Origin: Mustelus asterias
Lineage: Eukaryota
NCBI RefSeq assembly: GCF_964213995.1
Contig: NC_135815.1
Span: 16,306,001 to 16,370,000, forward strand
Direction of reading: 5' to 3'
DNA length: 64,000 bases
Part shown: positions 1 to 64,000 of the stretch, one piece after another
Layout of the letters: each line of letters starts with the position of its first letter
Position numbering within the stretch: the first letter of the stretch is position 1
Position numbers and translations under genes: made by a program
The notes under the pieces: model-generated
The model's database searches: none
What the model was told of the DNA's origin: nothing
What the model saw: the letters and a program-made list of their open reading frames with translations, nothing else

Positions 1-233
1 TTTGGCAGTAGAGTTGGGCGCGCGGTTCATTAAGTCGATTTAAATGCATGCAAATGCATTTAAATCGTCAGGCCGCCCGATTCGGGCGCAGGCCGGACCC
101 GCGCCCGAATCGGGTGTCCGTAAAGCCGCGATCTGCTGGGAATCGGGTGCAGATCGCGGTATAGGCCCGACGCCCGAATTTACCGCGATTTCGCACCCGA
201 AAACGGGCGCGAAGTTTTGGTAAAATTGGGCCC
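1..233. mobile_element. Right end of a GC-rich PIF/Harbinger-like MITE
   Basis: Ends ttttggtaaaattgggccc followed by TTA; same terminal style as the other MITEs in the window. Confidence 0.55.
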
Positions 234-583
234 TTAGTCTCTCCTCATATGACAGACCTGCCATCCCAGGAATCAGCCTGGTAAACCTTCACTGTACTCC
301 CTCTATAGCAACCCATCGATGGGTTATCCATTCATTAGACCAACAGAGGAAGGAATTTAATTTTGCTCATTACCAATATTGAATAATACAATTTCAGCCG
401 GTTAAACATTTGTGAGGTTAACCTTTTCCACAAAGTGGATAATTATCCTCACACACACGTTCGGATCCAGTGACGACAGTTTGGGAGTAACACATGCGAG
501 GGCCGGCTACCGTTACGCAGCACGCACGTTACGCGGGCGTGGTGTGGCATTTGCCGCCAGGGACAGCATCGATCCTTCTTTAC

Positions 584-706
584 CTTGGCATCTGACACCA
601 TCCACCAGCTGGAAGCCATCTGGACACGTGCATGTGTAGGAGCCGGCGCTGTTGACGCACGCACCTCCCCGGCAAGCACCCGCGTCTTCCTGGCACTCGT
701 CAATGT
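584..706 (-). CDS. LTBP1: cbEGF exon ([41 protein letters not shown])
   Basis: 123 nt, tgtttcag acceptor, G|gtaaag donor, phase 1/1; [13 protein letters not shown] matches the LTBP1 DINECLEDK repeat. Confidence 0.92.
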
Positions 707-2645
707 CTGAAACAGATACGTTCAGAAGGCTGTTGGGAGCTGACAGTCAGATCAATCTCTCTGATGGACTCCATCAAATTCAATGTTCCCTCATTTGTCG
801 CATGCTCACAGAACATGCACCTTAACCAACGATTGTTTTTGCATGGTTCCCCAAGTCAAAAAGGGAATTCCCAGCAGTTGCCTTGGTGACTTGGGCTGTG
901 ACCTATGCCAAAGTTTCACATAAACAGCTTTGGTTAAAATGATTTTCCCCTCATTAGGATCAATGAGCTGAGTTTATCATTCCAAACACCCACAGGGGGT
1001 AAAATGTGTGGGCTCCAAGTTAAAACTGACGATTCTTCACTGTGGAATTTAAAAGGACTGCTCGGATCCCTCTTATTAAAGTTTTATTTACTATTGTCAC
1101 AAGTAGGCATTAACACTGCAGTGAAGTTACTGTGAAAATTCCCTAGTCGCCACACTTCGGCGCCTGCTTGGGTACATTGAGGGGGAATTTAGCACGGCCA
1201 ATCCACCTAACCAGCACGCCTTTCGGACAGTGGGGGGGGAAACGGAGCACCCGGAGGAAACCCACGCAGACACGGGGAGAACGTGCAGACTCCACACAGA
1301 CAGTGACCCAAGCCGGGAATCGAACCCGGGTCCCTGGCGCTGTGAGGCAGCAGTACTAACCACTGTGCCAACATGCCACCCCTTAACTAAACACCCCTTA
1401 ACTAATCCAGTGAAGGCATATCCTATTCATAACTTCAAACATGGACTGTATTCGTGGAAACTTCTGGAACTGTCTTTCATTAGCCTAATGGATGGCTAAG
1501 ATGGCTGCCAAGGGTCAGATGACCTTTGCCACTTCAGAAGAGGCCACCTGAAGCTTCTAGAAAGTTCCTCATTGAATCACCCAGGGTGGGGGCCTCCCCT
1601 TCAATGGACATACCCAGACTGAACCCCTTTGTGGATTTTACACTTGCCATTGTTTGAGGGTTACGTCAACCTCAAAATCAATGGATTTCCAGACTTCATG
1701 CCACCGAGTTTGCAATTTAACAGTTGACTACAAGTGGGTGTGAAGAGCCATCATCGGTCTCCACTGGATAGCAATGGCTTTCAAGCTTGAAGCCATTCTG
1801 GGTGGACAACAGAAGTTGATCAAACTGGCTTCCGATCCCAAAATCTTTCACTATCCAAAAACCCTGAGGAAGCTGGGCAGTCTGCAAAGAAATACCCTTG
1901 CAGAATATCAGCTGCAGACCGAGCTCCTATCACCAAAGAGTTTTTAAACTTGGAGGATGCTACATCTTGATAGTGGCACGGTAGCACAGTGGTTAGCACT
2001 GCTGCCTCACAACACCAGGGACCTGGGTTCGATTCCCAGCTTGGGTCACTGTCTGTGCGGAGTCTGCACGTTCTCCCCGTGTCTGCGTGGGTTTCCTCCG
2101 GGTGTTCCGGTTTCTTCCCACAGTCCAAAAGATGTGCTGGTTAGATGCATGGGCCATGCTAAATTCTCCCTCAGTGTACCCGAACAGGCGCTGGGGGATT
2201 TTCACAGTAACTTCATTGCAGTGTTAATGTACGCCTAATTGTGCCACTAATAAATAAAATCTTAAACAGTTTCCCAGCCTGATTCCTAAATCTAAGTACA
2301 CTTGAACAGAAATCTGACCTCCAGGTACGAAAACCACGAGTGCCTAATTTTGGGACCTGCTGAATATTCATCTGCAATAATCCCACTATCTGACTTTGGC
2401 TCTTTGACCCCATCTAAACTACAGCACAGATAGAGGCCATTCAGCCTGTCAGGTCTTTGCTAGCTGTTTAGAAGAATAGTCTTACTTGGTGCCACATCCC
2501 CACTTTTGGTCCCTAAACCAAAGCTTCGTCATCCTGAAGAAACTGCCCAACTCCCTTTTAAACTTTACTGAACAGCTTCCAACACCTTTTCCAGTCAAGC
2601 ATTCCAGATCCCAACAACTCTCTGAGTGAAAACATATCTTCTCAT

Positions 2646-3652
2646 TGTGACGCTAACGCACCTTTAAAAAATGTTTTTTTTTAAATCATGTTCTCTGCAG
2701 TTAGGCAGCTTTGGCTTTCTTTCATTGTTGCTGGGCTATCTGGTTAGAAGTCCTTTTATTGCTGCTTTGATGGTTTAAATGGGGTTTTGTTTAACTTTTA
2801 ATCTGGGCCTCATGCATTGACTTTGAATTTATGACTGGTTGGCATGTGTTTTGGACAGTTTTTTTTTCATAGTGAATTCAAGGCTTCACTTTCAGCTTTG
2901 GCCTGCTGGCTGCTGTTTTAGTTTAGAAGTGATGTGGAGATGTCGGCGTTGGACTGGGGTGGGCACAGTAAGAAGTCTCACAACACCAGCTTAAAGTCCA
3001 ACAGGTTTATTTGGAATCACGAGCTTTCGGAGCGCTGCTCCTTTATCAGGTGAGTGGAATCCAGTGAAGGGGTTTGGACATCTGACTGAAAAGCAGTGTG
3101 TCTTTCTCACCCTTGTATTGAAAATTCTGCTGGCTCACTGGAAGCAAGGCTTCTTGCCTGCCTGGAGTGAAAATTCTGCTGTTGATGATCTGCTAGCTCG
3201 TAACGAGAGTCTCTCTAACTCCCCAATGTTTTGGGAAGCTGATCTGACTCCAAGCTTGCCTGTGTGTGTGTGTGTGTGTATCAAGAGAACTGCAGCATCC
3301 AACCAAAGGACTAAGCTCCAACATCATGTGAGCATTCGTATTTTCTGTGTTAAACCTGTGACAAGGGTTTTGTTTCAGGAAGTTTGTTTGGTTGGAACAT
3401 TTCATATATTTATTAAGGGTTATACAATATCATGGTTATTTTTCTTTCTTGTTTGTAAATTGTAAAAGTTATTGCTGTATGTTAACTATATTCTTAAACA
3501 AACTTTGTTTGATAAAAGCTCCCTAGTAGGTCATTTGAATCATACCTGAAGTGAAACATCTCATGCCTACTGTAGCCAAATTCAAAGTACAAAATTTATG
3601 AATCAGGCGGATTTCATAAAACACTTTGGAGTTTCTGACCTGAATTATAACA
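2646..3652. mobile_element. Probable solo LTR containing a Penelope-like insertion
   Basis: Begins TGTGAC, ends TAACA, flanks tcat/acat (near 4-bp TSD), non-coding. Confidence 0.55.
2926..3058 (-). mobile_element. Penelope-like terminal fragment with a mutated hammerhead (3017-3053)
   Basis: Same sequence as 54610-54690, but the core reads CUGAUAA (G8 to A), so it is predicted inactive. Confidence 0.72.
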
Positions 3653-4624
3653 ACATGTCGCCTCAAGAACTTTTACCAGTCATTTCAAATTTACCCCGAC
3701 TGACATTCCACAGCAGAGGCAATAGTTGTTCTTTATAGATTCTCAAAACCTCCCAGTAGCTTGGAAGTATCGATAATGTTAGATTTTTCTGACTTACTTG
3801 ATGAAGATCCCAAATGATGTGTGGTGGATTCATCAAATACCAATTAGTCTTTTTGGGCCCAATGGATTTTTTCTTTCATTTGACGTGGTGATAATGCTCA
3901 GCGTGACAGAGGAATGTGTTGTGTCTGCGTTCAGACAGTTGGGGACCTCCATGCTCTTCCAAACCACCTCCCCCCATCCCTCTCTCTGGACATCTCTTTC
4001 CCTTTCATGTCGTAAATATTTTACACCCTGGTCAATAAATATCACACTGGGAAACAAAACAGGACAAGAAAGCTTCAAATGCACAGCACAGAAGTTGCTG
4101 GAAATTATAGAATCCCTACAGTACAGGAGGAGGCCATTTGGCCCATTGAGCCTGCACCAACCACAATCCCACCCAGGCCCTATCCCCATAACCCCACACA
4201 TTTACCCTGCTAATCCCCCGATACCAAAGGGAATTTATCATGGCCAATCAACCTAACCCGCACATCTTTGGAAATCTTAATTGATTTTGTTCAAATATTC
4301 ACCTCATGGTACAAAAGAATATATAGCCACCTGCAAACCACCCCCCCCCCCCTTCCTCCCAACATAGCACGTGTTTTGTGGTGATGGAGACAACACACGA
4401 CTGGCTGGTAGCAGGATCTTCCAGTCCCACTGCTGTCAACAAGGCATCCTGTTGTTTGCAACCACCCCTGCTAGCAAACCCGCAGCGTTTGGAACATTTG
4501 GAAAATCCCCCCACTATCTTTGGAATTCTAGCTGACTCTGACAGAGGAAAGTAAATCTGACAGAGAAGAGATTTGACCCTCCATTATATGTTCTCCCGCG
4601 AGCATGCGATCGGGTTCTTGCTAC

Positions 4625-4747
4625 CTTCGCACTGGTCCCCTGTGGCAGCCAGCCGGTGCCCCGCGTTGCATTCACAGTAGAAGGAGGCCTCAGTGTTCGT
4701 GCATTTCCCGTTGGTGCACAGGATGGCATCCTGACACTCATCCACAT
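4625..4747 (-). CDS. LTBP1: cbEGF exon (DVDECQDAILCTNGKCTNTEASFYCECNAGHRLAATGDQCE)
   Basis: 123 nt, tgcag acceptor, G|gtagca donor, phase 1/1. Confidence 0.92.
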
Positions 4748-5167
4748 CTGCACCAGAGAAGAAGCAACAGTTTACACGCGTTTCCAGTCAGGTCCCGACA
4801 GAGAACGCAAGCCCTGATCAACACTTTGTACGAGAAACGGAAATCAGACAAGTTCCATCACAGTTGGGCAATCTGCTCCATCGGATCGTCACCAAACGAC
4901 TGCAGGTGCAGACTGCCCCTCTTTCAATATGGGGAGGCGATGGCATTATCGCTAGACTATTAATCCAGAAACTCAGCTGGGGACCCGGGTTCGAATTCCA
5001 CGACGGCAGGTGGTGGAATTTGAATTCAATGAAAGATATCCGGAATTAAGAATCTACTGATGACCATGAAACCATGGTCGATCGTCAGAAAAACCCATTT
5101 CAGTCACCCCAGTGCTAATCGAATGGACTGCTCGAGATTTTAATCCCCACACGAGCGGTTAGGTTAC

Positions 5168-5290
5168 CTTTGCACAGTTTGCCATCAGGGCTCGGTTCGT
5201 ACCCTCGGTCGCAGGTGCAGATGTAGGTTCCCACGAGATTGGAACATCTGCCATTGGCACAAACAGATCCGCTGAGGCATTCGTTGACGT
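5168..5290 (-). CDS. LTBP1: cbEGF exon (DVNECLSGSVCANGRCSNLVGTYICTCDRGYEPSPDGKLCK)
   Basis: 123 nt, tttcccag acceptor, G|gtaacc donor, phase 1/1. Confidence 0.92.
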
Positions 5291-7957
5291 CTGGGAAAGC
5301 GGACGCACAATAAAAACGGGTGTCAAAAGGGATGCCAAAGACAACCCTGATAAACCTTGGCCATTTCCAAACAGGTAACAGGAAGCACATGGAGTGAGGG
5401 GGGGGGGGTCAACAAAATGTTCTGGAGTGCACAGTGAACGAGAAAGACAACAAAACCCCTGGAATTTTATTTCTCAAATTACTTGCTGTCCCATTTATCA
5501 TGGAACATCTGCAGCATCCATCTGCCGCAGAATTTAATGGAAGGCTGTCTGGATGGGTCTCAAATAGCGTTTTTCCCAGCGTGTGACTGCATGTCCTATT
5601 TGTAACAGGAAACTGAAAAGAGATACAGTTGATTCTTGACGAATGCCTGGCTGATTTGCCAAGAAGGATTAGGCTTGGATTGGGCCTCTCCCAACCTGCC
5701 TACAAATCTCAGTTTCTAATGTCTGTACCTCAGGACACGGAAGCTGTAAGAAAATGCCACTCCGCACTTCAAGAATTTGCTTAACTTCATGCATTGCTAA
5801 AACTAATTATACTTACGATAAAAATGACACGTGTGCGAGCAGATCTGAAACGGCATTGTTCCACATTAAGTTGCAGAATAGGGTGTGAGCACAAGGTAGT
5901 TTTGGGATGTGATATCTGAATTGTGACAGATTCTACCTCCAGTGATGTTGCACGGCACTGTGGTTAGCACTGCTGCCTCACAGCGTCAGGAACCCGGGTT
6001 CGATTCCCCTCTTGGGTCACTGTCTGTGCGGAGTCTGCACGTTCTCCCCCCCATGTCTGCGTGGGTTTCCTCCGGGTGCTCCGGTTTCCTTCCACAGTCC
6101 GAAAGACGTGCTGGTTAGGGTGCACTGACCGTGCTGAATTCTCTCTCAGTGTACCCAAACAGGTGCTGGAGAGTGGCGAATAGGGGATTTTCACAGTAAC
6201 TTGTGACACTAATAAATAAACTAAACTTTAAAAAATACAGTAGGACGGAGAATCTCTCTCTTGTTTAGCTACATCTTCTCTTTCTCACTATCTCTCCTCT
6301 TTCTCCTCTCTGCTGCTCTCTTTCCAGCTGTTGTGTTTTTTGGCCTCTTCTTTCTTTTCTCTTGTGCAGGGAGTGTTGGAATGTACGGGCATAGTGCGAC
6401 GTCTAAAGCAGATCACCAGCAGTTACAGACAGAAGCTGGGATAGAGGTTGCAGAAACAACATGGCTAATAGGGTGACCTTGCCCCTTTTAAAGTACTGTG
6501 AATCCTGGCGACACGAGAGTTGCTGTTGATCAGACTTCTCCTGAAGGACAGGCTATTCAGCACCAGAAGCCATCACAAAATCCCTACAGCTCAAAAGGAG
6601 GCCGTTCAGCCCATCGAGCCTGCACCAACAACAATCCCACCCTATCCCCATAACCCCACATACTTACCCCGTTAGTCCCCCTGATACTAAAGAGCAATTT
6701 AGCTTGGCCTATCAACCTAATCCGCACATCTTTGGACTGTGGGAGGAAACCGGAGCACCCGGAGGAAACCCACGCAGACACGGGGAGAATGTGCAGACTC
6801 CGCACAGGCGATGACCCGAGGCTGGAATCGAACCCGGGTCCCTGGCGCAGTGAGGCAGCAGTGCTAACCACTGTGCCGCCGTGGCTTCTGACCAATCAGC
6901 AACAAATTGTCAATGTTCCTCAGCAGAACAGATCAAGTCCAATTCTGGAACAAGAGGGAATTTTCACAGAAACGCAGATTCAACTGCTTGCCAAAACAGC
7001 CACACATTTGGTGATAGCTTCACTGTCACCAATTGCAGAGAAAATGTTTTAAGAAAGGGGAACAAAAACAGCAGCAACCAGGTGGTGCCTGTTTGCAATG
7101 TTACAGTGAATGTCTTCATCAAAGACCATGATGCGGGGATCTGTAGCTTATAGCCAAAGTAAATATTGGCTTTGCGCTAGTCCAGATACTTAGCACAAAA
7201 CCAGAAAGAAATCAAGGCATTAATTCACAGATCAGTAACCACTGCTATAAAACTGGCTGTGCGTTTGTCAACAGGATGGAAAGTGTTCATGACTCAACGA
7301 GCGGGATTAGACCAAAATCCTCAGGAGAAGAAGCACTTCAATTTACTGCTGGAATAAATCAAATGGCATTAGGCGCACATTACTACACAGCAAAAGGGAT
7401 GCTTTTAAGGCATGGTATATTTCTCGGAATATGCAGAGTTCGCCTGTGTCGATCCGCTCCTTACTATTTTAAAGTTTAAATGTTTAAATTTTATTCGTGT
7501 CACAAGTAGGCTTACATTAACACTGCAATGAAGTTACTGTGAAAATCCCCAAGTTGCCACACTCCGGTGCCTGTTCGGGTACACTGAGGGAGAATTTAGC
7601 ATGGTCGACGCACCTAACCAGCACGTCTTTCGGACTGTGGGAGGAAACCGGAGCATCCGGAGGAAAATCACGCAGCACGTTCCGATTAATAATCAGAATC
7701 CCGAGACTTTGGGCATAAACGTCTCTTGATGTTTGTACTTCATGACACGACATCTCCTCCCCGCCCTACATACACACATGTACCTCCACCGTGGTACAAG
7801 TCAAAATAACGTCAACACCTTTAGGTTTGACAGCGCAAGGTGCTTTGCGGGACAGAATAGCAAAACATTAACATTAATAAAGTGGTGATGGTGCAGCCAA
7901 AAGTAACACAGAGTACGTAGAAGATTTCATTATATGTCGACTCCGTGTACATATAAG

Positions 7958-8296
7958 GGCGGCACGGTGGCGCAGTGGTTAGCACTGCTGCCTCACAGCG
8001 CCAGGAACCTGGATTTGATTCTAGCCTCGGGTCACTGTCTGTGCGGAGTCTGCATGTTCTCCCCGTGTCTGCGTGGGTTTCCTCCGGGTCCCCGGTTTCC
8101 TCCCACGGTCCAAAGATGTTCAGGTTAGGTGCATTGGCCAAGCTAAATTGCCCCTTAGTGTCTTAGGATGCATAGGTTTTAGGGATCAGCCGGGTAAATA
8201 TGTGGCATTACGAAGATAGGGCCTGGGTGGGATTGTGGTCGGTGCAGACTCGATGGGCCGAATGGCCTCCTTCTGCACTGTAGGGATTCTATGATT
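7958..8296 (+). mobile_element. HE1 V-SINE, type-A (HER1/CR1) tail (representative). Others: 4107-4272(-), 6575-6882(-), 8441-8700(+), 8705-8965(-), 10623-10945(+), 11117-11262(+), 13039-13350(-), 13849-14175(-), 15024-15316(-), 16261-16580(+), 16889-17237(-), 17544-17895(-), 22483-22646(+), 25041-25362(+), 28279-28540(+), 30442-30728(+), 32722-33140(+), 38149-38475(+), 40037-40384(-), 46377-46702(+), 54716-55053(+), 55700-56020(-), 58975-59315(-)
   Basis: Same head and V-domain; tail gactcgatgggccgaatggcctccttctgcactgtagggattctatga, similar to CR1 3' ends in this window. Confidence 0.9.
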
Positions 8297-9057
8297 TCTT
8301 TGATATGATCTAAGTGGCACTACCCCTCTGTCAGGTTGTATGGGTCAGTGAGAGCGAGGTGTGCCCAGGGTGCGCTGGTAAATTCTCCAGTCCGTCACCC
8401 ATTCTAATCAGATAATTTTCTATCACATTTTGATAAGAAAGCACTGCTGCCTCACAGCGCCAGGGACCCGGGTTCAAACCCAGCCTCGAGTCACTGCCTG
8501 TGTGGAGTTTGCACATCCTCCCATGGCTTTCCTCCGGGTGCTCCGGTTTCCTCCCACACCCCAAAAGATGTGTGGGTCAGGTGGATTGGCCAGGTGGATT
8601 GGCCATGTGGATTGGTGTCCCAAGATTAGATGGATTAGCTACTGGAAGTGTGTAGGGTTACAGAGATACGGTGGGGGTAAAGACCTGGGTAATGAGATAG
8701 AAACATAGAATAACTACAGTGCAGAATGAGGCCATTTGACCCATCGAATCTGCACCCACTCTTTGGCACAGCATCTTATCCAGGCTTATCCCCGTAACTC
8801 CACACATTTATCATGTCCACTCCATCTAACCTACACATCTTTGGACTGTGGGAGGAAACCTATGGGGAGAATGTGCAAACTCCACATAGGCAGTCACCCA
8901 AGGCCGGAATTGAACCCGGGTCCCTGGCGTGGTGAGGCAGAAGTGCTAACCACTATGGCGCTGTGAGATGCTGAGCACAATGATAAAGTAACTGCTGTAG
9001 GAGCTGAAGGCAGTATTTGCACTGTAGGCCTCTGTCCTTATATTCTAGCAGATTATA

Positions 9058-9316
9058 TTTTGATTTGATTTATTATTATCACGTGTTGGGTTACAGTGAA
9101 AAGTATTGTTTCTTGCGCGCTATACAGACAGAGCCTACCGTTCATAGAGAAGGAAAGGAGAGAGTGCAGAATGTAGTGCTACAGTCATAGCTAGGGTGTA
9201 GAGAAAGATCAACTTAATGCAAGGTAGGTCCATTCAAAAGTCTGACGACAGCAGGGAAGAAGCTGTTCTTGAGTTGGTTGGTACGTGGCCTCAGACTTTT
9301 GTATCTTTTTCCCGAC
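9058..9316 (-). mobile_element. Rex1/Babar-type LINE 3' fragment
   Basis: Same 3' UTR and (aaatc)n tail as 22945-23320. Confidence 0.8.
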
Positions 9317-9698
9317 AACATTAGGACAACATGCTATAGACAATGTAATTTATAGGGCACTATATGACAGGAGACTACAGAATACATTAGTGAAAGAACA
9401 TACTCTATGTGCCACAGGCTAAATTCAGCATTCCTTATAGCAAACCATGCTCAGACGGAACATGGGCTGGAAGATTTGCACTACAGATTTGTAACCTAAT
9501 CTCCCAACAACAATCCCTTCAGGCTTGGCGCCCCGCAGGGAATGTGGGACTGCCAAATTCATCCTGAGATTTTATCTTTGGTCCTTACATTTCATCCTTG
9601 CAAAAAAAAAAAATAACAACTCTCATTGAGAACGTTTCAAGTGGGGAAGATTGTTTGACAAACTCATTCCAAGTCTACAAGCACCGGTTTTGAAGTCA

Positions 9699-9887
<189 letters not shown>

Positions 9888-10229
9888 TCAAGTTCAATTT
9901 TAGTGCTCTAAAATAACAGAAAAGAGTGACATTTTAAAGAGACAACATCCCATTTCCTTCATCATTAGGTTGCAGTTCAAATTCTCCAAAGAAAAGCTGC
10001 CGAGCTCCTAAAAGACATGGTTATTACACTACAAAGTCGTCAAGTAGCCCACGAGGAACAGACCTCTTTGACTCCAGGCCCAGGTCTAGTGTAACACTCA
10101 TTTGCCATTCAGCACTGGGTGTTAGTCGGTAATAATATTCCAGACACTTTGCTAAGGCAGTTCCAACAACATCACCGGAGTTCATTCCGTTTTCCATTCA
10201 GATGCGGCACAGACTCTGCTGCAGATATA

Positions 10230-10462
10230 CGAGCTACTTCAGCCAGAGGGTGGAGAATCTATGGAATTTATTGCTACAGAAGGCTGTGGGGGCCAGGTCA
10301 TTGAGTGTATTTAAGACAGAGATAAATAGGTTCTTGATTGGTAAGGGGATCAAATGTTATGGGGAAAAGGCGGGAGAACTGGGTTGAGAAACATATCAGC
10401 CATGATTGAATGGCAGAGCAGACTCGATGGGCCAAATGGCCTAATTCTGCTCCTATATTATG
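10230..10462 (+). mobile_element. CR1 LINE 3' fragment
   Basis: YFSQRVENLWNLLLQKAV...FKTEINRFL plus CR1 tail. Confidence 0.78.
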
Positions 10463-11712
10463 GTTACTGATCAGCAATACTCGACCATGGGCAGGGGGCA
10501 GAGACCCAGGGGGGAATTTGCCAAGAGTCACTAAGATCAGCCACCAGGGAGACTCCTTTTATTATTAAAAGCGGATTCTGGCAAAAGTTCGCCAAGCATT
10601 TGGTGCCAATCGCCCAAGAGTTGGCGGCACAGTGGCTGGCACTGCTGCCTCACAGTGCCAGGGACTCAGGTTCAATTCCGGCCTCAGGCCACTGTCTGTG
10701 TGGAATTTGCACGTTCTCCCTGTGTCCGCGTGGGTTTCCTCCGGGTGCTCCGGTTTCCTCTCACAGTCCAAAGGTGTGCGGGTTAGGGTGGAATGGCCAT
10801 GCTAAATTGACTCTTATTGTTCCAAGATGTTCAGGTGAGAGGGACTAGCGGGGTAAATACGTGGGGTTACGGGGATGAGGTGCTCAATCGGAGAGTGGGT
10901 GCAGACCCGATGGGCCAAATGGTCTCCCTCAGCACTGTAGGGATTTTTATACTGTCGGATCAAATAGCTGCCAGATATGATTACTGGGTTCAGCGATAGC
11001 CCTTTCTGAGGTGAAATCAAAAACAAAAGATCAAAAGACACAAAAGAGCAAACAGTGAACTGAAGCGTAGCCCTGCTTGAAATGGACTGGACAATAATGT
11101 GCTTGTGTAATGTAGAAAGATGTGTAGGTTAGGTGGATTAGCCATGGTAAGTGTGTGGGGATAGGGGAGAGAGAAGGCCTGCATGGGATGCTCTTTTGGA
11201 GAGTCGAGGTATACCCGATGGGCCGAATAGCCTCTTTGTGCACTATAAGGATTCTATGGTTCTTTGGTTCAGGAGTTAACGCCATCAGCAAGGTTCTGAA
11301 AGCTGTAGACAAAGCAGCCATTGACAGTGAGCGAGCCGGAAGCTGTTTTTATAACCTTTTGTGCAACAGGAGGGATTAGAATTGCTCACTTAGTGATAAT
11401 GGAGAAGAAGCGAATTGGGGTGGAGGTGGGAAGTTATGATGGGTCGTGCCAGCATTTCTCCCACCCCAGCAGCCACACCACACCCCATTTTCATGCCTTT
11501 GATTTCATTTTTGGCATTGGATTATGGGTGTGTGTGGTTTTTGTTTATTTTTTTTTAGATGAGATTTTCAGATTAATTTTCAGCCATTCCCTCTAATCCT
11601 CCCGGCTCTGAATGCAGCGACTGTGACACAACAACGAGAGGCTCGGAGACAGGATTAGATTGGACGCTGATTTAACTGCTGTCGTAATTCTGTTTAAAAA
11701 GTCATCACTCCC

Positions 11713-12269
11713 TGTAATAAGTCCTCGGAGGCAGAAGTCCCTTCACCAAAATCCCTTTATTTACAAGTCTGACAACAGCAGAGGGCTTTCAGTTAGCTGT
11801 GAGATTCCAAGATGGCGCCGGAGTGAGGTGACTTCTTACAAGCTGTACCCAGCATACCTTCTAATTCTATCTTTTACTCTCGTTCTATGCTTCTAAAACT
11901 TCATTCTAACTCTTTTAAACTCTCTAACAATGCTTTAATTCAATCTCTTGCATTAAGTTGATCTTTCTCTGCACCCTAGCTATAACTGTAACACTACATT
12001 CTGCACTCTCTCGTTTCCTTCTCTATGAACGGTACGCTTTGTCTGTATAGCATGCAAAAAACAGTACTTTTCACTGCATGCTAATACATGTGACAATAAT
12101 AAATCAAATCAAATCAAATCAAATCAAAACACTCGGAGTCCCAGAGGGACTGACACTCATGGTGAAGTACAAAGCAAGAGGCTCCCTGATTGGCCCATCA
12201 ATTTGGCCCTTAATCAGGGAGTTAATGTTCTAACAGGCCCACCTCAATTGCCTGATTAAAGTCATTACA
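11713..12269. mobile_element. Solo LTR interrupted by a Rex1-type element
   Basis: TGT...ACA ends, flanks ctccc/ttccc; shares cttcaccaaa, ggctccctga and ttaaagtca..aca with 38738-38960. Confidence 0.6.
11801..12127 (+). mobile_element. Short Rex1-derived non-autonomous element (putative 5' end fused to 3' UTR)
   Basis: Starts ccaagatggcgccgg, joins the Rex1 3' UTR with no ORF, ends in (aaatc)5. Confidence 0.6.
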
Positions 12270-12707
12270 TTCCCCGACTGTCCAAACTCCTCTGTGTCCT
12301 TAAACCTCATCCAATTCCACTCCCAACCAATCTGAAGTAAAGATTTAGGTGAAACCATTCCACTCCATTGCCAGATAATACAAACACGGGGGCGGCTCGT
12401 TGGCACAGTGGTTAGCACTGCTGCCTCACAGCGCCAGGGACCCAGGTTCGATTCCCGGTCTTGGGTCACTGTCTGTGTGGAGTTTGCACATTCTCCCCGT
12501 GTCTGTGTGGGTTTCCTCCGGGTGCTCCAGTTTCCTCCCACATTCTGAAAGGCGTGCTGGTTAGGTGCATTGACCTGAATACGCGCCGGAGTGCCGACTA
12601 GGGGAATTTCACAGTAACTTCATTACAGTGTTAATGTCAGCCTTACTTGTGACTAATAAATAAACTTTAAAACACGCTCAATGACAGGAGCTGTAACACA
12701 CACCCAC

Positions 12708-12827
12708 CTTCACACTGCCCTCTGTTCATCCTGTACCCTGCGTCACAGTACTGGCATCTGTACGAGCCAACCAGGTTAATGCAGTGGCCTTCTCCACAGA
12801 AGTTGGGTCTCAGGCACTCATCAATAT
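12708..12827 (-). CDS. LTBP1: cbEGF exon (DIDECLRPNFCGEGHCINLVGSYRCQYCDAGYRMNRGQCE)
   Basis: 120 nt, phase 1/1; very close to recalled human LTBP1 DVDECLRPDVCGEGHCVNTVGAFRCEYCDSGYRMTQRGRCE, including the C-x-Y-C spacing. Not shown in the supplied ORF track. Confidence 0.93.
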
Positions 12828-14687
12828 CTTGAAAGGAGATAGCAATTCATTAACATTTAGTGGAATCTATCACTGCATTGGTAATGCGTTAATCAGATCC
12901 ATGTCTCTTGGTGAAGTTAAAGCCAAAACATAGCTACTTTCTTTGCTGGAGCAAGTTAGTCCACAGTAAACACTACTCAGTAACCCATTTATTGGCATAC
13001 AATTGCACATCATCAGTTTAACAATGTAATCGTACCACCATAGAACCCCGACAGTGCAGAAGGAGGCCATTTGGCCCATCAAGCCTGCGTCAACAACAAT
13101 CCCACCCAGGCCCTATCCCCCTAACCCCATGTATTTACCCCGCTAATCCTCCTAAGGGGGAATTTACCATGGCTAATCAACCTAACCCGCACATCTTGGG
13201 AGTGTGGGAGGAAGCTGGAGCGCCCGGAGGAAACCCACGCAGACACGGGGAGAATGTGCAAACTCCACACAGACAGTGACCCAAGGCGGGAATCGAACCC
13301 GGGTCCCCGGTGCTGTGAGACAGCAGTGCTAACCACTGTGCCACTGTGTCGCTTGTGCCATTAAACCTTAACAGTGTAATTAACAAGACGCTGACAGAAC
13401 CTAAATCTAACATAATACGTACATCAAGCAGGACAAAAGGTTTTGTACAATAAGATGTTATCATTATAGTTTATAATTCTTTCAGATCTCTTACTGCCAG
13501 GGCTGTTGCTGCTATATACGACTGTAGTTTTACCACATACATCAACACATAACTTCTACCGAGCATTATTCCGAGTGGAATAACGTGTGCAGGTTAAATT
13601 CCTGTCTATTTCAAAGCTGCTGACAACCCTTTTAAATCCAACAGGTTAACAACTGGGTGAAAACACAGCTTTTCACATCAATATATTCACCAGCATGCTC
13701 AAAACCCAAAAGGCTGGAAATCGAGTCTTCTGTTAAAGACCATCTTCAATGTTTCTGTTCACATTAGCAGCAGCGGGAAAGTTGCTCAAGTGGGCTTATC
13801 TTCCTTTGCTGCCTGGCACCACATTTACTTTTGAAGGCATAGAATGGAATCATAGAATCCCTACAATGCAGGAGGAGGCCATTCAGCCCATTCAGCCTGC
13901 GCTAACAACAATCCCACCAAGGCCCTATCCCCATAACCTCAAGTATTTTACCCACTAATCCCCCTGACACTAAGGGGCAATTTATCACGGCCAATCAGCC
14001 TAACCCGCACATCTTTCGGGCTGTGGGAGGGAACCGGAGCACCTGGAGGAAAGCCACGCAGACACGGGGAGAATGTGCAGACTCCGCACAGGCAGTGACC
14101 CTGGGCTGGAATTGAACCCGGGTCCCTGGCGCTGTGAGGCAGCACTGCTAACCATTGTGCCACAGTGGTGCCCCGTGACATGTAGGCTGCGCGGGCAGTG
14201 ACAACATCAAATCAATGAAAAAAGTGGTGATTCCCAAAAGACAAAGACCAGAGATGGGATTTTCTGGCCGCGCTTGCCCCAAAAGCAGAAAATCCCAGCC
14301 AAGGTCAACGCACCTATGTGTGGTCCACCCCCCCTCCCCTCCCCGTAGCGGGCAGGACGGGAAAACTGCCCCCCCTCCCCCCCCAACCCCAGGAGTTTTC
14401 CTGCAGATTCTCCCGCTATATATCACAGACAGAGGGTCAGTGGAACTGCACCCTGACAACCTCCCTCAGTGAGATGCGCGTTGAGCTTCCAGTCACGAGC
14501 GGGAAATTCTCCAATGAAATTTTCCGTGAAAGGCTCATGTCCTATTGGACTCAACGTTCCCCGGATAAATTGGCTTTGAGTTAGAAAAACGGGATCACAC
14601 CTCCGGTTAAGAAGTGTGAAGTGAAGTTTGAAGTTTGGTCAAACCTAAACTGCCATCCTGACAAACCGAAACGACTTGAAGCATTAC

Positions 14688-14810
14688 CGGAGCATTGCGT
14701 TCCTCCATCCGATGTAAATCCTCGGTGGCACAAGCATCGGAAGCTTCCTACTGTGTTCTTACAGTGTCCATTGGAGCAGCGGTGTGAGGCCTGTGCACAT
14801 TCATCCACAT
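14688..14810 (-). CDS. LTBP1: cbEGF exon ([41 protein letters not shown])
   Basis: 123 nt, ttttacag acceptor, G|gtaatg donor, phase 1/1, cbEGF consensus. Confidence 0.92.
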
Positions 14811-15324
14811 CTGTAAAAGGTAGACTACAGTTAGTAGGAGGGGCAAAGTACTTCAGCCCTGGGTTAAATGTCCCGATGCTAACCGGTGCTGTGGTGACGG
14901 TCACTGATGGACAGAAGTGGCAAATTGCAAGGCTCTAGGTGGTCACTTAGTAAAGTTGGCAGCAAGGCAAGGGACCAGCGCCTGAGGCAGAGGGAGTTCA
15001 GGCTTTCTTTAGATGTAACACAATCATAGAATCTCTACAGTGCAGAAGGAGGCCATTCGGCCCATCGAGTCTGCACCGACCACAATCCCACCCAGGCCCT
15101 ATTCCCATGACACCACATATTTACCCTGCTAATCCCCCTGACACTAGGGTCAATTTAGCACGGCCAATCAACTTAACCTGCACATCATTAGACTGTGGGA
15201 GGAAACCGGAGCACCCGGAGGAAACCCACACAGACAGTGACCCAAGCCGGGAATCGAACCCGGGTCCCTGGCGCTGTGAGGCAGCAGTGCTAACCCACTG
15301 TGCCACCGTGCCGCCACAATGTGG

Positions 15325-16218
15325 AGCAGACTTGCCTCTGAGTCAGTTGTGCACTCCAGGGACCCGAGCATTAAATCTAGGCTGGCACTCCAGTGCAGTA
15401 CTGAGGGAGTGCTGCAATGCTGGAGGTGATGTTATCCAGATTGGGTGCTGAACCAAGGCCCTGCCTCCCCATTTAGGTGGAAGTAAAAGACTCCCATGGG
15501 CAGTGGCGGATCAACCATTAGGCTGAGTAGGCTGAAGCCTAGGGGCCCGGAAGGGGGGGGGGGCCCCGAGAGCAAAAAAAATCACTAACTGTTCAGGTGA
15601 GCGTTCATTTTCGGCACTGAAGAGGATCAAAATCTATTGGCGCTCAACAATGAGCGATGAGAAACTTAGTCATCTGGCACTCATGCACATTGAATCAGAC
15701 ACGCTTCGATCTGTTGATTTACACGCTGTTATCGACACTTTTGTAAACCAAAAAACACGGAAGCTTTTTAAAGTACAAATGTAAAGAAAATGAAAAATAA
15801 ATGAATAAAAGGGCCGTAATTGATTCATATAACTTTATATTATACATGTTGTACATTATACATAGTACAACGATATAAGTTATCTAACGTCACTTAACGT
15901 CACTTTATTCTATTCAACGAAGGGTGGGGCAGGGGGCAAGGTCAGGGGGCCTTACTAAAGCTCAGCCTATGGGTCGGGTGGTAGTTAATCCGCCATAGCC
16001 CATGGGCTATTTCAATGGAGAGCTAGGGGAGGTGACCACAGTGTCCTGGCTGATTTTTACCCCCTGAACACGGAAACAATGCATCATGACTTTGGATTTT
16101 ATGGGAGCTTGCTGTGCACCAAGTGACTTCCGCATTTCTTACATTACAAAAGTACGTCACTTGCCTGTAAGATGCTTCGAGACATTGTGAGGTTGTGAAA
16201 AGTGCTGTTGAAATGCAA
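15325..16218 (+). mobile_element. Old Deu-domain SINE (SacSINE1-like) split by the hAT element
   Basis: gcagtactgagggagtgctgca, aaagactcccatgg..., gtgtcctggc, gggagcttgctgtgca and a tgaaaagtgct..aaatgcaa tail, all resembling the SacSINE1/AmnSINE1 Deu-domain family as I recall it. Confidence 0.65.
15501..15998 (+). mobile_element. hAT (Tip100-type) DNA transposon deletion derivative
   Basis: TIRs cagtggcggat / atccgccatag; perfect 8-bp TSD CCCATGGG (15493-15500, 15999-16006); internal frame about 15584-15784 TNCSGERSFSALKRIKIYWRSTMSDEKLSHLALMHIE...IDTFVNQKTRK is a hAT C-terminal dimerisation domain. Confidence 0.9.
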
Positions 16219-17386
16219 ATCTGTCTCATTGATTAATCATAATAGCATTTAAATAGCACCGGGCGGCACGGTGGAACAGCGGTTAGCACTACTGCCTCTC
16301 AGCGCCAGGGACCTCGGTTCAAATCCGGCCTTGGGTGACTGTGTGGAGTTTGCACATTCTCCCCGTGTCTGCGTGGGTTTCCTCCGGGTGCTGCGGTTTC
16401 CTCCCACAGTCCAAAGATGTGTGGATTAGGTGCATTGGCCATGCTAAATTGCCCCTTAGTGGCAGGTGGATTAGCAGGGTAAATATGTAGGGTTACAGGG
16501 ATAGGGCCTGGGTTGGATTGTTGTCTGTCCAGACTCAATGGGCTGAATGGCCTCCTTCTGCACTGCAGGGATTCTATGATAATGTTGGGGGCTTCCTCAA
16601 ACCAACCCAAAGTCTACCAGCTATTCAGTGGCACTGAATGAATGCCAGCTGATTAACAGCCAGCGTAAATTCATCTGTCAGGTGAAGATAGCGCCAACTA
16701 TTTCGACAGGCCATGACGCACCTATCTAGCGATGACCATGTGTCAGGAGGGAGGCAGATGCAGAGCCATGCCAACTGCTGCAAGGTCACCAACCAGTTTG
16801 GAATTGGCACATCTGCTGATGCTAATCATTACTTTTGCCGGAAACCTGGTTCAGATTTGATGCGATGGTTGCAATGTTGACCAATGGGAATCATAGAAAT
16901 CACAGAAACCCTACAGTACAGAAAGAGGCCATTCGGCCCATCGAGTCTGCACCGACCACAATCCCACCCAGGCCCTACCCCCATATCCCTACATATTTAC
17001 CCACTAATCCCTCTAACCAACACATCCCAGGACACTAGGGGCAATTTTAGCATGGCCAATCAACCTAACCCACACATCTTTGGACTGTGGGAGGAAACCG
17101 GAGCACCCGGAGGAAACCCACGCAGACACGAGGAGAATGTGCAAACTCCACACAGACAGTGACCCAAGCCGGGAATCAAACCCAGGTTCCTGGAGCTGTG
17201 AAGCAGCAGTGCTAACCACTGTGCTACCGTGTCGCCCTGTTCCAAGAGGTAGCATGCAATGATTCCAGGAGGTAGCATGCAAGGCCACTGCCTGTGGAAC
17301 CAGTTCAACTTTCAGAGTAATGGGCCAAACAGTCATTAATCTGCAAAGTGATGCCTGGACCCTGGATCATCTTCTCCTCCTTAGCA

Positions 17387-17549
17387 CTATGTTGATTCTC
17401 TGATGAACCCTTTACCAAACATCAGGGCTAGGGTGGCAGAGGCTAACCACTGTGCCACCGATGGCTTTTAAGGCTCGCGAAAGGCCTTTGCCCCTAGCTC
17501 TGATATATTGGCACAGATTGGTAAAGGGTTCATCAGAGAATCATCATAG
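17387..17549. repeat. Inverted repeat (hairpin) next to an HE1 tail
   Basis: ctatgttgattctctgatgaaccctttaccaa versus ttggtaaagggttcatcagagaatcatcatag (1 mismatch in 32), plus an inner arm atcagggctagggtggcagaggc / gcctttgcccctagctctgat. Confidence 0.85.
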
Positions 17550-18129
17550 AATCCCTATTGTGCAGAACAGGCCATTTGGCCCATCAAGTCTGCACCTTCT
17601 ATCTGACAGAGTATCTTACCCAGGCCCTTCCCCCTCCCCAGCCGCCCAAACCCAGTAACCCCACACAGTTACCCTGGCTAATCCATCTAACCTACACATC
17701 TTGGGATACTAAGGGGCAATTTTGCACGGCCAACCCACCTAACCTTTGGAGTGTGGGAAGAAACCGGGGCACCCGGAGGAAACCCACACAGGCACGGGGA
17801 GAACATGCAGACTCTGCACAGTCACCCAAGCTGGGAATCGAACCCGGGTCCTTTGTGCTGAGGCAGCAGTGCTAACCACTGTGCCACCGTGTCGCTGAGG
17901 GCTTTTAAGGCTCGCAAAAGGCCTCTGCCACCCTATTCTGCTAATAGTTGCCCCCTCTTTAAATTTCCCTTGCGTTTTCTCTCCAGAGGTGCCCGGAGTC
18001 TGTCCAAATCAGCACCATGAAGCTCTGTACCACGGTAAACAGGGTGCAAACAGCACATTTCCATTTCAGACCCAAACCCTGTCATGTCAATAGCCTCTGT
18101 GGTACAACCAGGGGGGAGAAAATCTTAAA

Positions 18130-18730
18130 GGACAAAGAAAATTACAACACAGGAACAGGTCTTTCAGCCCTCCAAGCCTGCACCACAAGCCATGCTGCCC
18201 GTGTGAACTAAAACCCCCTACCCTTCCGGGGACCATATCCCTCTATTCCCATCCTATTCATGTATTTGTCAAGATGCCCCTTAAAACTCACTATTGTATC
18301 TGCTTCCACTACCTCCCCCGGCAGCGAATTCCAGGCACCCACCACTCTCTGTGTAAAAAACATGCCTCATACATCTCCTTTAAACCTTGCCCCTTACACT
18401 TTAAACCTATGCCCCCTAGTAATTGACTCTTGCACCCTGGGAAAAAGCTTCTGACTATCCACTCTGTCCATGCCTCTCATTATCTTGTAGACTTATATCA
18501 GGTCGCCCCTCAAATTCAGTCATTCCAGTGAGAACAAACCAAGTTTCTCCAACCTCTCCTCATAGCTAATGCCCCCCATACCAGGCAACATCCTGGTAAA
18601 TCTTTTCTGTACCCTCTCCAGAGCCTCCACATCCGTCTGTTAGTGTGGCGACCAGAATTGAACACTGTATTCCAAGTGCGGCCTAACTAAGGTTCTATAA
18701 AGCTGCAACATGACTTGCCAATTTTTAAAT
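18130..18730 (-). mobile_element. CR1 LINE 3' fragment
   Basis: Encodes VMLQLYRTLVRPHLEYSVQFWSPH and the downstream CR1 C-terminus; ends about 25 bp from the donor of exon 18757-18882. Confidence 0.85.
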
Positions 18731-18756
18731 TGCCCATCTCGGCAGTGACGTCTTAC

Positions 18757-18882
18757 CTGTGCATTCAGTTTGCAATGCGTTGAGCTGATACCCGGGATTG
18801 CAGTTACATGTATATCCCTCTGGGAGATTGATACACTGGCCGGGTCCGCAGATCCTCGGATTAACGGAGCATTCGTCGATTT
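18757..18882 (-). CDS. LTBP1: cbEGF exon (EIDECSVNPRICGPGQCINLPEGYTCNCNPGYQLNALQTECT)
   Basis: 126 nt, AG/GT flanks, phase 1/1, six Cys and calcium-binding consensus; first cbEGF after the hinge. Confidence 0.92.
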
Positions 18883-20264
18883 CTGAAAAGCAAACATTAC
18901 ACATTGTTTAAAGTTCATTTATTTGTATATTAGTCTCAAGTAAGGCTTATATTAACACTGCAATGAAGTTACTGTGAAATTCCCCGAGTCGCCACAGTCC
19001 AGCGTCTGTTTGGGTCAATGCCAGCACATCTTTCAGACTGTGGGAGGAAACCGGAGCACCCGGAGGAAACCTACGCAGACACGGGGAGAACGTACAGACT
19101 CCGCACAGACAGTGACCCAAGCCGGGAATCGAACCCGGGTTCCTGGCGCTGTGAGGCAGCGGTGCTAACCACTGCGCCACCGTGCAACAAATCTGTAAAA
19201 ATGTTGAAGTTCCACTCATTTATTGGACCACAAACCTGCAACTGAAACTGTGAGACAGCTCGCCTTAGTAAGCAGATGTTTTTATAAATGAAACAATAAC
19301 CATTTGAAATTATATAGTGGCTTTAGTTAAATATGTACCACCTTCTGCTGTGCTAGGGGTGCACCGCATCAATCTGCATCTTGACATAAAAGTATTTTTT
19401 AAATTAAACTCAATTCTTCAGAACCCAGTTCAGGAGTCATAATCGACCCGAAACGTTGGGTGGAATGTTACCGGCACGTCCACCCGAGGTTCATACGATC
19501 CCGCCCGAGACCAATGGAGAATGCCTTTCTCCGAGCCTCTCCCGCCCCCGGAATCGGGAGGGCGTGCCGGTGAAATTCCGGATGTTATCTCTGTTTCTCT
19601 CTCTCTCTCCACAGACGCTGCCAGACCTGCTGGGCTTTTACAGCATTCGTCCACTTTTATTTCAATTCAACGTAAGTCGCTTGGGATGTTGTAGGGGGAG
19701 TGTCGGCATGTAATAAACTTTGGTGGGTGTGTGAAATGGCTGGTGATGGTCACAGCAAAGAAGGAGGCCATTCGGCCTGCCCAGCCCATGCTGGATCTCT
19801 CTTCTTTTAATATTAGTTCGTGGGACGTGGCCATTGGTGGCTGACCAGCATTTATTGCCCATCCCTAATTGCCCACGAGGGAGCAGTTCAACCACATTGC
19901 AGTGGATCTGGAGTCACATGTAGGCCAGACCGGGTAAGGACGACAGATTTCCTTCCTTAAAGGACATTAGTGAACCAGATGGGTTTTTATGACAATGGTT
20001 TCAAGGTCACCATTAGACATTTAATTTCAGATTTTTATTGAATTCTAATTCAAATTCAAAGCCGTGGTGGGATTCGAACCCGGGTCCCCAGAGCATTACC
20101 CTGGGTCTCTGGATTACAAAGCTGGTGACAATACCACTATGGTCATCTGGACTCGAAACATCAGCTCTTTTCTCTCCTTCCAGATGCTGTCAGACCCGCT
20201 GAGATTTTGCAGCATTTTCTCTTTTGGTTTCAGATTCCAGCATCCGCAGTAATTTGCTTTTATG

Positions 20265-20545
20265 AGGGGACATAGGTTCAAGGTGAGGGCAGGAAGTTTA
20301 GGGGAGGATGTGAGGGAAAGCTTTTTTACCCAGAGGGTGTGACGGTCTGGAATGTGCTGCCTGGGAGGGTGGTAGAGGCGGGATGCCTCACATCCTTTAA
20401 AAAGTATCTGGATGAGCACTTGGCACGTCATAACATTCAGGGCTATGGGCCAAGTGCTGACAGATGGGAGTTCAGATGTTCCGAATGTGTCGGAGCAGAC
20501 TCGATGGGCCAAAGGGCCTCTTCTGTGCTGTGTGATTCTATGAAT
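20265..20545 (+). mobile_element. CR1 LINE 3' fragment
   Basis: WNVLPGRVVEAG...FKKYLDEH motif and tail ...gattctatga. Confidence 0.8.
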
Positions 20546-22944
20546 TCAAATTCCACCATCTGCTGTGGTGGGATTCGAACCTAAGTCCCCTGGACATTAA
20601 CTGAGTGTCTCGATTAATAGTCTAACGATAATACCACTAGACCATCGCCTCCCGTGGATCAGAGAGAGAGGAAAACCAGTTAAAACCTCTGCTCCAAGGG
20701 CAATCCTGACAGCTTTGATAGAGAGTGTGTGGGCAAAGACAGGGTGAGCTCTGCAGCGATGTTCCCCATTGTCCATCAGCATAGACAAAGAAAGCTGCCT
20801 TTCAGCCCATCTAGCACCTGTTTGCTCCCTGGAAGGGCTTAGTCCCATTTCCCATGTCAAAGGATCCCTTTCCAATTTGGTTCAACCCCCTTGTAGAGGT
20901 TCCTGTGTTTTCTGCTGATCCCACAATCTCTGCCGGTTATTTCCCTTCCCTGGATTTGCTTTCTTGATGAGAATCACAGTGGGCTGAGCTTCTCAGCAGC
21001 TCGTTCAAACCCTGCACCGACCCTGGAGCAGATCCCTGGGCGAAGTGTGTCTTCAGCAGTCTGTGCCAGCCTGGCCTGCACCGTAACAGCTGATTCCATC
21101 ACAAGCGCAGGCGACGCTCAAAGCAAGAAACACACATTTGCGTTATGATTTCTGACTTCAGTCACAGACTCTGAGCTGGCGGAGAGGAAATTAGTGAACG
21201 CCATTCTTTGAGAGTGGAACAGTCAGAACAACTCCATTGTGTGGCCAAAGAGGTAGGCCCGAGAGCCTCCAAAGATTGGGCCTCAGGCCTCCTTCCCATG
21301 AAACTACCAACCTGTGGGTATCCAAAGGCAGCGATCCTCAGTAGATCCATATAGAGGTTAATGGCTTGACTGTTGTGGAGTCTGAAGAGCCCTTTGCTGC
21401 ACAATGCCCTAAGGTTTTTTTTTATTCATTCACGGGACATGGGCGTCGCTGGCCGGCATCTCTGGTTGTCCATGTAACTGAGTAGCTTGCTCAGCCATTT
21501 CAGAGGGCAGTTGAGAGTCAACCACATTGCTGTGGCTCTGGAGTCACATGTAGGCCAGACCGGGTAGGGATGACAGATTTCCTTCCCTAAAGGACATTAA
21601 TGAACCAGATGGGTTTTTCCAACAATCAACAATGGTTTCATGGTCATCAGTAGATCCTTGATTCCAGATATTTTTTATTGAATTCAAATTCCATTGTCTG
21701 TCGAGGCGGAATTCGAACCCAGAATGTTAGCCAAATTTCTGGATTAATAGTCTAGCAATAATACCACTAGGCCATCACCTTGCCCTTTGTCACCAGCCCC
21801 ACTGCTGATGCAGACCCTGAGAAGATAGTTTCCCGCAAACATTTCTATCCAGTTTTGTCAACAGCCGCAGAAATGGTCGTTGGAATCTTTGTCTAGGAAT
21901 GTCCGTCTTGACCTCTACACTCTGTTGGTGACGTGGGTTTCCTCCGGGTGCTCCGGTTTCCTCCCACAGTCCGAAAGCCGTGCTGGTTAGGTGCATTGGG
22001 CCATGTTAAATTCTCCCTCAGTGTACCCGAACAGGTGCCGGAGTGTGGCGACTAGGGAATTTTCACAGTAACTTCATTGCAGTGTTAATGTAAGCCTACT
22101 TATGACTAATAAACAAACTTTAACTTTAACTGAAGGAACAAAGGAGTACACTCCACCTGCAAGCCTACCGTTAACCCCCTGAATGCTCCCCGTCTTGTAG
22201 AACATCAAACTGTAAGACCTAAAGGGCAGGGGGAGGATACTTAGCCTGCTTCGCCATTCCACATGATGATAACTGGTCTTCTACTTTCCCTCCTTTCCCC
22301 TGCCTGCTCCCCACATCCCTCAATCCCCTCAACAACCTATCGGCATCTATTTGAATATTCTCAACGACTAAGCATCCGGAGTAGAAAATTCCAAAGATTC
22401 GCAACCTTCTGAGTGAAGGAATCCAGCCCAAAATAGCTGCCCCCTTGTCCTGAGATGATGACCCTCAAGTTGGAGCCCCCAATCCAAAGATGTGCAGGTT
22501 AGGTTGAATGGTCATGTTAAATTGACCCTTAGTGTCAGGGTTAGCAAGGTAAATATGTGGGTATGGGAATAGGGCCTGGATGGGTTGCAGCCGATACAGA
22601 CTCGATGGGCCGAATGGCCTCCTTCTGCACCATGGGGATTCTATGAAGTTCTATCCCCGAGCCAGGGTGACAGGCGCTGTGTCAGTCTGAGATAAACACT
22701 CATAACGATAACCATTTAGCTCTCAAATAAAATTCAAGCCAAGTAATCCTCAACCTACACCTGTTTCACTAACATCGGCGATACAATTATGAATAAGACT
22801 TCCAAGGATCATTTCTGAGAAGAATATTTGACATGAGCTGCTTTCCCTTTTAAATTCTACTTGAACTGAGAGTTTGAGAGCTCATTGTCCATGGGCTGGA
22901 AGAGGAAGTGACATTATTTGGGAGGTCATGGGGTGCAAAATGGC

Positions 22945-23320
22945 CTCCTCCCATCCATTGACTCCGTCTACACTTCCAGCTGCCTCGGAAAAGCAGCCAG
23001 CATAATTAAGGAGCCCACACACCCCGGATATTCTCTCTTCCACCTTCTTCCGTCGGGAAAGAGATACAAAAGTCTGAGGTCACGTACCAACCGACTCAAG
23101 AACAGCTTCTTCCCTGCTGCCATCAGACTTTTGAATGGACCTACCTTATATTAAATTGATCTTTCTCTACACCCTAGCTATGACTGTAACACTACATTTT
23201 GCACCCCCTCCTTTCCTTCTCCCCTATGTAGTCTATGAACGGTATGCTTTGTCTGTATAACGCGCAGGAAATAATACTTTTCACTGCCTCCCAATACATG
23301 GGACAATAATAAATCAAATC
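22945..23320 (+). mobile_element. Rex1/Babar-type LINE 3' fragment
   Basis: KAASIIKEPTHPGYSLFHLLPSGKRYKSLRSRTNRLKNSFFPAAIRLLN; tail ...gacaataataaatcaaatc. Confidence 0.85.
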
Positions 23321-24789
23321 ACTGGTGCACAACTCCGGCTATCAGTTAAAAGGTAACATCAGTGGTCCTCCTGCGCTCTTGGCTGAGATTCCACAGGGCA
23401 GGACGTTGGAACGGTTCCTGAAGCATGATAGTTGTCGTACTGCGGTTTGTAAAGGGACAAGGCGGAGATATTTTTGGTTAAAACAAAAATTGCGGATGTT
23501 TGAGACACTTTGTTTGACTTCCAGTTCCCTCCCCAGGAGCCTGTTTCTGGCCGCTTCGCTGTGCCCCGCGTACCAGTTTCCACCACCCTGGCCCAAAGAC
23601 ACTGAATCAGAAGGCGAGAGAGTACAAAACGTTCGCCACTAAAGGCAAAAGCAGAGCTGCACCGAGAGAAAGCGGTGTGCCATTGCTCCAGCGGGAACAG
23701 TCAGCTGCATCATTCATACAGATCTTCCAATGCTAAAACTGATACGCTCCCACAACTGGGAACGCCAGCAGCCAAGGAAAACAAAGTCAAGCTCTCCATT
23801 CGTCTGTTCTGCCCGTGCGCGGTTGCATCACCTCGAGTGATTCCAATGCGGTGCTAATTTGTGTAACCCAAATATATTTTTAGCTCCATTTAACCAACTC
23901 CAGAATAAATATTTACACTACATGCTCGCTGGGTAACTGCACTGTCAAGAATACAATTTTCCCTGATAGGTATCTATGAAAATAACACTCAGGCAGCGTC
24001 CAGGGCCAAAGTGCTGCTGAAGTTGGATTGAGTGGCATAAGTTCCATGAGTACATTGGATCAGTTTTTTGGTGGAAAGATTCACTGTACCACAGATGTAG
24101 CAGAGAGTACTATAAGGTCCGTACTCCCTCAGACCGTCTGCTGTGTCACATTAGGGATAGTTTTTAAACAATATCTGACTTGCAAATATTCCACAAGCGA
24201 AGGAACTGGGGTTTAAGTTGCTTGTGAACTGTTTCCTTCCATTTTGGAGTACGTTCCCCGTGGAACGCAAAAATGTATTCCACCCAAAGCCTTTGTTTTG
24301 CCTCAGACGACTCGAGGCTCCAGAACTACAGCAACCCACAGTGCTAATAAAAACACCCAGCTGTGCACCAAGGCACATCTCCAGACATTCCCCTATTGGC
24401 CGCAGTCGCAAGTTACCCACAGAGGAGCTCGATAAAGAAAGTGGTCACACGTGAACAGGAAATTGTTCATTCCAGGCTGTCTCGCCTGCGTCCGTCTCTG
24501 CACACGCGTTGCACACAAAAGGCCGCAATTCTCTGGCCGTTCTCGCCCCACCGCCGCTGCCAGAGAGGACGGAGAATTTGGCGCTCAGCCAAATCTCTGT
24601 TCACCGCAGCGGGACGGGAGAATCCGCTGGCGTGAACGGCTGGAGAATTCCACACGTGGGGCGGGATTTTATGGCCTCACTCGAGCGAGACCGAAAATTC
24701 CCACCCCAGGTCAATGGACGTTTCCATCGTCCGCCCTCGCCCACTCTGATTCCATGGCGAGCCCGGCGGTAGAATTCCAGCGATAATCT

Positions 24790-25720
24790 TTGAAGCACTT
24801 GGGTCTTCCAATGGTGCACACATGGGTTGTTGTTGGCTGTTCTGCTGGGTTCCTGGGTTAACATTGCCTCTCTGGGGTATGTTGTTGCCATGGCAAGTGT
24901 TGCTGCTATCTCTAATCAGATCATCCGTCAGTTGCCCAAACTCGCAAGATTCAGCTGGATGTCCAAGTGCAGCCACATACTGATCAATACTCTCCCCCTC
25001 CTCCTGCGGTCTGGTGTTGGACGTGTAGCACCCATAACTCATGGTGGCACAGTGGTTCACAGCACCAGGGACCCAGGTTCGATTCCGGCCTTGGGTCACC
25101 GTCTGTGTAGAGTCTGCACGTTCTCCCCGTGTCTGCGTGGGTTTCCTCCGGGTGCTCCGGTTTCCTCCCACGCTCCAAAGATGTGCAGATTCGGGTGATT
25201 TGCAATGCTAAATTGTCCCTTAGTGTCCCAATATGTATGAATTAGGGGGATTACCAGGTTAAATATGTGGGGTTATGGGGATAGTGCCTGGGCAAGATGT
25301 TCTATCGAGAGTCAGTGCAGACTCGATGGGCCAAACTGCCTCCTTCTGCACTGCAGGGATTTTATATTAGTAGAGGGTTCAAAGTGGGTCTTCAAGGCCT
25401 CTAGAATTTGTCAAGACTGTTTTTTCTGTTCCCCCATGCTTGTAGCAGTCTTTCTGTAGATGACCACAGCTCCTGCTCTTATCTGTTCGGCTTCTCGATT
25501 GACAAAAATATTTTGGAAATATCATAGTTCTATCTCTGAGACTAGAAAGAATTTCCAATTCATTTTCAAATCTCCCTTCATCTTGACACAAGCAGGCACT
25601 GGAATATTCAAAGCTATACTGGCTCACCCAGCAGTCAATGTCCTGTACAAGGTTGTAGTTATTCCCTGCCATTTCTTACGGTGGCTGGCCCTCTTACTGC
25701 TATCAATATCATTTCAATTT
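24790..25720 (-). mobile_element. Decayed Gypsy gag fragment, interrupted by HE1
   Basis: RPQEEGESIDQYVAALGHPAESCEFGQLTDDLIRD is a typical Gypsy gag motif; HE1 inserted at about 25041-25362. Confidence 0.72.
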
Positions 25721-25805
25721 CAATCTGCACACTCATGTTTTATCTAAGGAGAGAGATGGAGTCAGTGGATGGGGAATGCGATTTGGAGTGGAGACTACAG
25801 ACAAT

Positions 25806-26347
25806 GGGGGCGATCTTACCGACTCGCCCAGCTGATCGATCATGTGGCGAGCCAGTAAGATTGTGAGAGAGGCAAAAAACCAGGTTGGCGCCATCTCCAG
25901 TCTGGCACTGCCCACTGGGGGTGGTGGGGGGTGTGACATCCAGAGAAGTGGGGGGAGTGACATATCTCTCAGTGTTCTGTGTACATTGCGAAATAAAGGC
26001 ACATGCACAATGGTGCCCTCGTACAGTCAACAGCCGGCTTTCCAGCAAGGATAGACTCCGTCCACTCCCCCTACTGGCGTGGATCACACTTTACCTCTTT
26101 TTTTTGCACTAAGTGGCAGAAGATCATGAGCCAAATGTTACCGCCTCACCCGCCCAAGGCTCATAAGATCCTCCCCAAGGCCAACGGAGAATGCCGCTCT
26201 GCGAGCCTTGCCCGCCCCGGGAATTGGGGTGGGCACGCCGGTAAAATTCAGGCACATGTCTGAGAGCTCGCCCAAAAAATGGGTGCAATTCTCTCCCGTT
26301 TTCATGCTCGTTTGGCACCTAGAATTTTTTTTGGTAAGATCGCCCCC
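25806..26347. mobile_element. PIF/Harbinger-like MITE
   Basis: Perfect 15-bp TIR gggggcgatcttacc / ggtaagatcgccccc; 3-bp TSD AAT. Confidence 0.78.
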
Positions 26348-27132
26348 AATAGTTTTGTCAATTCTAACATTTAGTTGGAGGAAATTTCTGCTCGTGCATT
26401 ACTAGATATCGGGCAAGCATGGTGACAACTTAATAGCAGTGGAAGTGCCGAGAGGGACAGGAGTAAGTTTGAACTGAGTGCTGTCAGCATGCTTGGGAAA
26501 GTGATGCTGTGCTTTTGGATTTTGCAGTCGGATAGCACGTAGATGAGAAATCAGCTGTTTCGGGGTCAGCAATTGATGTCGTTAAACAGAAGAAGACCCC
26601 AATTTCTACACGCCAACCAACAGTTGTTGCTGCAATCTGTGGACCAGCTGTAACTTACAGCAATAATCCTGTCCTTACTGCAGATCTGACAATGTCTCCA
26701 TCACAGCTGTCTCCAGTTTTAACTTTACTGGAGAGGAGTCATTTGCAAACACTTCAATGCACCTAAATACAGCAAAAACCTTGACAAAACTCAAGCTAAT
26801 CTTTAAATAAACATTGCTGAGGATGTTTAATAGGAAACCAAATCCACTGAACCAATCTGATTACTTTAGTAATCCCGTTTCCTATTATAAAGTCAGGCTC
26901 GCTAACATCCTTCACCTGTTTAGCTGCGGAGAGACAATGATGGGAGCTTTAAACCCCAGTCGCTTTAAAAGTAACAGGGACTATTTTTAAAAGCCAACAT
27001 ACCGAAAGCTTCTGTGAGGGTTGATAAAGGAGTTTAAAAAAATAACCATTTGTTCACTTTTAGTCACGTCTTAAGGTCCTTACCAATTACATCACTTACA
27101 TTCACTAACAACTGGGAGAGAAGTGGAACTAT

Positions 27133-27259
27133 GGGCGGAATTTTACCGGCACGTCCGCCCGAGGTTCATATGACTCTGCCTGAGGGCAACGGAGAATGCC
27201 GCCCTCCGAGCCTTGCCCGTCCCCAGAATCGGGGCGGGCGTGCCGGTAAAATTCCAGCC
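27133..27259. mobile_element. Short (about 125 bp) Harbinger-like MITE; relatives at about 14255-14372, 19458-19580, 24520-24781, 29754-29875, 30106-30228 and 44490-44610
   Basis: TIR gggcggaattttaccggcacg / cgtgccggtaaaattccagcc. Confidence 0.7.
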
Positions 27260-27476
27260 ATTGTTTCCATCATCGTAAATTAGTTCTGGCAAAATGATCT
27301 AACCCTCGTGTTTATTTGTAAGCCACTTGGTGTTGGCGCTATCATAGAATGCGAAAGTGCAGGAGAAAGCCACTGGGCCCATCGGGCCTGCATCCAAAAC
27401 AATCCCACCCAGGCCCTCTCCCCCGTAACCCCATCTACTTACCCAGCTAATCCCCCTGACACTAAGGGGCAATTTA

Positions 27477-27843
27477 GAACAAAGAACAAAGAACAGCACA
27501 GCACAGGAAACAGGCCCTTCGGCCCTCCAAGCCTGTGCCGCTCCTTGGTCCGACTAGACCAATCGTTTGTATCCCTCCATTCCCAGGCTGCTCATGTGAC
27601 TATCCAGGTAAGTCTTAAACGATGCCAGCGTGCCTGCCTCCACCACCCTACTTGGCAGCGCATTCCAGGCCCCCGCCACCCTCTGTGTAAAAAACATCCC
27701 TCTGATATCTGAGTTATACTTCGCCCCTCTCACCTTGAGCCCGTGACCCCTCGTGATCGTCACTTCTGATCTAGGAAAAAGCTTCCCACCGTTCACCCTA
27801 TCGATCCCCTTCATAATCTTGTACACCTCTATTAGATCTCCCC
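27477..27843 (-). mobile_element. CR1 LINE 3' fragment inserted into an HE1 SINE
   Basis: YKIMKGIDRV...FFTQRVAGAWNALP; the HE1 halves lie at about 27342-27477 and 27860-27995. Confidence 0.82.
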
Positions 27844-28848
27844 TGTGTGTTTGTGTGAATTAGCATGGCCAATTCACCTGACCCACACATCTTTGGAGTG
27901 TGGAAGGAAACCGGAGTGCTGACAGGAAACCCACGCAGACACGGGGAGAACGTGCAAACGCCACACAGACTGTCACCAGAGGTCAGAGTTGAATCGGGAA
28001 GAAAGCTCCGCCCATGTGTCAGTGAGAACGCTGAAGGTATAACATATGCCCTGTTCCTATCTGTTTGCTGCACATTTCCCTCCGCACTGCCAGTATTTGG
28101 ACACACTAAGGAAGTAATTCAGTTTCATGCAACTGGTAAATAGGTGAACTGGTGTCGCACTGTAAAGGATGATAACTTTATCAAGTTTGTCACTAGAAAT
28201 AGGACATTCAGAAAGCAATCAACAACCTCTTCAAAGTTAAGGCAAAACTTGTAACTTACTAGAAAACACACAGCACCTGGGTGGCGCAGTGGTTAGCACT
28301 GCTGCCTCACAGCACCAGGGATCCGAGTTCAATTCCGGCCTCGGGTCACTGTCTGCATGGAGTTTGCATGTTCTCCCCATGCCTGCGCGTGTTTGCCCAC
28401 AATCCGAAAGATGTGCAGGTTAGGTGGATTGGCCATGGTAAATTCCCCCTTAGTGTCAGGGGGATTAGCAGGGTAAATGCATGGGTGGAGGCGCAGGCTC
28501 GATGGGCAGAATAGCCTCCTTCTGCACTGTAGGGATTCTATACTGAGTGTTACCAGATCACTTCTCTCTCTGGTAAGCTTGGAATGTTTCCAGAAAAGAA
28601 TCATTCCGGACACAAAGGATAAATGGTCTGAATTAGTCTGACAGAGGAGGTCACTGAGACTCCATCGATTATTTAGCTGTCCGAAGTTCCAATGCAAAGG
28701 ATCTCCCCCACTGGACAAATCCTTTGCGGCTTCTGCTGATGTAACTTAAGGCAGAAGAGAAGTGGAAACCCGGGTTGATATCAGTGTCCCACTGAAAGTT
28801 ATAGCAGTCCATCAAGAGGATTCTCATTGTTCATGTTTACTGTACTTA

Positions 28849-29148
28849 GGGCGGCACGGTAGCACTGCTGCCTCACAGCGCCAGGGACCCAGGTTCGATT
28901 CCCGGCTTGAGTCACTCTCTGTGCAGAGTCGGCACATTCTCCCCATGTCTGCGTGGGTTTCCCCCGGGTGCTCCGGTTTCCTCCCATAGTCTGAAAGACG
29001 TGCTGGTTAGGGTGCATTGGCCGTGCTAAATTCTCCCTCAGTGTACCACAACAGGCGCCGGAGTGCGGCGACTAGGGGATTTTCACAGTAACTTCATTGC
29101 AGTGTTAATGTCAGCCTACTTGTGACAAATAAATAAACTTTACTTTAC
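28849..29148 (+). mobile_element. HE1 V-SINE, type-B tail, abutting the splice donor of exon 29149-29247
   Basis: tRNA-like head gggcggcacggtagcactgctgcc..ggttcgattccc, V-domain, tail ...cctacttgtgacaaataaataaactttactttac. Confidence 0.9.
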
Positions 29149-29247
29149 CTGCAACTTGAGTGGACGCGATGAAGTGAGTCAAGCTCGATGTGGACACATC
29201 CGGAGCAATGTGGACCGGGTTTGGTGGGGAGGTTTTCTCCACCACTT
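29149..29247 (-). CDS. LTBP1: LTBP1-like hinge exon (EVVEKTSPPNPVHIAPDVSTSSLTHFIASTQVA)
   Basis: 99 nt, ttttattttgtaacag acceptor, G|gtaaag donor, phase 1/1; resembles human VVIEKTSPPVPVEVAPEASTSSASQVIAPTQVT. Confidence 0.88.
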
Positions 29248-31001
29248 CTGTTACAAAATAAAAGCAAAAAAACATCTAAATGACAGGAACAAAAGTAACG
29301 CAGAATTATTATATTTCCTCCAAATTAAACGTAGCTTCATTTCTCCGCAGGCAGCTGAATCAACATTGGACACGGGGCTCAAATCTCAATCTCAATGGAC
29401 GTTAGTACTGCGGCACTTTATTCTAAACAGTTTCACTAATCACTCCCATGTCACCTTTTGTCTGGAGGGGATGGGCTGGGAAAAGATGCAAGGCTTTCCC
29501 ACAACATGAAACAAATCAGGTCAGGACCAAGGATGGGAATATCTGTGTGGGTTTCCTCCGGGAGCTCCAGTTTCCTCCCACAGTCCGAAAGGCGCGCAGG
29601 TTAGGTGCATTGGCCATGCTAAATTCTCCCTCAGTGTACCCGAACAGGCGCCAGAGTGTGGCGACTAAGGGATTTTCACTTTAACTTCATTGCAGTGTTA
29701 ATGTAAGCCTACTTGTGACACTAATAAATAGACTTAAAACTTAAATTAACATTGGGCGGAATTTTCCATATTCTCCAGTTGGCAGGATTTTCCAGTCCCG
29801 TCAAAGTCCCTGGACTTCTGGACGGCTTGCCGCATTTTACAGCCCCCTCCCCAAGGCGACAGTAAAATTCCGCCCATAGTCACAATATTACTGGACTAGT
29901 AATCCGAAGCCCCCAGACTAATATTCCAGTGACACAAGTTCAAATCCCACCAACGCAGCTGTACTGCTCCAGTCCGGCCTACATGGAACTCCAGACCCAT
30001 GGTTGATTCTCAGCTACCCTCTTTGTCCTTTGTTTTGAAATGGCCTCGGAAAGCCATCAAGCTGCTACAGAGGTAAAAATTACAGTGGGTGTACCCACAA
30101 CACATGGGGCAGGATTTTATAGCCTCGCTCATCCCGAAACCGTAAAATCCCATCTGAGGTCAATGGACCTTCCCATTGTCCCTCCCTCGCCCCACTCCGA
30201 ATCCCGTGGCGGGCCGATAAAATTCCGGCGATGGACTCCAATGGTTCAGGAAGGCAGCTCGCCACCACACCTTCTCAAGGGCAATTAGGAATGGACAACA
30301 AATGCTGGCTGAGCCAGTGATGCCCACATTTCAAAAGCGAGTAAGAAGATGGAGTTGGTCGCTGCCACGATGAGGGCAGGGCTGCACTGTCCTCCCAGGG
30401 GAGGTGTCAGGAGAAGGGAATTTGGAGAGAGGTGAAGGAGCGACATGGTGGCACAGTGGTTGGCACTGCTGCCTCACAGCACCAGGGATGTGGGTTCGAT
30501 TCCCGGCTTGGGTCAATGTCGGTGTGGAGTTAGCACATTCTCCCTGTGTTTGCGTGGGTTTCCTCCCACAGACCAAAGACGTGCGGGTTAGGTTGTTTGG
30601 CCCATGCTAAATTGCGCCTTAGTGTCAGGGTAAATAAGTAGGGAATAGGGCCTGGATGGGATTGCGGTTGGTGCGGACTCGATGAACCGAATGGCCTCAT
30701 TCTACACTGTAGGGATTGTATGATTCTGTGAAAGGAACTTTTCCCCAATCAGTTCATCCTGCTAAAAGCAGGAAATTTGCTGAATGGGTAACTCCTTCAA
30801 ATTCAAACATCAAGCTGTGAGTTATCCGCCTCGCCCTGGTGTGGGTCAAAAGGCAGAACAAGGCCTAACACAAACACAGCAACAAGCACGGTAAACAGTT
30901 ACATGCAGCTAGCAGACCAGGAATAGAACCGCAGTTACATCCACTGTTGCTATAGCTGCAAAGCGGGGAATCAATGTCCAGTGAGAGTTGGTTGTACTTA
31001 C

Positions 31002-31092
31002 CGGGGAAGCCAGAGTTTATCTGGATGGTTGTAATGCTGGGGGATAACTGAGGCAGACCAGATTCCACAACGTGCTTCTCTTTTTCTAGTTC
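31002..31092 (-). CDS. LTBP1: LTBP1-like hinge exon (ELEKEKHVVESGLPQLSPSITTIQINSGFP)
   Basis: 91 nt, tcttttcattgtattcag acceptor, G|gtaagt donor, phase 0 to 1; resembles human LTBP1 QEKTKLEPGQPQLSPGISTIHLHPQFP. Confidence 0.87.
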
Positions 31093-31629
31093 CTGAATAC
31101 AATGAAAAGATGACATTTTCTTTCCACTTTAAGGACAGACAAATTCTAATCAAACATTAGCACCAAAAACTCAACATTTTTATGGCAATGAGTTGGAACC
31201 CTGGCACAACCAGTGATTACCATACTGGAATAAACCATCATTAAGAGGGGCGGCATGGTGGCCCAGTGGTTAGCACTGCTGCCTCACAGCGCCAGGGACC
31301 CGGGTTCAATTCCCAGCTTGGGTCACTCTCTGTGCCGATTCTGCACGTTCTCCCTGTGTCTGCGTGGGTTTCCTCCGGGTGCTCCGGTTTCCTCCCACAG
31401 ACTGAAAGACGAGCTGGTTAGGTGCATTGGCCGTGCTAAATTCTCCCTCAGTGTATTCGAACAGGCGCCAGAGTGTGGCAACTAGGGGATTTTCACAGTA
31501 ACTTCATTGCAGCGTTAATGCAAGCCTACTTGTGACATTAACAAATAAAATAAATAAAAAATAAATCAAGCACAACTGTGATTAAATATTCCCTTCATGT
31601 CCCAGTTTGTGTTTTTTGGAAACCACAGA

Positions 31630-32420
31630 AGGTCCTCCTCTTCCTCCTCCAATACACATCTGTCCTTCTCTCATTCCCTATCCTTTTGAACCCTACTTCT
31701 CTCTTCCATTACACTTCTATCTCCCTCCCCCTCCATTTCGCTCTCCCTCCATCCTTCATTATTACTTTGTCCCCTTCTTCATTTCTGCCACATTTTCCCT
31801 TCTTCATTTTGATCTCTTCTCCTTTCTGTCCCTTGCTTTCCCTTACCTCATTAATATCTCCATCATTCTCTCAATCTGATTTGATACTCTATTTCTCACC
31901 TTCACTAGTGTCCCTAGCTCCTTTCAACAGTCTATTTCCCTCTTTCTCCAGCCTCCCTATTTCCCTCTTTCCTAAACTCTCTACCTCCTCTTTCCTGATT
32001 CTCCCTATCCACTCTTTCCGCAATCTCTATTCCCTCTTCCTCCAGTCTAACTTCTTCTTCCCCAGTCTCTCTATCCCCTCTTTCCCCAATCTCTCTATCC
32101 CCTCTTTCCCCAGTCTCTCTGACCCCTCTTTTCCCAGTCTCTCTCTCCCTCTTCCCCCAGTCTCTCTATCCCCTCTTTCCCCAATCTCTCTATCCCCTCT
32201 TTCCCCAGTCTCTCAATCCCCTCTTCCCCCAGTCTCTCTATCCCCTCTTTCCCCAATCTCTCTATCCCCTCTTTGCCCAGTCTGTCTATCCCCTCTTTCC
32301 CCAGTCTCTCTGTCTACTCTTTCCTTACCTCCCCTATCCCCAGTTTCCCCCTGACTCCCCATTCACTTTCTCTTTTGACTCATTTACTGATGTATCTCTC
32401 CCACTCATACTTCATTCTTT
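31630..32420 (+). repeat. Polypyrimidine tract with 24-bp minisatellite (ccagtctctctatcccctctttcc)n at about 32060-32350
   Basis: Visible tandem units, giving the 8-aa periodicity (SPVSLSPL) of ORF 31578-32354. Confidence 0.9.
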
Positions 32421-33409
32421 TATCAGCTAGGATTGGTGGTTGTTAGGGACACAGCATTAAGTACTGGAGTGTGTGTCAGCAGGGGAGTTACACCGACTGC
32501 ATGTGACAAAATCCCCTGTGAGGTTTGTAATGAAATTCTCTTTGAACATTTCCACTCTGCAATCCAGATTTATCAAATTGGCACTTCCGCACTGAGCTGC
32601 ATGAACATCGCCACAATGTTTTAATTTAATGAGATTGGACACCATCAGAACAGTAATTAACGATCGTAACCCTCTTTCTCCAGCCTCCCTATTTCCCTCT
32701 TTCCCTAATCTGACCCTCTTTGGGGCAGCATGGTAGCACAGTGGTTAGCACTGCGGCCTCACAGCGCCAGGGACCCGGGTTCAATTCCCGGTTTGGGTCA
32801 CTGTCTGTGCGGAGTTTGCACATTCTCCCCATATTTGCATGGGCTTCCTCCGGATGCTCCGGTTTCCTCCCGTAGTCCAAAGATTTGCAGTTTAGGTGGA
32901 TTGGCCATGTTAAATTGCCCCTTCGAGTCAGGGGGACGAGCTAGGGTAAGTGTATGGGGTTACGGGGATAGGGCCTGGGTGGGATTGTGGTTAGTACGGA
33001 CTCGATGAGCCGAATGGCCTCCTTCTGTACTGTAGGGATTCTATGAGTCTCTGAAATACATGTGATTACAGGGATAGGGCCTGGGATTGTTGCAGCAGGA
33101 GTCAAATGGCCTCCTTCCGCATTGTAGGGATTCTATGATCTGTTCACATGACTCTCAGCCACACACCCCCCTCCCACTATCAGTCTGCTGGATGGTTCTA
33201 AACCTCAGCCCATCTGGGAGCTATGTTGACCCTGGCTGCATCAAGGTCACCTCTGGTGCCCTGCATCTAGAATGGGTTGGACAGCTCTCCATTCCTGTAC
33301 TCCGCACTCAGCACTGCTGACACAGTTACAGAACTGAAACATTTATATTGAACAATCTGTGTTTCCAATTATTGCGTTATGGTTGTATGAAGACAGATTT
33401 ATAACCTAC

Positions 33410-33432
33410 CTTTTCAGGCATGCTGGTGGCCA
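33410..33432 (-). CDS. LTBP1: LTBP1-like 23-nt micro-exon (VATSMPEK)
   Basis: tttttgttacag|TG GCC ACC AGC ATG CCT GAA AAG|gtaggt; phase 1 to 0, which is exactly what links the neighbouring exons; recalled human LTBP1 has VATAPPEK here. Confidence 0.85.
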
Positions 33433-33522
33433 CTGTAACAAAAAATATTTTTTTTAAATGGTTAAAATTGTACAGTATTTCCACATTAACAAGTGTTAAA
33501 GGCAGTGTTTTCATTCAAAATT

Positions 33523-34200
33523 ATAGAAAAGGGAAAGGGCAGGCAGAGCAGGGTTCCCCTGTCCCTCCACAACAGGTATACCGATTTGGATACTGTTGTG
33601 GGGGATGCCTTACCTGGGACAAGCTGCGGCAGCCGGATCTCTGGCACTGAGTCGGGTTCTGCAGCGCAGAAGGGAGGGTGGAAGAAGAGGAGAGCGGTAG
33701 TGATAGGGGACTCGATAGTCAGAGGTACAGACAGGAGGTTCCATAGTCGTGACAGAGACTCCCGGCTGGTTTGTTGTCTCCCGGGTGCCAGGGTCAGGGA
33801 TGTCTCTGATCGAGTGCACAACATTCTGAAGTGGGAGGGTGATCAGCCAGATGTCATGGTACACATTGGTACCAATGACGTAGGAAGGAAGAGTGAGGAG
33901 GTCCTGAAGAGTGAGTATAGAGAGCTTGGTAGGAAGTTAAAAAGCAGGACCCCGAGGGTAGTAATCTCAGGATTGCTACCTGTGCCACGTGCCAGTGAGG
34001 GTAAGAGTAGGATGCTCGGGAGGATGAACACGTGGCTGAGCAACTGGTGTAGGGGGCAGGGTTTCAGATTTCTAGATCATTGGGGCCTCTTCTGGGGCAG
34101 GTGGGACCTGTACAAGAGAGACGGGTTACACCTGAACTACAAGGGGACCAATATACTTGCAGGGAGGTTTGCTAGTGTTATTGGGGAGGGTTTAAACTAG
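33523..34200 (+). pseudogene. CR1 ORF1 remnant, SGNH/GDSL esterase domain
   Basis: Open frame with GDS, GxND and DxxH motifs; 5' end missing. Confidence 0.85.
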
Positions 34201-34329
34201 ATTTGCAGGGGGATGGGAACCAGAGTGCCAGAGCAGATAGTGGAGCGGGGGTGAAAATAAATGATGCTAATAGTTCATGCAAATTCACAAATAGAAGGGT
34301 TGTGTGTGGTGGTAATAATCTTCTGAGGT

Positions 34330-37075
34330 GTGTCTATTTCAATGCCAGGAGTATCGTGGGGAAAGCAGACGAGCTGAGGGTGTGGATCGACACATGGAAT
34401 TATGACATTATAGCCATTGGTGAAACTTGGCTACAGGAGGGGCAGGACTGGCAGCTCAATGTTCCAGGGTTCCGATGTTTCAGACGTGATAGAGGCAGAG
34501 GGGTGAAGGGTGGGGGGGGTGGCATTGCTAGTCAGGGAATTTGTTACAGCAGTGCTCAGGCAGGACAGATTAGAGGGCTTGTCTACCCGAGGCCATATGG
34601 GTGGGGCTGAGAAACAGGAAAGGTATGATCACATTAATGGGGTGTATTATAGACCACCCAATAGTCAGCGAGAATTGGAGGAACAAATCTGCAGAGAGAT
34701 AGCAGACAACTGCAGGAAACATAAAGTTGTGATAGTAGGGGATTTTAATTTTCCACGGAAATATTGGGACTCCCATACTGTTAAAGGTCTAGACGGGTTA
34801 GAGTTTGTAAAATGTGTTCAGGAAAATTTTCTAAATCAATATATAGAGGTACCAACTAGAGAGGATGCAATATTAGATCTCCTATTAGGAAACGAGTTAG
34901 GACAAGTGACAGAAGTGTGTGTAGAGGAACACTTTGGTTCCAGTGATCACAACGCCATTAGTTTCAACTTGATCATGGATAAAGATAGATCTGGTCCTCG
35001 GGTTGAGGTTCTAAACTGGAAAAAGGCCAAATTTGAAGAAATGAGAAAGGATCTAAAAAGCATGGATTGGGACAGGCTGTTCTCTGGCAAGGATCTGATT
35101 GGTAAGTGGGAGGCCTTCAAAGGAGAAATTTTGAGAGTGCAGAGCTTGTATGTTCCTGTCAGGATTAAAGGCAAAGTGAATAAGAATAAGGAACCTTGGT
35201 TCTCGAGGGATATTGGAACTCTGATAAAGAAGAAAGAGAGATGTATGACATGTATAGGCAACAGGGAGCAAATAAGATGTTTGAGGAGTATATAAAGTGC
35301 AAGAAACTGCTTAAGAAAGAAATCAGGAGGGTTAAAAGAAGACATGAGGTTGCTTTGGCAGACAAGGTGATGGATAATCCTAAGAGCTTCTACAGGTATA
35401 TTAAGAGCAAAAGGATAGTAAGGGATAAAATTGGTCCTCTTGAAGATCAGAGTGGTCGGCTATGTATGGAACCAAAAGAAATGGGGGAGATATTAAATGG
35501 GTTTTTTGCATCCGTATTTACTAAGGAAACTGGCATGGAGTCTATGAAAATAAGGCAAACAAGTAGGGAAGTCATGGAACCTATACAGATTAAAGGGGAG
35601 GAGGTGCTTGCTGTCTTGAGGCAAATCAGAGTGGATAAATCCCCAGGACCGGACAGGGTATTCCCACGGACCTTGAGGGAAGCTAGTGTTGAAATTGCAG
35701 GGGCCCTGGCAGATATATTTAAAATGTCGGTATCCACAGGTGAGGTGCCGGATGATTGGAGGATAGCTCATGTTGTTCCGTTGTTTAAAAAAGGCTCAAA
35801 AAGTAATGCGGGAAATTATAGGTCAGTAGTAGGTAAATTATTGGAAGGAGTACTAAGGGATAGGATCTACAAATATTTGGATAGGGTCTTATTAGGGAGA
35901 GTCAACATGGCTTTGTGCGTGGTAGGTCATGTTTAACCAATCTATTAAGAGTTTTTCGAGGAAGTTACCAGGAAAGTAGATGAAGGGAAGGCAGTGGATG
36001 TTGTCTACATGGACTTCAGTAAGGCCTTTGACAAGGTCCTGCACGGAGGTTAGTTAGGAAGGTTCAGTCGCTAGGTATACATGGAGAGGTAGTAAATTGG
36101 ATTAGACATTGGCTTAATGGAAGAAGCCAGAGAGTGATAGTGGAGGATTGCTTCTCTGAGTGGAGGCCTGTGACTAGTGGTGTGCCGCAGGGATCAGTGC
36201 TGGGCCCATTGTTGTTTGTCATCTATATCAATGATCTGGATGATAATGTGGTAAATTGGATCAGCAAATTTGCTGATGATACAAAGATTGGAGGTGTAGT
36301 GGACAGTGAGGAAGGTTTTCAAAGCTTGCAGAGGGATTTGGACCAGCTAGAAAAATGGGCTGAAAAATGGCAGATGAAGTTTAATGCAGACAAGTGTGAG
36401 GTATTGCACTTTGGAAGGACAAACCAAGGTAGAACATACAAGGTAAATGGTAGGACACTGAAGAGTGCAGTAGAACAGAGGGATCTGGGAATACAGATAC
36501 ATAATTCCCTAACAGTGGCGTCACAGGTAGATAGGGTCGTAAAGAGTGCTTTTGGTACATTGGCCTTTATAAATCAAAGTATAAGACATTGGGTGAGGCT
36601 GAATTTAGAGTATTGTGTGCAGTTTTGGTCACCTAATTACAGGAAGGATATTAAAAAGGTTGAAAGAGTGCAGAGAAGGTTTACAAGGATGTTGCCGGGA
36701 CTTGAGAAACTGAGTTACAGAGAAAGGTTGAATAGGTTAGGACTTTATTCCCTGGAGCGTAGAAGAATGAGGGGAGATTTGATAGAGGTGTATAAAATTA
36801 TGATGGGTATAGATGGAGTGAGTGCAAGCAGGCTTTTTCCACTGAGGCTAGGGGAGAAAAAATCTAGAGGACATGAGTTAAGGGTGAAGGGGGAAAAGTT
36901 TAAAGGGAATATTAGGGGGGTCTTCTTCACACAGAGAGTGGTGGGAGTGTGGAATGAGCTGCCAGATGAAGTGGTGAATGCGGGCTCACTTTTAACATTT
37001 AAGAAAAACTTGGACAGGTACATGGATGAGAGGGGTGTGGAGGGATATGGTCCAGGTACAGGTCAGTGGGACTAG
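34330..37075 (+). pseudogene. CR1 ORF2 (endonuclease-reverse transcriptase), frameshifted
   Basis: Split across ORFs 34203-34610, 34510-35295, 35196-35936 and 36134-37075, with motifs in the expected order. Confidence 0.88.
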
Positions 37076-37384
37076 GCAGAAAAATGGTTCGGCACAGCCA
37101 AGAAGGGCCAAAAGGCCTGTTTCTGTGCTGTAATGTTCTCTGGTCCTATGGTTCTAAAATTCCATGTTATAGGCAGAATCAAATGCAAGATTTTTGAAAA
37201 CTCAAAAATACAGCAAAAACTTGAGTTAATTTGGATTTTGTTGCCTACTTTTTTGTTATTCATTCGTGGGACACAGGCATCACTGGCTGGGCCAGAATTT
37301 ATTGCCCAACCCTAATTGCCCTTGAACTGATTGGCATGCTGGGCCATTTCAGAGGGCAGTCAAGAGTCAACCACATTGCCTGCA

Positions 37385-40300
37385 CTGAGTAAAGTTAATA
37401 TTTGGACCACAGCAGGCAGCCATTATTGAACTAACACCTCCCCAACAGAGAGGGCAACATGACAAAATTGCCAGTCTTGCGATACCGACACTCCCTCCCC
37501 ACTTATAAAAACTTATACATTAAAATGTGAAATGTGCAACTAAACCAACACAACAATAGCTAAAATTTAACAGATTGGGTTGCATATCTTTTTTTATGCT
37601 GTAATCGCAACCAAACCATATATGACTGAAATCTACAGAGCAATTTACATGCAAAAAGAAAACGTTTAATTATTATCATTTGACATTAAATAATGAAGAA
37701 ATTAACTTATCTATTCTTCCTCACAGTACGCCATTTATCTGGCTTCTTTCTCTTTCTATCTGGGTATCTCCTATTTCCATTAGCTGGACTCTGCTCTCCC
37801 AGTATCTCCGACTGTCTCACACCTGAACTTTGACTTTGACTTTACCAATAATTGGGACTGTAACGCCAATTGGTTTGTCTTCATCAAAGAGCCTGACTCA
37901 CTTTGGTGTACGGGTGGGTTCTGTAATATTGGCAAAATTTCAGTTTATTTTTTACTTTCACTTTCTTTCTGACTTTCACTTTGGGCTGTGGGGGGGAAAT
38001 TGGATTATAGATCGGTTATCATGCTCTCCCTAGATCAGATTTCTCTTTCAAGCAAATGATCGACATTATACCGACAAGGTCCCTGTACAGCCTTCACTAA
38101 ATATGTCAATGCACCTAGTCCCAATCGCACATTTCTCCCTATCACCTGGGGCGGCATGGTGGCACAGTGGTTAACACCGCTGTCTCACAGTGCCAGGGAC
38201 CCGGGTTCAATTCCAGCCTCAGAGGGTCACTGTCTGTGCGAAGTCTGCACGTTCTCCCCGTATCTGTGTGGGTTTCTTCTGGGTGCTCCAGTTTCCTTCC
38301 ACAATACAAAAATGCGTGGATTAGGTTGATTGGCCATTCAAAACTGCCCCTTTGTGTCAGGGGGACTAGCAGGGTAAATATGTGGGGTTACGGGGATAGG
38401 GCCTGGGTGGGATTGTTGTCAGTGCAGGCTCGATGGGCCAAATGGCCTCCTTCTGCACTGTAGGGATTCTATCATGATAGGATGGTTTTTCACAATGACT
38501 TCTGACTAACGCTGAACTCTTGAAGTTTCATGCCTGGTGTATTCATGACTTTGTGTTTGCTTTTCTCTTATCTTGCTACTGATATCAGACTTCAGAAACT
38601 AAACCTTGTCTTAGGAGAATGTATAAATACCAACTCATAAAGTGAGCAAAATGTTGTAGGGTGTGGGTTATTGTGTGAAAGAACAGAAAATTATCTCGCC
38701 TGCATAGAAGGGAAACATGGAAATTACTGCTCAGTTCTGTCACAAATTGAAATAACTCCTCCAAGGCTGGTGTCTCTTCACCAAATTGAGATTTATTTAC
38801 ATAGTAAGCAACGCTCAGACAGGTACTTCCTCATATAGAGTATAAACCCAGTAACCTGACACTCCACATTATGTACACATGCAGGGCTCCCTGACTGGTC
38901 AAGTCATTAGAGCTCGTACTCTAAGAGGTCCACATTGTGGGCCTCGTTAAAGTCACAACACGCATGTTTCTACAAAGACCTCTTCACAATCTGCACACTT
39001 CTTTCTGCTCCTCCATTCGATGCTGGGTGATAATGTGATATTAGAGTGTGTGACAACTTCACTTTCATTCAGTAATATTTCTAACTCTTCTGACATCAAT
39101 TCTGGACCATTATCTGAAACCAGCGTCTCTGGCAACCCAAAAATTGCAACCCAACTTCTCAAAACCTCAGCAGTTTTGGCACTTGTGTCATTGGGCATAG
39201 ACTCAACATGTATCCACTTGCTAAAATTGTTGACCAAAACAAAGTACTCTGTCCTTTCCACTTCAAAGAAGTGTATTCACTTCAATGGTTCTCGTATCTT
39301 TGACCATGGAATCAAAGGAACCTTGGTTGGATCATTTCTCATTCCTGGACACACTTCACAATATTTTACCAGCTCTTCAATATCTCTATTGACCTTTGGG
39401 ATACTGAAAATGGTTCCTTGCTCCTGCTTTCATATGGGCGCTCCCTGTGTGCCCTTGATGAAGCTTCTATAACAATCTTTCTCTAAACCTTGGTGGAGTA
39501 ATGACTCTGAAAGCCTTTGAAGGTGGCCTTGATCAACAATCAGTTTATTTCTACCTGTGAAATGCCTCCTGCAATCTCTCACCAACACACTCTTCAGAGC
39601 AGCCATTCGAGATAGAAATTGAGCACGTTACTTTGTGAGTTTCTTTACTAATTTCTCTGGCAGACGCAGGGATGTCATTGGTGTGTGTGTAAAGTATTTC
39701 ATATGTAAATCGGTGGCTAAAATTTAATCAGTGTCCACAGGAAATTCACATTTGCTGATGTACGATATTTTAATATCGTACTGAGGGGTCATCAAAACCA
39801 ACGCCCATCTCTGAAACCATGCCGCTTCTCGGAATGGTACTCTCTCCTTTGAACCAAGCAAGTACCATCGTAAGGGCTTGGTGATCAGTTAACAAAATGA
39901 ACTTCCTACTGTATAAGTATTTGTGGAATTTTGCAATGCCATTTTTAAAAATTAATTCATGGGACACAGTGGCTAGTCCAGCATCACCCATCCCTAATTG
40001 TGCCCGAGATGATCGCTAATGCCTCTTTTTTAACTTCATAGAAAAATCATAGAAACCCTACAGTGCAGAAAGAGGCCATTCGGCCCATCGAGTCTGCACC
40101 GACCACAATCCCACCCAGGCCCTATCCCCATATCCCTACATATTTACCCGCTAATCCCTCTAACCTACGCATCCCGGGACACTAAGGGGCAATTTAGCAT
40201 GGCCAATTAACCTAACCCGCACATCTTTGGACTGTGGGAGGAAACCGGAGCACCCGGAGGAAACCCACGCAGACACAGGAAGAATGTGAAAACGCCACAC

Positions 40301-41580
40301 AGACAGTGACCCAAGCCGAGAATCGAACCTAGGTCCCTGGAGCTGTGAGGCAGCAGTGCTAACCACTGTGCTACCGTGCTGCCCAACTTGTGGGTAACTT
40401 GTGGGTAACTTTCCCCTGGCTATATTAACATATTTTTGGGTGGCACAGTGGTTAGTACTGCTGCCTCACAGTGCCAGACCGGGTTCAATTCCAGCTTTGG
40501 GTGACTGTCTGTGTGGAGTTTGCACTTTGCACTGGAGTTTGTAGGGATTTTATGATATGTGAAGCATATGCTACAGCTTCCTCTGTGCCGTCTTCCATTA
40601 TAATCCCCCCCATCCCCTGCGGTGAGGTAGCGCACATTAAAACTAATTCCTTCCTGAGGTCATAGTTGCTCAAAACAGCATCGCGAGTCAGTGCATTCTT
40701 CACTTCTTCAAATGCTTTCTGACGCTCCACAGACCCCTCCCAATCTACTCCATCTAAGAGAGTTGACACAATGGAGTGTGAATGTATCAGCTAGTCTGGG
40801 GGTGAACTTGGAATAATTCCCAAGACACCCTGTGAATGTTGTAAGTTCTTCTCTGGTCTCATTGCTTTTACAACCCCCTCAACCTACGGGCGGCATGGTA
40901 ACACAGTGGTTAGCACTGCTGCTTCACAGCGCCAGGGACCCGGGTTCAATTCCCAACTTGGGTCACTGTCTGTGTGGAGCTTGCACGTTCTCCCCGTGTC
41001 TGCGTGGGTTTCCTACGGATGCTCCGGTTTCCTCCCACAGTCTGAAAGAAGTGCTGGTTAGGTGCATTGACCCAAACAGGCGCCGGAGTGTGGCGAATTG
41101 TGGCGGAGGGGAATTTCACAGGAACTTAATTGCAGTGCTAATGTAAGACTTACTTGTGACTAATAAATATACTTTGCTTTATTTTTTACCTTGTCCTGCT
41201 TTAGGCACCATCACCCTCCAAATGGACACTATGAAAAAACATTTCTGTTTCTAGCTTTTGATGTCATACTCTTGAAGTCTTTGTCTAACCTGACCAAGTG
41301 CTAATTCTCTGGCTCACTGCTCATTAGGCAGTCATCGAAGAAGCAGCCCAACCCTTTCATCCCATTCAGTACCTGATCCACGATATTCTGGAATACTGCG
41401 GGAGCAGTAGACACCATGATCCCCTTTCGTACTGGTATAACCCTTTGTGTGCATGAATGATAAACAGCTCCTTAAATCGTCAGTGAATTCTAATTGACAA
41501 ATCTACCTTACTGAATGTTAATGTCATGTCAGTTACACTGTTACAGTTAAGAGAAATAGGTGATGGATATTCATTATCTT
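37385..41580 (-). mobile_element. Decayed Ty3/Gypsy LTR retrotransposon (RT-RNaseH-integrase, PPT, start of 3' LTR)
   Basis: RT VSTAPAVFQNIVDQVLNGMKGLGCFFDD (about 41330-41415); QKAFEEVKNALT...VAYASH (40485-40769); KFHKYLYSRKFILLTDHQAL (about 39870-39940); integrase FSKWIHV...FGLPETLVSDNGP (38953-39261). Polypurine tract ggggagggag followed by TG at 37490. Interrupted by several SINEs and a solo LTR. Confidence 0.87.
38738..38960. mobile_element. Solo LTR of the same family, within the Gypsy integrase region
   Basis: TGT...ACA ends and motifs shared with 11713-12269; no clear TSD. Confidence 0.55.
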
Positions 41581-41726
41581 AGTGTGCATATAAATAGGGG
41601 ATAGCTGGGACACTGGGGGGAGTGGCATGAAGGCTGTGATTATAGACCCCTCAAAGTTTAAATTTATATATTAGTGCCACAAGTAGGTTTACATTAACAC
41701 TGCATTGAAGTTACTTTGGAAATTTG

Positions 41727-42021
41727 GCTTGATTTGATTTATTATTGTCACATGTATTGTATACAGTGAAAAGTATTGTTTCTTGCATGCCAAGAGAGTA
41801 CATAGGGCAGAAGGAAAGGAGAGGGTGCAGAATGTAGTGTTACAATCATAGCTAGGATGTAGAGAAAGATCAACTTAATGCGAGGTAGGTCTATTCAAAA
41901 GTCTGATGGCAGCAGGGAAGAAGCTGTTCTTGAGTCGGTTGGTAGATGTCATCAGATTTTTGTATCCTTTTCCCGACGGAAGAAGGTGGAAGAGAGTACG
42001 TCCAGGGTACGTGGGGTCCTT
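41727..42021 (-). mobile_element. Rex1/Babar 3' fragment inserted into a type-B HE1 tail
   Basis: Same family; splits an HE1 into 41653-41722 and 42022-42112. Confidence 0.78.
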
Positions 42022-42119
42022 AAAAATCCCCTAGTTGCAACACTCTGGCGCCTGTTCAGGTACACTGAGGGAGAACTTAGCATGGCACCTAACCGGCACG
42101 TCTTTCGGACTGAGGGGAA

Positions 42120-43535
42120 AAGCTTCTTTCTATCTCCTCCTATCCATGTCCTTCATCGTTTTGTACACCTCAATCAGTTCCCCCTCAGCCTTCTCTGCTC
42201 TGAGGAAAACAACCCCAGCCTAACCAGCCTCTCTTCATAGCTGAAATGCTCCAGCCCAGGCAGCATCCCGGTGAATCTCCTCAGCACCCTCTCAAATGCA
42301 ATCACATCCTTCCTATAGCGTGGTGACCAGAACGGCACTAATTACTCTGGCTGTGACCAAACAAGTGTTTTATACAGTTCTGTCACAACCTCTCTGCTCT
42401 TTTATTCTATGTCTCAGCTAATAAAGGCAAGTATCCCACAAGACCATAAGACATAGGAGCAGAATTAGGCCACTCGGCCCATCGAGTCTGCTCCGCCATT
42501 CAATCATGGCTGATTTTTTTCTCATCCCCATTCTCCTGCCTTTTCTCCATAACCCCGATCCCCTTATTGATCAAGAACCTATCTATCTCTGTCAATGACC
42601 TGGCCTCCACAGCATTCTGCAGCAAAGAGTTCCACAGATTCACCACTCTCTGGCTGAAGAAATTCCTCCTCATCTCTGTTTTAAAGGATCACCCCTTCAG
42701 CCTGAGGTTGTGCCCTCTGGTTCTAGTATTTCCTACTAGTGGAAACATCCTCTTCACGTCCACTCTATCCAAGTCTCACAGTATCCTGTAAATTTCAATA
42801 AGATCCCCCCCTCATCCTTCTAAACTCCAAACGAGTACAGACCCAGAGTCCTCAACCGTTCCTCATACAACAAGCTCTTCATTCCAGGGATCATTCTTGT
42901 GAACCTCCTCTTGATACTTTCCAAGGTCAGCACATCCTTCCTTAGATATGGGGCCCAAAACTGCTCACAATACTCCAAATGGGGTCTGAGCAGAGCCTTA
43001 GACAGCCTCGGAAGTACATCCCTGCTCTTGTATTCTAGCCCTCTCGACATGAATGCTAACATTGCATTTGCCTTCCTAACTGCCGACTGAACCTGCACAT
43101 TAACCTTAAGAGAATCTTGAACAATGAATTCCAAGTCCCTTTGCGTTTCTGATTTCCTAAGCATTTTCCCATTTAGAAAATAGTCTATGCCTCCATTCCT
43201 CCTTCCAAAGTGCATAACCTCACACTTTTCCACATTGTATTCCATCTGCCACTTCTTTGCCCACTCTCCTAACCTGTCCAAGTCCTTCTGCAGCCCCCTG
43301 CTTCCTCAATACTACCTCTCCCTCTACATACCCTTGTATCATCTGTAAACTTAGCAACAGTGCCGTCAGTTCCTTCCTCCAAATCGTTAATGTGTATTGT
43401 GAAAAGTTGTGGTCCCAGCACTGACCCCTGAGGCACACCACTAGTCACCAGCTGCCATGCCTTTTGCCAGTCAACCAATCCTCTATCCATGCCAGGATCT
43501 TACCCTTAACATCATGGGCACTTAACTTATTTAAC
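42120..43535 (-). mobile_element. Two adjacent CR1 fragments (RT C-terminus and 3' tail)
   Basis: TSGVPQGSVLGPQLF, AKFTDDT, RPHLEYCEQFWAPY; tail at about 42441. Confidence 0.88.
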
Positions 43536-44639
43536 CGTTGCCTTCCCATATGACTTCTTCAAAGAATTACAGCTTTTGATTTAAAAACAGATGTTCATCC
43601 ATCATATGGGACTGCAACAAGCTGCATTTATATTGTGGCATTGATGTAGTGACATGTCCCTGGGCACTTCATTAAGGGGCAGAGGATGGAAGGGAGATCA
43701 AGCGGGAACCGGGAAGAGAAGTGGGAGTAGATACATCCAGAGGTAGGCTCTGAGAAACCTAGGGAAAGCAGAGCTCTGACTGTTGAAGGCTCCGACCCCA
43801 ACAGTGCAGCCGAGTGTGTTGGAGAGGGAGTCGGGAGAAAGGTACAGAAATCCCAAACTTCAAAGAGGCAAAGGGGACATTGGCTGGAGGAGGTTACAAA
43901 GATGGATTGATACTGCCAACCAGCAGTGGAAGAAGGTTATGCAGCATGAGTTAACGCATCAGTTAAAACGAAAGGAGGCAGCGGAATGTGTCAATCGAAG
44001 CATAATTAAAATTTTGCTCATGGGTTACGACAGGGAAGGTTCACAATAATGACGCTATCTTGCAGCCCAATCTCATTGAAGTGCCAAGGATTCCATATCG
44101 GAAAAACATGCTGAAATTGCCTTTGTATGATAAGAATCTTGGCAATTATGAGGGCAATAGTGCGGTAAGACCTGGTGCAAATTTCTCTGTCTAGAATTTT
44201 AATATATTGAAAGTGGATGGCCTCTGTTAATACAATAGACAGCAACATTTGAAACAAATGTGCTGAACACACATGAAAATATCGCAAGGCATTGCACCTG
44301 TAGCCATCCTGACCTGCCTACGCCTTTAACACTCATTCCTGGAAAGCAACAGGGCAAGCAAGCATTCCAAAGGATAAAGGATTTACAGGGGTCGCTAGGA
44401 GGATGTGCACAAATGTCATAATTATCTGGATAAAATCTTCTTCTTCAGCGATCACTCGCTAATGATTACATTGTCCACCTAAGAAATTCCGGCCAGGATT
44501 TTCCCGTCCCGCCTGCCGCGGGAATCGTAGCAGGCGGGACACGTACAATGCTAAAGTCTGTTGACCTCGGGGGAGGGGGGGGGGGGAGGTTTCTGGTCTC
44601 GGGGCGAGCGCAGCAGGAAAATCCCGCCCCCTGTGTCAC

Positions 44640-45130
44640 TGGCCGTGGGTTCTGTAGCTCCTTCGATGGCTGATGAGCCGAATCCCAGGGCTGCACCTTT
44701 GACCCCACACTCAGCAGGTATTTCCGGGGGCAGCGTTTCGTCCTGAGGCTCAAGATTGCTGGCATTCCTTTCTCAGGTTCCTTTTCTGGGCCTCCTCTTT
44801 CCGTCGGGTGTTCTTGAAGAATTGTGTCCGTTTAGTCAGGAGGTTCCTGCAAGTGGGTTTCTTCTGAGCAAGTGTCTCCCAGGTGTTGACGGCTATCTTG
44901 ATGCCTTTGAGAAGTGCTTCCGCTGTCCTCCTCTTGTTTGGGAGTCATCTTGAGTTGCACAAGGAAGATTTGCTTTGGCAGTCAGAACTCTGGCACCCTA
45001 ATCCCATGGCACTGAATCTAGAAACAGAATGAAGGCAGAATTTGACAGGACCTATCTTCCAGTCCTGTGGTGAGGCAGGATGATGGGTCTGATCAGCATT
45101 GCAACAACCACATTTAAAATATCTTTGTTT
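44640..45130 (-). mobile_element. Highly decayed RTE-like LINE fragment
   Basis: Reverse strand shows RLPKQI- and GGQRK-like remnants. Confidence 0.45.
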
Positions 45131-47444
45131 TCAGTCCACTAGGAGAGTCCTTCTAAACCTCCAGCCATAATGGCCTGGAACTGATGGAAGGGACAATTAT
45201 GACCAGCACTCACTGAGTGTAGGGAAAGGCCATTGCCTATGGCATGGCCAAGGCCAAACCTATTGCTGGCACCCTCTTTGAAAGGAGCAACCCGCCCGCT
45301 TTCAGATGCTGCATTTGCAAAGTTGCTGGAACAAGTTCTGGAAACTGAGATTAGGCCTCGAAGACACTGAGTGAGTGGCCAGCAACTGGGTATGGACGCT
45401 GCACTGCTGCGCAGGATAGACCAAAATCCCACCCAGCTATTTGACCCTCAAATGGTGTAAGATGTGCCAGGAAGCAAGCAGAATGATGCAGTCAGAGCCA
45501 GTATCAGACCATGGCGGCCAGCTCACAACGCAGCACAAAGAAATCCAGGAACGACTTGCCCCGAGACGTTGGGCGGGATTTTCCACACCCTCCCCTGGCA
45601 TGTTTCATCGCAGTGGAGGCAGCCCTCCATTAGCCAGCGATGGGATCTTCTGGTCTCGCCGCTGTTAACGGGGTTTGCCGCTGTGTGCAACCCCAGCCGT
45701 TCGCTTGAATTGAAAAACCAACACTCCCAATTACTCCCCGTCTCCCCGCACAGGAAAACTCTGAGAATGAGTCAAGTTCTAGAAGATACCAAGAGCAAAG
45801 ATAAGTACAGCACAGGAACAGGTCCTTCGGCCTTCCAAACCTGTGCCAAAAAAAACTAAATTCCATCAGCTGCCCTGGCAGGATTTGAACCCAGGTCCTC
45901 AGAGCATTAGGCTGAACCCCAGTACTCCTGTTGCAGTGATATTACCACTCTGTCACCATCTCCCTCCCCCGTTATACACTATTATGGAAGGGGAAATGCT
46001 GAGGTCAAAACATTGCTTCTAGGGAACTAACCTAGTTGTACTTTATTTCAATGCTTTCCAGGAATGTTCCGTTATGATGGAATGGAGTAAACAGGTGAAA
46101 AGATGGCCTGAGGATGGCAGCAGAAAGACCAATTGAGGGGATGCGTACCTGGTCAGTGCATTCTGCAAATAAGATTAGGACGACACAGTGGCTCAGTCGT
46201 TAGCACTGATGCCTCACAGTACCAGAGATCCGGGTTCGATTCCCGCTTGGTTCACTGCCTGTGCGGAGTCTGCACATTCTCCCTATGTCTGCGTGGGTTT
46301 CCTCCGGTTTCCTCCCACAGTCCCAAAGATGTGCTGGTTAGGTGCATTGGCCATGCTAAATTCTCCCTCAGTGTACGGTGGCATTGTGGCACAGTGGTTA
46401 AACTGCTGCCTCAGCAGCCCCAGGGACCCAGGTTCAATTCCCAGTTTGGATCACTCTCTGTGTGGAGTCTGCACATTCTTCCCATGTCTGCAGGGGTTTC
46501 CTCCGGGTGTTCCGGTCTCCTCCCACAGTCCAAAGATGTGCAGGTTAGGTGGATTGGCCATGCTAAATTGCCCCTTAGTATCAGGGGGACTAGCTAAGGT
46601 AAATACATGGGATTATGGGGATAGGGCCTGGGTGAATTTGTGGTCAATGCAGACTTGATGGGTCGAATGGCCTCCTTTGCACTGTAGGGATCCTACGATT
46701 CTGTGTACCCGAGCAGGTGCCTGAGTGTGGCGACTCGGGGATTTTCACAGTAACTTCATTGCAGAGTTAATGTAAGCCGACTTGTGACTAATAAATAAAC
46801 TTTAAACTTAAAGATCGTCTCGGGTTATCCCACAGAATCCATTTGTAAAGGACCTGTTGTGTATTATGACAGCAGCAGTCCTGGATAAAAGAGTTACCTG
46901 GAAGCCATGGAGCTAGTTTACCGGAAACCAAACAGGGGAAAGTGGTCATTGCAAAGCCCGACAAGAGACAGGGCAGCAGCAAGCGAGTTCCCACCCTGGA
47001 CCGTGCACACGGTTCACTGTTCCCTGGCAAATGTGCAAGCGAAGTTATTTTCCGGAGCTATTCTGCATCTGTGTCCATTTACCCAGAACAACGAAATAGC
47101 AGACAAAGCAATCTTACAGGAATGTGTTAACACCAGCAGAGGAAATGAGACTTGAAGCATGATAACGTGCCTGCTCCGCAGCTCAGTACAGTCTTTGAGA
47201 ATAATATGTCCACACAATCTGACCTCATGGATTCAGGTTTCTTTTATACAGCGCGCCATTATTACTTAGACTCAAGTCAGCTGCTCAGAATTTAGAAATC
47301 TCAAATTACCCACCAATCCCTCATTCCGACTGAGTGAGAAAACTAACAAAGCACAGACTCTATATTAGCGGGTCTGGCGAGACAGGGCGAGCGATGCTGG
47401 AGTTTGTTTCAAAACATGGGCTACCCTCTGCCAGGTAATAAGCT

Positions 47445-48382
47445 GGGTGGAATTCTCCCATGCTGAGACAAAGTGCTGTGGAAGATACGGGAATGTTGAG
47501 CGATTCCCCCCGTGTTGGCTGGCAGGAAAACACGCCGAATCGTACAGCTCCCGGGTAGATATACACCCAGGTGTTTCACTCTGTATTCAATGGCAGGGCA
47601 GGCCTGGATGGCATGTAGTCCATCGTCATGTCCGGGTGTCGTATTGAAAAGGTGTCCAACATCACTGATCCACTGTTGAGGAATGAAGGTGGACCACTTG
47701 AAAATGAAGATAGATCTCAGGGAGCAATCTGAGACCAGAAGGTGGACCTCCTGAGAACAAAGATAGATCTCCTGCAACATTCCAAGGCTAGAAGATGATT
47801 TGATTTGATTTATTGTCACATGTATTAACATACAATGAAAAGTCTTGTTTCTTGCGCGCTATACAGACTAAACATACCGTTCATAGAGAAGGAAACGAGA
47901 GAGTGCAGAATGTAATACTAGAGTCATAGCTAGGATGTAGAGAAAGATCAACTTAATGCAAGTTAAGTCCATTCAAAAGTCTGACAGCAGCAGGTAAGAA
48001 GCTGTTCTTGAGTCGGTTGGTACGTGACCTCAGACTTCTGTATCTTTTTCCCGATGGAAGAAGGTGGAAGAGAGAATGTCCGGGGTGCGTGGGGTCCTCA
48101 ATTATGCTGGCTGCTTTGCCGAGGCAGCTATCTGCACGCGACATTGTTCCAAACGTGTTCCCCGCTGGCATTGTGGAGAATTTGGCTTGGGGTGCCAGGC
48201 CTCCATTTGTGTCCCATTAACAGAATGCAAATGAAGTTTACGCCAGCCTCCGACCTGCCACGGCGGGCACCAGCAGAAGATCCCACTGTCAATTCACGCC
48301 AGCGTGAAGCCGATTTCCTGCCATATTCTCCGGCCATGCCCGATATCCAACACGCCGGCAAGGGCTTGGGAGAATCCCACCC
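47445..48382. mobile_element. Harbinger-like MITE interrupted by Rex1
   Basis: TIR gggtggaattctccca / tgggagaatcccaccc. Confidence 0.68.
47796..48126 (-). mobile_element. Rex1/Babar 3' fragment inside a MITE
   Basis: DPTHPGHSLFHLLPSGKRYRSLRSRTNRLKNSF. Confidence 0.83.
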
Positions 48383-49083
48383 AATAAAGCGGGTTCAGAG
48401 AAAGTGCATTCGAGTGTCGTTCTCCAGAACACCAAGTCTACAATACCTTATTTTTATTTTAATAAGTATCAGCCTTTCTAGTGTACGTATATGCGGGGGG
48501 GGCAGTGAGTAAATTTAAGGAGGAGTTAGACAGATTTTTAATTGGTAATGGGTTGAAGGGTTATGGGGAGAAGGCTGGAGAATGGGGATGAGGAGCATGT
48601 CAGCCATGATTGAATGGCGGAGCAGACCCGATGGGCCGAATGGCCTAATTCTGCTCCTATATCTTATGTATAGTACTTGGGTTAATTTTCACTATTCTGA
48701 CCTTTTTCAACTGAAGCCTGTGGTTTAGATTTACCCTCATCATAAGTAATGACCATGGTATATGGCAATGCTACAATGAAGGTACCACTCTAATTGGAAG
48801 AAAATAGAGCAGATAAAAAGATCTGGGCTAACTTACTGGAGATCAGCTAGCTAACTGGGTATGTCAGACCAGCGCCTTACTTCCCACAACAGATAAGGCA
48901 GCTCAGACACTGAGAGGCAGAAACTGCTGGAAACTGATAGAATTTACTCACAAATGTCTTCCATCGCGTGCAGGTCTCTGCAGTGACACAGCTTGTTTTG
49001 ATGGTCAGCTCTTTAACACAGTATTACCCAGCCCCGCCCACTGCACTGCAATACGCCCCATCACTGAAAGGCCTTACAACTTA

Positions 49084-49390
49084 GGGCGGCACGGTGGCAC
49101 AGTGGTTAGCACTGCTGCCTCACAGCGCCAGGAACCCGGGCTCGATTCCAGGTTTTGGGTCACTGTCTGAGTGGAGTCTGCACATTCTCCCCGTGTCTGC
49201 GTGGGTTTCTTCTGGGTGCTCCGGTTTCCTCCCACAGTCCGAAAGACGTGCTGGTTAGGTGCACTGGCCAGGCTAAATTCTCCCTCAGTGTACCCGAACA
49301 GTTGCTGGAGTGTGGTGACCAGGGGATTTTCACAGTAACTTCATTGCAGTGTTACTGTAAGCCTACTTGTGACACTAATAAATTAACTTA
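49084..49390 (+). mobile_element. HE1 V-SINE, type-B tail (representative). Others: 1078-1380(-), 1972-2260(+), 5950-6232(+), 7470-7675(-), 12388-12672(+), 18908-19185(-), 21931-22130(+), 29542-29745(+), 31247-31565(+), 40888-41180(+), 46183-46810(+), 54052-54342(+)
   Basis: Pol III A/B boxes (tggcacagtggtt, ggctcgattcc), V-domain, tail aattctccctcagtgtacccg...gcctacttgtgacactaataaa. Confidence 0.9.
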
Positions 49391-49947
49391 AAATTTTTAA
49401 ACACTTGACTCACATTACAAAGCTCCAAACTGTTTCAAACAATACATTTAAGCAAAGAAACATTTGTGCGAAGAATTACACTGACAAGTACAGGTTTTCA
49501 GCTGAGCTCATAATGTGGCCCACATATGTGTGCTAAATTAATGCACAAGTTTCTGTCCTTTGCAGACAGAAAGAACAGGTACACACATTGCGCCTGTTTC
49601 AGCTAAACTAAATATCCATTCTCTAGTTCATTCCCAGTATGCTTGGTTTGAACTGAAACAAAGCTTGGCAGTGAACTGTCAGCCATCAGTTCACTGGTGC
49701 ATTCTCCATGGCCACACCTCTACTAATCGGAGTCCACTTCCCAAACAATCACCATTCATTTCTCGTGCAGTATAAACTGTTGTTCCATTTACATTTGGTA
49801 CTCTTGCAAATTATCCTGATGAGTGCAAGTCATAAAGCTTTGACTGCATGTGTCTTTTTTCAGCAATACCAAAGAAATTTGCATTGAAAAGGGTGCTTTA
49901 CATGACGCTCGGACATCCCAGAATGCTTCACAGTTAATGAAGTAAAT

Positions 49948-51137
49948 TTAAAATCTGAAATAAAAACATAAAGTGCCGGAAAATCTTGGCAAATCTGGTA
50001 GCTGTTGTGGAGAGAGAAACCGAGTTAAAGGGGGGGCAATCTTACCTTCTTGTCCCGTCAATCGATGGGCGGGGTGAGCCGGTAAGATTGCGAGAGAGGC
50101 GAAAAATTGGGTGTGCGCCTTATTTCTTGCCTGTCACAATCTTACCGGGCTCGGATATCCAGCGAGATCATCCTCGTGCCCGAAAAGGGCTCAAGGCTGA
50201 CTGTAATATCTTATATCAATGTTAATCTTGATTTAAATATTACAAGTGAACCCGGGATGCAATCGTCCAGGTTCACTTGCCTTAGCAGCCTCACCCGTGA
50301 AGGTCCTCACCGGCAAGGATCATGTCTGATTCCCCCATCAATGGGGACCTGTTGTGATGGCCTCGCTGGTAGGACCAGAGGCCATTGAGCCCCCCCCCCA
50401 CAGGAGGTCAGGGGTGGAGTTGGGCAATGCCTCTTAGACAGTGCCAGACTGGCACCATGGCTGTCACCAGGCACTGGGCAGTGCCAAGGGGGCGAGGGCC
50501 TGACGGGGGCGGGACTTACGGGGAGAGGGGTGCATAAGGATGGGTGTGGGGGGGTGCACTGTGCACTCTGCAGCTGCCAATTGGCAGAGGGGACCCCGAT
50601 CAACCAGGCCGGGCAGGTGGGGGGGGGGGGTGGTGGTGGTGGTGATCGCTCACAGAGGCGAGCGATCACGGGGGGTGCGATTGGCCATGGAGGCCAGCAA
50701 TCATGGGGAGGGGGGGAAGGTACGCGATATACAAGGGGGCGGAGGTGACTAGTACACAGATGTACTGTGTACTATCTGCACAGTTCAGATATCTGCGCAT
50801 GTACAATTGCGCACTCTACTATCAGCAGCCGGCTTTCCGGTGAGCTTAAGACCCGCCCACAACCCCGACTAGCAGGAAATAGATTTAGCACAGAGTGGCA
50901 TCAGATTGGACTTGTGGCCTCGCTGAAAAAAAACAAATCTTAAATTCTCCCATTTTCACACTTATTCGGGACTTAAAATTTTTTTGGTAAGATCGTCCGC
51001 AACATGTTGAGTCCGTATGACTCTTCTACAATGACTCGAAATGTTAACTTTGAATCTCTCTCCACAGATACTGCCAGACTTGCCGAGTTTTCTGTTTTTC
51101 TTTCGGATTGCTAGCATTTCCAATATTTTGGTTTGAT
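49948..51137. mobile_element. Second Penelope-like inverted-repeat element, split by a MITE; relatives at 19415-19665 and 20140-20262
   Basis: Left arm (aaatctgaaataaaaac...ggagagagaaaccgagttaa) is the reverse complement of the right arm (ttaactttgaatctctctccacagatactgccaga...); degenerate hammerhead-like gagtc..gactcgaaa centre. Confidence 0.55.
50031..51000. mobile_element. PIF/Harbinger-like MITE (longer relative of 25806-26347)
   Basis: TIR ggggcaatcttacc / ggtaagatcgtccgc; subterminal gagccggtaagattgcgagagaggc shared with 25806-26347. Confidence 0.72.
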
Positions 51138-51599
51138 TGTACTTGAAGTGGATTCACTATTGTAAAACAGGGAAACACTGTAACCAAAACAGGCCCAATA
51201 CAAGGAATGAGATACGTGGCTGGTTATTTTGTTTTTCATGATGTTTAGGTTAATATTATTCTGAAAATGGAGAAGAAATCCTTTGGATTTCCTCTTTCAA
51301 TAGTGCCAAGGGATATTTTACAGTCGGCTAAGACAGCAGATAAAGTCTCAACTTACTCTCTCATCGAAGCTATACATAATATTTGAATATTTCTCTGACC
51401 ATAGTATTCCTTCAAAAACAATCATTTTACATTATTATCTTTTCTTAACATTGTGTTGCACTGGGGAATGTGTGTCCTTTCTGGAGAGGCAGTTTCTCAT
51501 TAGCCCTGGATGTAGGAATGTAGAGAAGGCCATTCAGCCTCTCATGCCTGTCCTGCCATTCAACGAGATCATGGCTGACCTGTGACCTACCTCCATCGT

Positions 51600-52120
51600 C
51601 ATAAAGGTTTACAGCATGGAAACAGGCCCTTCAGCCCAATCTGTCCATGCATCCCATTTTTTTTAAACCACTAAGCTAGTCCCAATTGAACGCGTATGGC
51701 CCATATCCCTCTATACCCATCTACCCATGTAATTGTCTAAATTTCTTTTTTAAAAGGCAAAATTGCATTCGCTTCTACTACTATCTCTGGGAGCTCGTGT
51801 GTGAAAGAAATGCCCCCTCTGGACCCTTTTGTACCTCTCCCCTCTCACCTTAAACCGATGCCCTCTAGTTTTAGACTCCCCTACCTTTGAGAAAAGATGT
51901 TGACTATCTAGCTGATCTATGCCCCTCATTATTTTATAGACCTCTATAAGATCACCCCTCAGCCTTCTACGCTCCAGGGAAAAAAGTCCCAGTCTATCCA
52001 GCCTCTCCTTATAACTCAAACCATCAAGTCCCGGCAGCATCCTAGTAAATCTTTTCTGCACTCTTTCTAGTTTAATAATATCCTTTCTATAATAGGGTGA
52101 CCAGAACTGTACAGTATTCC
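51600..52120 (-). mobile_element. CR1 LINE 3' fragment
   Basis: VQFWSPYYRKDIIKLERVQKRFTRMLPGL...GDLIEVYKIMRG. Confidence 0.85.
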
Positions 52121-52795
52121 AAGTATATCTGCGGCCTTCGCCCCATATTCCTACACACCATTTGATGAATAAAAAACAAATCAATCTGAAACTAAAAATT
52201 ATTAATTGACCCAGAATGAAATGCCATTTGTGGAAAGGTTCCAAACTTCTCCTGCCCTTTGTTTTGGAGTTTTCCCAATTCTATTCCTGCGGGGCCTTGC
52301 TCGGAAATTTAGGCCTGAGTCTAATTTTTATCTTGCGTCACCCAGTCCTTGATTTTTTTTTATTCATTCGTGGGACATGGGTGCCGCTGGCTGGCCAGCA
52401 TTTATTGCCCATCCCTAGTAGAGAGTCAACCACATTGCTGTGGCTCTGGTGTCACATGTAGGCCAGACCAGGTAAGGTTGGCAGATTTCCTTCCCCTGAA
52501 GACATGAGTGAACCAGATGGGTTTTTCCGACAATCGACAATTGTTTCATGGTCATCATTGGCTTCTTAATTCCAGATTTTTTTTACTGAATTCGAATTCC
52601 AATGGCGGGATTCGAATCCAGAACATTAGCTGAGTTTCTGGATCAATAATCTAGCGATAATACCACTAAGCCATCCCCTTCCCTAGAAGACCCCACCAGC
52701 AAAAACACTATCAATTCCCTTTACTATTATGAAAACATTGGTTAAGTCATCCCTTATCCCATATCCATGGTTTATTTGTAAATTGAGCCCCTTAC

Positions 52796-53038
52796 CTTCT
52801 GGTATTAACACATCAGGCTGTGGAGTTTGGGTGGAAGAGAAGGCCTCGAAGGGCTGTTGCTCTAGTGGTATCTTTGCTGGAGTAGGTATAGGATCAGAGT
52901 GTTTAATCTCGGGGTGAGTCATTGTGGAGTCAGGGAGCTTATGGAATTTAACATCAGACCCAGGCTTGACAGTCACCTTCTTGAATGTCTGAGTAACATG
53001 GTAGCCCATTCCACCAGGGCAGATTTGCTTGAAGGCAG
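52796..53038 (-). CDS. LTBP1: LTBP1-like exon: C-terminal part of 8-Cys (TB) domain and start of hinge
   Basis: 243 nt, acceptor aaaacag, donor G|gtaagg, phase 1/1. Reads AAFKQICPGGMGYHVTQTFKK...PTPAKIPLEQQPFEAFSS...PE, matching recalled human LTBP1 AAFKEICPGGMGY...PLPAKEEPVEAL. LTBP family is secure; the paralogue assignment is less so. Confidence 0.88.
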
Positions 53039-54651
53039 CTGTTTTGGACAACACAAAACAGGATTTAGTTTCGATTAAACTTTTCCATTTTACAAATTTA
53101 GACATCTTCAACGCTGAATGATCATTCTTTTCTTAAAAAAAAAACAAATGGTTCTTTAAAACCTCAAATTTCATGGGTAAACATTCAAAAGCTTCAGAAA
53201 ATGAAGATGTGATTTTTTTTTAAAACTGTAGCAAAGCAAAAAGTGGCACAAAAGGAACAGTCCAAAAAAACTCCACGCATTGTTTCAATGACTTGGTTTC
53301 AGTTAATCAAGCCTGGTTGGATATTGGCCAAATAGTTTCAATAGACAGGCTGACAGTCTAGTGGCACAGTGGGTATTTGCCCCTGCCTCGGCACCAGATG
53401 CTCTGGTTTCGAGTCCCATCCAAGGACATGATGGCCAAGGAAGTTGCAGAGGCACTACGGGGCAGCTGCCATAGGGAGCGATGGGGAAGGTCACTGTCTA
53501 AAACCTTTCAACCACAGTGAACCGAGGGGAGCAGAACCTCCTCGGACTGAATGACTTGCTGGATGCATACAGTGAATGCAACATGTATCTCAGTAGTACT
53601 GAAGCATCTCGGAGTTCAACTTGCTCAATATAAATAACTTTGCAACATTTGTAAGACCATTATAAAATGTCTGAAATGTTTCATTCACTGTACCGAATTA
53701 TCTGAGTGTTACTTGATGGATGCAAAGAACCTGAATTTTATTATAGCTTTTTGTGTGATGGCTGTTTTGGAATGTTTATAATTTTCTTGCAGGTTTTTTA
53801 TGGATAAAGTATATTTTTTGGTGTGTATATAACCTGACAGGGGTGAAACCATCACCAGGCAGCTGGGTCACCCAGGCTAGGATAGAGTCAATGGTCAGGG
53901 TAGCCGATGAGATTTAACGGAGGCCTCGCCTGAATCCATTTTTCAAAACCATCTGGGCCTGTTGGCGAAGGTGAAGCGTCAGATCAAGCCTGGGAAGGGG
54001 CTGCAAGGCCTCATGCTGTCAGCTTGGATTTTGCTCCTTCCTCCTGTGTGACACGGTGGCACAGTGGTTAGCATTGCAGCCTCACAGCACCAGGGACCCG
54101 GGTTCGATTCCCAGCTCGGGCCACTTTCTGTGCGGAGTTTGCACATTCTCCCCGTGTCTGCGTGGGTTTCCTCCAGTTTCCTCCGAAAGACGTGCTGCTT
54201 AGGTGCATTGGCCGTGCTAAATTCTCCCTCAGTGTACCCAAACAAGCACTTAGTGGGGCGACTGGGAGATTTTCACAGTAACTTCATTGCAGTGTTAATG
54301 TAAGCCTACTTGTAACACTAATAAATTAACTAAAACTTTAAACTGTGGGAACCATGCATTGGATTCAATTTGAATTTGTTTTATTTGGATGGAATATATT
54401 TTCTTTCAAGTAAGCTGTATCCGTAACCGGGCCAAACAGGTTGAGATTCAGCCTGTCAGTCTTTCCAGTGTGTACCAATGGCAGATTGGCTGGTCAGCCA
54501 TGTGATGGAATGGGGAAGTTGCAGTCTCCACCATCACAATCAGTAGCTCCAGATTATAATGTGTTCTTGTTGCCACAGCAACGGTCACTTACTGAGTGAA
54601 CCTTAAGAGGTCTCATAACACCAGGTTAAAGTCTAACAGGTTTATTTGGAA

Positions 54652-54688
54652 TCACGAGCTTTCGGAGCGCTGCTCCTTCATCAGGTGA
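54652..54688 (-). ncRNA. Minimal type-I hammerhead ribozyme (Penelope-like element terminus), intact core
   Basis: Minus strand reads ucac-CUGAUGA-a-ggagc(agc)gcucc-GAAA-gc-UC-guga: stem I ucac/guga, stem II ggagc/gcucc, palindromic stem III AGCU. Confidence 0.8.
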
Positions 54689-56335
54689 TGAAGGAGCAGC
54701 GCTCCAAAAGCTTGTGGGTGGCACGGTAGCACAGTGGTTAGCACTGCTGCTTCACAGCTCCAGGGACGTGGGTTCGATTCCCAGCTTGGGTCACTGTCTG
54801 TGTGGAGTTTGCACATTCTCCTCGTGTCTGCGTGGGTTTCCTCCGGGTGTTCCGGTTTCCTCCCACAGTCCAAAGATGTGCGGGTTAGGTTGATTGGCCA
54901 TGCTAAAAATTGCCCCTTAGTGTCCTGAGATGCGTAGGTTAGAGGGATTAGCGGGTAAATATGTGGGGTGGGGCCTGGGTGGGATTGTGGTCGGTGCAGA
55001 CTCGATGGGCCAAATGGCCTCTTTCTGCACTGTAGGGTTTCTATGATTCTATGAGAACAGGGACCCAGTGCCCCAGTGCTCCAGATTGCCTTTGAAAGCC
55101 ACCCCTCCACTCCCCCTCCCACAACCACCTACCTGGCCGCAGCGGCTTGCCCTTCACAATGGGATCTGGCATTTGTGGCCATGTTTTAATTCAAAGTTCC
55201 TTAGCAGGCACCTCAAGGTGGAGGCTGCCTCCCCCTGCCACTGACCCATTTCCTGTCGGAGGGCCTCCTATTGCCCCTCCAGAACCCCCTCGCCATCCAT
55301 AATTGGACGGCAAGCAGGTCCCCCTGTCCACAAATTGGTCAATCCAGGCAGATTCATGTCGAATGACTGCTCCTGGCCGGGTGTGGGATTGGGACCCCCA
55401 TCTGGCCCTAGAAAACTCCAAACCCGGTCCAATGTCCGTGCTGGCTATGTGCCGCATTGTGCCAGTTCGTGAGGTAATGCAAAGGGCTCGGGTGAGTTAT
55501 CTCCCAGAGCAGTGATGGAGACGGATTGTGTGCATGTCAGGAAAACCCCGTATGCCAAGGGCAGGTTTGGGCCATTCCCATGGGATTCCCAAAGTTTGCC
55601 ATTGTTGATGGAGGGATTAGATTATTTTATTCTTCAATGAAAGAACTCCTCATTTTGCCACAAATGGCTTGTTTCACTGGAAACAATAAACATCACTTAG
55701 AACAAGAGGAGGCCATTCAGCCCATCGGGTCTGCACCGACTCTATGACAAAGCTTCCTACCCAGACCCCCACCTCATTCCCGTAACCCCATGCATTTAAC
55801 CCCACTAATCGCCCTAACATTAACATCTTGGAACACAAAGGGGAAATTTAGCATGGCTAATCCACCTAACCTGCACATCTTTGGAGAGGAAACTGGAAGA
55901 AACCCATGTAGACACAGGAAGAACATGCAGACTCCACACAGACAGTCTCCCAAGGCTGGAATCGAACCTGGATTCCTGGCGCTATGAGGCAGCAGTGCTA
56001 ACCACTGTGCCACCATGCCACTCCTTTCTGCCCTTTGATTGGGTCATGGTTGATCCATATCTTAACTTTATTTATCTGAGCGCGTTGCATAACCTTTAGG
56101 CTCCTTCTACATCACAAATCTATTGATCTCAGTTTGGACATTTCCAACTGACCAACCAACCTCACCAACACTCTGGGGGATAGAGTTGCAGATTGTGTGC
56201 AGAGCACAGTGTTAGTGCACCTATTTCTCGGGGCAGGGGTGATGTGGAGGGGTAAATTGCCTTGAGATTTCTACTCCGTTGCCACTCTGACTTCAGCATA
56301 TATTTAGCACAAACACCAGATGACAGGGTTAACCC

Positions 56336-57158
56336 GGGAGGGGAGTTCTCCCCAAAAATTCCTGTGTTGTTCCCAGTGGGAAAACCGGTGAGATTCCCGC
56401 TGGGAGGGTTGGTGCGATTCAGTTCGCAATTCACCCACGCTTGGAATTTTTTTTGGAGTGGTGATCTGAACATGCAAAACTGGCTCCGAGGAGATCAGGG
56501 CACGGTTTTTAAAGGGTGCCCCAATCTCCAGACAACCCCACACACCACCTCCCCCTACTCGCCGTCCAAGACCACCGCCCCCCCTCCATTTCCCCTGGCC
56601 CCCCACTCTCTGGTACCAGCACCACCTCATGCCGAGCCAGTAAACACCCCACTATGGGGTCGCCAAGGCACGCCCTCCTCCCTTTCAGTCCCTCCCTTTG
56701 CCACTGCCAACCTGACACCCTGACAGTACCAACCTGGCAGTCAACTGCCAGTTTTGGCAATGGTAGGTTCACACTATCAGGTGGGCACTACCAGGTTGGC
56801 ACTGCCAAGGTGCTAAGGGCATTTCTCCAACCACCCACAAACTTCAATGGCTTCTGAGCCCCCAGCATAGTAGCTGGCGCCAGGTTCCTACTGCTCCCGT
56901 GTGTTGGAGAATCCCGGGAGCAGAGAGATTCCGGCGTAAAGCCGACACAGCATATTTACATGATGATTTAAGGATACTAATCCTATTCCCGCTGTCAGGG
57001 GGCGGGAACCAGATTACATTGGTGCTTGGGGTGGGGAGAATCCCAAAGGTGGTTCTCCCCTCACTAAACGCACTATGGCCCCTTCCCCGTCATTCTCCAG
57101 CCCCGTGTGGCCCCAGCACGATAAGCACAAGAGCATGCGGAGCCAGAGAATTGCCCCC
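56336..57158. mobile_element. Harbinger-like MITE, degenerate
   Basis: Imperfect TIR gggagttctc / gagaattgccc; GC-rich interior related to the other MITEs. Confidence 0.5.
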
Positions 57159-57677
57159 GGAGTTTCCCCCCTGCAATTCCGACAATAGAACAGTGAACAT
57201 CCCGAAAAAATTCACCATCTCCCGCCAATTCCATTGCAATGCTTGAACCCAGACATTGACCTGCTCACCTCAAACAAGGGATATGAACAGTTCAAAGTTA
57301 CAGTTGTTGCCTTGCTGTTCATTATGTCATTTTCTGACAAAAAAACACAGCTCCAACCGTGTATTGTAGGTTTTTAAAAAACTATTCACAGGATGTGGGC
57401 ATCACTGGCAAGGCCAGCAATCATCCCTAAATGCCCCCTCAGAATGTGGTGGCAAGGCCCCTTCTTGTTTCCAACGAAGTGGCCACTTCTAAAGCATGTT
57501 TAAGAGTCAACCTCATTGCTGAAGCTATAGAGTCACAAGTAGGCCAGACCGGGTAAAGACAACAGATTTCCTTCCATCGACCAAGTGAGTTTTTGAACAA
57601 ACTGGTAGTTTCATGGTCACCATTATTAATAGTAAGAAGTCTCACAACACCAGGTTAAAGTCCAACAGCTTTATTTG

Positions 57678-57720
57678 GACTCATGAGCTTTCGGAGCACT
57701 GCTCCTTCCTCAGGTGAGTC
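57678..57720 (-). ncRNA. Minimal hammerhead ribozyme, near-intact, in a palindromic Penelope-like remnant (57630-57850)
   Basis: gacucac-CUGAGGA-a-ggagc(agu)gcucc-GAAA-gc-UC-augaguc; one C-A mismatch next to the core. Confidence 0.7.
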
Positions 57721-59749
57721 CTCACTACCTGGTGTAGGAGCAGCGCTCCAAAAGCTCGTAAATCCAAATAAACCTGATGCACTTCAACCTGGTGTTGAGA
57801 GACTTCTTACTGTGTCCACCCCAGTCCGACGCCGGCATCTCCACATCACGGCTATCATTATTAATACCAGCTTCTTAATTCCAGATTTATTTATTGAACT
57901 GAATTTAAGTTTCCCAGCTGCCAAGGTAGGATTGAAACTTCTGTCTCCACATCACTAGTCACTGATTCAGTCATGTAGACATTATGCTATGCTACTGTAC
58001 CCCATTAGTAATCCCTCAATAGCTGCCTTCACAGTACGCCTCGTGGTGACTAAATGTTCCTTTTTATTGCCATGAAATTCCTTGTTCTGCTGCCACGTCT
58101 TTCTTTTAATGTTCAGGATTAAAATGGCCGTCATCACCGCCATCACGCACATGGACAACATGAAAGCGCGTTTCTATGCTGGCATGCCGAACAACATTCC
58201 CCTTTCCTGCTGTAACCGTCGGAAACACTGTCACCCTCACGTTGAATTTGGCCAGCGAGAGAAGGGTCGACTATCACGTGGTCCTTCCGAGTGGTCAAGC
58301 ACGTGGCTCTAACCGGGAATGGAGCAATCTCCAGCTGGAAGGCTTTCCATCACCATCACTTCGCCAGAGTCAGGTGAACGTCACTTGTTCTCCGCAGGGC
58401 CCTGTGGAAGTCAGGTGACCTTACTCAGGAGGCCAAAAATCTGATATGACTGGGCGCACACCTTTCCCCGCCACCTCTACACGCAACGCCCTCACACCCA
58501 CAGAGCTACAGAGAGGCCCAGCGATGCCCATCCAATCTCCCCATGGCAACAGGAATTCCGATGACAAGCAGCCTCCAGCAAGACAAAATCTCAATGATTG
58601 TGTTGAGTCTATTCCGAAATCTGACCTGTTTTTGAAGTGACAATGGAACCATCCATGGGGGTGGCCCACTTACTCACCCAAACCTCCTGAGTAACCATCT
58701 GAGGCTTCACAGGAGAATGCAGTGTGCAAAGCACTGCTATGATGCACAATTATATAAACTATAGTTAAAAATTGCCCAGAATTTTATGCAGTTACACTTA
58801 TAGAATGTAATTTCTTATGTTGAAGCTTGCTGTCACACATGGGTAAATGAGGTGTACAAAAGTATGGGTTTTGCACTAAACATCCATCAGACAAAGGTCC
58901 TCTCCCAACCTTCCCCCGCCACACAGCACTGCTCCATGACAAGACTTTAGACAACATGGACTACGTCCCATACCATAGAACCCCTACAATGCAGAAGGAG
59001 GCCATCTGGCCCATCAAGTCTGTACTGACTCTCCGAAACAGTATCTTACCCAGGCCCACTCCCCATAACCCCACACATTTACCATAGCTAATCCACCTCA
59101 CCATCTTGAACCCTTAGGGGCAATTTAGAACAGCCAATCCCACCCAACCTGCATCCTGCATATCTTTGGACTGTGGGAGGAAACCAGAGCACCCGGAAGA
59201 AACCCACGCAAACAGGGAGAACATGCAGACTCCACACAGACAGACGCCCGAGGGTGGAATTGAACCCGGGTCCCTGGCGCTGTGAGACAGCAGTGCTAAA
59301 CGCTGTGCCACCGTACCTTGGGAGCTTTCTGTCAACAAGGACAGACATCAACAGTGAGGCCCAACACTGTTTCAGTGTGCTGACACAGCCTTGTGTCACC
59401 TCAGGAAGAGAGTGTTTGAAGACCGGGACCTCAAACCCAGCAGCAAGCTGATGGTCTGCAGAGGAGAATGATACTCACTCTCCTATATGGCTCAGAGATA
59501 TGGACTACGTACAACAGGCACCTCAATACCCTGGAGAAATCAGATGCTGCAAATCCATTGGCAGGAGAGGCATACCAATGTCAATGTTCTCGCTCAGGCC
59601 AACTTCCCCAGCATTCACCACTCTCGATCAGCTCCACTGGGCGGGACACATTGTCCACATGCCGGACATGAGACTCCTAAAACAAGTGCTCTGCTTGCAG
59701 CTTTGACATGGTAAACATGTTTTTCTGGCTGGAGGTCCGTGACAGGCTA

Positions 59750-61022
59750 AAGCGACGATCCTTTAAAACAGAGATGAGGAAGAATTTCTTCAGCCAGAGG
59801 GTGGTGAATCTGTGGAACTCTTTGCCGCAGAAGGCTGTGGAGGCCAGGTCATTGAGTGTCTTTAAGACAGAGGTAGATAGGTTTTTGATTAATAAGGGGG
59901 TCAGGAGTCATGGGGAAAAGGCAGGAGAATGGGGATGAGAAAAATATCAGCCATGATTGAATGGCGGAGCAGACTCGATGGGCCGAGTGGCCTAATTCTG
60001 CTCCTATGTCTCATGGTCTTATGGACTAGTGGTTTTCCACAGGGACCTGTACTGGGACCTCTGCTGTTTGTGATATATATATATATATAAATGACTTGGA
60101 TGAAAATGTAGATGGGTGGATTATTAAGTTTGCAGATGACACAAAGATAGGTGGAGCTGTGGATAGTGTAGAAGGTTGTCGAAGGGTACAGCGGGATGGA
60201 GATCAATTGCAGACATGGGTGGAGAAATGGCAGGTGGAGTTTAATCAGGGCAAGTGCGAGGAGCTGCGCTTTGGGAGATCAAATGTTAAGGGTAAGTATC
60301 CGGTTAATGGCAGAACCCTGAAGAGCATTGATGTACAGAGGGATCTTGCGGTTCAAGACCATAGCTCCCTATAAGTGGCCACACAAGTACATAGGGTGGT
60401 AAAGAAGGCAGATGGCATGCTTGCCTTTATTAGTCGGGGCACTGAGTACAAGAGTCAGAATGTCATGTTGCAGCTTTATAAAACTTTGGCCACACTAAGA
60501 GTATTGTGTTCAATTCTGGTCACCACATTACAGGAAGGATGTGGAGGCTTAGGAGAGGGTGCAGAAGAGGTTTACCAGGATGCTGCCTGGATTAGAGGGT
60601 GTGAGCTATAAAGAAAGGCTGGACAAACTAGGGTTGTTTTCTCTGGAGCGGCAGAGGCTGAGAGGAGACCTGATAGAAGTCTATAAAATTATGAGGGGCG
60701 TAGATAGGGTTGACAGTCAGAATCTTTTTCCTAGAATTGAAATGTCCAATACTAAGTGAGAGGGGGGAAAGTTCAAAGGAGATGTGAGGGGCAAGGTTTT
60801 TACACAGAGAGTTGTAGGTGTCTGGATCGCACTGCCAGGGGTGATGGTGGAGGCAGATACGATAGGAGCGTTTAAGGGGCTTTTAGATAAGCACATGAAT
60901 ATGCAAGGAATAGAGGGATATGGAGCAAGGGCAGGCAGAAGGGATTAGTTTAATTTGGCATCATGTTTGCTGCAGCATCGAGATATAAGGGTCTGTTCCT
61001 GTGCTATGCTGTTCTATGTTCT
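59750..61022 (+). mobile_element. Two tandem CR1 fragments nested in an RTE element
   Basis: FFSQRVVNLWNSLP tail (59760-60020), then KFADDTK...KRFTRMLPGL RT fragment (60022-61022). Confidence 0.85.
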
Positions 61023-61099
61023 AAGAGCCCCTGGAAGGCAGAGAGAATGTTTCAATGACACCCCCATAACCTCCTTGAAAATCTACAACATGCGTACCA

Positions 61100-61425
61100 A
61101 TGGCTGATCAGCATTTATTGCCCATCTCTAATTGCTCAAGGGCAGTTGAGAGTCAACCACATTGCTGTGGCTCTGGAGTCACATGTAGTCCAAACCAGGT
61201 AAGGGCGGCAGATTTCCTTCCCTAAAGGACATCAGTGAAACACATGGGTTTTTCTGACAATCGACAATGGTGTCATGATTATCAGTAGATTCTTAATTCC
61301 AGATATTTTTTATTGAATTCAAATTCCACCAGCTGCCGCGGCGGGATTCGAACCCGGGTCCCCAGAACATTATTTGAGTTTCTGGATTAATAGTCTAGCG
61401 GCAATGCCACTAGGCCATCACCTCC
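61100..61425 (-). mobile_element. Second tRNA-derived SINE family (representative). Others: about 4931-5100(+), 19805-20140(-), 20545-20652(-), 21415-21780(-), 29880-30330(+), 37255-37380(-), 52355-52682(-), 57380-57990(-)
   Basis: Head ggaggtgatggcctagtgg...gggttcgaatccc, body ggaaggaaatctgcc...gtgactccagagccacagcaatgtggttgactct, end gggcaataaatgctg. I cannot name the family. Confidence 0.8.
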
Positions 61426-62639
61426 CCCCCCATTGACACCTGGGAATTCCTGACCCAAAATGGAGGAAAAGATCCGGGAAGGAGCTGAACACTTGGAGGT
61501 TCATTGCCGAGAGCATGTTGAAGCCAAGCTTCGACAGCGAAAGGAGCACGTGGCAACCCGGGCACCCCACCCGCCCGCTCCTCCAAACACTGTCTGCCCA
61601 CCTGTGACAGACTGTAGGTCACACATTGGCCTCCACAGTCTCAATTTTAATGTGGAAGCAAGTCACCCTCGACCCCGAGGGGCTGCCTAAGAAGAAGGGT
61701 TGAGCACGGAGAATATCAAACTGGTAAGGATGGGATGCAGGCGACTAAACACATCCAGTTTCCTTTCGATTCACTGGAGGAGATTCCAGCAGGCCCTGTT
61801 GAGAAATTGTGATTCTCTCCACACAGATTTTCCATCTTGTACTCTGCCCAGTGGGGAGGGTAACAAGGCAAATCTCGAAGGGTAGAAAGGTGTTTGCCAA
61901 CGGTTAAAGAGGAGCTAACAGACTGCAGCTCATTGCACTGTGTTGAGTCAGGTTACATAAGCAACATGCTGAGCTGCAAATTCTTACGCTGAACATTTTT
62001 GTCGCAAGTTTGCAGGTTTCCCACCAGAATATACGGGTTTTACAACTCCACAATGCACTGCATTGCCTAAGCACCCAGAAGAAAGCTAGGAAATTGCTGG
62101 ATTCTGGGGGAAGAGAACATTGTTCTTTTGGAGCTTCACAGAAGGTCTTGTGGTGCAGTAGATAGCACCCCGACCACTGGACCAGAAACTCTGGGGTCGA
62201 GTCCAGAGCCAGCACTTGTTGACAATGGAAGGAGCATTCACAACGCAGTTCAACAGGCTGAGAATCAGCTCAGGAATCCTTCCACCACTCCCCCCGCTAT
62301 TCCCCAATGGGAAAAATGTGTGTGAAGATACGCTAAGAAAAAAGAGTTGATGTGGATTCAATGGACCAAATGGCCTCGTTCTGTGCTGTAACCTCCTGTG
62401 AGCACAGTTACACTGAGCTGCATGGTCCGCCTAAGGGGTAGGGGCTGAATGTTCCCGCTGTGATTCCAGAACAGAATTCCAGGCTATTTCTGGGTCTCCC
62501 TCTTCCCACTGAACTACACAAGTATCTATGTCTTGTATCTTAGGAGATACCGCTCCCATTTCTCACAGCTGGGTGCAGTTGGCCACCAAACAAGACACTG
62601 CCCTCTTTACTTGGGAGAAGGTACCATACCATGAAGGAC

Positions 62640-63030
62640 CATAAGATATAGGAACAGAATTAGGCCATTTGGCCCATCAAGCCTGCTCCACCATTCAATC
62701 ATGGCTGATAAGTTTCTCAATGCCATTCTCCTGCCTTTTCCCCGTAACCTTTGATCCCTCACTAATCAAGATCCAATCTATCTCTGTCTTAAATAACACT
62801 CAATGGCCTGGTCTCCACAGCCTTCTGTGGAAATGAATTCCATAGTTTCACCACCCTCTGGCTGAAGAAATTCCTCCTCATCTCGGTCCTAAAGGGTCGT
62901 CCCTTTACTCTGAGGCTGTGCCCTCAGATCCTAATCTCTTCTACTAATGAAAACATCTTCTCCACGTCCACTCTATCCAGGCTTTTTGGCATTCCCTAAG
63001 TTTCAGTGAGAGTCCCCCCCTCATCCTTCG
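62640..63030 (-). mobile_element. CR1 LINE 3' fragment
   Basis: Same tail family as 42441-42820, 10230-10460 and 48510-48668 (...ctaattctgctcctatatcttatg). Confidence 0.8.
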
Positions 63031-63888
63031 GAAAAGTTCTTCAGGTTGAATGGGAGCTCCCAGCTGAAGCTGCCATCTACCGAAACACAGGACACCGCGC
63101 GTCTCAGGAACTGCCAGAGACTCCAGGAAATAAGGACAAAGTGTGACAGCCATGGTCACACCCGGCTGAGTCGAGGGAACAGAACACAGCCTGATGGGTT
63201 ATTAGATCTGGGTCCTTTACTCCCCCGAGCCCTGGCTGTCACTCTTTGCAACCAGGAGACAAATGACAGAAACCTGAGGCCCTGGGATAGCCAGCATCAT
63301 TTTTCCTCCCAGATTTAAACACTTGGTCCTCATTATCAGCCCCACACGACCCCAACACCATCTCAGAACGGGCTCAATCTACAAAGACAATTCACACCAA
63401 ATACGCAACTTGCAGCATGCGGTGATACTGCAAAGAACCAAGTTAAAACCTTCTGTCTGTTCAGTCACCAAAACAGTAAGACGTTTTCCGTGAACACATT
63501 TTACCAAAATAACCTTGGGCACTGCTGGCAATGAAACAAACCACAACCAGCCTCGTGAGGATGGCGACAGAGTGGAGGGAGAGGGGGGGCTAATGTGTTT
63601 TCTTGATATTTCTCTTCAGAATCTGGCCCACGGGTTCACTGTTGGGCGTTGGGGTGGATGGGGAAAGTTTCTATCAGGATGTTGTATCTGACCACCGGAT
63701 GGACAGCGATCTCCAGGAGCAGCCCAATTCAAATCCATCTGGCCCTTTCAGGTTAAAGGCTTCAAATGACAAAAATGTGTGACCATTAAGAGCCATTGAT
63801 GTTCTTCTCCGAGTGTGCTCAGTTTGTGACAGGTGTTTGCAGGGAGCAGCTTCTTAAAACTGATTGCCAACGACAGAATACTGACAAG

Positions 63889-64000
63889 CTCACTCACACC
63901 GTCAATGTCCCTGAATATCATTGGAGTGTCTCTCAGTGACCTCACTCACACTGTCAATGTCCCTGAATATCATTGGAGTGTCTCTCAGTGACCTCACTCA
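63889..64000 (+). repeat. 52-bp tandem repeat, at least 2 copies, running off the window end
   Basis: ctcactcacac(c/t)gtcaatgtccctgaatatcattggagtgtctctcagtgac at 63889-63940 and 63941-63992, with a third copy starting at 63993. Confidence 0.92.

Follow-up and report, generated by a model that had tools for sequence, protein, structure and literature searches.

In the window (the whole stretch of 64,000 nucleotides of Mustelus asterias DNA that was analysed), a SINE lies antisense to LTBP1, four bases into a 5' splice donor that is in use. Related sharks share the insertion, and the same arrangement was found in four more genes. Probably the donor was once GTAAGT, and the element struck it with duplication of the 3 bp TAA and was tolerated by virtue of its donor-like tail. 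The best reading is that of a tolerated insertion, not of a splicing switch.

The insertion at the exon C donor of LTBP1

The host gene, LTBP1, lies on the minus strand of the window, and the three RefSeq proteins named Mustelus asterias matched, letter for letter, nine of the ten exon translations tested (the tenth range took in one intronic codon). The order on this strand is exon A (52796-53038; end of the TB domain and start of the hinge), a hinge micro-exon of 23 nt (33410-33432; peptide VATSMPEK, matched to models P0023, P0026 and P0031), hinge exon B (91 nt, 31002-31092), hinge exon C (29149-29247) and exon D (18757-18882; EIDEC..., first EGF of the run), followed by more EGF exons. The micro-exon has the donor AAG|GTAGGT, and its peptide is kept in shark and ray models. 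Exon C, which is single-copy in the genome, is the final exon ahead of the calcium-binding EGF run. Its translation (VVEKTSPP...TQVA) agrees with the length of 99 nt and phase 1/1 that the first-pass annotation had given, and TQVA is joined to EIDEC in all three M. asterias proteins. An LTBP1 intron also holds, at 33490-36200 (plus strand), a decayed LINE remnant with an esterase-like ORF1 and pieces of endonuclease/RT.

The tRNA-headed SINE (28849-29144, plus strand) has a tail of the (AAACTT/ACTTT)n type and shows 94.4% identity with the majority sequence of 60 full-length copies. Its head, short by about 11 nt, begins with GGG at 28849, behind the left flank tgtactta (28841-28848). Read by its letters, the tail (...aaataaataaactttactttac) extends to 29148, where it ends in ...ACTTT ACTTT AC and abuts exon C. 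On the minus strand the end of the exon reads GCAG|GTAAAGTAAAGTTTATTTA, the present donor (+1 to +8, GTAAAGTA) occupying 29141-29148 with a host base at +1. The window letters thus bear out both the contact between tail and donor and the tgtactta flank reported in the first-pass annotation. When the SINE and one TTA were deleted in silico, the sequence became GCAG|GTAAGTAC. The G at +1 (29148) is present once, without a duplicate, and TTA flanks the SINE on both sides (28846-28848 and 29145-29147, plus strand), so that the simplest reading takes +1 to +4 as host. Positions +2 to +4 (TAA) would then likely be a 3-bp duplication, the tail giving only +5 onward, and GTACA (28841-28845, minus strand) is likely the displaced +5 to +9 of the ancestral donor; no G+1 stands ahead of it, so no second donor remains. 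A cut within CAG|GTAAGTACAG with a 3-bp duplication would be the simplest history. Two earlier claims accordingly stand in part: removal of the SINE does give a perfect donor, though as a reconstruction of the ancestor, and the tail likely supplies the donor from +5 onward but not its GT, since G+1 is host and +2 to +4 are likely a host duplicate. Similarly, an actta-type flank (aactta) is present at the copy at 49084, as had been said, but this copy lies deep in an intron. The donor of exon B (31001-30993) reads GTAAGTACA on the minus strand, as does the donor reconstructed for exon C (28848-28841), which is probably a coincidence.

The element, about 300 nt long, is high-copy: 4,171 copies are intact from head to tail, and among 287 sampled tails 46 were 5'-truncated. 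At a lowered threshold ARAGORN folded the head of the 49084 copy into a tRNA-like shape, while Rfam gave no match for the head. The tRNA A and B boxes in the head are putative, and the element may resemble a V-SINE, a group marked by a conserved central V domain. Head and body are common with the other SINE type of the window (84% over 179 nt, matching only to position 190), from which the tail differs; the ATTCTATG tail of that other type is, we take it, of the HE1/HER1 type. HE1 has its 3' tail in common with HER1, a LINE of the CR1 clade; the label 'HE1 type B', which comes from the first-pass annotation, is putative. No partner LINE was found, there being no LINE body common upstream of the truncated tails. 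Many truncated tails start near SINE position 238-247 (GGGATTTTCACAG), which may mark a LINE-derived part. Another repeat of the window (12070-12130, plus strand) ends in TTTTCAC...TGTGACAATAATAAAT followed by (CAAAT)n, like the tail of the focal SINE; such ends are presumably those of Rex1-type LINEs and offer a lead for the partner. In a loose motif count, the window held about 10 tails of the focal type antisense to LTBP1 and 4 in sense, and the sense tail has AATAAA.

Seven runs from relatives or the same species label were examined for the age of the insertion. X13 stops before the donor, X10 is RNA-like and X7 (151 identical letters, from only 313 contigs) was not counted as independent. 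The four informative relatives all carry the SINE, with intron identities of 91-95%, and none has an empty site. X4 (95%; 18 differences in 383 nt) extends 31 nt into the tail. X15 (93%) begins in the left flank and enters the head by 41 nt without a gap, and hence has the short head deletion of the focal copy as well. X14 and X19 (91-92%; 31 and 27 differences in 345 nt) have the same tail variant and an identical +1 to +7 (GTAAAGT), with one ACTTT unit where the focal copy has two; on the SINE side they overlap by 28 letters, just short of the 31 required by the bridging rule. On these alignments, the insertion is old and common to several shark lineages.

Other genes and insertion preference

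The genome has 71,513 exact matches to the tail core. The core is followed by TTACCTG (antisense CAG|GTAA) at 77 loci, all of which were examined (LTBP1 and 76 others), and by TTACCTH at 318 loci, of which 84 were examined. Open frames of at least 20 residues ending at the junction were searched against Pfam profiles. This led to an ADAM-type exon (L026; E 2e-16), a P4-ATPase exon (L064, G000:C16:27363108; E 1e-11), an ankyrin repeat exon (L086, presumably ANKLE1-like; E 2e-8) and a GINS2/PSF2 exon (L192; PDB match 1.6e-19, ending at the donor). Every one of them is accompanied by an acceptor and, 2.0-7.3 kb further along, by a next exon in the matching phase, which supports the first-pass view that insertions into antisense donors are survivable and recurrent; the donor evidence in these four genes is sequence, the RNA contigs covering LTBP1 only. 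Inspection by eye places all five junctions at +2 to +5; the donors of the four other genes went from GTAATT to GTAAAA, from GTAAGC to GTAAGG (with a 5-bp duplication), from GTGAGT to GTAAAA, and from GTAAAG or GTAAGT to GTAACT, if the reconstructions are right. The present donors of the ankyrin and ADAM genes (GTAAAA) gain neither a +5G nor a +6T from the tail. The true number of such donors is likely higher, because Pfam misses untranslated exons and hinge exons of the LTBP1 type, and extrapolation would give tens of them genome-wide.

Because of the 5-bp duplication in the P4-ATPase gene, the SINE has a further donor-like GTAAGC (GCA|GTAAGCAC) at its far end, through which the entire element might become exonized in that intron. 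Weak Pfam matches (L032, L036, L055, L091, L418 and L431) and matches to mobile elements (L038 and L108) were not counted as host exons. Nor were two loci with neat donors. L071 (G000:C18:15216194) has a layout like that of LTBP1, with the far flank TAAGTG and a present GTAAAG, and none of 144 nearby frames matched Pfam; it stands beside a CpG-rich, promoter-like stretch and could be an untranslated first exon. L128 (G000:C1:164193228) has the far flank TAAGTC and a present GTAAGT, a perfect donor-like site rebuilt by the tail, beside a hypothetical exon. The Pfam check at neat-donor candidates comprised 144 of 227 listed frames, with none from the L128 region.

The main alternative is targeted insertion, in which priming by the partner LINE needs the tail repeat to pair with nicked DNA and antisense GTAA donors are hit several-fold above chance; at LTBP1, microhomology with the tail may have primed integration. 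We consider such targeting unlikely. Host exons were found at 4 of 160 test loci and at 0 of 118 controls, which were tails followed by TTADCTG (0 of 30 examined, of 551), tails followed by CTCACCT, i.e. GTGAG donors (0 of 28 by Pfam), sense heads after CAGGTR (0 of 30 examined, of 112) and tails of the other type before TACCTG (0 of 30 examined, of 197). This contrast and the +2 to +5 position of all five junctions would fit targeting, but the excess over controls is not significant (Fisher p=0.11 overall, 0.09 with CAG only), so that a special role of the focal tail type is not proven, and the enrichment at antisense donors that the first-pass annotation had anticipated did not reach significance. 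A neutral model, built on an assumed 150,000-250,000 donors (201,541 are given for human in the available text of PMC4856993) and guessed tail-end frequencies, predicted 0.35-1.2 real donors among the 76 CAG|GTAA loci; three were found besides LTBP1, none of them ascertained beforehand (P 0.006-0.12 if Pfam saw every exon and smaller if not; P 0.004-0.09 with a 2.2-fold flank bias). Either chance or a few-fold excess would account for this count.

That flank bias comes from TTA, which preceded the head in 153 of the 4171 intact copies (3.7%); in random sequence totalling 200 kb the share was 1.64%, which makes a 2.2-fold enrichment in which the numerator pattern was one letter shorter. There was no excess of CTTA, found in 3 of 30 TTA copies against a background of 17%, and the proposed preference for (c)tta(c) targets is not supported. 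Duplication lengths were like those of shuffles, at least 4 nt being duplicated in 22 of 68 unselected full-length copies versus about 15 expected from shuffled flanks. Insertion thus appears close to random, with a mild bias for A/T flanks. A broader proposal is that the tail is a portable splice-donor mimic: its repeat would prime integration at antisense GTAA donors as well as restore a usable donor, and would over shark evolution have replaced the intronic half of tens to hundreds of conserved-gene donors at several times the chance rate. We regard it as rather doubtful; if true, these donors would amount to a natural mutagenesis series of 5' splice sites in which bulged U1 registers are represented.

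Reconstructed and present donor

Tolerance could be explained by the tail itself, which on the strand of the gene reads as a run of TAA(A)GT-like units. An ACTTA/ACTTTA-type unit (TAAGT- or TAAAGT-like on that strand) is present in 34 of 68 unselected tails, so that an antisense copy landing after G+1 would tend to leave a usable donor. At LTBP1 the host would keep G-T-A-A and the tail replace +5 onward; the exon-side CAG with GTAA would make seven pairs with U1, and AGTA from the tail is predicted to add four in a register with a one-base bulge. More generally, the outcome of such a landing would tend to be GTAA with G, AG or A after it, each of which should be usable behind a strong exon end. 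Copies that wreck a donor would be lost, whereas antisense copies with the focal tail type would often leave an ordinary donor and could reach fixation.

It is also conceivable that the SINE landed at +5 or beyond in a donor other than GTAAGT, or with a small target deletion, the TAAGTAC flank being coincidental and the tail having no part in the rescue. Since none of the four informative relatives has an empty site, both GTAAGT as the ancestral donor and the duplication are reconstructed, and, with no clear excess of duplications over shuffled flanks, TTA could be tail letters. A loose joining rule rebuilt GTRAGT at 19 of 156 (12%) other tail+TTACCT loci, all of them non-exon, which makes the reconstruction suggestive but not proof; moreover, GTAAAG is ordinary in LTBP1, the donor at 584 being AAG|GTAAAG with no SINE. 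Under the strict rule, however, a far flank starting with T[AG]AGT was found at only 2 of these 156 loci but at 2 of the 5 real donors (L086, and LTBP1 with its junction set by eye). The strict count alone was used, because an automatic donor-rebuilding test mis-set 3 of the 5 real junctions and had a background of 45%. We hold this alternative to be very improbable, and retain the landing in a GTAAGT donor.

Donor strength was estimated as the RNAduplex energy with the 5' end of U1. The predicted energy was -9.4 kcal/mol for the present donor (with a one-base bulge) and -13.5 kcal/mol for the reconstructed one, in line with the earlier claim that the tail left a weaker donor. CAG|GTAAA without the bulge gave -8.3 kcal/mol, so that the bulge gains about 1 kcal/mol. 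The nine other LTBP1 donors of the window ranged from -5.3 to -11.8 kcal/mol, a range that includes the present one. By this measure, the present donor of exon C is weaker than its reconstructed ancestor, yet ordinary.

The donor beside the SINE is the one in use, as the first-pass annotation had assumed. A contig of 5349 nt from run X10 (depth 35.6) matched 29149-29248 with zero differences, departing from the genomic sequence towards exon D at 29149 and towards exon B at 29248, i.e. joining B, C and D exactly at CAG|GTAAAG and without SINE letters, so that the element has not been exonized here. The start of D and the end of B appeared as loose ends of the contig. This run, which has the same species label as the best holders, was judged RNA-like from its exon-only cover and spliced ends. 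No other donor for exon C was seen among the X10 contigs, including the tandem GTs at +6 and +11, for which U1 pairing is predicted to be poor (-3.2 and -1.6 kcal/mol); contigs from this single run drop rare forms, so low-level skipping could escape. Exon C was included, with the same spacing, in 86 of the 87 scorable shark and ray LTBP1 models (90 chondrichthyan proteins fetched; gene models, not measurements), and these models gave no sign of more skipping in SINE-bearing species. The only skipper was a stingray isoform (P0016), which lacks exactly exon C. Exon C thus appears to stay essentially constitutive, and the suggestion that the SINE retunes its inclusion finds no support. A catshark model (P0020) lacks exon A, and the hinge is alternatively spliced in other lineages.

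A regulatory effect on LTBP1, with the weaker donor and a variable number of ACTTT units setting inclusion of an exon that can be skipped in frame, would accord with the predicted loss of about 4 kcal/mol of U1 pairing, with the variation in unit number (one in X14 and X19 but two in lineages A and B), with the stingray isoform and with canine merle, where a SINE tail can tune splicing (PMC7349775), but we judge it the least likely explanation, since the one skipping model comes from a ray and all three M. asterias models include the exon, the contig is unbroken from B to D, the unit variation lies beyond +7 and, in the available text of PMC2172370, it was the N-terminal part of the hinge (402-449) of human LTBP-1S that supported activation and not the C-terminal part (449-529), the end at which exon C lies.

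Comparison with known systems

Insertions are commonly assumed to be barred from the first six bases of an intron. In the shark, a SINE has become fixed at these positions in no fewer than five conserved genes, and in LTBP1 splicing is normal and the insertion is common to several lineages of sharks. The before/after donor pairs offer a test bed for tolerated weakening and for rescue by bulged U1 pairing, and the LTBP1 copy is a clean presence/absence marker for shark phylogeny; no new regulatory system has been shown so far. In the openly available literature searched, we found no earlier report of the focal tail type completing host donors, or of such cases in sharks.

The family resembles the HE1 V-SINE and HER1 LINE of sharks and rays (PMC3747384, PMC2911107) in its tRNA-like head and in the body common with the other SINE type of the window, and HE1, which has no poly(A) tail according to the same sources, differs from the focal copy in its 3' part. 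As far as the available text of these papers goes, the effects of HE1 reported in zebrafish are exonizations from internal sites, whereas here the tail completes a host donor. One-base-bulge registers between 5' splice sites and U1 have been validated in human cells (Tan et al. 2016, PMC4856993), while the bulge in the shark donor is predicted by RNAduplex alone. Compared with these registers, CAG|GTAAAGTA is the consensus with an extra A among +3 to +5 and no +5 G, which would place it in class bulge 1 (+3/+4/+5) of that paper.

The closest parallel is canine merle (SINEC_Cf at the PMEL intron 10/exon 11 boundary; PMC7349775). In both cases an antisense SINE has its junction within a host splice signal, with a target-site duplication (likely in ours), and the SINE tail behaves as a microsatellite beside the splice signal. 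Merle, as described in the available text, affects an acceptor and is polymorphic, with a poly(A) tail, a duplication of 15 bp, a splicing shift and a phenotype; the LTBP1 copy involves a donor, a tail of the (AAACTT)n type and a likely 3-bp duplication, is fixed across several sharks and has no visible change in splicing. In human and mouse, transposable elements are scarce near exons, and the ones that do lie very near tend to be at donors, a bias attributed to the shortness of the donor signal (about 6 bp); copies in antisense are for the most part better tolerated (Zhang et al. 2011, PMC3088655). The LTBP1 SINE fits this donor bias. The mammalian elements, in the available text of that study, sit beside the donor, whereas the shark junctions lie inside +2 to +5, with letters of the tail replacing part of the signal.

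Follow-up and report, generated by a model that had tools for sequence, protein, structure and literature searches.

An in-frame internal acceptor in the TB1/hinge exon of shark LTBP1, probably latent, compared with the human delta53 splice site

A shortened splice form of human LTBP-1, delta53, was reportedly first described in FEBS Letters in 1998. How old this form is among vertebrates is the question raised by a CAG inside one exon of the LTBP1 gene of the shark Mustelus asterias, found in the 64,000-nt stretch of DNA analysed here (henceforth the window). According to the accessible text of PMC2782160, human delta53 removes 159 nt (products of 469 vs 310 bp), and this form, which can predominate among the transcripts, made up 11 of 12 clones from glomerular endothelial cells; the legend to Fig. 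1 of that paper names a putative heparin-binding motif, HRRRPIHHHVGK. In the accessible parts of two further papers, residues 402-449 of LTBP-1S are described as required for activation of latent TGF-beta by integrin alphaVbeta6 (PMC2172370), and the BMP1 cleavage site of LTBP-1 is placed at L485-D486 (PMC2064503). With the numbering anchored on that site, our own count puts residues 403-449 of the human RefSeq protein P0272, from the eighth Cys through the Pro before the A-K junction, inside the part that delta53 removes. Given that human delta53 deletes the hinge used for integrin-driven TGF-beta activation, the age of the isoform tells whether this is an old vertebrate control or a later one.

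The exon concerned, its borders and its two landmarks are:

52796..53038, minus strand: LTBP1 coding exon, 243 nt, phase 1-1, encoding the end of TB1 (the first 8-Cys domain) and the N-terminal hinge
53039..53040, minus strand: canonical acceptor AG, weak (leave-one-out score 0.96), used by 3/3 exon-spanning contigs
52794..52795, minus strand: donor GT, from splice contigs and sequence
53019..53021, minus strand: codon for the eighth TB1 Cys
52962..52985, minus strand: basic motif FKKVTVKP, opposite human RRRPIHHH in the alignment

The exon is joined in as a single unit from 53038 to 52796; three spliced contigs, each with precisely these limits, confirm both ends. The exon also matches exactly the RefSeq LTBP1 model P0026, which agrees letter for letter with 28 exons from the window and its flanking DNA. 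The assignment to LTBP1, made in the first-pass annotation from the sequence alone, was borne out by a protein search with the exon peptide, in which 15/15 matches, from sharks and rays, carry that name. As expected of an LTBP1 orthologue, the best matches are to LTBP1 (the names being the databases' own) and a TB domain is followed by the hinge and an array of cbEGF domains; in the PDB, at the cut-off used, LTBP1 is represented by a C-terminal piece only. The upstream TB exon (165 nt, L002 1787-1623) lies 12.6 kb from the 243-nt exon, beyond the right end of the window. It stops at position 37 of the 44 of the Pfam TB domain (covering 2-37) and holds seven Cys, which places the eighth in the 243-nt exon.

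Within this exon the candidate site and its surroundings are:

52877..52878, minus strand: candidate internal acceptor AG, formed by Pro CCA and Ala GCA; no use seen
52877..53038, minus strand: stretch removable via this AG, 162 nt, 54 codons
52879..52898, minus strand: pyrimidine-rich coding stretch S-D-P-I-P-T-P before the AG, 14/19 pyrimidines
52897-52893, minus strand: branch-point-like CTGAT within that stretch

Recomputation from the sequence agrees with what had been calculated before: the CAG at 52879-52877 is in frame, and its use would remove 162 nt (54 codons) and leave 81 nt starting (A)KIPLE. The eighth Cys does lie in the removed part, as had also been claimed. The exon thus holds what defines a delta53-type arrangement, an intra-exonic in-frame AG that, if used as acceptor, would cut out Cys 8 of TB1 together with the basic hinge. 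Shark candidate and human delta53 share the gene and the exon, and in each an in-frame acceptor at a Pro-Ala pair would take out (162 vs 159 nt) the eighth Cys along with the basic stretch of the N-terminal hinge; the human form has been cloned, whereas its shark counterpart was seen in no transcript or model examined. The alignment confirms that FKKVTVKP stands where human LTBP1 has RRRPIHHH, with two adjacent basic residues in the shark and three in human. Consensus heparin-binding motifs read XBBBXXBX or XBBXBX; taken as a sequence pattern, human HRRRPIHH fits, whereas shark FKKVTVKP fits neither strictly. The K-K-V and K-P of the shark motif are kept in 21-22 of 22 chondrichthyans. Compared with residues 402-449 of the human LTBP-1S hinge, as delimited in the accessible text of PMC2172370, only the first 14 residues of the shark segment are closely alike.

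An in-frame AG by itself is at chance level here: the exon has three internal ones, removing 162, 177 and 240 nt, and about 4.5 per 80 codons are expected from LTBP1's own codon pairs. The context of this AG is less ordinary. Acceptors were scored with a crude matrix built from the gene's 28 true acceptors, each of these being scored by leave-one-out. The internal AG, with a score of 3.4, ranks 1/46 among the in-frame exonic AGs of the gene and 2/149 among all its exonic AGs; it outscores 8/28 true acceptors as well as the exon's own (0.96, the second lowest of the 28), and so falls in the range of true acceptors on this crude scale. When the exon was recoded synonymously at random, 0.20-0.25% of trials matched this score under three codon models, about 1% did so conditional on an AG being present, and in 0.5-1.8% of trials it was attained by at least one of the recoded exon's in-frame AGs. 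Its conditional p is the lowest among 57 comparable sites, which is the chance expectation if the site was chosen post hoc. By this crude model, then, the internal AG is more acceptor-like than chance and codon choice favours the acceptor (p about 0.002), the strongest point in favour of the predicted isoform. The longest pyrimidine run ahead of it measures 4 nt. Two related species differ from the window at 4 and 2 positions per 243 nt, few changes in all, none of them within 52876-52900.

Is the site used? We took a census of 405 LTBP1 proteins, reading by eye each one without the 5' part of the exon; one contributing protein search was queried with the whole exon, and gene models, which make up the census, miss minor isoforms. 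The internal junction occurs in 27/132 amniote proteins (monotreme, marsupial, placental, bird, turtle and lizard), where it reads GT-AKEE. Among the matches listed it occurs in 0/104 chondrichthyan proteins from 22 named species, of which 96 are full, four are whole-exon skips, three are fragments and one is an odd model. Nor was it found in the 169 proteins of non-amniote bony vertebrates (26 chondrostean, 15 holostean, 58 teleost, 5 lungfish, 7 salamander, 18 caecilian and 40 frog), not even among salamanders, caecilians, lungfish and sturgeons, in which the P-A pair is present (0/56). Counted over the cluster members listed, amniotes have 14 short and 53 full forms, chondrichthyans 0 and 79; the Fisher value of 8e-6 is overstated because isoform rows are not independent. 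A search for short proteins gave 16 matches; among the 13 read there was no shark junction fragment and one gecko fragment with the amniote junction.

The position of the human boundary given in the first-pass annotation holds: P0272 has 53 codons ahead of P/AK, the amniote short isoforms join at GT-AKEE, and the accessible text of PMC2782160 gives the 159 nt that this implies. The portions of PMC5039643, PMC8760520 and PMC4019825 available give no delta53 boundary, and a 2026 preprint is silent on both splicing and the hinge.

RNA evidence came from assembled contigs of 4 of 24 listed runs. Spliced contigs from runs X21, X1 and X24 span the exon at flat depth (35.6, 28.7 and 297, respectively) with no break at 52876. 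The deepest, that of X24, ends exactly at 53038, which would fit a branch between two upstream donors. A 242-nt contig from X22 (52659-52900) was rejected as junction evidence; it contains intron. Contigs lose rare variants, so this result excludes only a major isoform, and the same holds for the whole comparison: no delta53-type transcript or annotated isoform was found in sharks, by means sensitive to major isoforms only. In the papers found, shark LTBP1 splicing is undescribed, the coverage being that of openly available articles, outside subscription journals and supplements.

We therefore read the locus, with a probability of about 0.63, as an ordinary TB1/hinge exon of shark LTBP1 in which the internal CAG is a latent acceptor without appreciable use. 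Pro-Ala codons in a phase-1, Pro-rich exon would readily yield a CAG behind a pyrimidine-rich run. The first-pass annotation had predicted a shark delta-54 isoform, which 0/104 chondrichthyan proteins listed and three contigs unbroken at 52876 do not support. It had further taken the splice to be ancestral to jawed vertebrates; the counts of 0/273 non-amniote against 27/132 amniote proteins speak against this, and on present evidence an abundant delta53-type form dates to amniotes. The short form is likely a feature of reptiles, birds and mammals, not one common to all jawed vertebrates. It may have arisen, or become abundant, in the amniote stem, where the codons of P-P-P-L-P-A would supply a long C-rich tract.

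Low-level use of the internal acceptor in sharks, whether ancestral or convergent, is doubtful. The ancestral version supposes a real acceptor, homologous to that of human delta-53 and inherited from the gnathostome ancestor, that is minor or tissue-restricted in sharks and was lost in neopterygians and frogs. The acceptor context agrees with it: no other in-frame exonic AG of the gene scores higher, the synonymous bias has p about 0.002, the branch-like CTGAT lies 18-21 nt upstream, and the exon's own acceptor is a weak competitor. The occurrence of P-A in 22/22 chondrichthyans and also in sturgeon, lungfish, salamander, caecilian and amniote proteins is in line with it as well. We nevertheless consider the ancestral version unlikely. 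It demands low use in each sampled non-amniote lineage, to accommodate an internal junction absent from 273 non-amniote proteins and three unbroken contigs, and the register of the P-A pair on which the homology depends is ambiguous. If junction use in sharks were true, this would be a conserved alternative 3' splice site, relevant to the TGF-beta and matrix fields only.

The register was examined around one further feature:

52863..52868, minus strand: Pro-Leu codons CCA CTA, the match of the amniote P/A in the gap-free alignment

Measured from the conserved PxEA anchor, the P-A pair stands at -9 in sharks and chimaera, -8 in batoids and -5 in bony vertebrates, i.e. nine residues away in the shark and five in human. 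MAFFT, run on 45 species, and hhalign, with all bony vertebrates as target, both give a gap-free alignment with the amniote P/A on the shark P-L, where there is no AG at the junction; the next AG, one codon on (52863-52862), scores -7.3. When the hhalign target is restricted to amniotes, PAK falls on PAK with a 4-residue gap, a profile alignment that favours the ancestral acceptor. Of 440 pairwise alignments at standard gap costs, 233 show the four-codon shift and 174 put P-A on P-A; the shifted register is ahead at all five gap settings, by a narrow margin at the lowest. The shark P-A may thus be four codons out of register with that of amniotes, as judged from these alignments. Position 52864, within the Pro-Leu pair, is itself variable: the window reads P-L-E there, 19/22 chondrichthyans read P-P-E, and in run X24 a variant at 52864 creates a second in-frame CAG (52864-52862).

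Such a shift is what a convergent origin would predict, in which sharks use at low level a separate Pro-Ala pair, four codons upstream and independently recruited within a Pro-rich repeat. Besides the quality of the acceptor and the offsets (-9 for the shark P-A vs -5 for the bony P-A/T), the gap-free register, even with gap costs left out, outscores the forced one in comparisons with sturgeon, paddlefish, gar, lungfish, newt and salmon. Use is nonetheless as absent from the contigs and the 104 chondrichthyan proteins listed as it is for an inherited site, and we regard this origin as quite improbable.

Conservation of the pair itself is real and of limited meaning. It had been claimed that P-A-K is kept within a variable hinge. 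The P-A part stands, P-T-P-A being invariant in 22/22 chondrichthyans; the K does not, occurring in 11/22 species, and with 32/78 positions invariant among chondrichthyans the P-A is no lone conserved island. Elsewhere, no AG is possible at the matching place in gar, bowfin and teleosts, which have P-T there, nor in frogs, which lack the Pro; in neopterygians the Pro-rich motif persists though P-T precludes the AG. The near-identity in length, 53 codons in human and 54 in the shark, had been offered as support and was rejected as evidence: the distance from exon start to P-A ranges over 40-56 codons across the taxa counted.

Other alternative events are recorded in this part of the gene. The 55-residue TB exon upstream, which supplies Cys 1-7 of TB1, is missing from 18/83 chondrichthyan cluster members listed, and from 4/21 chondrostean, 2/12 holostean, 7/41 teleost and 2/16 caecilian members, all scored by motif absence, the teleost cases not being read singly; the same skip occurs in 0/70 amniote, 0/27 frog, 0/4 salamander and 0/4 lungfish members. 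As far as these sequences go, its distribution is the mirror image of that of delta-53. The RefSeq skip of the TB1 exon (shark, ray, chimaera and fish) resembles delta53 in that TB1 is disrupted and its Cys count becomes odd; it differs in removing Cys 1-7 and keeping the basic hinge, delta53 losing the opposite half. With either the TB-exon skip or the internal acceptor, the 7+1 split makes the Cys count of TB1 odd, and a free thiol would be expected. The name 'delta55' was rejected for the fish 55-residue skip; the human 'delta55' form is N-terminal.

The whole 81-residue exon is skipped in P0020, P0066, P0069 and P0070, from catshark and two skates, which the weak acceptor of the 243-nt exon fits. 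The same skip is also annotated in turtles and turkey. These isoforms, with the weak acceptor, lend some colour to the idea that what preserves the T/C-rich stretch is a role as splicing silencer or decoy aiding whole-exon skipping, and not one as acceptor; a longest pyrimidine run of just 4 nt fits this poorly, and we hold it to be very improbable. The reading of the CAG as a latent site gains from the fact that shark models do record other events here (18/83 TB-exon skips and four whole-exon skips). In sharks, variation in this region would then come from skipping of the 55-residue TB exon upstream and, as the rarer event, from loss of the entire 81-residue exon. Skipping of the upstream TB exon in fishes vs use of the internal acceptor in amniotes makes a complementary pattern and a testable lead. 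A version in which the delta-53 acceptor is as old as the gnathostomes, with low use in sharks, fishes mainly skipping the first seven Cys of TB1 and amniotes having raised the internal acceptor so as to lose the eighth Cys and the integrin-activation hinge, would amount to lineages exchanging one route to an odd-cysteine LTBP1 for another; it has perhaps one chance in a handful of being right.

Further along the gene, at 33432-31002 (minus strand), the shark hinge lacks a counterpart of the S-L-D stretch that holds the human BMP1 site L485-D486, and reads E-L-E-K-E-K there. LTBP1 also has a coding micro-exon of 23 nt (33432-33410, minus strand; VATSMPEK); the next exon, 91 nt long, lies at 31092-31002, and the phase becomes 0 between the two. 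About 110 nt downstream of the donor of the 243-nt exon lies a SINE-like high-copy repeat (52618-52685), matched by thousands of contigs.
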